DNA of 60,904 bases from an uncultured Bacilli bacterium (GCA_944332435.1 CALVJW010000004.1:1-60904), one strand, 5' to 3'; shown: positions 1 to 60,904, numbered from the stretch's first letter. Notes: generated by a model from the letters alone, not told the origin. A program made the numbers and translations.

Positions 1-126
1 ATTAATGATGCGAAAAAAGGAGCATCAAGAGATGCAGGATATAATGTCATTAAAGCAGGAGAACTAAGGGCAGCAACGGAAGGAATTGCTGGAGCCAATC
101 CACCATATCATTATGATGAAACAAGT
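1..126 (+). repeat. Dispersed repeat: pilin N-domain coding segment, partner at 49531..49656
   Basis: Aligned by eye without gaps: 115 of 126 positions identical, and the first 30 nt are identical. Confidence 0.9.
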
Positions 127-963
127 GACTTAGATATGAAAGGAACAGTTCCAACAAAATTTACCTTAGATATTAATGAAGATATGGATACACAACTAAG
201 AGCATGGTTAAATGGATACTGTGTTGTAAAAGAATATGGAAATGAAACAGTAACGATTGATGAAAGCAAGACGTCAGAAGCAGAATGTGTTACAGGTGGA
301 AGTAGTATTACGAAAAAATACGAAAACGGAGAAGTAATTTATTTTAATCCAGAGACAAATACAAAATGTAGTGATTATATCGAAGCAAATAGTTTAAATG
401 AAAATAAAAGTGGATGTATGAAATGGTACGCATTTAATGATAGTGAAAGTAGTAGTACCGTAAATGTCATATTAGATCATAATACAACTTATGATGTAGT
501 ATGGAACTCAAGTGGAAATAATGAGGACAGAATAAAAGAAGTAAAAGAAGCATTAGAAAATGATGTAAATAATTGGCATGCTGATGTTAAAAACACAGCA
601 CGATTAATTGAAGCCAATGAAATAGCAAAAATTACAGGAAATACCGATTTTGATGCAACAAATAAGGATAAAGATAATAGGTTTTATCTTGAAAATAATG
701 GTCAGTATGCTCCAAGTTTAAGTCAAGGACAGGCCAAATATAAATGGTTATTTGATTATACTAGTGAATGTACAATTTATGGATGTAGTATTGCAGATAA
801 TAGTACTTATGGTTATTGGACAAATACTCCTTCTGTTTCATCTTTGAATTACGCGTGGTTCATGTCTCGTGCTGGTTGCTTGATGAGTGCCCTTACAGGC
901 GACTATACGAGTTATGATGGTGTGCGCCCAGTTGTGACCATCTCAAAATCTCTCCTCTCATAA
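1..963 (+). CDS. Type IV pilin-like (prepilin-type) protein, 5' end cut by the window edge; large C-terminal domain ending GVRPVVTISK
   Basis: Frame 1 is open from base 1 into the listed ORF 136..963. Bases 1..126 match 49531..49656, which lie just after a prepilin leader (MNQK..GFTLIELL) in the decayed copy. The C-terminal 'YGYWT..AWF....GVRPV' resembles a DUF6273-like tail (from memory). Confidence 0.6.
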   Translation: MNDAKKGASRDAGYNVIKAGELRAATEGIAGANPPYHYDETSDLDMKGTVPTKFTLDINEDMDTQLRAWLNGYCVVKEYGNETVTIDESKTSEAECVTGGSSITKKYENGEVIYFNPETNTKCSDYIEANSLNENKSGCMKWYAFNDSESSSTVNVILDHNTTYDVVWNSSGNNEDRIKEVKEALENDVNNWHADVKNTARLIEANEIAKITGNTDFDATNKDKDNRFYLENNGQYAPSLSQGQAKYKWLFDYTSECTIYGCSIADNSTYGYWTNTPSVSSLNYAWFMSRAGCLMSALTGDYTSYDGVRPVVTISKSLLS

Positions 964-1074
964 AGATAGAAGAAATAAATTTAATTGATAGCAATAGAAA
1001 GAAAAGAACAAGATAAAAGTTGAAAAAGGTATCATAGATAATTTATGGTTACTTATGATGAGATTTTATATTGA

Positions 1075-1095
1075 AGAGGGGTGTCCCTCTTTTTT
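1075..1095 (+). terminator. Rho-independent terminator after the pilin-like gene
   Basis: AGAGGG-GTGT-CCCTCT hairpin followed by TTTTT. Confidence 0.75.
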
Positions 1096-1196
1096 AATTA
1101 TATTATCGATAAATTTGTATGATATTTTCTTTTTTTATGAAATAGTTTATGGTATAATGGTAAAGAATAAAGAATAGGATAGAGGGGCTGAATAAT

Positions 1197-3002
1197 ATGA
1201 ACGGAATAGGGACTATTATCGGTATAGAGGAAAATACAGTTCTAGTTAAAATGGATCCTAATTTTAAACAAGAGAAGAGTTTAGTTGGATTATATATGGT
1301 ATTTCGTGATACAGAGCGTATTATGGTAGGGGAAGTAACGAATCTAAAAGATAATATTTCATATGTTAATTTACTTGGGGAAGTTAAAAATAATCAATTT
1401 GTATTTGGAGCAGTTCATAAACCAAGTTTAATTGCAAATGTATCTTTATTACCGGATCGTTTATTACCATCCATTTTAAGTTCTACTTCATTTTCAGAAG
1501 GAACTGATTTATACTTAGGAAAGAGTTCAGTTTACAATAATATTAATGTTACTGTAAAAATCAACGACTTTTTTAGTAATCATTTTGCTATTTTTGGTTC
1601 TTCTGGTAGTGGAAAATCATGTAGTTGTGCACGAATTATTCAAAATATTTTTGTTAAGAAAGATCCAATTCCATATCGTGCTAGTATCTTTATATTTGAT
1701 GCTTATGGTGAATATCATAGTGCATTTAGTAAGATTACGGGATCAGTTCCAGAGTTAAATTTTAAATCTTATACTACAAAACAAAACTTTGGAAATACAG
1801 ATTTATTATCATTACCATTATGGTTATTAGATGTTGATGACATTGCCTTATTGTTAGGAGCAGAGAAACCATCACAATTGCCAATTATTGAGAAAGCATT
1901 AAAGTTAGTTACAATTTTTGTAAAAGAAGAGTCACTTGTTATCAAACATAAAAATGATATTATCGCAAGAGCATTAATTGATATTTTAGCAACAGGAAAT
2001 ACGCCGGGACAAATTCGAGATCAAATTACTTCTGTATTAAGTCAATATAATACAAAAGAATTAAATCTAGATACGATGATTTATCAACCGGGATATTCTC
2101 GACCATTAAAACAATGTCTATTTATTGATGCAAGTGGTAAAATTCGTGATATTGAATTAATTACTACTTTTATTCAAAAATTTATTACGGATGATTTAGA
2201 GTTAGAAATGCCTGATGGAACTTTTCCATATGATTTGGAAGATTTAAAAAATGCTTTTGATTTTGCTCTTATTTCAGAGGGTGTTTTAACGAATGAAAAA
2301 GTATTTGATGAGGTAAATATTTTAAAAGTAAGACTTCATACGCTTGTAAATAGTAATTATAAAAAATATTTTACTCATGATCATTTTGTTGATAGAGATC
2401 AATATATTCGCGAGTTATTAACTGCAGATAATGGAAAAAAGGCACAAATTGTAAACTTTAATATTAACTATGTTGATGATAGATTTGCTAAAAATATTGT
2501 TAAAATTTATTCTAAATTGTTATTTGATTATGCAAAGGGATTAGATGAAAAAGCGAGTATGCCATTTCATTTAATATTAGAAGAAGCACATAGATATGTA
2601 CAAAATGATAATGACGTTAATTTACTTGGATATAATATTTTTGAACGTATTACAAAAGAGGGACGTAAATATGGAGTTATCTTAGGATTGATTACACAAA
2701 GACCATCTGAAATGTCAGAAACGGTATTATCACAATGTACTAATTTCTTAATTTTCAAGATGTTACATCCAAAAGATGTTGATTACATTCGTGAAATGGT
2801 TCCTAACATTACGAATGAAATTGTTAAAAAATTACGTATTTTGCAACCTGGTACGTGTATTGCCTTTGGCTCGGCTTTTAAAGTGCCAATTGTAATTGAT
2901 ATAGATATGCCAGATCCTGCACCTACAAGTAGTAGTTGTGATGTTAGTGGAATATGGTTTGTTAAAAATCCAAGAATGCATCAAAAAAGTGATTTGTTAT
3001 AA
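1197..3002 (+). CDS. HerA/FtsK-like P-loop ATPase (DUF87 type), paralogue 1
   Basis: Walker A 'FGSSGSGKSCS' and Walker B region 'HLILEEAHRY', with an N-terminal barrel-like region. Long blocks are identical to ORF 11877..13637 (e.g. 'EEAHRYVQND', 'GYNIFER..KEGRKYG', 'SQCTNF.IFKM'). TGGTATAAT extended -10 and GGAG-rich RBS upstream. Confidence 0.8.
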   Translation: MNGIGTIIGIEENTVLVKMDPNFKQEKSLVGLYMVFRDTERIMVGEVTNLKDNISYVNLLGEVKNNQFVFGAVHKPSLIANVSLLPDRLLPSILSSTSFSEGTDLYLGKSSVYNNINVTVKINDFFSNHFAIFGSSGSGKSCSCARIIQNIFVKKDPIPYRASIFIFDAYGEYHSAFSKITGSVPELNFKSYTTKQNFGNTDLLSLPLWLLDVDDIALLLGAEKPSQLPIIEKALKLVTIFVKEESLVIKHKNDIIARALIDILATGNTPGQIRDQITSVLSQYNTKELNLDTMIYQPGYSRPLKQCLFIDASGKIRDIELITTFIQKFITDDLELEMPDGTFPYDLEDLKNAFDFALISEGVLTNEKVFDEVNILKVRLHTLVNSNYKKYFTHDHFVDRDQYIRELLTADNGKKAQIVNFNINYVDDRFAKNIVKIYSKLLFDYAKGLDEKASMPFHLILEEAHRYVQNDNDVNLLGYNIFERITKEGRKYGVILGLITQRPSEMSETVLSQCTNFLIFKMLHPKDVDYIREMVPNITNEIVKKLRILQPGTCIAFGSAFKVPIVIDIDMPDPAPTSSSCDVSGIWFVKNPRMHQKSDLL

Positions 3003-3947
3003 TCACTTTTTTTCTTGGTAATAAATTCCTTGATAAGTATCTCTCTTGATGAATTCTTTATCAATGTCATTGATAACAACAAATTTTTTTACTAACCAGT
3101 TAGGTGTAATTAATTCTTCTTTTTTGGGATCTCCTGTGATTCTATTTACAACAATATTAGGATTTAAGTATTCTAGTTGTGTACATACGATATCAATATA
3201 CTCATCTTTAGTTAAAATATGAAATGGTTTGATTTGATAGTATGTTTCCAATGGAGTATTTTTTAATACACTTAGCATATGAATTTTAATTCCTTGTATA
3301 TCAAATTGATTTAAATATTGAACTGTTTCTACCATCATTTCTTTTGTTTCATAAGGAAGTCCGTTGATAATATGAACAACAACATTAATATTTCTTTTAC
3401 GAAGTTCTTGGACCATGTTGCTAAAGCATTCTAACGTATGACAGCGATTAATGAGCTTTGAAGTACTTTCATGAATTGTTTGCAGTCCTAGTTCTACGGT
3501 TAAATAAGTTCTAGTTGCAAGTTCTTCTAAATAATTAAGGCATTCTTCTGTAATTGAATCAGGTCTTGTTGCGATTGAAAGACCTACAACGTTTGGTTGC
3601 TTTAAAATTAATTCATATTTTTCTTTTAATTCTGCGAGGGGCGCATATGTGTTTGTTCTTGCTTGAAAATATCCAATGTATTTTGCTTCTTTCCATTTTT
3701 GATGCATTTTTTCTTTTATTTCGTTAAATTGTTTTAAAATATCATCTTTTTTATTTCCAGCAAATTCGCCACTTCCTAATTTTGAACAATAAATACATCC
3801 ACCAGTACCAACGGTCCCATCTAAATTGGGGCAACTAAATCCACCGTTTAAACTAACTTTAAATACTTTTGAATGGAATTTATGTTTATAAAAGTAGTCT
3901 AATGTGTAATACCGTTTAAATCCATCTGTATGTTTTAATTGATTCAT
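3003..3947 (-). CDS. Radical SAM protein, TIGR01212 (YtqA-like) family
   Basis: 'CPNLDGTVGTGGCIYC' cysteine cluster near the N-terminus and about 315 aa, typical of TIGR01212. Start moved to the ATG (MNQLKH) behind a GGATG RBS. The stop abuts the HerA stop with zero intergenic bases. Confidence 0.8.
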   Translation of the reverse strand: MNQLKHTDGFKRYYTLDYFYKHKFHSKVFKVSLNGGFSCPNLDGTVGTGGCIYCSKLGSGEFAGNKKDDILKQFNEIKEKMHQKWKEAKYIGYFQARTNTYAPLAELKEKYELILKQPNVVGLSIATRPDSITEECLNYLEELATRTYLTVELGLQTIHESTSKLINRCHTLECFSNMVQELRKRNINVVVHIINGLPYETKEMMVETVQYLNQFDIQGIKIHMLSVLKNTPLETYYQIKPFHILTKDEYIDIVCTQLEYLNPNIVVNRITGDPKKEELITPNWLVKKFVVINDIDKEFIKRDTYQGIYYQEKK

Positions 3948-4074
3948 TTTTATCACATCCAGCCATAATTATAGCATATATTGTGAAAAAATGAGGAAAA
4001 TTACGGTAAAATCATTGAAAATAGTTTTACTCTAGGTGGAAGTTTGCTATAATGAATATGGAGGTAGAATAGAT

Positions 4075-5580
4075 ATGAAGAAAAATGGTTTAGTAAAAGT
4101 AGCAGTCATTAGTTTTTTGATATTTGTTGTATTATCATGGATTATTCCAATTGGATCATATTCTTCAGGAACATTTACTGCTGGTGAGTTAGCACCAATC
4201 GGTATTTACGATATCGTAAAAATTGTTCTAGGAATATTTGGTAATTATACTATTTATGGACTTATTTTCCTATTAATTGGAGCCCTTTATGGTGTAATGA
4301 ATAAGACTGGAGTTTATTCAAATTTAGTAGAAGGAATTGCAAAAAAATTTAAAGGAAAAGAAAAGAGATTTTTAATTGTATCAATTGTTCTTTTTGCTCT
4401 TTTAGGTTCTCTTAGTGGTTTCAATATTGCATTATTTATCATTGTACCACTATTTGTAGCAGTTATTATGACACTTGGATATGATAAATTAACTGCATTA
4501 CTTGCAACTGTTGGATCTATTATTGTAGGTAATATTGGTTCAACTTATAGCTTTGAAATTAGTGGTTATTTAAATTTATATTATAGTTTAGATGTGAACT
4601 CTGATATTGCAACTAAAATAATTTTCTTAATAATTTTAATGTTATTAACGATTTTATTTGTTACAAAAAATGCAAAATTAACAAAAGTTCAAACTAAGAA
4701 GAAAGCGACTAAAGCAAAAACTACAAAAGGTAAAAAAGGAAAGAAAGAAGTGGAAGAAGAACCTGTTGTTGCTTGTGAAACAAAAACAGAAATTCCATTA
4801 TATGAAGTAAGTAATAATAAACAAAAGAAGAGTGTAGTACCACTTGCTATTATCTTTGGATTAAGTTTCCTTGTATTAGTAGTAGGATTATATAACTTTA
4901 GTTATGCATTCAATATTAGCTTTTTTGAAGATTTGTATACATCAGTAACTTCATTTGAAATTGCTAGTTTCCCAATTTTTAAATATTTACTAGGTTCTAT
5001 GAATCCATATGGTGCATGGAATTTAGGAGAAATTGGATTTGTATTAGTTATTACATCTTTATTAATTGGTTGGTTATATAGTTTAAAATTCAGTGAAATT
5101 ATTGATGCAATGAAATCTGGTATGAAAGAAATGGTAAATGTTGCTATTATTGCAATTTTAGCTAATCTTATTATGTATTTAGTATTACCATCATCACAAA
5201 CTGGATTACATTCAAATATTTTCATTACTATGAGTGATTTTATTTTAAATCTTACAAATCAATTTAACTGGTTTACTACTGGATTACAAGCATTTTTAGG
5301 AAGTTTCTTCTACAATGATTTTAAATATCTAGTAGATGCTAGTGCTGCTACAATTGCTACAATGCAAACGAATGCTTCTGTATATCCTGCAGTTGCAGTA
5401 TTATACCAAGCAATTCATGGTATTGTAATGTTATTTGCACCAGTAAGTTTAATTTTAATGGCTGGATTATCATATCTAAATGTGTCATTAAAAGATTGGT
5501 TCAAATACATTTGGAAATTCTTATTACAATTACTTTTATTAACTGTAGTTGTAGTTGCCATTATTTTAGCATTTGTATAA
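4075..5580 (+). CDS. Polytopic membrane transporter, YfcC/DcuC-like, with a Lys-rich cytoplasmic insert
   Basis: Many hydrophobic segments and a YfcC-like N-terminus ('WIIPIGSY'). Low-complexity 'KKKATKAKTTKGKKGKKE' loop. TGCTATAAT promoter and GGAGG RBS precede the ATG at 4075. Confidence 0.6.
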   Translation: MKKNGLVKVAVISFLIFVVLSWIIPIGSYSSGTFTAGELAPIGIYDIVKIVLGIFGNYTIYGLIFLLIGALYGVMNKTGVYSNLVEGIAKKFKGKEKRFLIVSIVLFALLGSLSGFNIALFIIVPLFVAVIMTLGYDKLTALLATVGSIIVGNIGSTYSFEISGYLNLYYSLDVNSDIATKIIFLIILMLLTILFVTKNAKLTKVQTKKKATKAKTTKGKKGKKEVEEEPVVACETKTEIPLYEVSNNKQKKSVVPLAIIFGLSFLVLVVGLYNFSYAFNISFFEDLYTSVTSFEIASFPIFKYLLGSMNPYGAWNLGEIGFVLVITSLLIGWLYSLKFSEIIDAMKSGMKEMVNVAIIAILANLIMYLVLPSSQTGLHSNIFITMSDFILNLTNQFNWFTTGLQAFLGSFFYNDFKYLVDASAATIATMQTNASVYPAVAVLYQAIHGIVMLFAPVSLILMAGLSYLNVSLKDWFKYIWKFLLQLLLLTVVVVAIILAFV

Positions 5581-5584
5581 AAAA

Positions 5585-5606
5585 AGAAACGAAAGTTTCT
5601 TTTTTT
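5585..5606 (+). terminator. Rho-independent terminator
   Basis: AGAAAC-GAAA-GTTTCT hairpin followed by a T tract. Confidence 0.75.
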
Positions 5607-5757
5607 AGTTAAAATGAAAGTTAATGATAGTTTAGAAGTAAGAATAGAGTTTTATTTTTTATGGAATTAGAGTAAGAACAATAGGCTAAAGATAAAATGA
5701 ATAAAATAGTTGTTAATTGATTACGATTTATAGTATAATAGTAACAGGTGATAAATT

Positions 5758-6072
5758 ATGGAATATATGCAATATATTATAATTATAATTATTTTATTAA
5801 TTATTGCGATTGCAATTGCAAAATCAAAGAAAAAAAACTTCAAAATTGAAGCAAATAAATTAGTTGAATATTTAGGTGGGAGAGCAAATATTTTAGAATA
5901 TGAATTTAATCAATCTCGTTTTGTTGTAACCCTTAATGATATTACACTTGTGAATAAAGAAGCAATTCAAAAGTTAGGGGCAAAAGGAATTGTAGAAATT
6001 GAAAATCAATTGAAAATTATTTTAGGTGATGATGTTCGTCAATTAAAACGTTATATTGAAACAATAAAATAA
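5758..6072 (+). CDS. Membrane-anchored PTS EIIB-like domain protein lacking the catalytic Cys motif
   Basis: N-terminal TM helix, then 'LVEYLGGRANI....F.VTLND......I..LGAKGIVE...QLKIILG', which resembles glucose-class EIIB. 'NQSRF' sits where the 'CATRLR' motif would be. Confidence 0.5.
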   Translation: MEYMQYIIIIIILLIIAIAIAKSKKKNFKIEANKLVEYLGGRANILEYEFNQSRFVVTLNDITLVNKEAIQKLGAKGIVEIENQLKIILGDDVRQLKRYIETIK

Positions 6073-6093
6073 GCAGAATTCTGCTTATTTTTT
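6071..6093. terminator. Bidirectional terminator between convergent genes
   Basis: Perfect palindrome AAGCAGAATTCTGCTT followed by ATTTTTT. Confidence 0.7.
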
Positions 6094-6223
6094 ATATCAT
6101 AGCGTTTAATACTTTATGGTAGTAGCGCATAAATTTTTCAGCAAATACCATAATATCTTCATCGGGAAAATGTTTACTAAAATATAATTTTGTAATTTCT
6201 AATGCTAATTGTTCTTTACTCAT
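6092..6223 (-). CDS. Small hypothetical protein (43 aa)
   Basis: AAAGGTGAT RBS 4 nt upstream of the ATG (MSKEQLALEI...). The listed 60-aa ORF probably starts too early. Confidence 0.4.
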   Translation of the reverse strand: MSKEQLALEITKLYFSKHFPDEDIMVFAEKFMRYYHKVLNAMI

Positions 6224-6329
6224 TTTTATCACCTTTCTATTGTTATTATACCAAAAATATGCAATCTCAGACAAGATTCGACAAAATTCGACATAATGAT
6301 ATTATAGAATGATGTCAGGAGGAATGAAA

Positions 6330-7568
6330 ATGACAATGGTTGAAGTTGTATTATTAAATATTATTTTAATTGTATTTCCACTAATATTATATTTATTTTA
6401 TTTAGCTTATAGTCAAAGTTTAACTGTAGAAATTAGAAATTTATTTTTAGATGTAGCATTATTTTCTTCATTTTATTTAACTTTAAAATATCCATTACAA
6501 GATGTTTTATATGTTAATTTGTTAACACTTAATATTCCATTATTAATTGCTTATTTAAGAAATAGAAAATTAATGATTTTTATTTTAACAATGATGATTA
6601 TTTCTTGTTATCATGAGATATTTGGTTGGAATTATATATTTTTAATGATAGAATATGTGGATTATTATTTATTGTCTATTTTATTATTAAATAAAAAAGG
6701 TAAAAATTATTGTTATTTAAATGTTTTTTTACTCATGAAATTATGTTTATTTACTTTCTTTATTACGCTTACAAAACAAGGCGTAGGAACAAGCTTTTTA
6801 GTTAATTTAGGATATTATGGTTTTCATATTATTTTGGTTGCATATTTTGTCGTATTTATGTTTCAAAAAGGAAATGATATTATTAAGATGCACATGTCTT
6901 TAAAAGAAATAAAGCAGGATGAGCAAATTAAAACTTCTTTATTTAAAATAACACATGAAATTAAAAATCCAATTGCTGTATGTAAAGGTTATTTAGATAT
7001 GTTTGATGTTAATAATATTGAACACAGTAGAAAATATATTCCTATTATGAAAGATGAAATAGAGAGAACTTTGTTTTTATTACAAGATTTTTTATCTATG
7101 ACCCGTGTAACGGTTGAAAAGGAAATGATTGATATTAATTTGTTATTAGAAGATGTAATTAGCAGTTATCAATTATTATTAAGATCACATAATATTAAAT
7201 TAGATATGGATTTAATCGATGATGAAATCTATATAAATGGAGATTATAATCGTTTATTACAAGTGTTTTTAAATATTATTAAAAATTCAATTGAAGCAAT
7301 TGAAAATAATGGTCGAATATCCGTTACTTCAAAATTAGTAAATGATGAAATTATAGTAGAAATAAAAGATAATGGTTGTGGGATTAGAAAAGAAGATTTG
7401 AAGCAAATTCGTACTCCCTTTTTTACAACAAAACAAAGCGGAACAGGTTTAGGGGTATCTCTTTCCTATGAGATAATTGAAGTACATGATGGTAGTATTG
7501 AATATCAATCGAATTATGGAGAGGGGACAAGTGTGACAATTCGTTTAGCAACATTATCCAGTATATAA
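6330..7568 (+). CDS. Orphan sensor histidine kinase with a multi-TM N-terminal domain
   Basis: H-box 'ITHEIKNPIA'. N/G boxes 'NIIKNSIEA', 'DNGCGI' and 'GTGLGVSLS'. No response regulator gene is adjacent. Start is the ATG 7 nt after AGGAGG. Confidence 0.85.
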   Translation: MTMVEVVLLNIILIVFPLILYLFYLAYSQSLTVEIRNLFLDVALFSSFYLTLKYPLQDVLYVNLLTLNIPLLIAYLRNRKLMIFILTMMIISCYHEIFGWNYIFLMIEYVDYYLLSILLLNKKGKNYCYLNVFLLMKLCLFTFFITLTKQGVGTSFLVNLGYYGFHIILVAYFVVFMFQKGNDIIKMHMSLKEIKQDEQIKTSLFKITHEIKNPIAVCKGYLDMFDVNNIEHSRKYIPIMKDEIERTLFLLQDFLSMTRVTVEKEMIDINLLLEDVISSYQLLLRSHNIKLDMDLIDDEIYINGDYNRLLQVFLNIIKNSIEAIENNGRISVTSKLVNDEIIVEIKDNGCGIRKEDLKQIRTPFFTTKQSGTGLGVSLSYEIIEVHDGSIEYQSNYGEGTSVTIRLATLSSI

Positions 7569-7580
7569 AAAGGATATCAA

Positions 7581-9263
7581 TTATTTTTTGATATCCATAA
7601 TGACAGGTAAGATAATTGGTTTTCTACCTGTTTTTTCATATATATAATTTGCTAGTTGATTTGTTACTTCGTTTTTAATATCGCTGTAGTTTAAATGTCC
7701 TTTTAACTTTGAATTAATTGCATTTTTACTAATCATTTCTAATTCTTTTAGTAATTCTAAATTATCATTTACAAGGACAAATCCACGGGTTGTAATGTTA
7801 GGGTTTAATAATAATTTTTTATGATTACTATCAATATTAGCAATGACAATCACAATTCCATCATTGGCCATTACTTTACGATCTTTCATAACGGCATTTC
7901 CTACATCACCAATTCTTTTTCCATCGACATAGATATCTCCAGCTTGTACCATTCCAGCGCGTTTAATCTTTCCTTTATACATAGAAAGAACATCACCATT
8001 TCCTAGTACAAATGTATTTTCTCGTGGAATATCACATAATGTTGCAATATCAGCATGTTTTTTTAGCATTCGATATTCTCCATGGAATGGCATAAAATAT
8101 TTTGGCTTTATTAATCTAAGCATCCATTTTAATTCTTCTTCACTACCATGTCCTGAAGTATGAATATCGCTTAGTGAAGTATTTGTATATACCTCAACAC
8201 CACGCATATATAATTTATTAATTGTTCTAGATATACTAAGTGCATTACCAGGAATTGGACTAGATGAGAAGATGACAACATCATCATCTTTTAATTTAAT
8301 TTGACGATGTGTTCCATTGGCAATTCTCGATAGGGCAGCAAGCGGTTCTCCTTGAGATCCCGTGCATAATAAGCATACTTTACTATCTGGTAATTTATTT
8401 GCTTCCTCTGGAGTAATAAAGATATCTTTATTTTTAATATATCCACCTTGAATAGAGATTTCAATATTTGTATCCATTGATCTACCAAATGTTGCGATTT
8501 TACGACCGTTTCTTTTACAAGTATCAACGATATGTTTTAATCTATAAATGTTAGAAGCAAATGTCGCAATAATAATTCTTCCATGATATCGTGAAAAGAT
8601 ATCACTAAGTGCATTATCTACTCTCGATTCACTCATACTCATACCTTCATTTAAAGCATTTGTTGAATCACTTAAGAGTAGGGTAACACCACGGTTTCCA
8701 ACGGCAGCCATTTTATGAATATTAGCCATTGGTCCAATTGGTGTTAAATCAAATTTAAAGTCTCCAGTTGTGACAATTCTTCCATTTGGTGTTGTGATAA
8801 CAATCCCATGTGAATCAGGTATGGAATGGGTTGTACGAATAAATTCTACTTCGATATTCTTGAATTTTACTTTTGTTGTTTCATCATAAGCAATTAAATT
8901 TTTATATTTGATATTTCTTTCATCTAATTTTTTTCTAATTAAACCAATCGCTTGGTTTGGTGCATAAATCACAGGAATATTTACTGTTTGTAGTAAAAAA
9001 GGAATACCTCCAATGTGATCTTCATGTCCATGTGTTATAAATAATGCTTTAATTTTCTTTTCGTTTTTCTTTAAAAAGGTAAAGTCAGGAATAACATAGT
9101 CAATTCCCATTAATTCATTTCCAGGAAATGTAATACCTGCATCCGTAATGATTAGTTCATTTTCATGCATAAAACAGTACATGTTTTTTCCCACTTCACC
9201 AAGTCCACCAAGGGCAAAAATCTTTGTGTCCTTGATTGGCTCATTGTTGTTAAATAATTTCAT
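7581..9263 (-). CDS. rnj: Ribonuclease J
   Basis: Metallo-beta-lactamase/beta-CASP 'ITHGHEDHIGG' motif, 560 aa, N-terminal 'IFALGGLGEVGKNMY'. Confidence 0.9.
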   Translation of the reverse strand: MKLFNNNEPIKDTKIFALGGLGEVGKNMYCFMHENELIITDAGITFPGNELMGIDYVIPDFTFLKKNEKKIKALFITHGHEDHIGGIPFLLQTVNIPVIYAPNQAIGLIRKKLDERNIKYKNLIAYDETTKVKFKNIEVEFIRTTHSIPDSHGIVITTPNGRIVTTGDFKFDLTPIGPMANIHKMAAVGNRGVTLLLSDSTNALNEGMSMSESRVDNALSDIFSRYHGRIIIATFASNIYRLKHIVDTCKRNGRKIATFGRSMDTNIEISIQGGYIKNKDIFITPEEANKLPDSKVCLLCTGSQGEPLAALSRIANGTHRQIKLKDDDVVIFSSSPIPGNALSISRTINKLYMRGVEVYTNTSLSDIHTSGHGSEEELKWMLRLIKPKYFMPFHGEYRMLKKHADIATLCDIPRENTFVLGNGDVLSMYKGKIKRAGMVQAGDIYVDGKRIGDVGNAVMKDRKVMANDGIVIVIANIDSNHKKLLLNPNITTRGFVLVNDNLELLKELEMISKNAINSKLKGHLNYSDIKNEVTNQLANYIYEKTGRKPIILPVIMDIKK

Positions 9264-9489
9264 ATTTCATCCTTTCTATCTTATTTTTTCATTCTTATAC
9301 CACCTAAATACCCGATTCAAACTATATAATAAATAAAAAAGATGGTAATCAGAATTTTAGTAAAATTCGTAAAAATCAACTATTACATTATAAACTATTT
9401 ATGGACTTTTGTCTAGTCATACGTGAAATGATTGACTTTTATTTATAGGATTATTATAATAATCTTTATTATGAATTATGGGAGAAAAT

Positions 9490-10524
9490 ATGATGAATGA
9501 AAAATCAATGTTAAATGAACAAAAATTATTAAAATTATTAAAAGGTGGCTCAACATTAGTAGAAATGAAGCAAGAACTAGGGTACCATGATCAGCAACTT
9601 GCTATGAAACTTCAATCTTTAATCAATCGCGGATATTTAATTAAGCGAAATTATCATAATGATAAAGTAATTTTTACTTTAGTTTCAGATTTTAAACAAT
9701 TTTCACAGAAAGATACTTTGAGTTTTCGTTTTCATGGAGAAGAATTAAATTGTATTTTTATATCTGATACACATATTGGTTCTAATAGAGAACAACTGAA
9801 ATGTATAAAGAATGTTTATGAGTATGCGAATGAAAAAGCAATTCCTCATATTTTTCATCTTGGTGATTTAGTAGAGGGATATAACTTTAACTTTAAAAGT
9901 GTGAACCAATATCCTTTTTCTAGTACAGAAGAAATGGTACAACATCTTATCAAACATTATCCTAAGATAGATGATGTTACTACAACTGTATTATTAGGAA
10001 ATCATGATAAATATAGTATTCAATATGATTCTTTTGATATTCGAAATATGATATCACAGAAAAGAGCCGATATTCATTTTGTGGGATATAAGCATGCATT
10101 AATATCAGTTTTAGATAAAAACATTGTATTACAACATCCAAGTGGTAAAAAAACGAATGAAGATTATCACCGTGAATGTTTTAATCAATATCAAAATCAA
10201 AAAATAGATTTTATTTTTAGGGGACATTGTCATGAATCTAAAGTTTTTGATTTTGATGGAATTCATACAATTCATGTACCAGCAATGATTAAAGGTAAAA
10301 AACAAGTTGGTGCTTGGCAATGTACCTTTTTTGCTTCGGATAACAAGCGAATTGAAAGAGTTGTGTTGCAACCGCTTATAATTGAACCTGTTGTTTTTCC
10401 AATCACGGAATTTGTGATTGATTGTAAAGAAGATTTTGAAGAAGAGTTAGAAAATACTAAAGAAAGGTATTCAGGACTTTCTCAAATAGAAAGATTTAAT
10501 AAGCGATATCAAAAGAAAAAATAA
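9490..10524 (+). CDS. Winged-helix plus calcineurin-like metallophosphoesterase fusion protein
   Basis: N-terminal roughly 70 aa resembles a wHTH ('ELGYHDQQLAMKLQSLINRGYLIKR'). Phosphoesterase motifs 'ISDTHIG', 'GDLVEG', 'GNHD' and 'GHCH'. Confidence 0.7.
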   Translation: MMNEKSMLNEQKLLKLLKGGSTLVEMKQELGYHDQQLAMKLQSLINRGYLIKRNYHNDKVIFTLVSDFKQFSQKDTLSFRFHGEELNCIFISDTHIGSNREQLKCIKNVYEYANEKAIPHIFHLGDLVEGYNFNFKSVNQYPFSSTEEMVQHLIKHYPKIDDVTTTVLLGNHDKYSIQYDSFDIRNMISQKRADIHFVGYKHALISVLDKNIVLQHPSGKKTNEDYHRECFNQYQNQKIDFIFRGHCHESKVFDFDGIHTIHVPAMIKGKKQVGAWQCTFFASDNKRIERVVLQPLIIEPVVFPITEFVIDCKEDFEEELENTKERYSGLSQIERFNKRYQKKK

Positions 10525-10585
10525 CATAAAACTAGCATTTTATGTTTTTTTAGTGTAAAATGATTAATAGATAGAGTGGAGTGAG

Positions 10586-11560
10586 ATGATGGGCTTATTT
10601 GATAAATTTAAGAACATTCTAACAAAAAAAGAAGAACAAAAAGAAGTAGAAGTCTATGATAAAGGTTTAGAAAAGACTAGAAAGGAATTTACTTCTAAAT
10701 TAAATTTATTAACGATGAAATATAATCGTATTAATGAAGAATATTTTGAAGAATTAGAAGAAATTTTAATTATGGCTGATATTGGTGTTAATACTGTTAT
10801 GGATTTTATTGATAGATTAAAAAAGCGTGTTAAAAAAGAAAATATTACTTCTAGTGCGTTATTAAAAGAAATTATTGTTGATGAAATGTTTATTATTTAT
10901 GTAAATGGGGATATCATCGAAAGTAAAATTCATTATAGTCAAGATGGCCCTACAGTATTATTATTTGTTGGGGTAAATGGTGTAGGAAAAACGACAACAA
11001 TTGGAAAACTTGCACATAAATTGCAAATGGAAGGAAAAAAAGTACTCTTAATAGCGGGAGATACATTTCGAGCAGGAGCAGTAGAGCAAATTCAAGAGTG
11101 GGGTACTATAACAGATTCCGAAGTTGTGATGAAAGAAAATGCTGACCCATCTAGTGTTATTTATGATGGATTAGAAAAAGCAATGCAGGAACAATATGAT
11201 GTTGTATTAATTGATACAGCTGGTCGTCTACAAAATAAAGATAATCTAATGAAAGAATTAGATAAAATGAATAAGGTAATTGGTAAATTAATTCCAGGAG
11301 CACCACATGAAACATTACTTGTGATTGATGCGACAACAGGACAAAATGGAATTAGCCAAGCAAAAAGTTTTAAAGAAATTACGAATATTACAGGAATTGT
11401 TCTTTCTAAACTAGATGGTACTGCTAAAGGGGGAATTGTTCTTGCCATTAAAGAAGCAGTAGGAATACCAGTTAAATATATTGGACTTGGTGAAGGAAAA
11501 GATGATTTAAAAGTATTTGATATTGAAAAATATATCTATGGATTATTTAAAGATATTTAG
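10586..11560 (+). CDS. ftsY: Signal recognition particle receptor FtsY
   Basis: SRP GTPase motifs 'GVNGVGKTTT', 'DTAGR' and 'TKLDGTAKGG'. Confidence 0.93.
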   Translation: MMGLFDKFKNILTKKEEQKEVEVYDKGLEKTRKEFTSKLNLLTMKYNRINEEYFEELEEILIMADIGVNTVMDFIDRLKKRVKKENITSSALLKEIIVDEMFIIYVNGDIIESKIHYSQDGPTVLLFVGVNGVGKTTTIGKLAHKLQMEGKKVLLIAGDTFRAGAVEQIQEWGTITDSEVVMKENADPSSVIYDGLEKAMQEQYDVVLIDTAGRLQNKDNLMKELDKMNKVIGKLIPGAPHETLLVIDATTGQNGISQAKSFKEITNITGIVLSKLDGTAKGGIVLAIKEAVGIPVKYIGLGEGKDDLKVFDIEKYIYGLFKDI

Positions 11561-11570
11561 AGGGATGATA

Positions 11571-11861
11571 ATGGATAATCGATTATATTTAATCAATTTG
11601 TATGATTATTACAAAGAACTATTTACAGAAAAGCAACAGATTTATTTTGAAGAATATTATTTTGATAATCTTAGTTTACAAGAAGTAGCAGAAAATCATG
11701 AAGTAAGTAGGAATGCTGTTTTTAAGCAGGTAAAAGAAGTGGAAGAAAAGTTATTGTTATATGAAGATAAATTAAAATTGCTTGAAAAGGGAAATGAAAT
11801 AAGAAAATTATTAGAAAATTTAACAGAAGATAATAAAAAAAGAATAGAAGAATTAGTATAA
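11571..11861 (+). CDS. ylxM: YlxM (UPF0122) putative helix-turn-helix protein
   Basis: About 100 aa containing 'LSLQEVAENHEVSRNAVFKQVK', directly after ftsY as in Bacillus. Start chosen 6 nt after AGAGGG. Confidence 0.8.
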   Translation: MDNRLYLINLYDYYKELFTEKQQIYFEEYYFDNLSLQEVAENHEVSRNAVFKQVKEVEEKLLLYEDKLKLLEKGNEIRKLLENLTEDNKKRIEELV

Positions 11862-11876
11862 AAGGAAGGCGATATT

Positions 11877-13637
11877 ATGTTTGGAGAAATTCTTTATATT
11901 AGTGATACTGTTGCACATATTAAAATACCAGATGGTACACCGGTAGCAACGAATTTAATGAATATGCATGTTATTTTTGAAGATGAGAAAAAGAAGATTT
12001 TAGGAGAAGTAGAAGATATTAGTAAAGATATTATTAAGGTTCATTTCCTAGGGGAAATTGTTAATGGTAGGTTTGTTGGAGGAGTTATTCGTAAACCAAC
12101 TTTATCTGCTAACATTCGTATTATTTCTAAAGAGGAAGTAGCATTAATTGTTGGAGAAGATACACCAAGTAGTTTGTTACTTGGATATTCACCACTTTAT
12201 GATAATTATCCAGTTCGTGTTGATATTAATGACTTGTTTAGTAACCATATGGCAATTTTTGGAAATACAGGAAGTGGTAAATCATGTGGAGTAGCAAGAC
12301 TTTTACAAAATGTTTTTACAAATCCACACTTACCACCATTTCGTTCTAATTTCTTTATATTTGATGCTTACGGAGAATATCATAATGCATTTATGAATAT
12401 TAACCAAGTGAATCCTAACTTTAATTTTAAATTTTATACAACGAATGTAAAAGAAATGAATGGTGGCGAGATTTTACGTATTCCACCTTGGTTATTAGAT
12501 GTTGATGACTACGCATTATTACTAGGAGCAACGGAGCACTCTCAACTTCCAATTATTGAAAGAATGCTTAAATTAACGGCTATTTTTGCTGAAGATAGTG
12601 AAGATGCATTAAAATATAAAAATCACTTGATTGCGAAGGCAATTATGATGATTTTGTATACCAATCAAACATCCATGAGTAAGCGAAATGATATTTTCTC
12701 TATTCTTGCTACTTGTTCTACACCACAGTTTAATTTAGAAGCACCAGTACATGGAATTGGTTATACAAGAAAATTCCGTGAATGTTTTATTGTAGATAAA
12801 CAAGGAGATTTCGTAGAAAGTATCTTAGTAACAGAATATATTAGTGGATTTATAGATGAAGAATTAGATAAATATGAAGCAGCAACAGTTAATAAGTATA
12901 CATTAGTTGACTTGGAAAAAGCGCTAAACTTTACTTTAATTAGTGAGGGTTTACTTCGTAATGAAAAATCATATGGGGATGCGATTACGTTAAAAGTACG
13001 TTTACATGCACTTGTAATTGGTGAAAATGCTAAATTCTTTGATTATCCAAATTATATTACAGAAGAAAATTATATTGCGACACTTGTTGGAAAAAATGGA
13101 AAAAAAGCACAGATTATTAACTTTAACTTAGAAGATGTTGACGATTCTTTTGCTAAAGTTGTAACCAAAATTTATGCAAAAATGTTATTCCATTTTACAA
13201 AAAATTTAAAACAGCGTGCTGCGATTCCATTTCATATTTTCCTAGAAGAAGCACACCGTTATGTACAAAACGATACGGATAAATATTTAATCGGATATAA
13301 TATTTTTGAACGTGTCGCAAAGGAAGGTCGTAAATATGGATTAATTTTTAATCTTATTTCGCAAAGACCAGTTGAAATATCAGAAACTGTTATTTCACAA
13401 TGTACGAATTTTATGATATTTAAAATGAATCACCCAAGAGACTTAGAGTATATTAAAAAGATGCTTCCAAATGTTAGTGAAGAAGTAGTAGAGAAACAAA
13501 AAAGCTTACAACCAGGTACTTGTGTTGCTTTCGGGAAAGCATTTAAAGTTCCAATGATTATTCATATGGAAATGCCAAATCCTGAACCATCTAGTAGTAG
13601 CTGTAATATTGTTGGTACTTGGGGAACAGCAAGATAA
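11877..13637 (+). CDS. HerA/FtsK-like P-loop ATPase (DUF87 type), paralogue 2
   Basis: Walker A 'FGNTGSGKSCG' and 'FLEEAHRY'. Colinear with ORF 1197..3002 over its full length. Starts 15 nt after the ylxM stop. Confidence 0.8.
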   Translation: MFGEILYISDTVAHIKIPDGTPVATNLMNMHVIFEDEKKKILGEVEDISKDIIKVHFLGEIVNGRFVGGVIRKPTLSANIRIISKEEVALIVGEDTPSSLLLGYSPLYDNYPVRVDINDLFSNHMAIFGNTGSGKSCGVARLLQNVFTNPHLPPFRSNFFIFDAYGEYHNAFMNINQVNPNFNFKFYTTNVKEMNGGEILRIPPWLLDVDDYALLLGATEHSQLPIIERMLKLTAIFAEDSEDALKYKNHLIAKAIMMILYTNQTSMSKRNDIFSILATCSTPQFNLEAPVHGIGYTRKFRECFIVDKQGDFVESILVTEYISGFIDEELDKYEAATVNKYTLVDLEKALNFTLISEGLLRNEKSYGDAITLKVRLHALVIGENAKFFDYPNYITEENYIATLVGKNGKKAQIINFNLEDVDDSFAKVVTKIYAKMLFHFTKNLKQRAAIPFHIFLEEAHRYVQNDTDKYLIGYNIFERVAKEGRKYGLIFNLISQRPVEISETVISQCTNFMIFKMNHPRDLEYIKKMLPNVSEEVVEKQKSLQPGTCVAFGKAFKVPMIIHMEMPNPEPSSSSCNIVGTWGTAR

Positions 13638-13659
13638 AGAAATGTTAGCATTTCTTTTT
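13636..13659 (+). terminator. Rho-independent terminator after HerA-like paralogue 2
   Basis: AAAGAAATG-TTAG-CATTTCTTT hairpin followed by TT. Confidence 0.7.
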
Positions 13660-13750
13660 GTTTGAAAATTCAATTTAAAAATCTTGTATTCTTGACTTTT
13701 TTTCTCTTTTCTGTTAGTATATTAAAGCGTTGAGAGAGTAGTGTGATAAT

Positions 13751-14137
13751 ATGGTATTAAAAAATAAAACTGTTTTATCAAAGGGTGAAGAGCGATATAA
13801 AGTAAAAAATTTATATATTGGTAGATTAAATTTTATGGATATTGATCCAGTAACTGGAAGAAAAGTACATTTTGAAGATTCTTCTTATTCAGCTTTTTAT
13901 AAAAAAGGACAAGATTATGATTATCAAATTATATCTCGTTCTAAGAAAGATAATCGTGATAGACCAATTTCTACTCCAATTGTAAGAGAAAAAGTATTAC
14001 CTTTAAAAGAAGATTTCTTTGTTGATTCTTTAGAACCAATAAGATATTATACAGATGAATATGAAATTACGATGAAGGATATTCATAATATTTTATTAAA
14101 TAAAAATAAAGTACCAAAAGTAAAAACTTTAAGATAG
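13751..14137 (+). CDS. Hypothetical protein (128 aa)
   Basis: ORF with no recognisable motif. A hairpin (AGTATGCA..TGCATACT plus T tract) follows the stop. Confidence 0.5.
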   Translation: MVLKNKTVLSKGEERYKVKNLYIGRLNFMDIDPVTGRKVHFEDSSYSAFYKKGQDYDYQIISRSKKDNRDRPISTPIVREKVLPLKEDFFVDSLEPIRYYTDEYEITMKDIHNILLNKNKVPKVKTLR

Positions 14138-14214
14138 TATGCAAATGCATACTTTTTCTTTTGTTTTCTAGCCTTTTTTAGTATTTTATTATATAATAGA
14201 AAAAGGTGATAATT

Positions 14215-15522
14215 ATGTTTGAAAGTTTAGGAGATAGATTACAAAACGCTGTAGATAAAATGCGTGGTTATGGAAAAATAACGGAATCTAATATTAATGA
14301 TATTACAAGAGAAATTAGACTTGCTTTATTAGAAGCAGATGTTAACTATAAAGTAGTAAAAGAATTTGTAAATAATGTAAAAGAAAAAGCCCTTGGAGAA
14401 GAAGTACAAAAGAGTTTAAAACCAAGTGAACAGTTTGTTAAAATTTTAAAAGATGAATTAGTAGAATTATTAGGTGGCGAAAAAAAAGATTTAGTATTAA
14501 ATGGAAACCCTACCATTCTAATGTTAGTTGGTCTTCAAGGTAGTGGTAAAACTACTACAATTGGGAAACTTGCTAATTTACTTCGTAAAAAACATGGTAA
14601 AAAACCATTACTTGTCGCATGTGATGTATATCGTCCAGCTGCCATCGATCAGTTGAAACAAATTGGAAAAGAATTAAATATTGAAGTATATTCCGAAGGA
14701 AAAGGAAATCCTGTTGAAATTAGTAATCATGCGATTTCGTATGCAAAAGAAAATGGTTATAATTATGTTTTAATTGATACTGCAGGTAGACTTCATATTG
14801 ATGATGCACTAATGGAAGAATTAGAAAATATTCATACATCTATTCATCCAGATGAAATCTTACTTGTGGTAGATAGTATGACAGGACAAGATGCTATTAA
14901 TGTGATTGAAGGATTTAATAATAAACTTCCTCTTACTGGTGCAGTGTTAACAAAATTAGATGGAGATACTCGTGGTGGTGCTGCTCTTTCTATTCGTCAT
15001 TTAACCAATGTTCCAATTAAATTTATTGGGGTTAGTGAAAAGATGTATGGATTACAAGAATTTCATCCAGAACGTATGGCAACTCGTATCTTAGGTATGG
15101 GAGATATTATGACGATGCTTGAAAAAGCCGAAGAAGTAATTGATGCCGATGAAGCGATGAAAGCAGCTAAGAAGATGCAAAAGGGTGATTTTGATTTAGA
15201 GGATTTCTTAAATCAACTTCATCAAATTAAAAAGTTAGGGCCACTTGAAAATTTACTGAAAATGATACCTGGTGCTAAGAAAATGGGACTTAATAATATT
15301 AAAGTAGATCCGAAAGATTTAGCTCATGTAGAAGCGATTATTCAATCGATGACACCATATGAAAGAAGACATCCAGAATGCTTAAAAGCGAGTCGTAAAA
15401 AAAGAATTGCAGCTGGTAGTGCACGTAGTGTTGAAGAAGTAAATCGTTTATTAAAGCAATTTGAAGAGATGAAAAAAATGATGAAACAATTAAAAAATGG
15501 TAATTTTAAAATGCCATTTTAG
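14215..15522 (+). CDS. ffh: Signal recognition particle protein Ffh
   Basis: 'MFESLGDRLQ' N-terminus, 'GLQGSGKTTT', 'DTAGR', 'TKLDGDTRGG' and a Met-rich M domain. Confidence 0.95.
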   Translation: MFESLGDRLQNAVDKMRGYGKITESNINDITREIRLALLEADVNYKVVKEFVNNVKEKALGEEVQKSLKPSEQFVKILKDELVELLGGEKKDLVLNGNPTILMLVGLQGSGKTTTIGKLANLLRKKHGKKPLLVACDVYRPAAIDQLKQIGKELNIEVYSEGKGNPVEISNHAISYAKENGYNYVLIDTAGRLHIDDALMEELENIHTSIHPDEILLVVDSMTGQDAINVIEGFNNKLPLTGAVLTKLDGDTRGGAALSIRHLTNVPIKFIGVSEKMYGLQEFHPERMATRILGMGDIMTMLEKAEEVIDADEAMKAAKKMQKGDFDLEDFLNQLHQIKKLGPLENLLKMIPGAKKMGLNNIKVDPKDLAHVEAIIQSMTPYERRHPECLKASRKKRIAAGSARSVEEVNRLLKQFEEMKKMMKQLKNGNFKMPF

Positions 15523-15533
15523 GGAGAAAATAT

Positions 15534-16781
15534 ATGGTAAAAAGAAGTACAGAAAAAAGCTATTTTATTAAAAATGATAAAAATTATTCGAATTTAATTG
15601 AATTATGGTTTGATATTGATTCTAGTGATGATTTTATAGCAATACGAAAAATTTTACCAACGTTACTTTTAAGTACTAGTAAAAAATATCCCAATGAACA
15701 ACAAATGGAAAAAGAATATATGCGAAATTATATTATTAACGCATCTTCTGGTGTTATTGAAGTAGGGGAAAATAAATTTTATACATTTCAATTAAAAATT
15801 CCACAAAAGAAGAGAGTAAAAGATTTTGACATAAAAAAAGCACTTTCATTCTTTTTAGATAGTATTTATTTTCCACAAATAAATGATAATGAATTTGTAA
15901 AGTTTAATGAAAAGAAAGAACAATTGCAAAGAGAAATCCAGCATATTTATAAATCAAAGTATAAATTATCATGGGAAGAATTATATCAAGAGTTGGATGA
16001 AGATGGAACTTTAACAGACAAACTTTTTCATCATCAAGAACAGTTAGAATATTTGAATAATCAAGATACTTACCATTATTATTATAAATTGATTCATTCT
16101 CATAAACCATTTATTTTTCTATACGGAAATGAAGAATTAAAAGAAGCAGAAGTATATTTAAATGATTTTTATAAAGATTATCAACCTCGTATTGTATCTT
16201 TAGAAAGAAAAATGCATTTTTTAACACTAAATGAGGAGATAAAAATTATAGAAACAGAAAAACCATATAATGAATCTTTACTATATATGGTATATAAAGT
16301 AGAAAATATGAAAGATGAGGATCGAATTTTAGTAAAAACGATATCCAGCATTTTAGACTCTAATGTAACAAAAATTTTATTTAACAAACTTAGAATAAAA
16401 GAAAAATTAGTATATTGGACGAATTCTGAATCTTTTTCTACGTACGGGATGTTTATTATTGGAGCTGGTATTGATAAAAATAACAAACAGTTAGCAATTG
16501 AAAAAGTAAAAGAATTATTTTGTGAGATTAACAAAATTGAAGTAATTGATAATGCATTAAAACAATTGCGAGAAAATGGAGAATGCTTTTTTATTCGCTC
16601 TCTAGATTCTTTTTATTATGAATATAATAAAAAAACTACTAAATATTTTGGAATTGGAGAAACACAAGAGGAGCAGTTTAATCAAGCGAAACAAGTTACA
16701 GCAGAACAAGTGTTAGCTTTTTTATCAAGAATAAAATTAGATACGATAGATTTTGTTAAGGGGGTAGAAGATGCAAAGTAA
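15534..16781 (+). CDS. M16 (pitrilysin) family protein, non-catalytic member of pair 1
   Basis: About 415 aa, overlaps the next M16 gene by 11 nt, and has no HxxEH motif. Assigned by pairing and size. Confidence 0.55.
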   Translation: MVKRSTEKSYFIKNDKNYSNLIELWFDIDSSDDFIAIRKILPTLLLSTSKKYPNEQQMEKEYMRNYIINASSGVIEVGENKFYTFQLKIPQKKRVKDFDIKKALSFFLDSIYFPQINDNEFVKFNEKKEQLQREIQHIYKSKYKLSWEELYQELDEDGTLTDKLFHHQEQLEYLNNQDTYHYYYKLIHSHKPFIFLYGNEELKEAEVYLNDFYKDYQPRIVSLERKMHFLTLNEEIKIIETEKPYNESLLYMVYKVENMKDEDRILVKTISSILDSNVTKILFNKLRIKEKLVYWTNSESFSTYGMFIIGAGIDKNNKQLAIEKVKELFCEINKIEVIDNALKQLRENGECFFIRSLDSFYYEYNKKTTKYFGIGETQEEQFNQAKQVTAEQVLAFLSRIKLDTIDFVKGVEDAK

Positions 16782-18018
16782 AATGAACTTTTATGAGTTA
16801 GATAATGGACTTAAATTGTATTTTTATCCTGATTATACAAAGCATTCTGTGATGGTAAATTTAATTGTTAAATTTGGTGGTATTTATTCTGATTATATGA
16901 TCGATGGTAAACATTATCATTTAGTAGATGGAATGGCTCATTTGTTAGAACATTATACGATTGAGCAAAGTAAGTACGGAATTATAATTTCAGAATTAAC
17001 CAAACGATTTATGAAGGCAAATGGATATACCAATCGTAATCGTACCGTTTATTATTTTGATGCAGTTAAATATACTGATGAAGGATTAAATTTATTATTA
17101 AAAGGAATTCATAGCCCTGTTTTTACGGAAGAACGATTATCTTTTACAAAAAATTCTATTCGTGAAGAAATTCGTGCTGATCAAGATTCTCTTAATTCAA
17201 GGATGAATCAAATAAAAATGGATCAATTATTTAAAAAATATTCATATCGTAGTACAATTGGTACAATTGAACAAATAAATAATATTACGATTCAAGATGT
17301 TGAAAATGCTTTTTATTCTTTTTATCAACCAGCAAATGAGATAATTGTTGTAGCTGGAAATTTCAACGAAAAAGAGATGTTAGAAAAGATTAAAACATTA
17401 TATCAAGAACTTAATTTTGTTTCTCATAAAGTAGAATTGGAAAAACTAAAAGAGCCAAAAGAGGTAAATAAAAAAGAAGATACTTTATATTTTCCGACTG
17501 CTCGACCTATCTATGAACTTACTTTTAAAGTGCCGGTTCATCATATGAGTGTAGAACAAAAGATGAAATTAGATTGGTATCTACCTATTTTTTTAGATAT
17601 GAATTTTGGTATTTTATCTCCTGTTCAACAAAAATTAAGAAATGAAAAAATAATTGATCATTCAATTCAAAATTCTTTTTCAATTTTTGAAGATTATTGG
17701 TTAATTCAAATTGGTTCTTATACTGAACAAAAAGAAGTATTTAAAAAAGAAATTTTTAATGTTTTAAAAACACCTGTTGTTGATAAAGAAATTTATGATT
17801 TATCAATTAATGAAAGTAAAATGTATGTGTCATTACGCCCAGAACAGTTAAATATAATAGTGCCACCATTTATTGAGAACTTAATTATGTTTAGTTATCC
17901 TTATTTAGATAAAGTTGAATATCTGGATACATTTTCTTTCGATGAATATTTAAATATGATAAATCAATTAGATTTTTCTTCTTTCATTGAAACAGAAGTA
18001 ATTGATACGGAGAAGTAA
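16771..18018 (+). CDS. M16 (pitrilysin) family zinc peptidase, catalytic member of pair 1
   Basis: Inverted zinc motif 'GMAHLLEH' near the N-terminus; 415 aa. Confidence 0.8.
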   Translation: MQSKMNFYELDNGLKLYFYPDYTKHSVMVNLIVKFGGIYSDYMIDGKHYHLVDGMAHLLEHYTIEQSKYGIIISELTKRFMKANGYTNRNRTVYYFDAVKYTDEGLNLLLKGIHSPVFTEERLSFTKNSIREEIRADQDSLNSRMNQIKMDQLFKKYSYRSTIGTIEQINNITIQDVENAFYSFYQPANEIIVVAGNFNEKEMLEKIKTLYQELNFVSHKVELEKLKEPKEVNKKEDTLYFPTARPIYELTFKVPVHHMSVEQKMKLDWYLPIFLDMNFGILSPVQQKLRNEKIIDHSIQNSFSIFEDYWLIQIGSYTEQKEVFKKEIFNVLKTPVVDKEIYDLSINESKMYVSLRPEQLNIIVPPFIENLIMFSYPYLDKVEYLDTFSFDEYLNMINQLDFSSFIETEVIDTEK

Positions 18019-18112
18019 TTTACTTCTTTTTTTCTTTTATAAGGCAAATACCATATGCATAAATATACCTTGTTCATAAGATACATTAGATAAAGAAGGG
18101 AGAGAGAGGATT

Positions 18113-18262
18113 ATGTTTGGAAGACGTAGATGTTGCTGTAATCCTGGAATGGGTTTTGGAATGAATCAAGGACAATGTGGATGCAATCCACAACCAATTG
18201 TAGAACCTGCAATTAATAAATGTATTGAAAGAGAATTCTGTCATGAAGTACAACAAGATTGA
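18113..18262 (+). pseudogene. cotD: 5' segment of a split CotD-like spore coat protein gene (49 codons, then a premature TGA inside the insert)
   Basis: GGGAGAGAGAGGA RBS then ATG. Encodes 'MFGRRRCCCNPG...QPIVEPAINKCIEREFCHEVQQ', which is colinear with the N-terminal half of Bacillus CotD proteins ('P.IVHPTKCCV.H.F', from memory). Too short to appear in the ORF track. Confidence 0.75.
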
Positions 18263-18264
18263 TA

Positions 18265-18276
18265 ATTTATGATAGA
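18265..18276 (+). repeat. Left terminal inverted repeat ATTTATGATAGA
   Basis: Exact reverse complement of 22292..22303; lies 7 nt inside the left CAAG core. Confidence 0.85.
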
Positions 18277-18398
18277 CCAAATAAAATGAGATGAAATAAG
18301 TACGAAATAGAAGGCATTTTGATGAAGAATGTCTTTTTGTATGATATAATAGTTGTGTGTATATATAAATTATCGTGAAATTAAAAGAGGTGTAATAA

Positions 18399-19436
18399 GT
18401 GAGTGAAGATGTAATCGAAAAAAAAGAAAAAATAGAATTAATTATCACAATATTATTTGGTTGGTTAGGAATTCATAAGTTTATTGACAAACAATATGGA
18501 TTAGGATTAGTTTATTTTTTTTCATTAGGTTTATTTGGAATTGGATGGATATATGATATTTGTGCTTGTGTTTATTATTCATCAGATTCTTTTAAGTTAA
18601 TTAAGAATAGCATAAAAGAAAACACTAAAAAATGTAATGAATTAAATGATCATATTGAAGAACTAAAAAATACTTACGCTGATATAAAACGTATAGATTA
18701 TGGAACAGCTAATTATTATGATAATAGTAATTGGAATTATAAAAGACCTGCATTAAAAAAATATCAAGAAGCAAAAAATGTTTATAATTGTTCTAGAACT
18801 GTTTGTAGTAATGCTCGTATGCAACCGTTTAAATATATTTGTAAATATTTTAATATAAAAGCAACTGAAGAAAATTTAGAAAAATTTGAAAATGTACTTA
18901 ATGATTTTGATGCAGCAGAGCAAGGTAAAAGTTTATTAAAAAATGAAAGAGATGAAATTGTTAATAGTGTAAGTGATAAAATACCAATTTGGATAAAACT
19001 TTTTAATAGGACTAACATGATTAAAAAGTTAGGTTTTAATTCAATTGATTTTAGTCAACTATATTTTCCAAGATATACATTTAATTACATAAGTTCTGGT
19101 GGAAATAGTTCAATGCAATGCAGTATTGTATTTGATATAGAAAATCTAAATAAATTTGTTGAATATCTATCAAGTATCATAAAGTTTAAAAAAAGTGCAG
19201 CTGGACAAAGAGCATTAATGACAAGTAAATTAAGAGAACAAATTAAAAAACGAGATAATTATACTTGTTGTAAGTGTGGAAATTCTATAGAAAAAGAACC
19301 TAATTTATTATTAGAAATAGATCATATTATTCCAATATCAAAAAATGGATTAACTACAGAATCTAATTTACAAACATTGTGTTGGAAATGTAATAGAAAA
19401 AAAGGATCTAAACTTGATGACTCTGAAACAAATTAA
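18399..19436 (+). CDS. TM2-domain membrane protein with a C-terminal HNH endonuclease domain
   Basis: N-terminal 'GWLGIHKF..KQYGLGLVYFFSLGLFGIGWIYD' is TM2-like. C-terminal 'CCKCG...LEIDHIIPISKNG....NLQTLCWKCNRKKG' is an HNH motif. GTG start behind AAAAGAGGTG; TATGATATAAT -10 upstream. Confidence 0.75.
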   Translation: MSEDVIEKKEKIELIITILFGWLGIHKFIDKQYGLGLVYFFSLGLFGIGWIYDICACVYYSSDSFKLIKNSIKENTKKCNELNDHIEELKNTYADIKRIDYGTANYYDNSNWNYKRPALKKYQEAKNVYNCSRTVCSNARMQPFKYICKYFNIKATEENLEKFENVLNDFDAAEQGKSLLKNERDEIVNSVSDKIPIWIKLFNRTNMIKKLGFNSIDFSQLYFPRYTFNYISSGGNSSMQCSIVFDIENLNKFVEYLSSIIKFKKSAAGQRALMTSKLREQIKKRDNYTCCKCGNSIEKEPNLLLEIDHIIPISKNGLTTESNLQTLCWKCNRKKGSKLDDSETN

Positions 19437-19475
19437 AAATTTTGTTGATATATACCTAATTTAATATCCCAAAAC

Positions 19476-19499
19476 ACCTATATTTTTATAGGTTTTTTT
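19476..19499 (+). terminator. Rho-independent terminator after the TM2-HNH gene
   Basis: ACCTATA-TTTT-TATAGGT hairpin followed by TTTTTT. Confidence 0.7.
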
Positions 19500-19515
19500 A
19501 TCAGGATAAGAGGAT

Positions 19516-19577
19516 GGTACCACCATACTTATTTTCGCCTTATTTTAAACTGAAAATTGTGGTACCAAACTTATTTT
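19516..19577 (+). repeat. Two direct copies of GGTACCA-(1-4 nt)-ACTTATTTT, 45 bp apart
   Basis: Copies at 19516..19535 and 19561..19577. The second runs into the palindrome TTTTGCA-CT-TGCAAAA (19574..19589). Confidence 0.6.
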
Positions 19578-19934
19578 GCACTTGCAAAATTCATCCAAAA
19601 ATCAATAAAAATATTGATTTTACCCTTTAAAAATAAGTCATTGATATATCCCAACCTTAACAAAAGGTTATTTAAAATTGGGATATCTATTATTTTGATA
19701 AAAAATTAATTAACACTTAATTATGTATCCAAAAAAGTATCCGAAAATTATCCTTGTTATACATCTAGTTACAATATAAAATGTAGTAAAGTGGAATTAA
19801 TAGTATAATTTCATTTTTTATTAGGAGTGATTTTATGTTGTTTATAATTGGAAAATATAAAGGTTTGCTGTTATTAAGAAAGGCTTGTATAGTCTTTTTT
19901 ATTTTGTATTAACATAAATTTAATAGTGATTAAT

Positions 19935-20105
19935 ATGAATAAATATAAGATAAATATTATATATAATGATTCTGGTCCAAATATAAATGACATATTAATT
20001 AAAACTTTAAAAATAGAAATATCAAAAAATCTTAAAAACATGATTTTGAAAAATGATAAAAATGTGCTACCGTTAAATAGTACTTATTTATCTCGTAGAA
20101 AGTGA
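19935..20105 (+). CDS. Small ORF (56 aa) immediately upstream of the recombinase gene
   Basis: Encodes 'MNKYKINIIYNDSGPNINDIL...'. The stop is 6 nt before the recombinase ATG. Weak RBS; not in the ORF track because it is under 60 aa. Confidence 0.3.
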   Translation: MNKYKINIIYNDSGPNINDILIKTLKIEISKNLKNMILKNDKNVLPLNSTYLSRRK

Positions 20106-20111
20106 GGTTAA

Positions 20112-21680
20112 ATGAATAAAGAGATAAATATACTTTCTAATGTTGGATTATACATTAGACTATCACGCGAAGATGATGATAAAATTGAGATGAGTGAAAG
20201 TATTACAAATCAAAAAAGTTTATTAACTCAATATGTTAAAGAAAATAATTTAAGACTTGTTGATATTTATATTGATGATGGATATAGTGGTACCAATTTT
20301 GATAGACCAGAATTTAAAAGAATGATAGATGATATTTTAAAGGGAAAAATTAATATGGTTATTACCAAAGATATGTCCCGTTTAGGACGAGATTATATTG
20401 GAACAGGAGAATTAATTGAAAAATTTTTTCCAACTCATGGAGTTAGATATATAGCAGTTACTGATAATATAGATACATATTTAGATAATTCCAATAATGA
20501 TATTGCGCCTTTTAAAGCTATAATGAATGATATGTATGCTAAAGATATATCTAAAAAGATTAAATCAAGTTTAAGAGCAAAACAAAAAGAAGGAAAATGG
20601 GTAGGGGGGAGAACGCCTTTTGGCTATAAGAAAGATCCTAATGATAAAAATAAATTAGTAATTTTTGAAGAGCAAGCCGTTATTGTTAGAAGAATATTTG
20701 ATATGTGTTTAGAAGGATTATCATGTCATAAAATAGCTTTAAGATTAACAAATGAAAAAATAAAAACACCAGCAGAATATTATAGTTTTGAATGGAAAAA
20801 TAGTTATCATTTTAATTATGGATTATGGCATGCGAAAACAATTAGAGATATTTTAACGAATAGAATGTATATTGGTGACTTAGTCCAAAACAAAAGAAAT
20901 AAAGTTAATTATAAAATAAAAAAGATTATTAAAAACAATCCCAAAAATTATATTGTTGTAGAAAACACTCATGAACCTATTATTGAAAAAGAAATATTTT
21001 ATGAAGTACAAAAAAGAATTCCTAAAAATGTAGGGAGAAATGAAAAAAAAGAAACACATTTATTAGATGGCTTATTATATTGTGGTGATTGTGGTCATAG
21101 ATTATCAATTACATCAAGAAGGAAAAAAGATAACAGATGTTATACAATATGTAATTATTATCGAACTTATATGAAATATCATGTATGTACAACTCATTCC
21201 AATAATTATGATGTATTAGAAAAAGCCATTATAGATACACTAAAGGAATTATGTATAAATTATATTGATAAAAAAAAGATAAAGGAAGAAACATTAAAAA
21301 ATATAAATATCGATAATAAAAAAAGTATAAAAAAAGAGATATCGGTACTTGAAAATGAAATCAATAACATTAATAGTAATTTAGATAACATCTATCTTGA
21401 TAAATTAAATAAAGTGATAACCGAAGAACAATTTAATAGGGTTAAAATTAAGTTAGAAAATGGATTAAAGATGAAACAAGATAGATATATAGAATTAGTT
21501 AGTAATATTAACGAAAAAAATAGTAATGAAGTGTGTCATAAAAAAATAGAGAAGTTTATTGATGAATTTTTATCGATGCAAAAGCTTAATAGAGAATTAA
21601 TTGTCAATTTAGTTGATAAAATAGAAATATTTGAAGATAAAAGTATTAAAGTTAGAGTTAGTTATAATGAAAAGGAATAA
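20112..21680 (+). CDS. Large serine recombinase
   Basis: Resolvase catalytic region 'LYIRLSREDDD...SITNQK', then 'DDGYSGTNFDRPEF', 'VITKDMSRLGRDY', recombinase domain 'GGRTPFGYKKD', zinc ribbon 'LLYCGDCGHRL' and a C-terminal coiled coil. 522 aa. Confidence 0.92.
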   Translation: MNKEINILSNVGLYIRLSREDDDKIEMSESITNQKSLLTQYVKENNLRLVDIYIDDGYSGTNFDRPEFKRMIDDILKGKINMVITKDMSRLGRDYIGTGELIEKFFPTHGVRYIAVTDNIDTYLDNSNNDIAPFKAIMNDMYAKDISKKIKSSLRAKQKEGKWVGGRTPFGYKKDPNDKNKLVIFEEQAVIVRRIFDMCLEGLSCHKIALRLTNEKIKTPAEYYSFEWKNSYHFNYGLWHAKTIRDILTNRMYIGDLVQNKRNKVNYKIKKIIKNNPKNYIVVENTHEPIIEKEIFYEVQKRIPKNVGRNEKKETHLLDGLLYCGDCGHRLSITSRRKKDNRCYTICNYYRTYMKYHVCTTHSNNYDVLEKAIIDTLKELCINYIDKKKIKEETLKNINIDNKKSIKKEISVLENEINNINSNLDNIYLDKLNKVITEEQFNRVKIKLENGLKMKQDRYIELVSNINEKNSNEVCHKKIEKFIDEFLSMQKLNRELIVNLVDKIEIFEDKSIKVRVSYNEKE

Positions 21681-21716
21681 TTAATACTATAATATGTATA
21701 TATGGGAGGAGTTAAG

Positions 21717-22289
21717 ATGAAAATACCATTAAGATTTCAAATTACAGAATTTGACTGTGGAACGTTAGCATTGCAAAATGCTATTAGTTATTTATTTGAA
21801 AGAGAAACAATTCCAGCTGAAGTTATAAGAGCAATCTCTAAATATACGCTTGATTGTTATGATGATTGTGGAAATATTGGTCAAGGTGGAACGAGTAAAG
21901 AGGCTGTTGATAAAATGACAAAATGGTTTTGTAATTATGTAAAAAAACATAATTTTAAAATTGAAGTTCAACATTTACTCGGTGTTGATGTAAAACTAAA
22001 AGAAATTGAAGAATGTATAAGTAATAATGGGTGTGTTTTATTAAGAACGTATCAAACGGAAGAACATTACGTTTTAATAACAAATATTGATGATAATTTT
22101 GTATATTTATGGGATTCCTATTATTTAGACGAAAATTATTATGAAACAGATACAGAGGTTAAAATTGTTTTGGATAAACCATTTCATTATAATTGTGTTA
22201 TTACTAGAGCAAGATTACTGAGCAATACTAAAGATGATTTTGCTTTAGGCCCTATAGAGAATAGAGAATGTGTATTATTTAATAAATAA
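21717..22289 (+). CDS. Stand-alone C39-like (papain-fold) cysteine peptidase domain protein
   Basis: 'Q..EFDCGTLALQNAISYL' matches the Q-x5-CG pattern, followed by 'EEHYVLITNIDDN' (His then Asp), as in C39 bacteriocin-processing peptidases. No ABC transporter domains. GGGAGGAG RBS before the ATG at 21717. Confidence 0.6.
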   Translation: MKIPLRFQITEFDCGTLALQNAISYLFERETIPAEVIRAISKYTLDCYDDCGNIGQGGTSKEAVDKMTKWFCNYVKKHNFKIEVQHLLGVDVKLKEIEECISNNGCVLLRTYQTEEHYVLITNIDDNFVYLWDSYYLDENYYETDTEVKIVLDKPFHYNCVITRARLLSNTKDDFALGPIENRECVLFNK

Positions 22290-22291
22290 AA

Positions 22292-22303
22292 TCTATCATA
22301 AAT
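22292..22303 (+). repeat. Right terminal inverted repeat TCTATCATAAAT
   Basis: Exact reverse complement of 18265..18276; lies 3 nt inside the right CAAG core. Confidence 0.85.
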
Positions 22304-22306
22304 ACT

Positions 22307-22456
22307 CAAGGACATATTTGTCCAATTCATACTTATGTAATAAATCGTCATATTTATAATCATACGTATACACCACAATTTACTTGTTCAGAAGAAAACC
22401 AAGTTGTTAACAATGACCCAGGTTGCTGTGGTGGAATGACAAATCAAAATTTTTAA
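22307..22456 (+). pseudogene. cotD: 3' segment of the split CotD-like spore coat protein gene (no start codon of its own)
   Basis: The open frame reads 'QGHICPIHTYVINRHIYNHTYTPQFTCSEENQVVNNDPGCCGGMTNQNF*'. This is colinear with the CotD C-terminal half ('VPHIHP.HT..VNH..Y.H.HY.PHT.S..N.V.N', from memory). No ATG or RBS; the frame continues from the left half across CAAG. Confidence 0.75.
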
Positions 22457-22530
22457 AAATAAAAAGGATTTCCCTTTTTATTTTTTTTGATATATGGTAA
22501 TATGAGGTAAATAGAATGTAGGTGTTTTTG

Positions 22531-22929
22531 ATGAAAGTGTTAACTATTAAAGAACCATGGGCAACTTTAATTATTGATGGATATAAAAAATATGAATTTC
22601 GTAGTTGGAAAACGTCTTATCGTGGAAAAATATTAATTCATGCTGCTATGAGTTTAGAGAAAGATGTGATGGAACGATTCAAAGATTATTCATTAAATTG
22701 TCAAAAGGGAGCAATCATAGGGGAAGCAGAACTTCAAGATTGTATTTTAGTTGATAAGGAATTTAATGAAAGATTACGTACCATTGATCCGGTTGTTTAT
22801 GGAAAAAGTAATCACACAGAAACTTATGCATGGAAATTAGAACACGTAAAAAAATATAAAAATCCGATTCCAATAAAGGGAAAATTAGGATTATGGAATT
22901 ATGACGGTGAGATAAAAAATGACATATAA
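22531..22929 (+). CDS. ASCH domain protein
   Basis: 'MKVLTIKEPWATLIIDGYKKYEFRSW' is a typical ASCH N-terminus; about 130 aa. Confidence 0.7.
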   Translation: MKVLTIKEPWATLIIDGYKKYEFRSWKTSYRGKILIHAAMSLEKDVMERFKDYSLNCQKGAIIGEAELQDCILVDKEFNERLRTIDPVVYGKSNHTETYAWKLEHVKKYKNPIPIKGKLGLWNYDGEIKNDI

Positions 22930-22995
22930 AATGCACCTATAAAAGAAACTATTTGAATTAATTTCAAATATGAAAAAGACATCCGCTTGGATGTT

Positions 22996-23649
22996 TTATT
23001 TTTCATGTAAGTATTCTTCTAGGGTTATTTGTTTTTTATAAATGGTAGTTGCAACCTCTTTACCGACATATCGATAATGCCAAGGCTCATATTTAAATCC
23101 AGTAATATGCTCTTTTCCACTAGGGTACCTCATAATAAAGCCATATTTATGTGCATTTTCTTTCATCCATGTAAAAGCTTTTGTTTCTGCAAATCGATTA
23201 TAATCCATATTTTCTCCCATTACATCAATTGATAGTCCAGTTTGATGTTCAGAATGTCCTGGTCTAGCACTACAATTATCCGCATATTTTTTGCCTTTTT
23301 CTCTTACGTAGTATTGATATAAATTTTTTTGATAGTGATAACTCCGAAAGGTTGATACTGCAATAATTTGATAGCCCAATTGTTTGGCATCACTACTTAA
23401 TTGTTCAAAAGCTTTTTTTACTTCTTTTCTTATATATTTATAATCATTTGCATACATAACATCTATCTTTTCTAAATCATAGGGAATATAGTTACTAGGT
23501 AAACAGTGAAATTTATTTACAAGAACTAAATTGGAATTAGGATTTTTAATTAGAGTTATATTTTGATAAAACTCTCTTTTTTGATTATCGTGGTTGACAG
23601 TTAAAATAAGAAGAATAAAGAGAATGATTTGTAGTCTATTTTTATACAT
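22996..23649 (-). CDS. M15B (VanY-type) D-alanyl-D-alanine carboxypeptidase family protein
   Basis: 'SARPGHSEHQTGLSIDV' and 'EPWHYRYVG' zinc-peptidase motifs, with an N-terminal signal or anchor sequence. Confidence 0.85.
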   Translation of the reverse strand: MYKNRLQIILFILLILTVNHDNQKREFYQNITLIKNPNSNLVLVNKFHCLPSNYIPYDLEKIDVMYANDYKYIRKEVKKAFEQLSSDAKQLGYQIIAVSTFRSYHYQKNLYQYYVREKGKKYADNCSARPGHSEHQTGLSIDVMGENMDYNRFAETKAFTWMKENAHKYGFIMRYPSGKEHITGFKYEPWHYRYVGKEVATTIYKKQITLEEYLHEK

Positions 23650-23700
23650 AGTATCACCACTATAATATATGCGAAAAGAAAAAAGAATCCTTTCGGATTC

Positions 23701-26046
23701 TTAATTTTCTAATTGCTTATCTATTTTTTGATAGAAGAAGGTGGAAAAAATTCCAAATAGAATCACGGTTATGACAGATAAAATGGATAATATGATAAAC
23801 ATTTTGAAACTAATGATTGTGAGACTATAGAAATTTTGCATAAAAATGATTTGTAGTAAAAATAGAATTATCATACTAATAAAGAGTGTTATTTTTAATG
23901 GATTGAATGGTAAGCATAAATAATAAAGTAGGATAAATCCAGTAATCGCATTCATCATAACACAGAGTGTAGAAGTTACGGTGTCACTGAAATGAAATAG
24001 GTGAGAGCAAATCATAATTGCTACAATATTTAGTACAACTAAGATAGCTGTTGGTAATGACTTACTTAATACATTTTTAAAGAAATTACCTTGAATACGA
24101 TTTTTATTAGGTTGAATTGCAAGAATAAAAGAAGGAATTCCAATAGTAACGACACTTGTTAATGTTAATTGAATTGGCATAAATGGATAATTCATTTGTA
24201 AAAAAATGAATAGAATTGCTAAGATGGTAGAGTAGGAAGTTTTTGTTAAAAATAATGTCGCTGATTGTTCTATATTATTGACAGTTCTTCTTCCTTCATC
24301 GACAATTTTAGGCATGGCAGAAAAGTTAGAATTGAGTAACACTAATTCTGCAATATTTTTAGCTGCATCACTACCATTTGGCATTGCAATACTACAATGA
24401 GCTTCTTTTAAAGCAAGTACATCATTAACTCCATCTCCTGTCATTGCAACGTAATGTTTATGTTTTTTCATTGCTCGAATTAAATCTCTTTTTTGTGTTG
24501 GAGTAACCCTGCCAAATATTGTATATTTCTCACTTGCTTCTTGTATTTCTTTTTCAGTATGTAAAGTACTCATATCAATATAATTTTGATAATCTTCAAT
24601 TCCGGCTCTTTTAGCAATTCCTGCAACTGTTTTGACATTATCTCCAGAAATGACTTTAATTTGAACATCTTGTTTTTTGAAATATTGTAATGTTTCTTTG
24701 ACGTCATCTCTAATTTTATCTTGAATATATAATAATGCATATAATTCTAAGTCTTCAGGAATCTCTTTTTCCTTGATTTCTTTTGTTGTATGAGCAAGTA
24801 CTAGAATACGATATTCTAATAAGTCGTTTTGAATGATTGTCTCTAATTTTTGATAATGTTTTTTTAATAGTATCTCAGGAGCTCCTAGGTAAAAGCTTCC
24901 TTTTTTTTCAAACGAACAAGCGGAAAATTTAATGTCTGAAGAAAATGGTATTTTTTTAGTACAATTCCAATTTGATGGAGTACGATAATTTTCTTTGATT
25001 GCTAAAATGGTGGCATTACTATCTTCGATATGTTGACAAAATGCATTCATAATGTCATCAATTTCTTCTTTTCGATGTTTCTCTAGGGGAATTGTTTTTT
25101 TGAATTCCATTTTACCTTCAGTTATTGTACCAGTTTTATCTAAACAGAGTGTATCGATACGAGCTAATGTTTCGATACAATACAAATCTTTTACTAATAC
25201 TTTATATTTTGATAGACGAATGACACTAACGGCTAAAACAGTGCTAGTAAGAAGGACAAGTCCTTCGGGAATCATTCCGATTACACCAGCAACAGTATTT
25301 ACTACTGCTGTCTGTAAGTTGTTATCAGGAATTTGTAATTGATTTAGAAATAAGATAATACCAATTGGAATAATAGCAATGGAAATCCATTTAATAATGA
25401 TATTTAGTGATTGCATTAAAATAGAACTACTAGGTTTATGATATTTTGCTTCACATGATATTTTGGCAGTATAATTATCTATTCCAATGTGTTCTACTTT
25501 TGCTCTTACTTTTCCACTTACTAGAAAACTACCGGAGCGTAACATTTTACCAGCATCTTTATATTCGGTATCAGATTCTCCAGTAATAAATGATTCATCT
25601 ACTTCACAATTACCTTCCATAATAATGGCATCTGTTACGATTTGTTCTCCAGGTTTTATTTCTAATACATCATCTAAAACAATTTCATCAATAGCAATTT
25701 CTTTTTCTTTTCCATCACGAATAACATGAACTTTACTAGCAGAGATAATTGATAGATTATCAATTTCTTTTTTTGCTCGAATTTCTTGAATAATACTAAT
25801 GATTGTATTACAAAATACAACTCCTAAAAATAATAAATTTTTATAAGAATGGACAAGAACGATTAAAGTTGCAAGTCCAAAATTTAATAAATTGAATAAT
25901 GTAAAAATATTTGTCAAAATGATTTGTTTAATTGTTTTAGTTGGAACAGAAGTATCATAGTTTACTAAATTATCATGTATTCTTTGTTCTACTTGCTCAC
26001 TTGATAGCCCAAACGTAGAACTAGGTTGATATCGAATATCTTTCAT
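23701..26046 (-). CDS. Cation-translocating P-type ATPase
   Basis: 'CLDKTGTITEG' phosphorylation site, 'TGES', 'MTGDGVNDVLALKEA' and about 10 TM segments. Confidence 0.9.
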   Translation of the reverse strand: MKDIRYQPSSTFGLSSEQVEQRIHDNLVNYDTSVPTKTIKQIILTNIFTLFNLLNFGLATLIVLVHSYKNLLFLGVVFCNTIISIIQEIRAKKEIDNLSIISASKVHVIRDGKEKEIAIDEIVLDDVLEIKPGEQIVTDAIIMEGNCEVDESFITGESDTEYKDAGKMLRSGSFLVSGKVRAKVEHIGIDNYTAKISCEAKYHKPSSSILMQSLNIIIKWISIAIIPIGIILFLNQLQIPDNNLQTAVVNTVAGVIGMIPEGLVLLTSTVLAVSVIRLSKYKVLVKDLYCIETLARIDTLCLDKTGTITEGKMEFKKTIPLEKHRKEEIDDIMNAFCQHIEDSNATILAIKENYRTPSNWNCTKKIPFSSDIKFSACSFEKKGSFYLGAPEILLKKHYQKLETIIQNDLLEYRILVLAHTTKEIKEKEIPEDLELYALLYIQDKIRDDVKETLQYFKKQDVQIKVISGDNVKTVAGIAKRAGIEDYQNYIDMSTLHTEKEIQEASEKYTIFGRVTPTQKRDLIRAMKKHKHYVAMTGDGVNDVLALKEAHCSIAMPNGSDAAKNIAELVLLNSNFSAMPKIVDEGRRTVNNIEQSATLFLTKTSYSTILAILFIFLQMNYPFMPIQLTLTSVVTIGIPSFILAIQPNKNRIQGNFFKNVLSKSLPTAILVVLNIVAIMICSHLFHFSDTVTSTLCVMMNAITGFILLYYLCLPFNPLKITLFISMIILFLLQIIFMQNFYSLTIISFKMFIILSILSVITVILFGIFSTFFYQKIDKQLEN

Positions 26047-26138
26047 ATGACACCTTCTTTCTTTTTCATTATAACATGTTCTAGTAAGACATTAAAGAAG
26101 TGTGACAAAATTGTTAGAAAGAAAAGAAGCAATTTTAA

Positions 26139-27299
26139 TTACTTCTTGTTTAGATAATATTCATAATATTCTTCGTATGTAATATTTTCTTTCTGAATCT
26201 TTTCTGCCATTTCTTTTCCAACATAACGATAGTGCCAAGATTCATAATGATATCCCGTAATATATTCTTTTTCTTTTGGATAACGTAGAATAAATCCATA
26301 GCGATAAGCATTATTAATTAACCAAGTAAATTCACTTGTTCCTTCAAAAGTATCAAAATTACTACGATTACTTGTAATATCTAAAGCGAGTCCTGTTTGA
26401 TGTTCAGAATGCCCTGGTCTAGCAGAATAACTATCTGCCCATTCTAATCCATGTTCATTTTGATAGCGATTATAGATAATATTTTGTGTTTCATAACTGA
26501 GATATCCAGAAGTAATACTAAGTAGAAGTCCTTCTTTTTTTGCATCTTGTTTCATCTGTTGATAAGCATCGGAAACTTCTTTTTTTGCATATTCGTTTCC
26601 TTCTATGATTACTAAATCTTCGGGTACATAATCTTTATCTAGTTGATAATATTTATTAACTAAGATTAAATTTCCTTTTTCTAAATCTGTTTTTTTAATA
26701 TTGGTGTAAAATTCATAATCTAAGTTGGCATTTACTTCTCTTACTATATCAACGGTATCTTTTTTTGTCTTATTGTAATAATTGATATAACGAATCAAGT
26801 GATCTTCTATATAATATTTTTCTTTTTGTAGTAGGGGAATAATATCAGAATATGGAATATTAGCATTTACGAGTGTTACGGATGTATTTGCATCTAATTT
26901 AGAACGGCTAGCAAATGCCATGTATTCTTTGATTTTCTTTTCATTATATTCATTATTTTCATCTAAATCGTTATTAATAATAAATACTGTTTCTTCACTG
27001 GTTGTTTTATGTGATTTTTGGTAAACAAAATATTCTTTAAATTGGTTTTTATTAAATTCTTCTTCTTTAATTAATGATTGGATATTTTTGTTGTAATCAA
27101 TTGTTTTAATTGTTTCAATATCTTTTTGGTTCAGTGTTTTAATTAATTTTACTTCTTCTTTATTATAACCAATTTTCTTTAATTGATAATCATCTGTTTT
27201 TTGATATTCTAAATAGCGATAAAAATTAATACCACCAATTATGATTAAAAAAATAGTTATAATAAGGAGTATGATATTTTTCGTCTGTTTCTTTTTCAT
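26139..27299 (-). CDS. M15B (VanY-type) carboxypeptidase family protein with TM anchor and long spacer
   Basis: 'SARPGHSEHQTGLALDI' and 'ESWHYRYVG'. Start moved to MKKKQTK behind AGGTGAT. Confidence 0.85.
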   Translation of the reverse strand: MKKKQTKNIILLIITIFLIIIGGINFYRYLEYQKTDDYQLKKIGYNKEEVKLIKTLNQKDIETIKTIDYNKNIQSLIKEEEFNKNQFKEYFVYQKSHKTTSEETVFIINNDLDENNEYNEKKIKEYMAFASRSKLDANTSVTLVNANIPYSDIIPLLQKEKYYIEDHLIRYINYYNKTKKDTVDIVREVNANLDYEFYTNIKKTDLEKGNLILVNKYYQLDKDYVPEDLVIIEGNEYAKKEVSDAYQQMKQDAKKEGLLLSITSGYLSYETQNIIYNRYQNEHGLEWADSYSARPGHSEHQTGLALDITSNRSNFDTFEGTSEFTWLINNAYRYGFILRYPKEKEYITGYHYESWHYRYVGKEMAEKIQKENITYEEYYEYYLNKK

Positions 27300-27384
27300 T
27301 CTATCACCTAATAATATTATATAGAAAAGGATAGAGTAGTGCAAATCTTTTTTAGATAAAAACGTATGAGTTTTTTCATACGTT

Positions 27385-28344
27385 TTATTTTTCTAGATAA
27401 TAGGCGTAATATTCATCGTAAGTAATTCCTAGATCATGAATTTTAGTAGCAACGTCTTTACCTACATAGCGGTAATGCCAAGATTCATAACTATATCCAG
27501 TAATATCTTCTTTTCCCTTTGGAAATCTTAAGATAAATCCATATTTATGAGCATTTTTTTGTAACCATTTAAATTCTTCAGTTTGATCAAATTCATTGTT
27601 ATAACTATTATAAGTTACAATATCAAGGGCAAGTCCTGTTTGATGCTCAGAGTGTCCTGCACGAGCAGCTCTGCTATCGGCATCTTCTTCTCCAGTACTA
27701 TTTGCGATACTATTCCATACTTCATCTTGTGATTGATAATCCCGATAAGAGGAAGTCACAATTAATGTTAATCCTTCTTTGTTAGCAGCATTCCACATAC
27801 TACGATATGCTTCATATACTTTTTTAGAAATTTGTTGTCCTTCGTATGCATATTGACTAGAAATTTCTACAATTTGATCTGGTTGAAAGTTTTTATTTAA
27901 TTTATGATATTTGTTAACTAGAATTAAATCACCTTTACTAGTATCAGTATTTTCTACATGTGTATAATATTCATAATCACGGTTAACATTTACCATAGTA
28001 ACAACATCTTTTACACTTAAATCACGATGCTTGTTTGCATAGTTTAAGTAACGATCTAAGTTTTTAAATATAAAATATCGCTGTGTTAGTAATTTTGGAA
28101 TGATTCGATTATAACGAAGTTCTTTTATTTTATCTAATTGTTCTTCATTATTTTTTGTCTTTTTTAAAATTGTTTCTACATCACTTTTATTATATCCTTT
28201 ATCTAGGAGTTTATATTCGTCACTCATACGATAAGTAATAGTATTAATTAAATATACCAGGATAATGATTCCTAATATCGTTCCTCCAATAAAGATTTTT
28301 CCAAATTTAGATAAGCGAATTCTTTTTTTCTTTCTAGTATTCAT
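27385..28344 (-). CDS. M15B (VanY-type) carboxypeptidase family protein with TM anchor
   Basis: 'RAGHSEHQTGLALDI' and 'ESWHYRYVG'. Start moved to MNTRKKK behind AAGGTGAT. Confidence 0.85.
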   Translation of the reverse strand: MNTRKKKRIRLSKFGKIFIGGTILGIIILVYLINTITYRMSDEYKLLDKGYNKSDVETILKKTKNNEEQLDKIKELRYNRIIPKLLTQRYFIFKNLDRYLNYANKHRDLSVKDVVTMVNVNRDYEYYTHVENTDTSKGDLILVNKYHKLNKNFQPDQIVEISSQYAYEGQQISKKVYEAYRSMWNAANKEGLTLIVTSSYRDYQSQDEVWNSIANSTGEEDADSRAARAGHSEHQTGLALDIVTYNSYNNEFDQTEEFKWLQKNAHKYGFILRFPKGKEDITGYSYESWHYRYVGKDVATKIHDLGITYDEYYAYYLEK

Positions 28345-28467
28345 GATTATCACCTTAGTTTTATTATAACCAAATTTTTACAATAATACAACTTGATATG
28401 GATTAATTTGTATAATATTATCAGAATGGTAAATGGTAATAATAAATGATAAAATAGGTGAGATAAG

Positions 28468-28980
28468 ATGAACACATTAGTATTATGTTTAACAATATTT
28501 TTTGCTAGAATTACGGATGTTACACTAGGTAGTTTAAGAATTATTTTTTTGGGAAAAGAAAAATCTTTTTTAGCTTTTTGTTTTGGCTTTTTAGAAATTT
28601 TTATTTGGTTTATGATTGCAAAAAATGCTTTGGCCAAAGGAGATAATTGGTGGATTGTTTTAGCATATTGTTTTGGATATGCCGTTGGAACTTATATTGG
28701 TAGTTTAATTAGTCAACATTTTATTAAGGGGACATTAGGTGTTCAAATTGTAACAAGTTCTCGGGATGATGAAATGATTCATAGTTTAAGAAAAAGTGGG
28801 TATGCTGTATCTGCAATTGATATTCGTGGTCGAGATAAAAATAGTAGTAAGTATATGTTATTTTTAGAAATTAATAAGAAAAGATTTGATTCGTTACGTT
28901 ATTTAGTAAAAGAATTAGATCCAACTGCTTTTGTTGTTGTAAATGATACTAAGTATGTTCAAAATGGATATTTTAAGTAA
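28468..28980 (+). CDS. UPF0316/DUF2179 family membrane protein
   Basis: Three N-terminal TM helices ('ARITDVTLGSLRIIF') plus a C-terminal soluble domain. Architecture resembles B. subtilis YebE-type proteins (from memory). Confidence 0.65.
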   Translation: MNTLVLCLTIFFARITDVTLGSLRIIFLGKEKSFLAFCFGFLEIFIWFMIAKNALAKGDNWWIVLAYCFGYAVGTYIGSLISQHFIKGTLGVQIVTSSRDDEMIHSLRKSGYAVSAIDIRGRDKNSSKYMLFLEINKKRFDSLRYLVKELDPTAFVVVNDTKYVQNGYFK

Positions 28981-29027
28981 TAGTACTATTTTTTTTATTA
29001 TCACATATTTTTTATTAGAGGTGAAAC

Positions 29028-30215
29028 ATGAAAAAAATAGGGATAATAGGAATGATGATTGGTGTTATGTTTTCAACATTTATGATACCAGTAAAAGCAG
29101 ATGTAACTACACCTGTAAATGGAGCAGGATTAAAATTGGCGGAATCAGCAAAAAGTGTTATTATGTTAGAAGCAAGTACGGGAAAAATATTATATCAACG
29201 TAATGCTGATGAAAAGTTGGCACCAGCTTCTATGACAAAAATGATGAGTTTATTAATTATTATGGAATCGATAGAACAAGGTATTATTCGATTAGATGAA
29301 ATGGTTACTGTAAGTGAAAATGCATCGAGTATGGGTGGAAGTCAAATTTTATTGGAAACTGGAGAACAAATGAGTGTTGATGATTTAATTAAAGGGATTT
29401 CTATTGCTAGTGCGAATGATGCAGTTGTCGCATTAGCGGAAAAGATAGCTGGTAGTGAAGCTGAGTTTGTAAATAAGATGAATGAACGAGCAAAAAAATT
29501 AGGATTAAAGAACACGCATTTTAAAAATCCACATGGTCTTGATACAGCAGATCATTATTCTTCTGCACGTGATATGGGACTGATTGCCAAAGAATTAGTA
29601 AGACATAAAAAGATTTTAGATTATAGTTCTATTTATGAAGATTATTTAAGAGAAAATACTGATCGTAAAATTTGGTTGGTAAATACCAATAAATTAGTTC
29701 GTTTTTATGATGGAGTTGACGGATTAAAAACTGGATATACAGAAGAAGCAGGGTATTGTCTTACATCGACTGCACAAAGAAATGGAATGCGTATTATCAC
29801 AGTTGTGATGGGGGAACCAGATAGTAAAACAAGAAATAAAGAAACGACAGAACTATTAGATTACGCATTTGCTAATTATAAAATACAAACACTTGTAAAA
29901 GAACAAGAATCAATTGGTAAAGTAAAAGTATTAAAAGGAAAAGATAAATATGCTGACTTAGTTCCAGTAGAACAAGCTACTTTGTTAAGTAAAAAGGTGG
30001 AAAAAGATAAAAAAACGACTTATGAAGTGGAAATGGATTATATTGAGGCTCCGGTAAAAAAAGGTGATGTTGTTGGGAAAATGACATTACTAGCAGATGG
30101 AAAAAAGATAAGAGATGTGAATCTTACGGTAAAAGAAAATATCGAGAAAGCTTCTTTTTTAGAATTATTCTGGAATCATTTTAAGGATATTGTAAGTGGC
30201 CATATAACGATTTAA
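29028..30215 (+). CDS. D-alanyl-D-alanine carboxypeptidase (S11, PBP5/DacA-DacB type)
   Basis: Signal peptide plus the SxxK 'SMTKMM', SxN 'SANDA' and KTG 'KTGYT' motifs. Confidence 0.9.
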   Translation: MKKIGIIGMMIGVMFSTFMIPVKADVTTPVNGAGLKLAESAKSVIMLEASTGKILYQRNADEKLAPASMTKMMSLLIIMESIEQGIIRLDEMVTVSENASSMGGSQILLETGEQMSVDDLIKGISIASANDAVVALAEKIAGSEAEFVNKMNERAKKLGLKNTHFKNPHGLDTADHYSSARDMGLIAKELVRHKKILDYSSIYEDYLRENTDRKIWLVNTNKLVRFYDGVDGLKTGYTEEAGYCLTSTAQRNGMRIITVVMGEPDSKTRNKETTELLDYAFANYKIQTLVKEQESIGKVKVLKGKDKYADLVPVEQATLLSKKVEKDKKTTYEVEMDYIEAPVKKGDVVGKMTLLADGKKIRDVNLTVKENIEKASFLELFWNHFKDIVSGHITI

Positions 30216-30314
30216 ACTATCCTAAAAGGATAGTTTTTTTGTTGTTTGCAATTTTTTTAAAACTTTGTTATAATGACACTAGATTATATCATAATAGTGC
30301 AAGGAGGACTTTTA

Positions 30315-30851
30315 ATGAAAAAAAGGAAGAATGTTAGTGTTATTTTAGTTACTGTATTTTGCATGATTGTTTTATTTATGGGCGTAGGGTATGCATCTTT
30401 TCAAGAAATTTCAACAGTAAATGGAACGGTTAATAATGGAAGTGTATGGAATGTGCATTTTGATAATATCGAAGCGACTGTACCAGATGGAAGTTTAGCT
30501 ATCAATCATCAAGCACAATTGGATGCGACAAAAAATACGGCACTAATTGATGTTAGTTTAAGTCAGCCAAGTGATGAAATTTCTTATACGTTAACAGTTG
30601 TAAATGAAGGAAATATTGATGCCGTTGTTGATTCAATTGAAGTTGCAGAAGCAAGTGATGAAGAGGTAGAAACACGTGTATCTCCAATTTCTTATGCTGT
30701 GGATGGATTATCAAGTGGGGCAATTATACCAGCAGGCTCAAAAGCAACTTTTACAGTAACTGCAACTTATCATCAAACGGATGAAACGGTTATTACAAAT
30801 GAAAGGAAAAATGTTTCTGTAGTTGTACATTATGATTTAAGAACAAAGTAA
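30315..30851 (+). CDS. Secreted protein with SipW-cognate-type signal peptide (TasA/camelysin-like class)
   Basis: 'MKKRKNVSVILVTVFCMIVLFMGVGYASFQE' resembles the '..G.YA.F' SipW-dependent signal class. AAGGAGG RBS before the ATG at 30315. Sits directly upstream of a SipW-type peptidase gene. Confidence 0.6.
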   Translation: MKKRKNVSVILVTVFCMIVLFMGVGYASFQEISTVNGTVNNGSVWNVHFDNIEATVPDGSLAINHQAQLDATKNTALIDVSLSQPSDEISYTLTVVNEGNIDAVVDSIEVAEASDEEVETRVSPISYAVDGLSSGAIIPAGSKATFTVTATYHQTDETVITNERKNVSVVVHYDLRTK

Positions 30852-30924
30852 AGAGAATGTTGTGTTCTCTTTTTTTATTTTCTAAAACATGTTATAATAA
30901 AATTATGATAGAGAGTGTGAAACT

Positions 30925-32037
30925 ATGGAAAGACGAAAAAAAATAAAATTTATGATTTATGTTGCTAGTATCATCTTTTTTCTTATCTTTCTGTTCTTTC
31001 ATAATTCTTTTTTACCATTTCATCAATTATTAATACAATTGTTATTTTGGTTGATTATCGGAATAATATTGTTTGATACTTTTCCACCAATGAAAGAAAG
31101 AAAAAAAGATTTATTTCCTACTATTCGAATGGTTCTTTTAATTCTTTTTTGTTGCTATAGTATTGCATTTTTATTAGGATTATGGATAGGGTATATTAAA
31201 AATCCTTTTTTCCTTTCATTTGAATTACTATTAAAGCAGTTATTACCATTGATTTTGATTATTTTATTTCAAGAATATGTTCGAGGAAAGTTATTATTTC
31301 AAAGTACTTTTAAAGAACGTGTTTTTCTTACCGTTTTTTTTACTGCCATAACTAGTATTACTATTTTAACTATTTATCAAAGTCAAAATATGAACTTAAC
31401 GTTACTGTTTTTGATTGCAGTTGTTTTACCAAGCATTACTAATAATATGCTATATACGTATTTAACTTATGATAAGAGTTATAAATTATCACTGTTGGTT
31501 CGTTATCTTACAGAACTAATGATTTTTATGGTTCCGATTTTGCCACAGGTTTCTCTTATTTGGTGGACATTGTTAGCAACTATTTTACCGCTTTTGATTT
31601 TGGATCAATTATATCGTTATTTTCCTTATCAAAAGAAAAAATTTTATAAGAACTATCAAATCTTAGTCTATCCTGTTATTATCATTTTGATATATGTGTT
31701 AGTTTTAGTAACAGGTATTTCTCGATATCAAATGATTGCAGTAGCATCTAACTCTATGAAACCAGTTTTTGAAAGAGGAGATACGATTATCTTTGATAAG
31801 AAAAATAAAGAAATTAAATTAGATGATATTATTGTATTTAAACGAAATAAGCAGATTGTTATTCATCGTGTTCATAATATTATAAAACAAGGAAACAAAG
31901 TATACTATGAAACAAAAGGGGATAATAATTCTCTTCCGGATCATGATTATGTTTTTAAGAAAGATGTGATAGGTACTGTGACAGGACATATATCTTGTCT
32001 AGGATATCCTTCCATATGGATAAAAGAATTAATATAA
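30925..32037 (+). CDS. Polytopic membrane domain fused to an S26B (SipW/archaeal-type) signal peptidase I domain
   Basis: The C-terminal roughly 115 aa carry 'SNSMKP' (Ser), 'VIHRV' (His) and 'TKGDNNSLPD' (Asp), as in B. subtilis SipW. About 250 aa with multiple hydrophobic helices precede this domain. Confidence 0.75.
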   Translation: MERRKKIKFMIYVASIIFFLIFLFFHNSFLPFHQLLIQLLFWLIIGIILFDTFPPMKERKKDLFPTIRMVLLILFCCYSIAFLLGLWIGYIKNPFFLSFELLLKQLLPLILIILFQEYVRGKLLFQSTFKERVFLTVFFTAITSITILTIYQSQNMNLTLLFLIAVVLPSITNNMLYTYLTYDKSYKLSLLVRYLTELMIFMVPILPQVSLIWWTLLATILPLLILDQLYRYFPYQKKKFYKNYQILVYPVIIILIYVLVLVTGISRYQMIAVASNSMKPVFERGDTIIFDKKNKEIKLDDIIVFKRNKQIVIHRVHNIIKQGNKVYYETKGDNNSLPDHDYVFKKDVIGTVTGHISCLGYPSIWIKELI

Positions 32038-32047
32038 AGGAGTTTAT

Positions 32048-33106
32048 ATGAAAAAGAAATGGAAAGTAAAAAAAAGTTGGATTTCTTCTATGAAATGGAT
32101 ATTAGCGATCATTCTCATTATAATGTCTTTATTTATTTTATTGGTTAGTATTGGAATAGAAGAACAAAAAGAATTAACAACAATAGAAGAAAAAGGTTAT
32201 TTAGATTATCAAGTATATTTAAAACCAAATCAATATTATCAAGTACCATATTTAAAAAAAGGAGAACGTTATATTTCAGCGTTAATTGATGCGATTAGTG
32301 TACAATTTGAATATGAATTAGATTCTAAAGAAGCTTTAAATTATGATGGAAAATACCGAATTGATGCATCATTAGATGTAAAACAAAAAAATGATACGAA
32401 AGATAGTAAAACTTTATGGGCAAAACAATTTGTAATTCAACCAACAAAACAAACAAAAATACAAAAGAAAAATAAAATCACGGTAAAAGATGAATTTGTA
32501 ATCGATTATGATATTTATACGAATTTAGTACGTACGTTTCAACAACAGTATCAAGTTGATGTAAGTGCAAATTTAGATGTTAAAATTTATATTGATACGG
32601 TTGGTACGTTAGAAAATAAAGACAAAGATATTACGAAAAATGTTGTGATGAGTTTACAAATTCCTTTGAATGAAACAACAATTGACTTTACGGAAGAAAA
32701 CAATATAATCAGAGGAAAAGAAGTTATTTTAGATGAAACTGATGAATTGGTTCATAATAAGCCGCTCTTTATTTTAGGATGTTTTCTATTATCAACGTCT
32801 ACAATTGTCTTTGTTTATTATGGATTAGAATTATTAAAAGATGGAAAAGAACAATATTCTTATAGTAAAGAAAAGAATCGAATTTTAAGAAAATATGATT
32901 CTGTGATTGTCAATGCAAAGAGAATACCAAATATGGAGGGCTTATCGATTATTGAAGTATCTAGTTTTGATGAGTTATTAGATGCGGAAGAAGAGTTGCA
33001 CACCCCAATTATCTTTGTTGAGATAATACCAGGAGCGGTTGGTTGGTTCTTTATCATTACACAAAATCAAGTCTGGCGTTATGTTTTAAAAGTAAAAGTG
33101 AAGTAA
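32048..33106 (+). CDS. DUF5305-like bitopic membrane protein
   Basis: N-terminal TM, about 200-aa extracytoplasmic region, second TM ('LFILGCFLLSTSTIVFVYY') and a C-terminal cytoplasmic domain. The family call is from remembered co-occurrence with SipW-like genes. Confidence 0.5.
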   Translation: MKKKWKVKKSWISSMKWILAIILIIMSLFILLVSIGIEEQKELTTIEEKGYLDYQVYLKPNQYYQVPYLKKGERYISALIDAISVQFEYELDSKEALNYDGKYRIDASLDVKQKNDTKDSKTLWAKQFVIQPTKQTKIQKKNKITVKDEFVIDYDIYTNLVRTFQQQYQVDVSANLDVKIYIDTVGTLENKDKDITKNVVMSLQIPLNETTIDFTEENNIIRGKEVILDETDELVHNKPLFILGCFLLSTSTIVFVYYGLELLKDGKEQYSYSKEKNRILRKYDSVIVNAKRIPNMEGLSIIEVSSFDELLDAEEELHTPIIFVEIIPGAVGWFFIITQNQVWRYVLKVKVK

Positions 33107-33183
33107 AGATTCTATTTTAGAATCTTTTTCGATGTAATTTTATTTTATTAGTGTTATACTAATGATAGATAGGATGGGATAAT

Positions 33184-33885
33184 ATGGCATATATTGAATT
33201 TTCTAAAATTACAAAATTATATCAAATGGGGGAAGTAGAGATTGTTGCTGCTAAAGAAGTTAGTTTTTCTGTAGAAAAAGGAGAACTCGTTGTTGTATTA
33301 GGACCAAGTGGTGCTGGAAAAACGACAATATTAAATATTCTTGGTGGAATGGATACTGCAACAAGTGGTACTTTTATGATGGATGGAAAGGATATTACGG
33401 CTTATGGACGAAAACAACTCATTCAATATCGTCGGCTAGACATTGGTTTTGTCTTTCAGTTTTATAATTTAATTCAAAATTTAACAGCGTTAGAAAATGT
33501 AGAACTTGCAGGTCAAATTTGTCCTAATCCGAGAAATCCCAAAGAAGTATTAACAGAAGTAGGATTAAAAAATCGTATGGCTAACTTTCCAGCCCAATTA
33601 TCCGGAGGAGAACAACAACGTGTTAGTATTGCTAGAGCTCTTGCGAAAAATCCAAAATTATTATTGTGTGATGAACCAACAGGTGCATTAGATTCTAAGA
33701 CGGGAAGAAAAATTTTGGAATTATTAGAAAAAACATGTCATGAGAAAAATATGACGACGATTATTGTAACGCATAATTCTAATATTGCAGAAATGGCAGA
33801 TAAAGTAATTCGAATGAAAAATGGAACGATTGAAGAAGTAATTACCCAGAAAAATCCGAAAAAGGTAAAGGATATTACTTGGTAA
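33184..33885 (+). CDS. ABC transporter ATP-binding protein (MacB/LolD-like)
   Basis: 'GPSGAGKTT', 'LSGGEQQRVSIARAL' and 'LLLCDEPTGALD'. Confidence 0.9.
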   Translation: MAYIEFSKITKLYQMGEVEIVAAKEVSFSVEKGELVVVLGPSGAGKTTILNILGGMDTATSGTFMMDGKDITAYGRKQLIQYRRLDIGFVFQFYNLIQNLTALENVELAGQICPNPRNPKEVLTEVGLKNRMANFPAQLSGGEQQRVSIARALAKNPKLLLCDEPTGALDSKTGRKILELLEKTCHEKNMTTIIVTHNSNIAEMADKVIRMKNGTIEEVITQKNPKKVKDITW

Positions 33886-36419
33886 TGAAATTATTATTAA
33901 AAAATGCGTTTTTTAAAGTCCGAAAGTCATTTGGACGCTTTTTATCACTTCTATTAATCGTTGCTTTAGGTCTTGGTTTTTTCGCAGGACTTAGAGAAAC
34001 AGCTCCGGATATGCTTTATACTGCAAATTATTATTATCAAGAAACAAAATTAATGGATGCGAAAATTGTTAGTGCAATGGGACTTGATGAATCCGATGTT
34101 ACGGCATTAAAAGAATTATCAGATTTATCGCAAGTAGTACCTAGTTACTCTAAAGAAATACTTGCAAATAAAGAGGTTGTAACCGTTCATTCCTTAGAAG
34201 AAACTATCAATCAAGTAACATTAACAAAAGGAAGAATGCCAAAAAATAATGACGAATGTTTAGGAGAAGACGGACATTATAAAATCGGTCAAATAGTTGA
34301 ATTTGATGCTAGTGAACAAGAAAACTTTAAAAAAACAACATGTAAGATTGTTGGAACCGTTACTTCTCCAATTTATATCGCAACAGAAAAAGGAATTTCT
34401 AATTCTGGAAATGGAAAAATTAATTCTTTCTTGTATTTACCAAAAGACAATTTTAACTTACCATATTATACAGAAATATATCTTCGTATGAAAGATACGG
34501 ATCAATACGATAGTTATAAAGAAGATTATAAAAATTATTATAAAAAAGTGGAAAAAAAGATTGAAAAAGTAAAAACAAAGCAAGAAAAGAAGCGATATGA
34601 TTCTTTACAAAATGAATTCATAGAGCAAAAAAATAAATTAGAGACAGAGTTAGTAAAAATAGAGAATCAATTAACAATGGTACCTAGCACTAGTTCGAAT
34701 GCTATGATATTAAATCAAACAAAATTACAATTAGAACAATCGTTACAAACGTTGCAAGAACAAAGTTCTAATTTAACAAAACCTACTTGGTATATTTTTG
34801 ATCGAACAAATATTAATGGATATACAAGTTTTGAAGAAGATGCTTTAAAAGTTAGTTCTATTGCAAGTATTTTTCCAATTTTCTTTATCTTAGTAGCTGC
34901 TTTCATGTGTTTTAATACTATGACTAGAATGATTGAAGAAGAAAGAACGGAGATAGGAATTTTATCTGCACTAGGATATACTTCAAGAAAAATTATTAGT
35001 AGCTATTTATACTATGTTTTCATTGCAACCATTACTGGAATTGCAATTGGATTTTTAATTGGTTACAATTTAATTCCGCGTATTATTTATGATATTTATG
35101 CGGCAAATTATGTTTTACCAGAATTGATTATTGTGATAAACAAGATTGCTTTTATTAGTATGATTGCTATCACACTTATCCTTATCCTTACTGTTACAGT
35201 TTTTGCTTGCATGAAAGAATTGAAATGTAAACCAGCTATTTTATTACGTCCTAAATCACCAAAGAGTGGGAAAAAAGTATTGTTAGAATTTATTCCAATT
35301 CTATGGAATCGTTTTTCCTTTATTTGGAAAGTAACAATTCGCAATATGTTTCGATATAAAAAACGTATTTTTATGACAGTACTTGGTGTAGCAGGATGTA
35401 CGGCGTTATTATTAACCGGTTTAGGATTAAAAGATGGAATTGCTTCTATTGGTGATATTCAATATCAAGAGTTAAATCGTTATGATGCATTACTGGTGTT
35501 ACAGAATCAAAATGAGACAATTACAAGTGAACATATCAAAGATTCTATTTCGTTATCACAAACTCTTAGTACATTTAAAACAAAAGGAAAAACACATGAT
35601 GCTACAATCATTGTTCCAAAAGAAAAAGACAAATTAAATCAATATATTGTCTTACGTGATTATAAAACAAAAGAAAAATTAACGTTACCGAATGATGGGG
35701 TTTTGATTACTGAAAAAATAGCCGAGTTATTAAAAGTTGATGTTGGAGATTATATTTCTATTGAATTAAATGATCATAAAAAAGTTTCTCTTCCAGTAAA
35801 AGGGATTGTTGAAAACTATGCCTTACATTATATCTATATGTCAGAAGAAGTGTATCAAAAATATATTGACTCTAATTTAAATTATCAAACATTAGCAATT
35901 AAATTAGATCAGGAAGAGGAAGATGTTATTGCCGAAGAACTTTACAAGAATTCTTCAGTACAAAGTATTTTCTTTACTAGTGATAATATGGAAACGTTTG
36001 ATATTATGATTGATGGGTTAAATCAAATTATTTATTTGATTGTTGGTGCAGCAAGTTTACTTGCATTAGTTGTTTTATATAATTTAACAGCCATTAATAT
36101 CAATGAACGTTTGCGTGAAATTGCAACCCTCAAAGTATTAGGATTTAAAGATAAAGAAGTATCTAACTATATTGATCGGGAAACGATGATGCTGACATTA
36201 ATTGGTATTTGTGTTGGATTATTCTTGGGTGTAATTTTACATCACTATGTTATACTGACAGCTGAAATGGATAATATGAAATTTATTAGAGAAATAGCAC
36301 CATCTAGTTATGTATTAGCTTTTGTTATGACATTATTATTTAGTATTATCATTGAATTTTTCACTTATTTCCGATTAAAGAGAGTAGACATGATCGATTC
36401 TTTAAAATCAGTAGAATAA
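33885..36419 (+). CDS. FtsX-family ABC transporter permease (duplicated FtsX domain, coiled-coil insert)
   Basis: About 845 aa with two 4-TM FtsX-like blocks and a coiled-coil region. TAATG stop-start overlap with the ATPase gene. Confidence 0.85.
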   Translation: MKLLLKNAFFKVRKSFGRFLSLLLIVALGLGFFAGLRETAPDMLYTANYYYQETKLMDAKIVSAMGLDESDVTALKELSDLSQVVPSYSKEILANKEVVTVHSLEETINQVTLTKGRMPKNNDECLGEDGHYKIGQIVEFDASEQENFKKTTCKIVGTVTSPIYIATEKGISNSGNGKINSFLYLPKDNFNLPYYTEIYLRMKDTDQYDSYKEDYKNYYKKVEKKIEKVKTKQEKKRYDSLQNEFIEQKNKLETELVKIENQLTMVPSTSSNAMILNQTKLQLEQSLQTLQEQSSNLTKPTWYIFDRTNINGYTSFEEDALKVSSIASIFPIFFILVAAFMCFNTMTRMIEEERTEIGILSALGYTSRKIISSYLYYVFIATITGIAIGFLIGYNLIPRIIYDIYAANYVLPELIIVINKIAFISMIAITLILILTVTVFACMKELKCKPAILLRPKSPKSGKKVLLEFIPILWNRFSFIWKVTIRNMFRYKKRIFMTVLGVAGCTALLLTGLGLKDGIASIGDIQYQELNRYDALLVLQNQNETITSEHIKDSISLSQTLSTFKTKGKTHDATIIVPKEKDKLNQYIVLRDYKTKEKLTLPNDGVLITEKIAELLKVDVGDYISIELNDHKKVSLPVKGIVENYALHYIYMSEEVYQKYIDSNLNYQTLAIKLDQEEEDVIAEELYKNSSVQSIFFTSDNMETFDIMIDGLNQIIYLIVGAASLLALVVLYNLTAININERLREIATLKVLGFKDKEVSNYIDRETMMLTLIGICVGLFLGVILHHYVILTAEMDNMKFIREIAPSSYVLAFVMTLLFSIIIEFFTYFRLKRVDMIDSLKSVE

Positions 36420-36445
36420 AAAAAGAAAAGTCGTAAGACTTTTCT

Positions 36446-36751
36446 TTATTCATTTACCCTAGATAAATCGATGATAAGATCCATATTATCATCTTTTGCC
36501 ATAATATTTTTATGTTTTTGTTTACAAGTTTCACATACATATAAAATTTTATAGGTATTTTTAAATTTTTCAATACCTACGGGCTTTAATAATCCATGAC
36601 AAGTATTTTGTCTATCACCGGGAAAAATGTCAACATGTTTTGAATATAAACAATATGGGCAGTGATCGCGTGCCGTATAATTTAATTTTGTTACTTCCAT
36701 TCCACAGTGTTCACAAATAAAATTTTCGTCTTTCATAGTAAATCGTTTCAT
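36446..36751 (-). CDS. RNHCP domain protein
   Basis: 'FICEHCG......ARDHCPYCLYSKHVD' and a second Cys pair 'CETCKQ'; about 100 aa. Confidence 0.65.
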   Translation of the reverse strand: MKRFTMKDENFICEHCGMEVTKLNYTARDHCPYCLYSKHVDIFPGDRQNTCHGLLKPVGIEKFKNTYKILYVCETCKQKHKNIMAKDDNMDLIIDLSRVNE

Positions 36752-36823
36752 AATTTCACCAAAAAAGTTATATCAAATATAAAAAAAGTTTGCTATAATA
36801 TATGGAAAAAAAGGAGAATTTAT

Positions 36824-37393
36824 ATGGATGTAACAATTGATAAGATAAAACCTGGAAAAATAAAAGAAGTTAGAGCTGAGTATAATAAAATGTTTAAACT
36901 AGACAAAAATAATGGTTTTTTTACGGAAGAACAAATCGCAATGTTAGAAGATATCAATAAACAACATTTCATTCGTATTTTAGTAGAGTATCGAAGAGTT
37001 AAATATGAAATGAGACATCAACAGAAATATATGGGGCATAAGTTAATTTTAAAATTAGAACAAGAACCGTCAGGAACATATCGTTTTTCTTTTTATGAAA
37101 CAGATTATCATTTACGTAATACGAATTTATTACTTGTTAGTCTTGCACATTTAACCAAAAATGAAGTAGAGGCCTTTTTATATGTTCATTCAAAAGATTA
37201 TCCTAATATGATAATTGATCATGAGGAAGATTATTTTACAGCAAATTCCATTTTCTATTCTTCCGAAACATTCGATATTGAATTTTTATGTACAACATCG
37301 ATTAATCAAGTATTATTAGGACAACTACAATCAATGCTACAAGTGTCTAAAGAAAAGAAAAGTTATCAATTAAGTAAGAATTTGCAATTTTAA
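36824..37393 (+). CDS. Hypothetical protein (189 aa)
   Basis: TGCTATAAT promoter and AAGGAG RBS 7 nt before the ATG (MDVTIDKIK). The listed longer ORF overlaps the divergent gene. Confidence 0.55.
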   Translation: MDVTIDKIKPGKIKEVRAEYNKMFKLDKNNGFFTEEQIAMLEDINKQHFIRILVEYRRVKYEMRHQQKYMGHKLILKLEQEPSGTYRFSFYETDYHLRNTNLLLVSLAHLTKNEVEAFLYVHSKDYPNMIIDHEEDYFTANSIFYSSETFDIEFLCTTSINQVLLGQLQSMLQVSKEKKSYQLSKNLQF

Positions 37394-37437
37394 ATATCTG
37401 TGGTAAAATACATATTACTTTAGAAATGGGGGGTATT

Positions 37438-37863
37438 ATGAATAAAAGAGGTCTTATTATTCAAAAAGAAAAAACAATTTCGTTTGATGAAACGGTAGGA
37501 CATATTTTAAATTTAGAAAATATTATACGTGAAAATTATCCTGAATTAGAAGAGTATATTGCACTTACGACTAATGTAGGATTATGCATTGCAATTACAA
37601 ATACAGATGATATTGTGATTAAAACAGCATTTTATGATGGGGACTATCATTCTTTTGCTATCTATTTACCAGAAGATTTAAGCCAATTAACTGATTATCA
37701 AAATGAAACATTATTAAATCTTTTACCTGATATGAAGGGAATTGTAGAAGCTGTAAGTTATAAAAAGATAGATTCTTTTGATGGAGAAGATATTCCATAC
37801 ACACAAGCTGAATTAACACAAGTTCTTACTGAAAATTTAAAAAATAAGAAAGTTAGAAAGTAA
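37438..37863 (+). CDS. Hypothetical protein (141 aa)
   Basis: ORF with a GGGGGG RBS; no recognisable motif. Confidence 0.5.
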   Translation: MNKRGLIIQKEKTISFDETVGHILNLENIIRENYPELEEYIALTTNVGLCIAITNTDDIVIKTAFYDGDYHSFAIYLPEDLSQLTDYQNETLLNLLPDMKGIVEAVSYKKIDSFDGEDIPYTQAELTQVLTENLKNKKVRK

Positions 37864-37922
37864 AAAGTTGCTTTCTATTTTTTTGGTTTTATTGTATAAT
37901 AAGAATACTTGGATGTGATACG

Positions 37923-38657
37923 ATGGATTGTAAAATAACAATTGATAATTTTGAAGGACCACTAGATTTATTATTACATTTGATTAAACAAAGTGATATT
38001 GATATCGCTGATATCAGTATTTTAGAAATTACAAAACAATATTTAGCGTATATTGAAGAACAAGAAAAAATGAATTTAAATATTGCTAGTGAATATTTAG
38101 TAATGGCCGCAACTTTAATTGAAATGAAATCACATATTCTTCTTCCAAGAAGAAAACAAGAAGATGAGGAAGAAGTAGAAGAAGATCCAAGAGAAGCGTT
38201 AATTAGTCGCTTAATTGAATATAAGAAATATAAAGAAATGACAAAGTCATTTAGAGAATTAGAAGAAGAAAGAAATACCATTTATACGAAATTGCCAGAA
38301 GATTTAAAAGGATTTCAAGATTCTAATATGACTTATGATGGTGATGTTGATTTATGTGATTTATTAACGGCATTTCAAAATTTCTTAAATCGTAAAAATT
38401 TAGAAAAGCCTTTAGCGACAAAAGTAACAAAAAAAGAATTGTCTGTTAGTAAAAGAAATAATGAAATTAGAAACTTATTAAAACAAAAGAAAAAAGTAGA
38501 ATTTGAAGAATTATTTGAAGTTTATAATAAAGAATATGTTGTTGTTACCTTTTTATCAATTTTAGATTTAGCAAAAAAACAGGAATTAAAAATTACACAA
38601 GATACAAATTTTAGTAAGATTTATATTATGGCTAAGGATGGTGTACAAGATGAATAA
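37923..38657 (+). CDS. scpA: Segregation and condensation protein A
   Basis: 'FEGPLDLLLHLIK...I.I.DISI..IT.QYL.YI' is the canonical ScpA N-terminus. Confidence 0.9.
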   Translation: MDCKITIDNFEGPLDLLLHLIKQSDIDIADISILEITKQYLAYIEEQEKMNLNIASEYLVMAATLIEMKSHILLPRRKQEDEEEVEEDPREALISRLIEYKKYKEMTKSFRELEEERNTIYTKLPEDLKGFQDSNMTYDGDVDLCDLLTAFQNFLNRKNLEKPLATKVTKKELSVSKRNNEIRNLLKQKKKVEFEELFEVYNKEYVVVTFLSILDLAKKQELKITQDTNFSKIYIMAKDGVQDE

Positions 38658-39210
38658 GAAAGCAGTATTAGAAGGACTATTATTTTTAAGTGGTAGTGAA
38701 GGTTTATCTCTTGATACCATTTGTACTATTTTAGAAATAACAGATAAAGAAGCGAGCGAACTAATTACTACTTTTACGGAAGAATTAAAAAAGGAAGACC
38801 GTGGTTTACAATTAGAATATTTTGGGAATCATTTAAAATTAACAACGAAAAAAGAACATAAATCGTATTATGAAAAATTAGTAGAAGTAGAAAAAAACAC
38901 CGAACTTTCTCAAGCTGCATTGGAAACCTTAGCAATCATTGCTTATAATGAGCCTCTTACTAGAGTAGCCGTGGATGAAATTAGAGGTGTAAATTGTGGC
39001 CACTTAATTCGTAAATTAGTGAGTATGGATTTAATTTGTGAATGTGGTAGAGCAGATACTCCAGGACGCCCTGTTTTATATAAAACAACAAAAGAATTCT
39101 TAGACCATTTTGGTTTAGCAAAAATTGAAGATTTACCAAAAATAGATGAAATAGAAGTAGAAGAACAAGATGAAACAGATTTATTTGAAACAAAATATAA
39201 AGAACAATAG
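38650..39210 (+). CDS. scpB: Segregation and condensation protein B
   Basis: 'LEGLLFLSG.EGLSL' and 'AALETLAIIAYNEPLTR..VDEIRGV', directly after scpA. Confidence 0.9.
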   Translation: MNKKAVLEGLLFLSGSEGLSLDTICTILEITDKEASELITTFTEELKKEDRGLQLEYFGNHLKLTTKKEHKSYYEKLVEVEKNTELSQAALETLAIIAYNEPLTRVAVDEIRGVNCGHLIRKLVSMDLICECGRADTPGRPVLYKTTKEFLDHFGLAKIEDLPKIDEIEVEEQDETDLFETKYKEQ

Positions 39211-39255
39211 TTGCTTATATGAATAAAATCTGTTATAATGAATTTGTTCTTATTT

Positions 39256-39341
39256 GCCAGCCTGGCGGAATGGTAGACGCAGTGGATTCAAAATCCACCG
39301 ATAGTGATATCATAAGGGTTCAAGTCCCTTGGCTGGTACCA
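39256..39341 (+). tRNA. tRNA-Leu (anticodon CAA), with encoded CCA
   Basis: Folded by hand. Acceptor GCCAGCC/GGCTGGT, anticodon stem GTGGA/TCCAC with loop TTCAAAA, long variable arm, T arm AAGGG-TTCAAGT-CCCTT, discriminator A then CCA. Hairpin terminator at about 39352..39382. Confidence 0.9.
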
Positions 39342-39604
39342 AAATGAAATGAAAACTAATCCAACAATGGATTAGTTTTTTTATTTGACAAACCACAGAC
39401 TATTTATTATATTATAAATAGAGAGTAAGTGATGATATGGAAGTAGGAATTGATATTGAACAACAAATTATTTATGGAAAAAATCATTTTAACGTCAATG
39501 AAAAATCTTTTAGTGATTATCAATTATCACCGTATGAGATAATAAATTTGTGTTATCTCAGTTCCAATCCAATGGTAAAACAAAAGTAATAGGAGGAGTA
39601 TAAA

Positions 39605-40021
39605 ATGAAAAAATTAACAAAAACGGCTTTTATTTATGCAATTATTGCTATGATATCAGGAGTAATCTATCGGGAGGGAAGTAAATTTTTAGAAGTGACA
39701 GAACCAACTACATGGTCATTTACGCATACCCATTTCTTTGTTTTAGGAATGTTCTTCTTTTTAATCGTATTGGTAATAGAAAAAAATTTCCATATTATGA
39801 AAGATAAAAAGTTTCATCAATTTTATTGTATTTATAATACGGGCCTTATCATAACTGGTATTATGTTATGGGTAAGAGGTGCAGTTGATATCACAGGAAA
39901 TATACCAACTATGTATGATAAGATGATTAGCGGAGTGAGTGGAATCGGACATATTCTATTAGGAATTGGTATTATCTTATTTTTTATAATTTTAAATCGA
40001 CAAATAAAAGAAGAAAAATAG
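39605..40021 (+). CDS. Small four-TM membrane protein (possibly DUF2871-like)
   Basis: AGGAGG RBS and four hydrophobic helices. 'GVIYREGSKF' resembles the DUF2871 N-terminal motif (weak memory). Confidence 0.5.
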   Translation: MKKLTKTAFIYAIIAMISGVIYREGSKFLEVTEPTTWSFTHTHFFVLGMFFFLIVLVIEKNFHIMKDKKFHQFYCIYNTGLIITGIMLWVRGAVDITGNIPTMYDKMISGVSGIGHILLGIGIILFFIILNRQIKEEK

Positions 40022-40091
40022 AATATAAACGTAGTTTTCTATTTGACAAAATATAAACTATTCGATATCCTAATAATAGGAGGATAGAAGT

Positions 40092-40775
40092 ATGGAATAC
40101 AAAGTAATAGGGCAAACAGTACCAATGGTAGAACTTACTATGAATGCTGGGGAAAGTGTGTATACACAAAGTGGAGGAATGACGTATCAAACCGACGGAA
40201 TTCAAATGAGTACCAATACAAAAGGTGGAATATTAAAAGGATTAGGTCGTGCGCTTGCCGGAGAATCAATTTTTATGGCTACTTATCAAGCAACTATGAA
40301 TAATGCTAAAATTGCATTTGCATCAACAGTACCAGGAAATATTATTCCGTTAAATTTAGCTCAAATGCCAAATGGTTTTATTATTCAAAAAGGGTCATTT
40401 TTATGTGCTACTAGTGGAGTAGACACAAAAATTACTTTTTCTAAAAGATTTAGCAGTGGCTTTTTTGGTGGAGAAGGATTTATTTTACAAAAAGCACAAG
40501 GAAATGGAACACTATTTATGGAAATAGATGGAGATTCCATTATCAAAGATTTACAACCAGGAGAAATTTTAAAAGTAGATACTGGTAACATAGTAGGATT
40601 TGAACCTAGTGTATCTTACGAAGTAGAAATGGTAAAAGGACTTGGAAATATTTTCTTGGGTGGAGAAGGTTTATTCCTTACGAAATTAGTAGGACCAGGA
40701 AAAGTTGTTTTACAAAGTCAAAATTTTGCCGATTTTGCTGGTCGCATTAAACCATTTGTAGGAAATAAAGATTAG
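40092..40775 (+). CDS. TIGR00266/AIM24 (DUF124) family protein
   Basis: 'MEYKVIG...PMVELTMNAGESVYTQSGGM', 227 aa, with Gly-rich repeats 'GGEGF' and 'GGEGLF'. Confidence 0.7.
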   Translation: MEYKVIGQTVPMVELTMNAGESVYTQSGGMTYQTDGIQMSTNTKGGILKGLGRALAGESIFMATYQATMNNAKIAFASTVPGNIIPLNLAQMPNGFIIQKGSFLCATSGVDTKITFSKRFSSGFFGGEGFILQKAQGNGTLFMEIDGDSIIKDLQPGEILKVDTGNIVGFEPSVSYEVEMVKGLGNIFLGGEGLFLTKLVGPGKVVLQSQNFADFAGRIKPFVGNKD

Positions 40776-40844
40776 ATGCTTAAAAGCATCTTTTTTCTTG
40801 TATGAATTTTAAAATTTATACAATACTAATGGTGAGGTGAAAAT

Positions 40845-41276
40845 ATGGAATTAACATTAGTACATAAAATTTACAAAGATTCTGATATGGCAATTGAAAC
40901 GTTGAAAACATTAGAAAGTGAATTAAAAAAGTATAGTGAAGAAATGTTAGAAACAGTAATTCATATTAGAAAAGGGTATGAACGTTATAAAAGGAAAGCG
41001 TCAGATATTTTAAAAAAAGAAAAACTAGGTCTTGATAAAGTTGGGGAGGTAACGAAGATGATGGCTGATAATGGAGTAAAACGAAAAATAAAACATCGCC
41101 ATAGTGAATCAGGAGTAGCATCGATGTTAATTAAAGGACTACATATGGGAGTAAAAGATATAGATCATGAACTTGATTGTTTGAAAGATGATGTAGATAA
41201 AAAAAGTATTGAATTAGCAAGAGATTTTTTAGTATTTCAAAAAGATAATATCACTTCTTTAAAACCTTATTTATAA
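40845..41276 (+). CDS. Hypothetical helical protein (143 aa)
   Basis: ORF with a GGTGAGGTG RBS; no recognisable motif. Confidence 0.5.
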   Translation: MELTLVHKIYKDSDMAIETLKTLESELKKYSEEMLETVIHIRKGYERYKRKASDILKKEKLGLDKVGEVTKMMADNGVKRKIKHRHSESGVASMLIKGLHMGVKDIDHELDCLKDDVDKKSIELARDFLVFQKDNITSLKPYL

Positions 41277-41428
41277 AAGGCTATCTTTTGGTAGTCTTTT
41301 TTGATACAATACGAAATGAAATGTAAGAAAAATTAATACGTTTTATGGAATATTTTAAGTATAAATATTATTTTTTGATATGGATATGAAGTAAGATGAA
41401 TGAATAAATTGTTGAAGCTTAGTTCTTA

Positions 41429-41457
41429 TTGACATAAAAACAAATGTTCGATACAAT
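41429..41457 (+). promoter_or_regulatory. Sigma-A-type promoter TTGACA-17-TACAAT with an embedded LexA (Cheo-box)-like site AAACAAATGTTC
   Basis: -35 at 41429..41434 and -10 at 41452..41457. 41438..41449 matches GAAC-N4-GTTC at 7 of 8 specified positions. Lies upstream of uvrA. Confidence 0.45.
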
Positions 41458-41515
41458 AATGATGTGATTAAAACAAATTAGTTTGTGGTATAATAACGAA
41501 TAAGTGGGTGATATT

Positions 41516-44326
41516 ATGGATAAAATTATTGTAAAAGGTGCTAGAGTAAATAATCTAAAGAATATTGATATTGAACTACCAAAAGATAAATTAATTGTTA
41601 TGACGGGAGTATCTGGTAGTGGGAAAAGTAGTCTTGCTTTTGATACGATTTATGCAGAAGGACAAAGACGTTATGTAGAAAGTTTAAGTGCTTATGCTAG
41701 ACAATTTTTAGGTGGTAGTGAAAAACCGGATGTTGATAGTATTGAAGGATTATCACCAGCAATTAGTATTGATCAAAAAACAACAAATAAAAATCCACGA
41801 AGTACGGTTGGTACTGTAACGGAAATTTATGATTATTTACGATTATTATATGCTCGTGTAGGGATACCTTATTGTCCAATTCATCATATCCCAATTAGTA
41901 GTCAAAGTATTGAAGAGATGACCAATCAAATCTTGAATTTGGAAGAAAGAACGAAAATCCGCGTATTAGCGCCAGTAGTTCATGGTGAAAAAGGGACACA
42001 TAAAGATTTATTAGAAAAATTAAAAAAAGAAGGGTATGTTCGTGTAATTGTCGATGAAGAAGAACATGACTTAGAAGAAGATATTACGTTAGAGAAAAAC
42101 AAGAAACATAGTATTGAGGTAGTAATCGATCGATTAATTATTAAAGAGGGAATTCGAAGTCGTTTATATGATTCCATTGAGACAGCTGCAAAACTTACTC
42201 ATGGTAAAGTAGTAATTGACGTTGTTGGTGACAAAAAAATTGTCATGAGTGAAAAATATGCTTGTCCTCATTGTGACTTTTCTTTACCTGAATTAGAACC
42301 AAGAATGTTTTCTTTTAATGCTCCATATGGTGCTTGTGAAGATTGTAAAGGACTTGGTATCAAGTTAAAAGTGGATGAAGATTTAATTGTACCTGATAAA
42401 AATTTAAGTATTAATGACGGTGCAATTGTTTCTTTAAATATAAAAGATGAAAGTAATATCAATTATACAGAGTTATTTACAACTTGTCAGTTTTATCAAA
42501 TAGACATGAATGTACCTTTTAAAGAGTTAAAGAGAAAAGATATCGAAATATTATTCTATGGTTCTTCTGATGATATTGAATTTCATTATGTATCAAAATC
42601 CGGTAATACTAGAAGTGTAAAACGTCCTTATGAAGGAATTATTACGAATCTAGAACGTCGTTATATGGAAACAAAAAGTGGATGGATTCGTGAATGGATT
42701 GAAAATTTCATGACAGAACTTCCATGTCCAACTTGTCATGGGGCCAGATTAAATGATTCAGTATTATCGGTATTAGTTGGTGATAAAAATATATACGAAG
42801 TAACTAAGATGAGTATTGGCGATTTACATACGTTTTTCAATTCTTTGACATTATCACAAGAGCAACAAGAAATTTCTCGTTTAATATTAAAAGAGATTGA
42901 TTCACGTTTACGTTTTTTAATTAATGTTGGGTTAGAGTATTTAACATTAAATCGTAGTGCAGGAACATTATCTGGAGGAGAAGCACAACGAATTCGTTTA
43001 GCAACACAAATTGGCTCACGCTTAACTGGAGTATTATATGTATTAGATGAACCAAGTATTGGACTCCATCAACGTGATAACAATCGATTGATTGAGTCGA
43101 TGTTAGAAATGCGTGATTTAGGAAATACTTTGATTGTAGTAGAACATGATACCGATACGATGCTAGCAAGTGACTATTTGGTAGATATTGGACCACGTGC
43201 TGGAAGTCATGGGGGAGAAGTAGTTGCCGCCGGAACTCCAGAAGAAGTAATGAAAAATAAAAACAGTTTAACTGGTAAATATTTAACTGGAGAACTTAAA
43301 ATTGAAGTGCCAAAAACAAGAAGAAAAGGAAATAAAAAATATTTAGAAGTAAAAGGTGCGAAAGAAAATAACTTGAAAAATATTAATGTTAAAATTCCAC
43401 TTGGAACATTTACTTGTGTAACCGGAGTATCTGGTAGTGGAAAATCAACATTGGTTAATGAAATTATTTATAAAGCGGTATCGAATCATTTATATAAAAA
43501 TAAAGAAAAACCAGGACTACATAAAGAAATTAAGGGTCTTGAAAATATTGATAAAGTAATTGATATTTCACAAACGCCAATTGGTCGTACCCCACGAAGT
43601 AATCCCGCAACGTATACTGGTGTATTTGATGATATCCGAGACGTATTTACTAGTACGAAAGAAGCAAAAATGCGTGGATATGATAAAGGAAGATTTTCAT
43701 TTAATGTCAAAGGTGGACGCTGTGAAGCATGTTGGGGTGATGGCGTTAAGAAAATTGAAATGCACTTCTTACCAGATGTTTATGTACCTTGTGAAGTATG
43801 TGGTGGAACTAGATATAATAGAGAAACTTTGGAAATTAAATATAAAGGAAAAAGTATTTATGATGTGTTAGAAATGACAGTAGAAGAAGCACTTGAATTT
43901 TTTGAAAATATTCCAAAAGTAAAAAATAAATTACAAATGCTTATGGATGTAGGACTTAGTTATGTAAAATTAGGTCAAAGTGCGCCAACTTTATCAGGTG
44001 GAGAAGCAGCCAGAGTAAAACTTGCGAAAGAGTTACAAAAGAAACCAACAGGAAAAAGTTTATTTATTTTAGATGAACCAACGACTGGATTACATACCGA
44101 TGATATTAAAAAATTACTTGTTATCTTAGAAAGAATTGTCGATAATGGTGATACCGTGCTTGTTATTGAACACAATTTAGATGTAATTAAAGTAGCAGAT
44201 TATATTATTGATTTAGGACCAGAAGGTGGAAACAATGGTGGTATGATTATTGCCAAAGGAACACCAGAAGAAATCGTTAAAGTAAAAGAAAGTTATACCG
44301 GAGAGTATTTAAAACCACTTTTATAA
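41516..44326 (+). CDS. uvrA: Excinuclease ABC subunit A
   Basis: '[14 protein letters not shown]', two ABC modules ('[10 protein letters not shown]', '[10 protein letters not shown]', 'LSGGE'), zinc-finger Cys pairs; about 936 aa. Confidence 0.95.
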
Positions 44327-44555
44327 TAGAAAGGAAATTGGTATCTTGTAATTAATAAAGATGGTAGCTATTATTCTAATATTTATAGTATTGATCCTAG
44401 AGCACATGTGGAATATGAAAAAATATTAGAAACGATAGTGCTAGAAAAAGAACCTGTTTTAGTAAAAAAATAAACGACAAAGATGAAAATAGAGTTTTAC
44501 TCTATTTTTATTTTCTATTTTATTATATAATGAAATTATAGAAAGAAGGTAGGGT

Positions 44556-45113
44556 ATGCAATTTGAAATTGTGACGACAGAAGAAAAATTAAAGAAACAT
44601 TTTGAGCGAGACTATCGAGCTTTGAGTATGGTGTGTTTATTTATGTATACCATTATTGTTTTTGCCCTTTGTTCTAGTTTCATTCAAACTGATTTTGGAA
44701 ATGTGATGAAATATTATTTGATTGGGCTCATTATTTTAGCTGTTTTCTTATATATTCTTACCAAAGTAACAATACGAATCAGTTTATATATGTTAAAACA
44801 TGTTGTTCATTATAAATACGGAACATTTACGGAAGTAATTAATGAAAAAGGAATTACGGAAGTATTAGATGACGATGCAATTTCTTTAAAATGGAGTGAA
44901 GTAGGAAAAGTTGTAACAGCTTATAAATTTATTATTGTAAAACCAAAAGATAAAAAAGGTCCAAGTTTTTTATATCGTAAACAACATTTTAAAACAGAAG
45001 AAGAATACCAAGAGGTAGTTGCTACCATTCATAAATATTATCAATTATATATAGAGAAAGAAGGAAAGAAACATGACTGCACACATCGAAGCAAAAAAAG
45101 AAGAAATCGCTAA
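44556..45113 (+). CDS. Hypothetical membrane protein (two TM helices plus a soluble C-terminal domain)
   Basis: ORF with a GAAGGTAGGG RBS. The 3' end overlaps deoD by 41 nt. Confidence 0.5.
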   Translation: MQFEIVTTEEKLKKHFERDYRALSMVCLFMYTIIVFALCSSFIQTDFGNVMKYYLIGLIILAVFLYILTKVTIRISLYMLKHVVHYKYGTFTEVINEKGITEVLDDDAISLKWSEVGKVVTAYKFIIVKPKDKKGPSFLYRKQHFKTEEEYQEVVATIHKYYQLYIEKEGKKHDCTHRSKKRRNR

Positions 45114-45780
45114 AACAGTGATTATGCCAGGAGATCCATTACGTGCTAAAAAAGTAGCAGAAACTTATTTGAAAGATTATAAATTAGTAAGTAAAGTACG
45201 TAATATTTATGCTTATACTGGAACCTATAAAGGAAAAGAAGTAACGATTATGGCATCTGGAATGGGAATGCCTAGTATGGGAATTTATTCTTATGAACTA
45301 TATAAATTTTATGATGTTGAAAATATTATACGTGTTGGCACAGCAGGTAGTTATGTGAAAGATTTAAATGTATATGATGTATTATTAGTAGACGAATGTT
45401 ATAGTGATTCTAGTTTTGCTAAAGTACAAAATCATAGTTTAGAGCATACTATTTTTGCTTCTAAAGAATTAAATCAGGTAATAAAAAATATTGCAATGGA
45501 ACAGAATATTTCTCTTAAAACAGGAAAAGTATATAGTAGTGACGTATTTTATAAAGAGAATGATGATTTTAAGGAAATTGTAGAGAAAGAACATTGTGTA
45601 GCATGTGAAATGGAATCGTTTGCGTTGTTTCATAATGCCAATGTTTTGAAAAAACAAGCAACCTGTTTACTTACTATTTCGAACCATTTTATTACAGGAG
45701 AAGAGACAACAAGTGAAGAGCGAGAAAATGAATTTATGAAGATGATGGAATTAGCACTAGAAACGAGTTTAAAACTATGA
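45073..45780 (+). CDS. deoD: Purine nucleoside phosphorylase, DeoD type
   Basis: 'HIEAKKEEIAKTVIMPGDPLRAK' and 'GMGMPSMGIYSYEL', with 'CEMES' near the C-terminus. Confidence 0.9.
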   Translation: MTAHIEAKKEEIAKTVIMPGDPLRAKKVAETYLKDYKLVSKVRNIYAYTGTYKGKEVTIMASGMGMPSMGIYSYELYKFYDVENIIRVGTAGSYVKDLNVYDVLLVDECYSDSSFAKVQNHSLEHTIFASKELNQVIKNIAMEQNISLKTGKVYSSDVFYKENDDFKEIVEKEHCVACEMESFALFHNANVLKKQATCLLTISNHFITGEETTSEERENEFMKMMELALETSLKL

Positions 45781-46745
45781 TGGATTATTTAAAAAAATTA
45801 CCGAAAGTCGAATTACATGTTCACTTTGATGGTTCTGTTCGTCCAACTACAGCAAGTGAATTATTAGGTCAACCATTATCTGATGTAAAAGAAGCAATGA
45901 TGGCACCTAGTACTTGTCATAGTTTAACCGAATATTTAAAACGCTTTGATTTACCAATTTCTTTATTACAAACTAAGGAAAATATTATTAGAATTGCTCG
46001 TGAATTAGCACTTGATTTAAAAGATGATGGTGTTATTTATGCAGAAATTCGTTTTTGTCCTTTATTTCATACACAACAAGGATTATCGAAAGAAGAAGTA
46101 GTAGAAGCCGTATTAGAAGGATTATCTACTGTTGATTTAAAAACCAATCTTATTTTGTGTATGATGCGTCATTTCTCCTTTGAACAAAATTTGGAAGTGA
46201 TTTCATTAGCAGAAAAATATTTATATCGCGGTGTTTGTGCACTAGATTTAGCAGGAGATGAAGCAAATTTTCCAACTGGTCAGTTTGCCCCATTATTTGA
46301 AGTAATTCGGGAAAAACAAATTCCTTATACCATTCATGCTGGAGAGGCAGCTGGAATGGAAAGTGTAAAAAGTGCGCTAGCATTTAAAACGAATCGTTTA
46401 GGACATGGCATTCATATAATTGATGATTTAAATTTTGCAAAACAATATGAAAATAAGAATATTATGTTAGAAATATGTCCAACTAGTAATGTTCAGACAA
46501 AAGCTGTTTCTAGTTATCAAAATCATCCGATTAAAACATTATTTTCATTAGGATATCCGGTATCTATTAATACGGATAATCGAACGGTATCTAATATTAC
46601 ACTTACGAAAGAATATGAGCTACTGCAAAAACATTTTGGTTTTACAGAAAAAGAGTTTCAAACAATAAATTTGCAAGCAATTGAATATTCTTTTTTAAAA
46701 CAAGAAGAGAAAGATGAAATCATAAAAACAATAAAAAAAATGTAA
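45777..46745 (+). CDS. add: Adenosine deaminase
   Basis: 'LPKVELHVHFDGSVRP', 'HAGE' and 'SINTDN'. Confidence 0.9.
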   Translation: MMDYLKKLPKVELHVHFDGSVRPTTASELLGQPLSDVKEAMMAPSTCHSLTEYLKRFDLPISLLQTKENIIRIARELALDLKDDGVIYAEIRFCPLFHTQQGLSKEEVVEAVLEGLSTVDLKTNLILCMMRHFSFEQNLEVISLAEKYLYRGVCALDLAGDEANFPTGQFAPLFEVIREKQIPYTIHAGEAAGMESVKSALAFKTNRLGHGIHIIDDLNFAKQYENKNIMLEICPTSNVQTKAVSSYQNHPIKTLFSLGYPVSINTDNRTVSNITLTKEYELLQKHFGFTEKEFQTINLQAIEYSFLKQEEKDEIIKTIKKM

Positions 46746-46786
46746 GAAAAAATAAAAAATACGTATACTAAAAAAGAGGTGATAAC

Positions 46787-48070
46787 GTGGTTTATATCAA
46801 AAAAGATAATGTTGCTTATAATTTACATATTATCAAGACGAAAAAGTTTAAAACGGTTTCCATTCATGTTAATTTTAAAAGAAAATTTACAAAAGAAGGA
46901 ATTACATTACGAAATTTATTAGGCGAAGTATTATTAGAATCTACGAAAAAATATCCCACAAGAAGAGATATTATTCTAGAAAAAGAAAATTTATATCATG
47001 CCAATTTCTTGTATCAATCTGTTCGTTCTGGAAATTATGCAGTATTAGAATTTCGAGCTAGTTTTTTAAACGATGAATATACAGAAGAAGGAAATGCTAA
47101 ACAAGCGATTGAGTTTTTAAATGAAATTATTTTTCATCCTAATATCTTAAATGATGAATTTGAGGCAACTTCTTTTTTGCGTAGTAAAAATGTTTTAAAA
47201 GAACAAATTGAATCAGCAGTAGAAACACCTAGAAGATATGCAACAAAACGTTTTTTAGAAGAATTTTATCCAAATAGTGTATTTCAGTACATGGGACCAG
47301 GTTATATAAAAGACTTAGAAGCAATTAGTGCGAAATCATTATATGAATATTATAATAGTGTTTTAAATAGTGATTTTGTTGATGTATTTGTTTGTGGCGA
47401 TGTGGATGAAAAAGAAATTGAAGAATTATTCAAAAATCGTTTTGCAATTAAAACGGTCAAAAAGAAAACAGAATCGCATCTTATTATCAATGAGAAAATT
47501 CGAAAACGAGCAAAAATTGTAACAGAGCCAAAACAAATGCAACAAAGTATTTTAATGATTGGATGTAAACTTCCAAAACTAACTGATTATGAAAGGAAAT
47601 ATGTTGGTCGACTTTATAGTTATATTTTAGGTGGTGGAGCAGAGTCATTATTATTTCAAAATGTACGGGAAAAACATTCTCTTTGTTACACCATTCATTC
47701 TACTTTTTCTAGTGTCGATAATAACTTAATTATTCAGTCAGGAATCGATGCCAAAAATGCAAAGAAAGCAATTTCCTTAATAAAAAAATCAATGAAAGAA
47801 ATTGCTTCAGGAAAATTTGCTGAGCAAATGATTGATTTCTTTAGACTTGTTAATCAGACGGTACGAAAAGAGATACTTGATTCACCAGTAGGAATAATTA
47901 ATTTGTATCGTAATCATGAATATGTTGGAACTGATTTATTAGATAAGATGGAAGAAGAACAAGCAAAATTAACGAAAGAAGATGTTATGAAATTTGCCAG
48001 TTTAGTAAAAATTGATACGATTTATTTATTAGAAGGAGGGATGAAAATTGAAGAAGTTAACCCTCAATAA
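46787..48070 (+). CDS. M16 (pitrilysin) family protein, non-catalytic member of pair 2
   Basis: GTG start behind AAAGAGGTGATAA. 427 aa, no HxxEH motif, overlaps the next M16 gene by 23 nt. Confidence 0.6.
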   Translation: MVYIKKDNVAYNLHIIKTKKFKTVSIHVNFKRKFTKEGITLRNLLGEVLLESTKKYPTRRDIILEKENLYHANFLYQSVRSGNYAVLEFRASFLNDEYTEEGNAKQAIEFLNEIIFHPNILNDEFEATSFLRSKNVLKEQIESAVETPRRYATKRFLEEFYPNSVFQYMGPGYIKDLEAISAKSLYEYYNSVLNSDFVDVFVCGDVDEKEIEELFKNRFAIKTVKKKTESHLIINEKIRKRAKIVTEPKQMQQSILMIGCKLPKLTDYERKYVGRLYSYILGGGAESLLFQNVREKHSLCYTIHSTFSSVDNNLIIQSGIDAKNAKKAISLIKKSMKEIASGKFAEQMIDFFRLVNQTVRKEILDSPVGIINLYRNHEYVGTDLLDKMEEEQAKLTKEDVMKFASLVKIDTIYLLEGGMKIEEVNPQ

Positions 48071-49331
48071 ATTAGATATTGATGTTTATGAAGAAACATT
48101 GGAGAGTGGCTTAGCGGTTTATGTAGCTGTAAAAGAAAATAGTAGCCGAAATTATGTAGCGCTTACAACACGTTATGGAAGTGACACAATTTCTTTTGTA
48201 CCACGAGGAAAGAAAAAGATGATTGATGTTCCACTTGGAGTTGCTCACTTTTTAGAGCACCAAATGTTCGAGATGGAAGATGGAACAAATCCATTGGAAG
48301 AATTTAGTAAAAGTGGTAGTAATGCTAATGCTTATACCAATAATGACCAAACTTGTTATCTATTTTCTGGTGTTCACAATGTATTAGAAAACTTAGAATA
48401 TTTATTAAAATATGTATCAGAACCATATTTTACTGATCAATCAGTAGAAAAAGAAAAAGGCATTATTATTGAAGAATTAAAGATGTATGCAGATATGCCA
48501 GATACCGTTTTATATAATACAATCTTTAAAAATACGATGAAATTACATCCATCGAAAGAACCGGTAATTGGAACAATTCAAGATATCAAAAGGACAACAA
48601 AAGAAGATTTATATACTTGCTATGAAACTTTTTATCATCCTAGTAATATGTATTTGTTAGTAGTAGGGAACGTTGATCCGAAAGCGGTGATAGAAATCGC
48701 AAGAAATAGTTCTCTTAATCAAAAACATCAGAAGGATAAAAAAGAAAGCGTTCAAGTAAAACATTATGATGAACCAAAAACAGTGGTAAAAAAATATGAG
48801 AAAAAAACATTAGATATTGTGTTACCTAAAATTGCTATTACATGGAAGTTAAATTTAGAACATAAAAGTGTAGAAGAAAAGAAAAAATTAAATCAATATT
48901 TATCGATTTTATTTTCTGCCAAGTTTGGTTCTTCCTCTCTTTGTTTAGAAGAGTTAAGAAACGAAGAAATTATTTCTGATATTTTATATTTAGATCGCGT
49001 AACGATTGATGATTATGTGCTTTATATGATGATAGGAGAAACCAAAGAATATGAAACTTTATTAGAAAAGGTAAAAAAAGAAATGAAAGAAATTACTATT
49101 TCTAAGGAAGACTTTGAACGTAAGAAAAAAGTATTAATTAGTTCTTATATTTATATGAGTGATAATGTTGATAGTATTGCAGGGGCACTTGATGAAACAA
49201 TTTATTATTATCATCAGATAGATGATGATTGGTATCAATTTTTAAGAAATCTTACTTGGGAAGAAATGAATGAAATGATTCAAATGATTGATTTTAATCA
49301 TTTCAGTGTTGTTGTATTAGAGAGTAATTAA
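48048..49331 (+). CDS. M16 (pitrilysin) family zinc peptidase, catalytic member of pair 2
   Basis: 'GVAHFLEHQMFE' inverted zinc motif; 427 aa. Confidence 0.8.
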   Translation: MKKLTLNKLDIDVYEETLESGLAVYVAVKENSSRNYVALTTRYGSDTISFVPRGKKKMIDVPLGVAHFLEHQMFEMEDGTNPLEEFSKSGSNANAYTNNDQTCYLFSGVHNVLENLEYLLKYVSEPYFTDQSVEKEKGIIIEELKMYADMPDTVLYNTIFKNTMKLHPSKEPVIGTIQDIKRTTKEDLYTCYETFYHPSNMYLLVVGNVDPKAVIEIARNSSLNQKHQKDKKESVQVKHYDEPKTVVKKYEKKTLDIVLPKIAITWKLNLEHKSVEEKKKLNQYLSILFSAKFGSSSLCLEELRNEEIISDILYLDRVTIDDYVLYMMIGETKEYETLLEKVKKEMKEITISKEDFERKKKVLISSYIYMSDNVDSIAGALDETIYYYHQIDDDWYQFLRNLTWEEMNEMIQMIDFNHFSVVVLESN

Positions 49332-49425
49332 TGCTCTTTTTTAGTGCACTAAATAAAGAAAGTATATTGATAGAATGATAGAAAATTGATATACTAAAGT
49401 TAGAATAGAAGGAGTGAATAAAAGA

Positions 49426-49788
49426 ATGAATCAAAAAAGATATTAGGGATTTACGTTAATTGAATTACTCGCAGTTATCGTAATCTTAGCTGTAATCGCT
49501 TTAATCGCAACCCCACTCATTATGAATGTCATTAATGATGCGAAAAAAGGAGCATCAAGAGACGCTGGGTATAATGTCATAAAAGCAGCAGAATTAAGGG
49601 CGGCAACCGAAGGAATTGCTGGTGTTAATCCACCATATCATTATGATGAAACAAGTAATCTTCGTGTTTCAAGTACAAATTTTGTATAGTGCGTGGACAG
49701 AGATGATAACTTGTATGACAGTATTGTTGATAATGCGAGCAACGGGATGTGCTCAGTTATCACTATTTCTAAAGGTATCTTATCTTAA
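49426..49788 (+). pseudogene. Decayed, internally deleted prepilin-type gene
   Basis: GGAG RBS then 'MNQKRY' followed by an in-frame TAG at 49444..49446, then 'GFTLIELLAVIVILAVIALIATP...'. TAG stop at 49687 after '...SSTNFV'. A shifted frame then ends '...GMCSVITISKGILS*', which matches the tail of the gene at 1..963. Confidence 0.75.
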
Positions 49789-49935
49789 ATATGATTAATG
49801 TGAATAGGGTATGGGGAAATATTAAAACTTTATGTTTTATTTGTAGTAGGTGTAGTATAAGGTGACTTTTTCTTATTGACTGCTTGCGGTAAAATTTGTA
49901 ACGTAGTATAATATTTTTAGGATAGGAGCTGGAAT

Positions 49936-50313
49936 ATGAATCAGAAGGGATTTACATTAATTGAACTCTTAGCAACCATCGCAGTACTTTCTATTATTGC
50001 TTTAATTACAACCCCAACAGTTTATAGAGCGATTACAAATTCACGAAACAAAGCTTATAATGATCAAGTATCAGCAATTATTACTGGTGCAAAAGCGTGG
50101 AGTACAGATCAAAAGAATTTTTATAAATTACCTGGTAAAAGTGAAAAGATTAGTGTAACGTTAAAAGAATTAAAAACTGGGGGATATGTAGATAGTAAAA
50201 TTGTTAATATAAAAAATGGTAAAAAATTTGACGATAACTGTACGAAAGTGGATATTACTTATGATGGAAAGAAATTAAAATACCAATTAAATTTGTCAAG
50301 TTGTACAAATTAA
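49936..50313 (+). CDS. Prepilin-type N-terminal cleavage/methylation domain protein (ComGC/pseudopilin-like, 125 aa)
   Basis: 'MNQKGFTLIELLATIAVLSIIALITTP' gives the G|FTLIE class III signal. GGATAGGAG RBS. Confidence 0.85.
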   Translation: MNQKGFTLIELLATIAVLSIIALITTPTVYRAITNSRNKAYNDQVSAIITGAKAWSTDQKNFYKLPGKSEKISVTLKELKTGGYVDSKIVNIKNGKKFDDNCTKVDITYDGKKLKYQLNLSSCTN

Positions 50314-50424
50314 ATGTCTAAAAATGAAAAACTAAAGAAAAGATGTTTTCTTTTATTCTAAATTGTGTTAAAATGAAACAGTAGAATGTATCGTAATAGG
50401 CTAGTTAATGAAGGAGGAGTTAGT

Positions 50425-50832
50425 GTGGCACTAAATTTTAAAAAAATCTTTGATGGTGAAGATGATATGTATGAAAAAAGTTCAGGAGATGAATATTATA
50501 AATTATCTGCTGATGAAGCAATTGATAAAAATGGTGGTTCTAAAATGATTTTATTAGAGCCTCGTGCATATTCTGAATCCCAACAAATCGTTGATTATTT
50601 AAAGAATAGAAATGCAGTTGTTGTAAATTTAAAAAGGGTTACTAGTGACCAAGCAAAGCGTATTGTTGATTTTTTAAGTGGAACAATTTATGCGATTGGT
50701 GGAGATTTACAAAAAATTGGTGGAGGTATTTTCTTATGTACACCAAATAACGTAAATGTTCAAGGAAAAATTACGGATGATAATGATGGAAAAGATATCC
50801 ATGACAATGATGATATTAATATTGAATGGTAA
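50425..50832 (+). CDS. sepF: Cell division protein SepF
   Basis: '[31 protein letters not shown]....[27 protein letters not shown]'. GTG start 7 nt after AAGGAGG. Confidence 0.85.
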
Positions 50833-50899
50833 ATGTAAAAATTGATTGAATTAGAAATAAAAGTGTGCTACAATAGGTCGTAGTGCCAGAGGTGATGAT

Positions 50900-51358
50900 A
50901 TGGATAAGTTTAATCGAACACTTCGTGGTTATGATCCAATTGAAGTAAATAACTTTTTAGATAAAGTTATTAAACAAGTGGAAATAATGGTTGGGGAATT
51001 AAACGAAAAAGACGAAAAGATTGCTCGTTTAGAAGCACTTTCAAAAGAAAATGACATGTTAAAGCAAAAATTAGATCAATATCGTAGAACAGAAGAAACG
51101 ATGAATCGAGCAATTATGATGGCACAAAAAACATCAGATCAGATGAAAGTGGCTGCTCATCATGAATGTGAAGTTATTATTAATGATGCAAAACGTAATG
51201 CGAATCGCATTATCAATGAAGCCCTTTTAAGAGCAGAAAAAACAGAGCAAGAAGCCAATATGTTAAGGCGTAATATTAGTATATTTAAACGTCGATTAAG
51301 AAATATCATCGAAGCACAGCTAGAAATGGTTGAAGAAATTGACCATGTAGAATTATAA
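50900..51358 (+). CDS. divIVA: DivIVA domain protein
   Basis: 'F.RTLRGYDPIEVNNFLDKV' N-terminal lipid-binding motif plus coiled coil. sepF ... divIVA-ileS order as in Bacillus. Confidence 0.85.
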   Translation: MDKFNRTLRGYDPIEVNNFLDKVIKQVEIMVGELNEKDEKIARLEALSKENDMLKQKLDQYRRTEETMNRAIMMAQKTSDQMKVAAHHECEVIINDAKRNANRIINEALLRAEKTEQEANMLRRNISIFKRRLRNIIEAQLEMVEEIDHVEL

Positions 51359-51364
51359 AACAAT

Positions 51365-51575
51365 AGAGAAAGACGGTATATGGCTGGACTTATAGAAAGT
51401 TCGTGGTTGATGGAAACGAATACGAAGGTTATATATAGATCACTTTTGATGTGACTAATGAAGATTAGTCCGGGTAACGCCGTTATCGTATTAAGTGTAT
51501 AAACTCATTATAAAATAAGGTGGTACCGCGGGAAAACTCGTCCTTATAATTAATGAGTTTTTTTATATTAAATAT
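51365..51575 (+). promoter_or_regulatory. T-box riboswitch leader controlling ileS
   Basis: Conserved T-box sequence 'AAGGTGGTACCGCG' at about 51518..51530, AGAGA/GA-motif near the 5' end, and a candidate Ile specifier ATC followed by A at 51439..51442. The terminator-like helix ends in TTTTTTT at about 51558..51565. Confidence 0.8.
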
Positions 51576-51586
51576 AGGAGGTTTTT

Positions 51587-54500
51587 ATGGGACAATTTAA
51601 AGAATTAAGTAAAGAAAAAGTAAATGTAGTAGAAAGTAAGATTTTAAAAGAATGGAAAGAGAAAGATATTTTAAATTTAACAATTGAAAATAGAAAAGGT
51701 GCTAAAGATTTTGTTTTTTATGATGGACCAATTTATGCGAATGCGAAACCTGGAATTCATCATGTTTTTGCGAAAACAATTAAAGATGCTTTTTGTAAAT
51801 ATAAAACAATGCGTGGGTATCGTGTTCTAAGAAAAATTGGACTTGATACGCATGGACTTCCAATTGAAGTAAATGTTGAAAAAAAATTAGGTTTTCAATC
51901 AAAAGTTGATATTGAAAAATTTGGAATTGAGAAATTTTGTACAGAATGTAAAAATGAAACGGATAGTAATATTGATGAAGTAAAAAAGGTAACTGATATG
52001 ATGGGACAATTTATTGACTGTGACCATCCCTATGTTACTTGTAGTAATGAATATATTGAATCTGAATGGTGGATTGTAAATGAACTTAATAAAAAAGGAT
52101 TACTTTATCATGGTAATAAAGTACTTCCTTATTGTCCTAGATGTGGTACTGAACTTGCAAGTCACGAAGTATCACAAGGATACAAAGAAGTTAGTGTAAA
52201 TACGGTTATCGTACCATTTAAATTAGTAGGAAAAGAGGAATATTTCTTAGTATGGACGACAACTCCTTGGACATTAATGGCTAATGTAGCTGCCTGTGTA
52301 AATCCTGATTTAAAATATGTAAAAGTAGCATCTCGTGGTTATAAATTTATTTTATGTTCTAGCTTAGTAAGTAATGTATTAGGAGATGACTATGAAGTTT
52401 TAGAAACATATAAAGGAACTGACTTAGTTGGAATAAAATATGAACAATTTATGCCATTTGTTAAAGTAGAAGGAAAGGCTTTTGAAGTAATTGCTGATTC
52501 TTATGTAACAGATACAGATGGTACTGGTATTGTTCATATTGCTCCAGCATATGGAGCTGATGATAATCGTATTTGTATGGATAATGGAATTGGATTTGTA
52601 AACCCAGTTGGACCTGATGGACGATATAAAGAAGGGCCTTGGAAAGGTACTTTAGTAACAGATCCAGAATTAGAACTTACGATTATTAAATGGTTAAAAG
52701 AAAATGATAAGTTATTTAAAAAACAAAAAATAACACATGATTATCCACATTGTTGGCGATGTAAACAACCACTTATTTACTTTGCTAAACCAGCTTGGTA
52801 TGTAAGAAATACGGCTTATAAAGAAGAAATTATCAAAGCAAATGAAACTGTAAATTGGTATCCTGATTATATTGGTAAAAAGAGATTTGCTAACTGGTTA
52901 GAAAATATGATTGATTGGGGTATTTCTAGAAATCGTTATTGGGGATGTCCTCTTCCAATTTGGACTTGTGAATGTGGTCATTTTGAAACAATTGGTTCAG
53001 TAGCAGAATTAAAAGAAAAGGCAATTGAAAAAGTAGATGATAATTTAGAATTACATCGTCCATATGTTGATCAAATTCATCTTACTTGTCCACATTGTGG
53101 TAAAAAAATGAGTAGAGTAAGTGATGTAATGGATGTATGGTTTGATTCTGGTGCGATGCCATACGCACAGTTCCATTATCCATTTGAAAATAAAGAATTA
53201 TTTGAATCACAATTTCCAGCTGATTTTATTGCAGAAGGAGTAGATCAAACAAGAGGTTGGTTCTACGTATTAATTGTTCTTTCAACTCTAATTAGTGGAA
53301 AATCTAGTTTCAAAAATGTTGTAGTAAATGATATGATGCTAGATGCGAATGGAAAGAAAATGAGCAAGTCAACAGGTAATATTATTAATCCAATTGAGAT
53401 TATGGAAAAATATGGTGCTGATCCAGTTCGTTTCTATATGTTATATGCTTCTCCAATTTGGACACCACTTAAATTTGATGAAGAAGGATTAAAAGAGGTA
53501 CATTCTAAATTCTTTAATACTTTAAAAAATACCTATAACTTCTTTAGTTTATATGCGAATACGGATAAAGTAGATCCAAGAGAATTTGAAGTTGATTACC
53601 AAGATAGAACACTCATTGATAAATGGTTAATATCTAAATATCATCAATTATTAAAAGATGTTACAAGTTACTACGAAGAATATGATTTGACAAAAGTAGT
53701 GCGTAGTATTACAAACTTTGTGAATGAAGATTTATCAAATTGGTATATTAGAAGAAATAGAAGAAGATTCTGGGCAAGTGAGTTAGACCTTGATAAAAAA
53801 GCAGTTTATAAAACAACTTATGAAGTATTAGTTGGATTATGTGAAATGATAGCACCAATTGTACCTTATCTTTCAGAAGAAATGTATCAAGCATTAACAG
53901 GAAAAGATTCTGTTCATTTAGCTGACTTTCCAATTTATAATGAACAGTTGATTGATAAAACAATTGAAGAAAAAATGGATTTAGTTCGTGATTTAATTAG
54001 TTTAGGTAGAAATGCAAGAGAAGAAGCTAAAATTAAAGTTAGACAGCCATTAAGCGAAGTTATTATTGATGGTAAAAATAAAGAAATTATTGGAGAACTT
54101 ACAGATTTGATTTTAGAAGAATTAAATGTAAAAGAAGTTGTCTATGAAGATAATTTAAGTAATTTTATGAATTTCACAGTGTTACCTAATTATAAAGTAG
54201 CAGGACCAATCTTTGGTTCTAATATTAAAGCTTATGCAAAAGCATTAACAGAACTTTCTTTAGAACAAATTATGAGCTTACAAAATGAAGAAAATGTTGA
54301 TATTTTAGTAGATGATGTAGAATACAACATTTCAAGTGATATGGTCGTAATTCGTATTGTATCTAAAGAAGGATTTAATGCTCAAATGGAAAATAATCAC
54401 TTCATTATTTTAGATACAGAATTAACAGAGGATTTAATTTATGAAGGAATTGCACGTGAACTTGTTTCTAAGGTACAAAATTTAAGAAAAAATAAAGATT

Positions 54501-54691
54501 TTGAAGTAGCAGATCGTATTATATTATATTATCATGGTGATGAAAATTTTGAAAAAGCACTTACAAAATTTAAAGAGTTTGTACAAAATGAAACTTTAGC
54601 TTTAAATATTACAAAGAAAGAGAATCTTGAAGTGGCTTATGATTTAAATGGTCATGAAGTATATCTTGATGTTGAAAAGGTATCAAAATAA
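51587..54691 (+). CDS. ileS: Isoleucine--tRNA ligase (long, type-2-like form, 1034 aa)
   Basis: HIGH-type 'PGIHHVFAK', 'KMSKS', CP1 editing region and zinc-binding Cys pairs. Preceded by a T-box leader. Confidence 0.95.
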   Translation: MGQFKELSKEKVNVVESKILKEWKEKDILNLTIENRKGAKDFVFYDGPIYANAKPGIHHVFAKTIKDAFCKYKTMRGYRVLRKIGLDTHGLPIEVNVEKKLGFQSKVDIEKFGIEKFCTECKNETDSNIDEVKKVTDMMGQFIDCDHPYVTCSNEYIESEWWIVNELNKKGLLYHGNKVLPYCPRCGTELASHEVSQGYKEVSVNTVIVPFKLVGKEEYFLVWTTTPWTLMANVAACVNPDLKYVKVASRGYKFILCSSLVSNVLGDDYEVLETYKGTDLVGIKYEQFMPFVKVEGKAFEVIADSYVTDTDGTGIVHIAPAYGADDNRICMDNGIGFVNPVGPDGRYKEGPWKGTLVTDPELELTIIKWLKENDKLFKKQKITHDYPHCWRCKQPLIYFAKPAWYVRNTAYKEEIIKANETVNWYPDYIGKKRFANWLENMIDWGISRNRYWGCPLPIWTCECGHFETIGSVAELKEKAIEKVDDNLELHRPYVDQIHLTCPHCGKKMSRVSDVMDVWFDSGAMPYAQFHYPFENKELFESQFPADFIAEGVDQTRGWFYVLIVLSTLISGKSSFKNVVVNDMMLDANGKKMSKSTGNIINPIEIMEKYGADPVRFYMLYASPIWTPLKFDEEGLKEVHSKFFNTLKNTYNFFSLYANTDKVDPREFEVDYQDRTLIDKWLISKYHQLLKDVTSYYEEYDLTKVVRSITNFVNEDLSNWYIRRNRRRFWASELDLDKKAVYKTTYEVLVGLCEMIAPIVPYLSEEMYQALTGKDSVHLADFPIYNEQLIDKTIEEKMDLVRDLISLGRNAREEAKIKVRQPLSEVIIDGKNKEIIGELTDLILEELNVKEVVYEDNLSNFMNFTVLPNYKVAGPIFGSNIKAYAKALTELSLEQIMSLQNEENVDILVDDVEYNISSDMVVIRIVSKEGFNAQMENNHFIILDTELTEDLIYEGIARELVSKVQNLRKNKDFEVADRIILYYHGDENFEKALTKFKEFVQNETLALNITKKENLEVAYDLNGHEVYLDVEKVSK

Positions 54692-54776
54692 TTCTGAAAG
54701 AATAAACAGAAATAATATGAACCTCGTTTCTTGAAAATAGAAGCGAGGTTTTTGTATGAGTAAATTAAGTTATGAA
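54641..54776 (+). repeat. ileS 3' end (A1, 54641..54704) plus terminator and downstream segment (B1, 54723..54776); both are duplicated downstream
   Basis: A1 matches 56041..56095 (35 of the first 38 nt, then a 10-nt gap). B1 matches 55961..56013 (hairpin plus 'TTTTTGTATGA.TAAATTAAGTTATGAA'). Confidence 0.85.
54720..54753 (+). terminator. ileS rho-independent terminator
   Basis: CCTCGTTTCT ... AGAAGCGAGG hairpin followed by TTTTT. Confidence 0.8.
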
Positions 54777-55153
54777 GATACAAGTTCAAATTTATATTTA
54801 AATGTAGTTACTGATATAATTGACAGAGATAATAGTGTTAGTAATAAAAAAAAAAGAAAGTAAGTAAATAAACTCAAAATATGATTGGATTGATAAAGTA
54901 CAAGACAATTTTGAGAAATTTATAAAATAGATACACATAATTAATGTGGAATCGTAAATAAGCAAAAGAAAAATGAGTTTAAAAAAAGGAAAAGGTAACG
55001 CAAATAAACAAATTAAGAGTATCATTTTATTTAATACTGCCATGTGTTTTAAGGACTAGTTGAAAATTATTAAAAATATGTTATAATCATTTTGAAAGGG
55101 TAAAAAATATTAGAATATAAGTTAAAACTAAAATTAAAGGAGAATTGAGAAAA

Positions 55154-55912
55154 ATGGATGAAAGAATTTATGAGCTGGTAGAAATATTAAAAAATGAATC
55201 TGGATTTTCGGAGGCGATGTTATATAAAAATTTAGTGTGTATTGAAAACGTTAAGAGTAGTTTTGATGAAAATGATTTTAAAATATTATATGCGGCTTTT
55301 GTTTTGATACACAATAAAATGGGAATTAGTTTAGAGGAATTTAATAAAAGTATTGAATCATTAATGGAATCACCTAAATTAGATAGGGCAGTATTGAATT
55401 TTAAAAATGCTATTGAAAAAGAGGAGTGGCTACAGATAGAACAACAGAGTCAAGAAGCCTATCCATATAAATTGTATATGAGTATTGATAATTCGGGTTT
55501 GTGTTATGTAGCAACTAAATTTATTCGAGAATGTTTAAAGAGAAATAGATATGATTTTTCTTTTAAAGTTAATTTGAGAGAAAGCGTAAATAGAAGAGAT
55601 AATTTGGTAGTTTTTTGCACGGAAGAAAATTTACAATTTTATTATAATATTTTAAAGTTATCTTCACATAAAGTTAAAGTGAATGCTCCACATTTATTAG
55701 GATACAATTTAGGAAAGAATATTTATGGAGGGCATGACTTTGAAAATGGAACTGTTAGCTATTCAGAAAAAATATGTGATGAATTTTATGAGCGATTATG
55801 TAATTCTGATTATCCAGAAGATATTGCTATCGACTTTTATGAAAATTTATATAGCGATGAGATGATAGAAATCATTGAAAATGGATCTTTAAAACAAAGT
55901 AAAAATAAATAA
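55154..55912 (+). CDS. Hypothetical protein (252 aa), possibly HopA1/phospholyase-like fold
   Basis: ORF with an AAGGAG RBS. 'YKLYMSI' ... 'FKVN......RRDNLVVFC' resembles motifs I associate with HopA1-family proteins or lanthipeptide lyase domains. This is a weak, memory-based call. Confidence 0.5.
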   Translation: MDERIYELVEILKNESGFSEAMLYKNLVCIENVKSSFDENDFKILYAAFVLIHNKMGISLEEFNKSIESLMESPKLDRAVLNFKNAIEKEEWLQIEQQSQEAYPYKLYMSIDNSGLCYVATKFIRECLKRNRYDFSFKVNLRESVNRRDNLVVFCTEENLQFYYNILKLSSHKVKVNAPHLLGYNLGKNIYGGHDFENGTVSYSEKICDEFYERLCNSDYPEDIAIDFYENLYSDEMIEIIENGSLKQSKNK

Positions 55913-55960
55913 TAAAATTTGAAGTTGTAAGATAAATGACGACATAAAAATGATATACTT

Positions 55961-55990
55961 CTCGTTTCTTAAATATAGAAACGAGTTTTT
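55961..55990 (+). terminator. Rho-independent terminator (copy of the ileS terminator)
   Basis: CTCGTTTCT ... AGAAACGAG hairpin followed by TTTTT. Confidence 0.75.
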
Positions 55991-56095
55991 GTATGAATAA
56001 ATTAAGTTATGAAATAAAAAGAAAATTTTGAGTTATTTATGATTTAAATGGATATGAAGTATATCTTGATGTCGAAAATAATTATGAAAGAGTAA
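55961..56095 (+). repeat. Second copies: terminator/downstream segment (B2, 55961..56013) followed by an ileS 3'-end remnant (A2, 56041..56095)
   Basis: Same sequences as 54723..54776 and 54641..54704, but in the order B then A. Confidence 0.85.
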
Positions 56096-56186
56096 CTAAA
56101 AACAACGTAAGCTAATATTTACTTTTCTATTTTTATTGAAAAAATAAGGAAACATTGATACAATTTTAGTATAAAGATGTTGAGGT

Positions 56187-56693
56187 GTGATGATGAAAAA
56201 TCAAGATAAAATTGTATTATTTTATGGAATGGATCCAGTAGATGGACAAATAAAAAATGGTACTTGTGATCGCATTGGGAGTACCGAAAAAGAGGACTTT
56301 CATATTCTTTGCTTTCGAGAATTTTGCAAATCCCATTTTTTAGATATCAAGGCTTTTCAGAATTTATCTTATCGTAGTTCTATTGATGTTGTTAGTTATT
56401 TTTTATCGCAAGTGATGGGACATGTTGTATTTTTGAATACTACTAAAGATATTGAAAAATATGGTTACTCAGGAATGTTTTTTATGCCACCAGAGTTAAC
56501 GGAAGAACAAGCAAAATTAGTAACGTCATTTACGGAAGAATTAACATCCTTTCAAATTGTAGTTAATTATGATATGGCATTAAATGCTGGTATTATTGAA
56601 GCTAAAACAAAACAGGCTACAAGTGATGTTAATATCAAAAAGTTTATTCAAGATTTTATTGATATACAATATCGAAAAGGGAAGAAGAAATAA
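56187..56693 (+). CDS. Hypothetical protein (about 166 aa)
   Basis: ORF behind GAGGTG. The exact start is uncertain (GTG or ATG within 56187..56195). Confidence 0.5.
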   Translation: MMMKNQDKIVLFYGMDPVDGQIKNGTCDRIGSTEKEDFHILCFREFCKSHFLDIKAFQNLSYRSSIDVVSYFLSQVMGHVVFLNTTKDIEKYGYSGMFFMPPELTEEQAKLVTSFTEELTSFQIVVNYDMALNAGIIEAKTKQATSDVNIKKFIQDFIDIQYRKGKKK

Positions 56694-56745
56694 TATAAAG
56701 ATAGTACTCATCAACACGATACTGGGTGGATTTTCTTAATAATAA

Positions 56746-56783
56746 AAAATCTAATAATTCATAATAGTAAATTATTAGATTTT
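56746..56783. terminator. Bidirectional terminator between convergent genes
   Basis: Perfect 14-bp stem AAAATCTAATAATT/AATTATTAGATTTT with a 10-nt loop, flanked by A and T runs. Confidence 0.8.
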
Positions 56784-56804
56784 TCAGTTATCTTGAAGAT
56801 ATGT

Positions 56805-57494
56805 TTATTTATTCTTTTTCATAAATTCTCGGAGCATTTTTGTAAGTGCTCTTTTTTCAATTCTTGATACATAACTACGAGATATTTTTAATTTTTTGGC
56901 AATCTCTTTTTGTGTTATTGCGTCTTGATTATCAAGTCCATATCTAGCAGTAATAATTTCTTTTTCTCTTGGTGTTAAAACTTGATAATACTGTTTTAAA
57001 AGATTAATATTATCTTGTTTATGTATATTCATTGCAAAATCTTGTTCTGGTGTTGTTAAAATATCTAAAAACGTAATTTCATTGCCGTCTTTATCAAAAC
57101 CAATCCCTTCATTAATACTAACATTTTTACTATTTTTCTTATCACTACGGAAATACATTAAGATTTCATTTTCAATGCATCTAGCACAATAAGTAGTAAT
57201 TCTAGTTCCATGTTTATAAGAGTAAGAGTCTACTCCTTTGATTAAACCAATGGTTCCAATACTAATTAAGTCATCCATATCTTCTTTTCTATGGTCATAT
57301 TTTTTTACAATATGTGCAACGAGTCTTAAGTTATGTTCAATTAATTTATTTCGCGCATCTTTATCTCCTAATTTTGCTTTTTTTACACATTCTTCTTCTT
57401 CCTCTTTTGATAGCGGGTCTGGAAATAAATTATTAGAGTAAGCAGCTGAAAATAAATAAAAATTTTGAAATATTTTTTTTATCCAATCAAACAA
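56805..57494 (-). CDS. sigK: Sporulation sigma factor SigK (pro-sigma-K), uninterrupted
   Basis: 'NNLFPDPLS' and 'LIEHNLRLVAHIVKKY', 'DLISIGTIGLIKGVDSY', 'YCARCIENEILMYFR', 'ISRSYVSRIEKRAL'. This is closer to B. subtilis SigK ('IEHNLRLVAHIVKKF') than to SigE ('IERNLRLVVYIARKF'), both from memory. Confidence 0.85.
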   Translation of the reverse strand: MFDWIKKIFQNFYLFSAAYSNNLFPDPLSKEEEEECVKKAKLGDKDARNKLIEHNLRLVAHIVKKYDHRKEDMDDLISIGTIGLIKGVDSYSYKHGTRITTYCARCIENEILMYFRSDKKNSKNVSINEGIGFDKDGNEITFLDILTTPEQDFAMNIHKQDNINLLKQYYQVLTPREKEIITARYGLDNQDAITQKEIAKKLKISRSYVSRIEKRALTKMLREFMKKNK

Positions 57495-57621
57495 ATTTTA
57501 TCACATCCTGATAATACTATATGAGTTTTTTTATTATTTAGAATGGTGGACAATATATCAATTTGTTTGATTGTATCTCATTTGTTTTTTCGGTATAATA
57601 AAAAGGAGTAGAGGTGATAAG

Positions 57622-59787
57622 ATGGTAGTTGATGTATTAACGCAGATTAAAAGTCAGCAAGTGGATAAAACGTTTTCATATTTGGTACCAAAAGAATTAG
57701 AAAAAAAAGTGGTACCAGGAACAAGGGTTACCATTCCGTTTGGAAAACAGGTATTAGAAGGATTCGTTATCTCTTATCATGTAGATAAAAATTTTGATTA
57801 TGAATTAAAACCAATTTTAAATGTTGTAGATGAAGAACCCGTTTTAAATGAAGAATTATTAAAATTAGGAGATTATATTAGTAAAAAAACAATTTGTACG
57901 AAAACACAAGCTTATCAAGCAATGCTACCATCAGCATTAAAAGCAAAAAAAGGATTTATTGTACCAAAAAAATATGAAACTTATGTTGTATTAAAAGATA
58001 AGTCTTATGTTGGAAAAACAGAAACACAAAAAAAGATTTTACAATTATTTACTTCATCGGATAAAGTATCGAAAAAAGTGGCAAGCGAAATTTCTTCTTC
58101 TTCTTTAAAAACGCTATTAACGAAAAAAGTGATTGAAGAAGTAAAAGAAGAAGTATATCGTTTGGCTTTAGAGGAAACAAAAGAATTTATACGTCATTGT
58201 TTAAATGAAGAACAACAATCTGCTTATTTACAAATAAAAAAATCTTTTTCTACTTATCAACCTTTTTTACTTCATGGTGTTACCGGTAGTGGAAAAACAG
58301 AAGTATATATGCACTTAATTGAAGCGGTATTAAAACAGCAAAAAGAAGTAATCGTCTTAGTACCAGAAATTAGTTTAACACCACAGTTTGTATCATTATT
58401 TAAAAATAGATTTGGTCGTACGGTTGCAATATTACATAGTGGTTTATCAGATGGAGAAAAGTATGATGAATGGCGTAAAATTGTAAGAAAAGAAGTATCT
58501 ATTGTAATTGGGGCTAGAAGTGCAATATTTGCTCCTTTTACAAAACTTGGATTAATTATTATTGATGAAGAACATTCTAGTACTTATAAACAAGAAAATA
58601 TACCACATTACGACGCAATAGATATTGCTTTAAGACGGGGAAAATATCATCACTCTCCAGTTGTACTTGGTAGTGCAACACCATCAGTTGAAAGCTATAC
58701 AAAAGCGAAAAGTGGTAGTTATCAGTTACTTACAATGAAAGAAAGAGTGAATAAGAGCATGCCAACGATTCATCTTGTAGATATGAAAGAAGAGATGAAA
58801 CAAGGTAGGAGAATGATTTGTTCTTTGTTAGATGAAAAAATAAAAGAACGATTAGAAAAACGAGAACAAATAATTTTATTATTGAATCGTCGTGGGTTTT
58901 CAACTGTTTTAAGTTGTCATGACTGTGGATATACGGATAAATGTCCAAATTGTGATATCCCACTTACGTATCATAAAGCAAGTGGGAGAGAAAAATGTCA
59001 TTACTGTGGATATATGAAACCATTGCTTCAAATATGCCCTGAGTGTCATAGTAGGGAAATTTCACAATTTGGTATGGGCACACAAAAATTAGAAGAATAT
59101 TTAAAAGAGACTTATTCTGCTAGAATTTTACGTATGGATGTTGATACAACAACTAGAAAGGGTAGTCATAAAAAAATGATTGATTCGTTTTCCAATCATG
59201 AATACGATATCTTAGTGGGAACACAAATGATTGCCAAAGGATTAAATTTTAAAGATGTGACATTAGTAGGCGTATTACAAGCAGATAACAGTTTAAATAT
59301 TCCTGATTTTAGGAGTGGAGAAAGAACCTATCAATTACTAAGTCAAGTAGCAGGAAGAAGTGGGCGTGCTAATAAACTAGGAGAAGTAATATTTCAAGGA
59401 TTTAATATGGACCATTATAGTATAAAAAAAGCGAGTAAACATGATTATATGGGGTTTTACGAAGAGGAAATGAATTTAAGAAAAACATTAAACTATCCAC
59501 CATATTGTCAATTAGTAAGTATTAAAGTCAGTGGTAAAAAAATGGAAGAAGTAATGACAGAGATTACGAAGATTACGAATTTTTTAAGAAGAGAGTGTAA
59601 AAAAGAAGTGATATTAGGTCCAAGCCAAGCAATGATACCAAAAATAAATCTGATTTATTATATGCAGACAATTATGAAGTATCAAACATTAAAAGATGTT
59701 TATCCGATGCTACATTTTATTTATGAGAAATATAAAACAAAAAAGAATGTCTATGTTGAAGTGGATATCAATCCAAGTCGATTATAA
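57622..59787 (+). CDS. priA: Primosomal protein N' (replication restart helicase PriA)
   Basis: 'LLHGVTGSGKTEVY', 'IIDEEH', Cys-rich zinc region 'CHDCGY...CPNCD....H......CHYCG'. Start is the ATG behind AAAAGGAG..GAGGTG. Confidence 0.93.
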   Translation: MVVDVLTQIKSQQVDKTFSYLVPKELEKKVVPGTRVTIPFGKQVLEGFVISYHVDKNFDYELKPILNVVDEEPVLNEELLKLGDYISKKTICTKTQAYQAMLPSALKAKKGFIVPKKYETYVVLKDKSYVGKTETQKKILQLFTSSDKVSKKVASEISSSSLKTLLTKKVIEEVKEEVYRLALEETKEFIRHCLNEEQQSAYLQIKKSFSTYQPFLLHGVTGSGKTEVYMHLIEAVLKQQKEVIVLVPEISLTPQFVSLFKNRFGRTVAILHSGLSDGEKYDEWRKIVRKEVSIVIGARSAIFAPFTKLGLIIIDEEHSSTYKQENIPHYDAIDIALRRGKYHHSPVVLGSATPSVESYTKAKSGSYQLLTMKERVNKSMPTIHLVDMKEEMKQGRRMICSLLDEKIKERLEKREQIILLLNRRGFSTVLSCHDCGYTDKCPNCDIPLTYHKASGREKCHYCGYMKPLLQICPECHSREISQFGMGTQKLEEYLKETYSARILRMDVDTTTRKGSHKKMIDSFSNHEYDILVGTQMIAKGLNFKDVTLVGVLQADNSLNIPDFRSGERTYQLLSQVAGRSGRANKLGEVIFQGFNMDHYSIKKASKHDYMGFYEEEMNLRKTLNYPPYCQLVSIKVSGKKMEEVMTEITKITNFLRRECKKEVILGPSQAMIPKINLIYYMQTIMKYQTLKDVYPMLHFIYEKYKTKKNVYVEVDINPSRL

Positions 59788-59811
59788 TTTGACAATTCTT
59801 TTTTTTCTTGT

Positions 59812-60474
59812 ATGATAATTGCACAAGGAGAAAAGCATGAAAAATTTAATGATTATAATAAAAAAATATTGGAGCAATTTTACCATTTAGAACATCAAAA
59901 TGAATATTCTTATCCTCTTTTAGTAAGTCCTAAAATAAAAAAGTACGAACCAAAAACTATGTACATTGGTCAAGAAACAAATACTTGGTTAAAACATAAA
60001 AATGAAAAGATACCGGTAGAAGAAATTGAAGATGCGTATTATTTCTTTTTAAAAAATGGCTTGCCATCTACTTTGTTTTGGAAGTTTATTGAACAATCAT
60101 TTAATTTAGATAAAAAAGAAATTTATCAGAATATTATTTGGTGTAATTCTATTATTTGTGGTAAAAAATATGAAAAAGGAACACCTAAATTATCTCAGGA
60201 AATGATTGATATGAGTATTGACTATTTAGTTCATCTTTATTATGAATTTCATCCGGATTATATTTGTATTGTAGCCGGACCTAATAATCCATATTATTTT
60301 ATTATTAAAGCTTTTTTATCTACTATAAAAAAAGATAATATCATGTATCCAACAAGAAAAAACTTCTGTCAAATCAATGATTCGATTATATGGACTTATC
60401 ACCCTAATTATTTAAATCGAATTGGTAAAATAGGATCTACTATAGTGGAAGTAAATAAAGTAAGAAAAAAATAA
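59812..60474 (+). CDS. Hypothetical protein (220 aa) between priA and fmt
   Basis: ORF with no peptide deformylase motifs (no EGCLS or HEXXH) and no recognisable family. Confidence 0.5.
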   Translation: MIIAQGEKHEKFNDYNKKILEQFYHLEHQNEYSYPLLVSPKIKKYEPKTMYIGQETNTWLKHKNEKIPVEEIEDAYYFFLKNGLPSTLFWKFIEQSFNLDKKEIYQNIIWCNSIICGKKYEKGTPKLSQEMIDMSIDYLVHLYYEFHPDYICIVAGPNNPYYFIIKAFLSTIKKDNIMYPTRKNFCQINDSIIWTYHPNYLNRIGKIGSTIVEVNKVRKK

Positions 60475-60522
60475 TGGTATATATTTTTTTTCTTTTGTGT
60501 TAAAATAAAATTGGTGATAATA

Positions 60523-60904
60523 ATGAATATAGATGAGTTAAATGTAGAAAAAGAAATAAAAATTGTATTTATGGGAACTCCAGAATTTAGTGTTCCTGTA
60601 TTAGAAGGATTAATTGAAAATTATAAAGTAAAAGCAATTGTAACACAACCAGATCGTTTAGTTGGAAGAAAGCAAATTCTAACACCACCACCAGTTAAAA
60701 AAGTGGGGGAAAAACATACGATTTTAGTATTACAACCAGAAAAGATTAAAGAACATGTAGAAGAAATTGTTGCATTACGACCAGACTTAATTATTACTTG
60801 TGCTTATGGTCAAATTTTACCAAAGGCAATTTTAGATGCGCCAAGATTAGGATGTATTAATGTTCATGCATCATTACTTCCTAGATTACGTGGTGGGGCA
60901 CCAA
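60523..60904 (+). CDS. fmt: Methionyl-tRNA formyltransferase, 3' end cut by the window edge
   Basis: '[15 protein letters not shown]', 'VVTQPDR..GR', '[18 protein letters not shown]'. Confidence 0.9.

What the first reader, a model, noticed from the sequence alone, without database searches (positions are those of the whole stretch)
18113..22456. CotD-like spore-coat gene split in frame by a 4.05-kb serine-recombinase element (skin-like intervening element)
Seen directly: a 49-codon ORF with a strong RBS (18113..18262) encodes MFGRRRCCCNPG...QPIVEPAINKCIEREFCHEVQQ, followed by D and a stop. About 4 kb downstream, a start-less open frame (22307..22456) encodes QGHICPIHTYVINRHIYNHTYTPQFTCSEENQVVNNDPGCCGGMTNQNF. 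Both halves contain CAAG with CAA read as a codon (18254..18257 and 22307..22310). Deleting the 4053 bp between the two cores fuses them in frame into a 96-aa protein: ...CIEREFCHEVQQGHICPIHTYVINRH.... This fusion is colinear with Bacillus CotD inner spore-coat proteins (P.IV.P...C....F.....H.I.P.HT...N...Y.H.Y.P, from memory), and the break falls between two conserved blocks. The insert carries a 522-aa large serine recombinase. Established precedent: mother-cell-specific excision by large serine recombinases rebuilds sigK (skin element, SpoIVCA) and spsM (SP-beta, SprA) in B. subtilis. Inference: this is a compact intervening element that may reconstitute cotD during sporulation. I am not aware of a described cotD-splitting element of this gene content, but I cannot search. 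The intact sigK in the same window suggests that sporulation regulation is retained.
Basis: partly seen in the sequence, partly recalled or inferred. Interest (0 to 1): 0.9.

Follow-up and report, generated by a model that had tools for sequence, protein, structure and literature searches.

The report
Mobile element splitting spore-coat gene cotD
A 4.06-kb mobile element with its own serine recombinase sits inside the spore-coat gene cotD of an uncultured gut bacterium, at the same codon as related elements in about 60 other species, and probably cuts itself out during sporulation as the known skin element does in sigK, though excision is not shown.

Summary
Near-identical element-free contigs (99.3-99.7% identical flanks) show the crossover is the CA of the invariant His48 codon (18254-18255 and 22313-22314). 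Excision removes 4059 bp and gives a 94-aa CotD, not 4053 bp and 96 aa. The corrected protein passes the Pfam CotD threshold as one colinear hit.

The insert is one member of a large family. In 59 of 62 related loci from species-representative genomes of uncultured gut Bacilli, a 63-91% identical large serine recombinase lies in cotD at the same codon. The ends are conserved, and attP is dyad-symmetric around CA. Elements are 2.8-8.1 kb, not phage-like, and carry variable defence or addiction cargo.

The constant core is a ~58-aa ORF abutting the recombinase, preceded by a conserved CATA-type box. This is the layout of skr-spoIVCA in B. subtilis skin. Recombinase similarity does not track host similarity, so the elements move horizontally. 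cotD has a conserved sigma-K-type -10 box, and sigK is intact in the window.

Mother-cell excision is a well-founded inference but is not shown; no attP junction was found. I found no description of a cotD-splitting element in the searchable literature.

The parts
18075..18083 (+). cotD promoter -10 box CATAAGATA, which matches the sigma-K consensus CATAnnnTA
   Evidence: An exact CATAnnnTA box sits 12-29 nt before the cotD start codon in most of 36 related loci. Five of the 36 anchored boxes do not begin with C, and one match lies at another distance. The consensus itself is from my own knowledge of B. subtilis sigma-K promoters. The sigma-factor assignment is an inference.
18113..18255 (+). 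5' part of cotD: codons 1-47 plus CA of the His48 codon. As it stands the ORF runs on to a stop at 18260..18262.
   Evidence: Identical in register to the intact gene in L001 and L002.
18254..18255 (+). Left copy of the crossover dinucleotide CA (attL). The window-specific overlap ACA is 18253..18255.
   Evidence: Alignment with empty-site contigs. CA is the only base pair shared by attL and attR across about 45 loci.
18256..18278 (+). Left-end recombinase half-site AGATTGATAATTTATGATAGACC (the right arm of attP)
   Evidence: Conserved as (A/T)G(T/A)GTGATAATTTATGATAGA in the related elements. Inverted repeat of the right end.
18294..18350 (+). Conserved left-end control block: the AAATAAGTACGAA box (18294..18306), a hairpin plus T-run (18309..18338), and an extended -10 TGATATAAT (18342..18350)
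   Evidence: Alignment of 25 elements: TATAAT is invariant, TG before it is nearly so, and the hairpin is kept with a few compensatory changes. Its roles as a terminator for cotD read-through and a vegetative promoter for cargo genes are inferred.
18399..19436 (+). Cargo gene: 345-aa protein with a TM2 membrane domain and a C-terminal HNH nuclease
   Evidence: Pfam TM2 (40.9 bits) and HNH (49 bits). Weak PtuB-like and restriction-enzyme HNH matches in PADLOC. Not shared with the other elements.
19462..19934 (+). Non-coding region conserved with the closest relatives of the element. It contains the CATAAATTT box at 19913..19921, 13 nt before the start of the small ORF.
   Evidence: 91-92% identical to L003 and L056 from 19462 onward. 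The CATAA(A/G)TT(T/A) box is kept at this place in 35 of 37 elements, although the rest of the upstream sequence differs between subfamilies.
19935..20105 (+). Small ORF 'f1' (56 aa from the ATG; ORF from GTG 19926): candidate recombination directionality factor or recombinase partner
   Evidence: Present in 37 of 38 elements, always abutting or overlapping the recombinase start. dN/dS about 0.37, and the other frames are closed. A homologue also precedes the sister-clade recombinases. 1475 clusters in the protein database, all about 58 aa and unnamed. No match in Pfam, PHROGs, NCBIfam or PADLOC.
20112..21680 (+). Large serine recombinase, 522 aa
   Evidence: Pfam Resolvase (92.7 bits), Recombinase (85.2) and Zn_ribbon_recom (39.7). 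phrog_95 integrase, E 1e-112. The N-terminal domain is closest to TnpX among solved structures. The YIRLSR motif has Ser18 at the catalytic position (read from the sequence).
21702..22289 (+). Cargo gene: 195-aa protein with weak similarity to C39-like peptidases
   Evidence: Pfam DUF3335 (22.3 bits) and Peptidase_C39_2 (18.9 bits), both below threshold. No PHROGs or PADLOC match.
22290..22312 (+). Right-end recombinase half-site AATCTATCATAAATACTCAAGGA (the left arm of attP)
   Evidence: Conserved as TCTATCAAAAAAGGGCAAGGA in 51 related loci. 19 of 30 positions are dyad-symmetric with the left end around CA.
22313..22314 (+). Right copy of the crossover dinucleotide CA (attR), the first two bases of the His48 codon
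22313..22456 (+). 3' part of cotD (codons 48-94 and the stop codon), followed by a hairpin plus T-run at 22461..22488

Best explanation
Window 18256..22314 is a 4059-bp non-phage integrative element. It is inserted by its own large serine recombinase into the CA of the invariant His48 codon of cotD, a small cysteine- and histidine-rich inner spore-coat protein gene with a sigma-K-type promoter.

Shown:
- The insertion is precise, and the empty site exists in near-identical strains.
- The element belongs to a family that occupies exactly this site in about 60 species of uncultured gut Bacilli and moves between them.
- The constant core of the family is the two att half-sites plus a small ORF (f1) abutting the recombinase gene.

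Inferred:
- In vegetative cells and in the forespore the element stays integrated, and cotD is silent anyway.
- In the mother cell, the f1-recombinase pair is transcribed from the conserved CATA-type (sigma-E/K-like) promoter.
- f1 acts as a directionality factor, as Skr does for SpoIVCA. attL x attR recombination at CA releases a 4059-bp circle and rebuilds an intact 94-aa cotD in time for coat assembly.
- Because the mother cell lyses, the spore keeps the element. The element therefore costs the host little while carrying defence or addiction cargo. In the window that cargo is a TM2-HNH nuclease and a C39-like protein; in relatives it is Fic/Doc, MazEF, NERD, GNAT and restriction-modification genes.
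For: Structure:
- The empty-site contigs L001 and L002 have 99.3-99.7% identical flanks and an uninterrupted 94-aa gene.
- The corrected composite scores 24.1 bits on PF11122 against a threshold of 22, as one stretch covering residues 28-90.
- 112 homologues were found, mostly full length.

Family:
- 59 of 62 loci whose recombinase is at least 63% identical show a cotD junction at the same codon.
- attP is dyad-symmetric about CA: 19 of 30 positions in the window, family mean 16.1 against 8.6 in shuffles.

Mobility:
- There is no correlation between recombinase identity and host CotD identity (Spearman rho 0.013, p 0.73).
- For example, L007 and L043 have 99.8% identical recombinases but CotD cores only 66% identical.

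Hints of developmental control:
- cotD has an exact CATAnnnTA -10 box before its start codon in most of the 36 loci.
- sigK is intact in the window.
- f1 is in 37 of 38 elements, is under purifying selection (dN/dS 0.37), and travels with the recombinase into a sister clade that has another target.
- The CATAA(A/G)TT(T/A) box before f1 is kept in 35 of 37 elements across otherwise unrelated upstream sequence.
- In B. subtilis skin, the directionality factor skr is likewise a small ORF immediately upstream of and overlapping spoIVCA, and both are read from a sigma-E promoter (PMC6957869).
- Both cotD halves are open and conserved in 37 of 37 split loci.
Against: - There is no direct sign of excision. 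Scans for the attP junction found nothing in IMG/VR or in the JGI metagenome contigs. All genuine left-end hits were attL in cotD or a decayed copy.
- The empty-site contigs differ from the window by SNPs, including two CotD residues. They are element-free strains, not excision products.
- Because the elements spread recently, intact halves need not mean selection in the split state.
- f1 resembles no known directionality factor, and it shares an operon with the recombinase. That raises the question of how integration, which should need the recombinase alone, is achieved.
- The sigma-factor assignments rest on consensus matching only. The window's own f1 upstream region has no convincing -35 element.
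- The recombinase's N-terminal domain is closest to TnpX. From my own knowledge, TnpX excises and inserts without a partner and without any link to sporulation.
- In B. subtilis, cotD mutants still make spores (my own knowledge). An inactivating insertion might therefore simply be tolerated.
Confidence: 0.6

Rival explanations
1. This is an ordinary site-specific mobile element that uses the conserved cotD sequence only as a safe landing site. The insertion knocks out a dispensable coat gene. Excision happens only for transfer or loss and is not tied to sporulation.
For: The elements spread horizontally, and related hosts carry different elements. The cargo is typical of selfish islands: Fic/Doc, MazEF, NERD, HNH. 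The recombinase N-terminal domain is TnpX-like. No excised form was found. cotD is non-essential in B. subtilis (my own knowledge).
Against: The target is a late mother-cell gene, which is the pattern for every characterised sporulation-gene intervening element (PMC5595907, PMC6957869, PMC10747680). The f1-recombinase pair has a conserved CATA-type box rather than a sigma-A -10 box. The layout copies skr-spoIVCA. None of 37 split cotD genes shows any decay. No transfer genes (relaxase or Mob) were seen among the ORFs scanned.
Confidence: 0.32
2. This is a dead remnant: the element can no longer excise, and cotD is a pseudogene in this strain.
For: Only the absence of a detected excised form, and the window element's rather poor RBS and -35 element for f1.
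Against: The recombinase is full length with all three domains and the catalytic-serine motif. f1 is open and under purifying selection in the family. Both att half-sites match the family consensus. Both cotD halves are intact. A second sample carries the same attL (L100).
Confidence: 0.06
3. This is an assembly chimera or a chance in-frame coincidence.
For: None found.
Against: The same junction occurs at the same codon in about 60 independent genome assemblies and in 14 further metagenome contigs. The exact attL is present in another sample. The empty site exists.
Confidence: 0.01

Closest known systems
skin element of Bacillus subtilis (sigK-intervening; recombination unit attL-skr-spoIVCA-attR)
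   Same: A large serine recombinase element splits a mother-cell sporulation gene in frame. A small ORF lies immediately upstream of and abutting the recombinase gene. In skin both are read from a mother-cell sigma-factor promoter (PMC6957869). Galperin and colleagues report that skin elements in different species share only the recombinase (bioRxiv 10.1101/2022.02.25.481979). The same is seen here: only f1 and the recombinase are shared.
   Different: The target is cotD, not sigK. The size is 2.8-8.1 kb against 48 kb. There are no phage genes. f1 has no detectable similarity to any named family. The window has an intact sigK. Excision is not demonstrated here.
gin element in gerE of Bacillus cereus ATCC 10987
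   Same: A non-prophage intervening element in a very small late sporulation gene (gerE is 225 bp; cotD is 285 bp). It carries defence genes (restriction-modification). A serine recombinase (GirC) plus a small factor (GirX) are needed, and both are sporulation-specific (PMC5595907).
   Different: gin is 28.6 kb and has three recombinases. It is confined to a few B. cereus-group strains. The cotD elements are several-fold smaller, have one recombinase, and occur in dozens of species.
SP-beta / phi3T prophages (spsM, kamA) and the yin element (yabG)
   Same: Integration by a serine integrase into a sigma-K-dependent spore-envelope gene, with reconstitution on excision (PMC4191935, PMC6957869, PMC10747680).
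   Different: Those are complete or near-complete prophages of tens to more than 100 kb. In SP-beta the integrase is constitutive and only the directionality factor is sporulation-controlled, and the two genes sit at opposite ends of the element.
Tn4451/Tn4453 mobilisable transposons (TnpX)
   Same: Small (about 6 kb) elements moved by a large serine recombinase through a circular intermediate. The best structural-database match of the recombinase's N-terminal domain is TnpX (E 6e-25).
   Different: No Mob/oriT gene was found. The crossover dinucleotide is CA rather than the GA of Tn4451 (my own knowledge). Targeting is strict to a single gene. A conserved partner ORF is present.

Membership tests
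CotD inner spore-coat protein family (Pfam PF11122) | The whole protein scores above Pfam's gathering threshold as one colinear match | tested here: met
   The corrected 94-aa composite scores 24.1 bits against 22, residues 28-90 on profile positions 2-64. The 3' half alone scores 20.5 bits and the 5' half gives nothing. The intact orthologues P0001, P0005 and P0059 score 25-29 bits.
CotD inner spore-coat protein family (Pfam PF11122) | Late mother-cell (sigma-K) expression and location in the spore coat | tested here: inconclusive
   An exact CATAnnnTA box lies before the start codon in most of the 36 loci. This is a consensus match only. Location in the coat cannot be tested with these tools.
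Large serine recombinases (integrases) | Resolvase catalytic domain, Recombinase domain and zinc-ribbon domain, with a coiled-coil C-terminal part | tested here: met
   Pfam PF00239 (92.7 bits), PF07508 (85.2) and PF13408 (39.7). phrog_95 integrase, E 1e-112. The YIRLSR motif has Ser18 (from the sequence).
Large serine recombinases (integrases) | A 2-bp crossover at the centre of an imperfectly dyad-symmetric attP, identical in attB | tested here: met
   CA is shared by attL and attR in all loci. In the window the 12-bp perfect arms TCTATCATAAAT and ATTTATGATAGA are equidistant from CA. 19 of 30 positions are symmetric, and the family mean is 16.1 against 8.6 in shuffles.
Sporulation-gene intervening elements (skin, SP-beta, vfbin, vrin, gin, yin) | Interrupts the coding sequence of a mother-cell sporulation gene, and precise deletion restores the ORF | tested here: met
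   The uninterrupted gene is found with the same neighbours.
Sporulation-gene intervening elements (skin, SP-beta, vfbin, vrin, gin, yin) | Carries its own site-specific recombinase and a cognate directionality factor | tested here: inconclusive
   The recombinase is present. f1 is a positional and co-inheritance candidate with no sequence match to known factors.
Sporulation-gene intervening elements (skin, SP-beta, vfbin, vrin, gin, yin) | Excision is specific to sporulation and the mother cell | not testable with these tools
   Only indirect evidence: the conserved CATA-type box before f1. No attP junction was found in the collections.
Sporulation-gene intervening elements (skin, SP-beta, vfbin, vrin, gin, yin) | Prophage or prophage-like gene content (the classical definition before gin) | tested here: not met
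   No phage structural or replication genes. The cargo is HNH/TM2 and C39-like in the window, and Fic, NERD, MazEF, GNAT and ASCH in relatives. No phage record has a recombinase more than 60% identical.
Tn4451-type mobilisable transposons | TnpX-type recombinase together with a Mob/oriT module | tested here: not met
   The N-terminal domain resembles TnpX. None of the element ORFs scanned matches a relaxase or Mob family.

The most novel reading that the evidence does not exclude
A very abundant family of 3-8-kb 'mini-skin' elements hitch-hikes across dozens of uncultured gut Bacilli species inside cotD. At least 1475 distinct f1 clusters are known. The elements are invisible to the host because a sigma-E/K-driven f1-recombinase operon excises them in the mother cell. 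On this reading, f1 is a new family of recombination directionality factors, and the elements act as developmentally excised defence or addiction islands. A sister recombinase-f1 unit serves 40-56-kb prophages that abut a LysM-repeat gene.
Probability: 0.45. Interest if true: 0.75.

Novelty: new variant of a known kind. Interest (0 to 1): 0.66.

Why it matters
- It would add a new gene to the short list of sporulation genes known to be rebuilt by DNA rearrangement. The papers I could search list sigK, spsM, spoVFB, spoVR, gerE, kamA and yabG.
- Unlike those mostly strain-limited cases, it would show one such system spread over many species of an uncultured gut lineage, with strict targeting of a single codon.
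- The family offers a minimal natural recombination unit: two roughly 25-bp half-sites, a 58-aa ORF and a 520-aa recombinase. Many natural variants exist, which is useful for studying directionality control and as a source of orthogonal integrases.
- It is indirect evidence that these uncultured Bacilli, often labelled Tenericutes or Mollicutes, sporulate.
- Practically, genome annotation of these organisms will miscall cotD as two fragments or miss it. The corrected junction strings are what must be used to look for excision in reads.

Tried and rejected
- A search for the excised circle found nothing. The attP pattern had no hits in IMG/VR or in the JGI metagenome contigs.
- A left-end pattern search gave 17 metagenome loci. 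Of these, 14 are attL in cotD, 2 are eukaryote-like chance matches (L090, L096), and 1 is a decayed nested copy (L091).
- L003, a 4.3-kb contig, was checked as a possible free circle. It is only a fragment with other cargo.
- Vertical inheritance (an ancient domesticated element) was rejected by the lack of correlation between recombinase identity and host identity.
- Read-through from the cotD promoter as the excision trigger is considered unlikely, because a conserved hairpin plus T-run follows attL. That hairpin is weak, and the terminator scan did not call it.
- No Rfam family matches in the element.
- No second cotD copy is present in the window.
- f1 has no match in Pfam, PHROGs, NCBIfam or PADLOC.
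- The 5' half of the sister clade's LysM target gene was not found. The apparent intact gene P0124 turned out to be an internal ORF call on a contig that starts inside the recombinase.
- The exact recombinase and the C39-like protein are not on record in the contig index.

Full report
**1. Checking the observation**

A 49-codon ORF (18113..18262) lies behind a strong RBS. A start-less frame runs to 22456. Between them are four co-oriented ORFs:
- a TM2+HNH protein at 18399..19436;
- a small ORF at 19926/19935..20105;
- a 522-aa large serine recombinase at 20112..21680, with Resolvase, Recombinase and Zn_ribbon_recom domains;
- a weakly C39-like protein at 21702..22289.

The insert has 23.7% G+C against 28.1% for the window.

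**2.

In an alignment of 14 of them, every one lacks the 'QG' that the CAAG fusion introduces.

The closest homologue, P0001 (94 aa), is encoded on two contigs with the same neighbours as the window: an M16 peptidase pair upstream, and ASCH, VanY and a P-type ATPase downstream. Their flanks are 99.3-99.7% identical to the window, and they break at window 18255 and 22312.

The DNA alignment shows the intact site GAAGTACAACATATTTGTCC. The window's left arm matches through ...ACAACA and the right arm from ACATATT..., so the overlap is ACA. Excision therefore removes 4059 bp and yields MFGRRR...CHEVQHICPIH...NQNF (94 aa).

This corrected protein scores 24.1 bits on Pfam PF11122 (threshold 22) as one stretch, against 22.4 bits for the 96-aa version.

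**3. It is one member of a large family that always sits in cotD**

Scanning one genome per bacterial species with the recombinase returned 80 loci, all from uncultured gut MAGs labelled Bacilli, Tenericutes, Mollicutes or Erysipelotrichaceae.
- Of the 62 loci whose recombinase is 63-91% identical, 59 show a cotD half next to the element. The three exceptions are short contigs.
- The break is always after ...HEV(P/Q) and before H(V/I)CP.
- The element's ends are conserved. The right end is TCTATCAAAAAAGGGCAAGGA|CA, and the left end is CA|(A/T)G(T/A)GTGATAATTTATGATAGACC.
- Only CA, the first two bases of the invariant His codon, is common to both junctions, so CA is the crossover dinucleotide.
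- The reconstructed attP is dyad-symmetric about CA. In the window 19 of 30 positions are symmetric. The family mean is 16.1 against 8.6 in shuffles. attB is much less symmetric.
- Fourteen further attL junctions were found in metagenome contigs. The window's exact attL occurs in another sample.

**4. Anatomy of the family**

In 38 elements with both ends, sizes range from 2.8 to 8.1 kb, and all real genes point the same way as cotD.

Left end:
- The att half-site is followed by a conserved box, a hairpin with a T-run, and an invariant extended -10 (TGnTATAAT).
- I read this as a stop for cotD read-through followed by a vegetative promoter for the cargo genes. This is an inference.

Cargo:
- It is variable: Fic/Doc in 30 of 38 elements, NERD plus a Top1-type zinc ribbon, MazEF, GNAT, ASCH and restriction-modification genes in relatives.
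- In the window the cargo is TM2-HNH and a C39-like protein.
- None of it is phage-like, and no phage record carries a recombinase more than 60% identical.

Constant core:
- It is a small ORF, f1 (about 58 aa), abutting or overlapping the recombinase start, present in 37 of 38 elements.
- f1 is a real gene. dN/dS is about 0.37 and the other frames are closed.
- It has 1475 clusters in the protein database, all unnamed.
- A homologue precedes the recombinase in a sister clade that has a different target.

**5. Mobility**

Recombinase identity and host CotD-core identity are uncorrelated (rho 0.013, p 0.73).
- L007 and L043 have 99.8% identical recombinases in hosts whose CotD cores are 66% identical.
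- Hosts with 97-98% identical CotD carry recombinases only 72-84% identical.
- The elements are therefore gained and lost often. The window and L001 are one such presence/absence pair at about 99.5% identity.

**6. How it most likely works**

Established precedent: skin/sigK, SP-beta/spsM, phi3T/kamA, vfbin/spoVFB, vrin/spoVR, gin/gerE and yin/yabG are all excised by element-encoded serine recombinases, which rebuild a mother-cell gene.

Five observations here point the same way.
- The target has a sigma-K-type -10 box (CATAnnnTA), exact in most of the 36 loci and at 18075..18083 in the window. The window also holds an intact sigK.
- The f1-recombinase arrangement copies skr-spoIVCA of skin, where the small upstream overlapping ORF is the directionality factor and both genes are read from a sigma-E promoter.
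- A CATAA(A/G)TT(T/A) box lies 12-20 nt before the f1 start in 35 of 37 elements. This includes the window's subfamily, whose upstream sequence is otherwise unrelated. CATA is the hallmark of sigma-E and sigma-K -10 regions, and the box is a poor sigma-A -10.
- Both cotD halves are open and conserved in 37 of 37 split loci.
- A related recombinase-f1 unit lies directly against a start-less LysM-repeat frame. That frame looks like the 3' half of another split gene, but its identity and any link to sporulation are unknown.

Against this:
- Nothing shows excision directly.
- Recent spread weakens the fourth point above.
- The promoter calls are consensus matches only.
- f1 resembles no known directionality factor.
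- TnpX-like recombinases can act without a partner.

I put the structural part at more than 0.95 and the developmental-excision part at about 0.6.

**7. Comparison with what is known, and novelty**

Full-text searches for cotD together with 'intervening element', 'serine recombinase' or 'intervening' found no description of a cotD-splitting element. Recent papers list the known targets without cotD.

- The mechanism class is known.
- The nearest relative in layout is skin's skr-spoIVCA unit.
- The nearest in lifestyle is the non-phage gin element.
- What is new is the target gene, the compactness (down to 2.8 kb), the uncharacterised f1 family, the host lineage, and above all the breadth and horizontal mobility of a family with single-codon specificity.
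- I therefore rate it a new variant of a known kind.

**8. Verdict**

- The junction, the element size and the predicted junction strings need correcting.
- Sporulation-timed excision is the best-supported explanation but remains to be shown.

Noticed in passing
L065-L082 (e.g. L071 7530..7985, L075 7530..); IMG/VR loci L106, L107: A sister clade of the recombinase (56-58% identical), with its own f1 homologue, is not in cotD. In 14 of 18 loci its stop codon is followed at once by a start-less frame KCYIKIVSGD(T/S)LW..., which encodes 1-3 LysM repeats. This looks like the 3' half of another split gene. In IMG/VR the same unit sits at the end of 39.5-kb and 56.5-kb viral contigs that carry an endolysin, so these are probably prophages. 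The 5' half and the identity of the target gene were not found.
   Followed up: partly
L010 and L079 (both from MAG CAKPJN01): One genome carries both a cotD-type element (L010) and a LysM-type element (L079). The two recombinase-f1 units therefore coexist in one host.
   Followed up: no
window 19462..19934: A 470-nt non-coding stretch upstream of f1 is 91-92% conserved with L003 and L056. It holds repeats: ATATCCCAA at 19464 and 19646, its inverse TTGGGATAT at 19678, and GGTACCA at 19516 and 19561. It may be a regulatory region. No Rfam match.
   Followed up: no
Related loci, about 40-90 nt upstream of f1 (e.g. L007, L009, L015; alignment): In the main subfamily a long conserved palindrome (TAATACTAAAT...GTGTAA...TTACAC...ATTTAGTATTA) overlaps the presumed -35 region of the CATA box before f1. 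It could be an operator or an RNA hairpin. It is absent from the window's subfamily.
   Followed up: no
window about 18043..18049 and the same place in related loci: A conserved (T/A)AGGC(A)A motif lies about 25-35 nt upstream of the cotD -10 box in many species. It resembles the GerE-box core TRGGY as I recall it. Not tested.
   Followed up: no
window 22522..22929; element cargo family f15 in L013, L023, L026, L028, L035, L057: The host gene just downstream of cotD encodes an ASCH-domain protein. The first cargo gene of several related elements also begins with an ASCH domain (38% identical, E 3e-23, fused to a transglutaminase-like part). The homology is real, but this is not a recent capture.
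   Followed up: partly
L091 2206..4225: A decayed or nested copy: f1 and a recombinase truncated at 126 aa, followed by a second element left end and a Fic gene, with no cotD half next to it.
   Followed up: partly
L105 (IMG/VR, 19.4-kb contig) 4899..9569: A 70%-identical recombinase lies next to a reverse-transcriptase gene and a 1371-aa Ig-domain protein. My pattern searches found no cotD half or family-type end there. This may be a different integration context.
   Followed up: no
L100 (ERZ28614407), contig end corresponding to window about 19817: The only other contig with the window's exact attL breaks inside the non-coding region upstream of f1. This may reflect strain variation or a repeat there.
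   Followed up: no
window 22996..23649, 26139..27344, 27385..28353 (minus strand): Three VanY-family D-Ala-D-Ala carboxypeptidase genes and a PBP5-type carboxypeptidase cluster just downstream of cotD. Domains are as listed for the identical genes of L001. So this host, from a lineage often labelled 'Tenericutes', clearly makes peptidoglycan.
   Followed up: no
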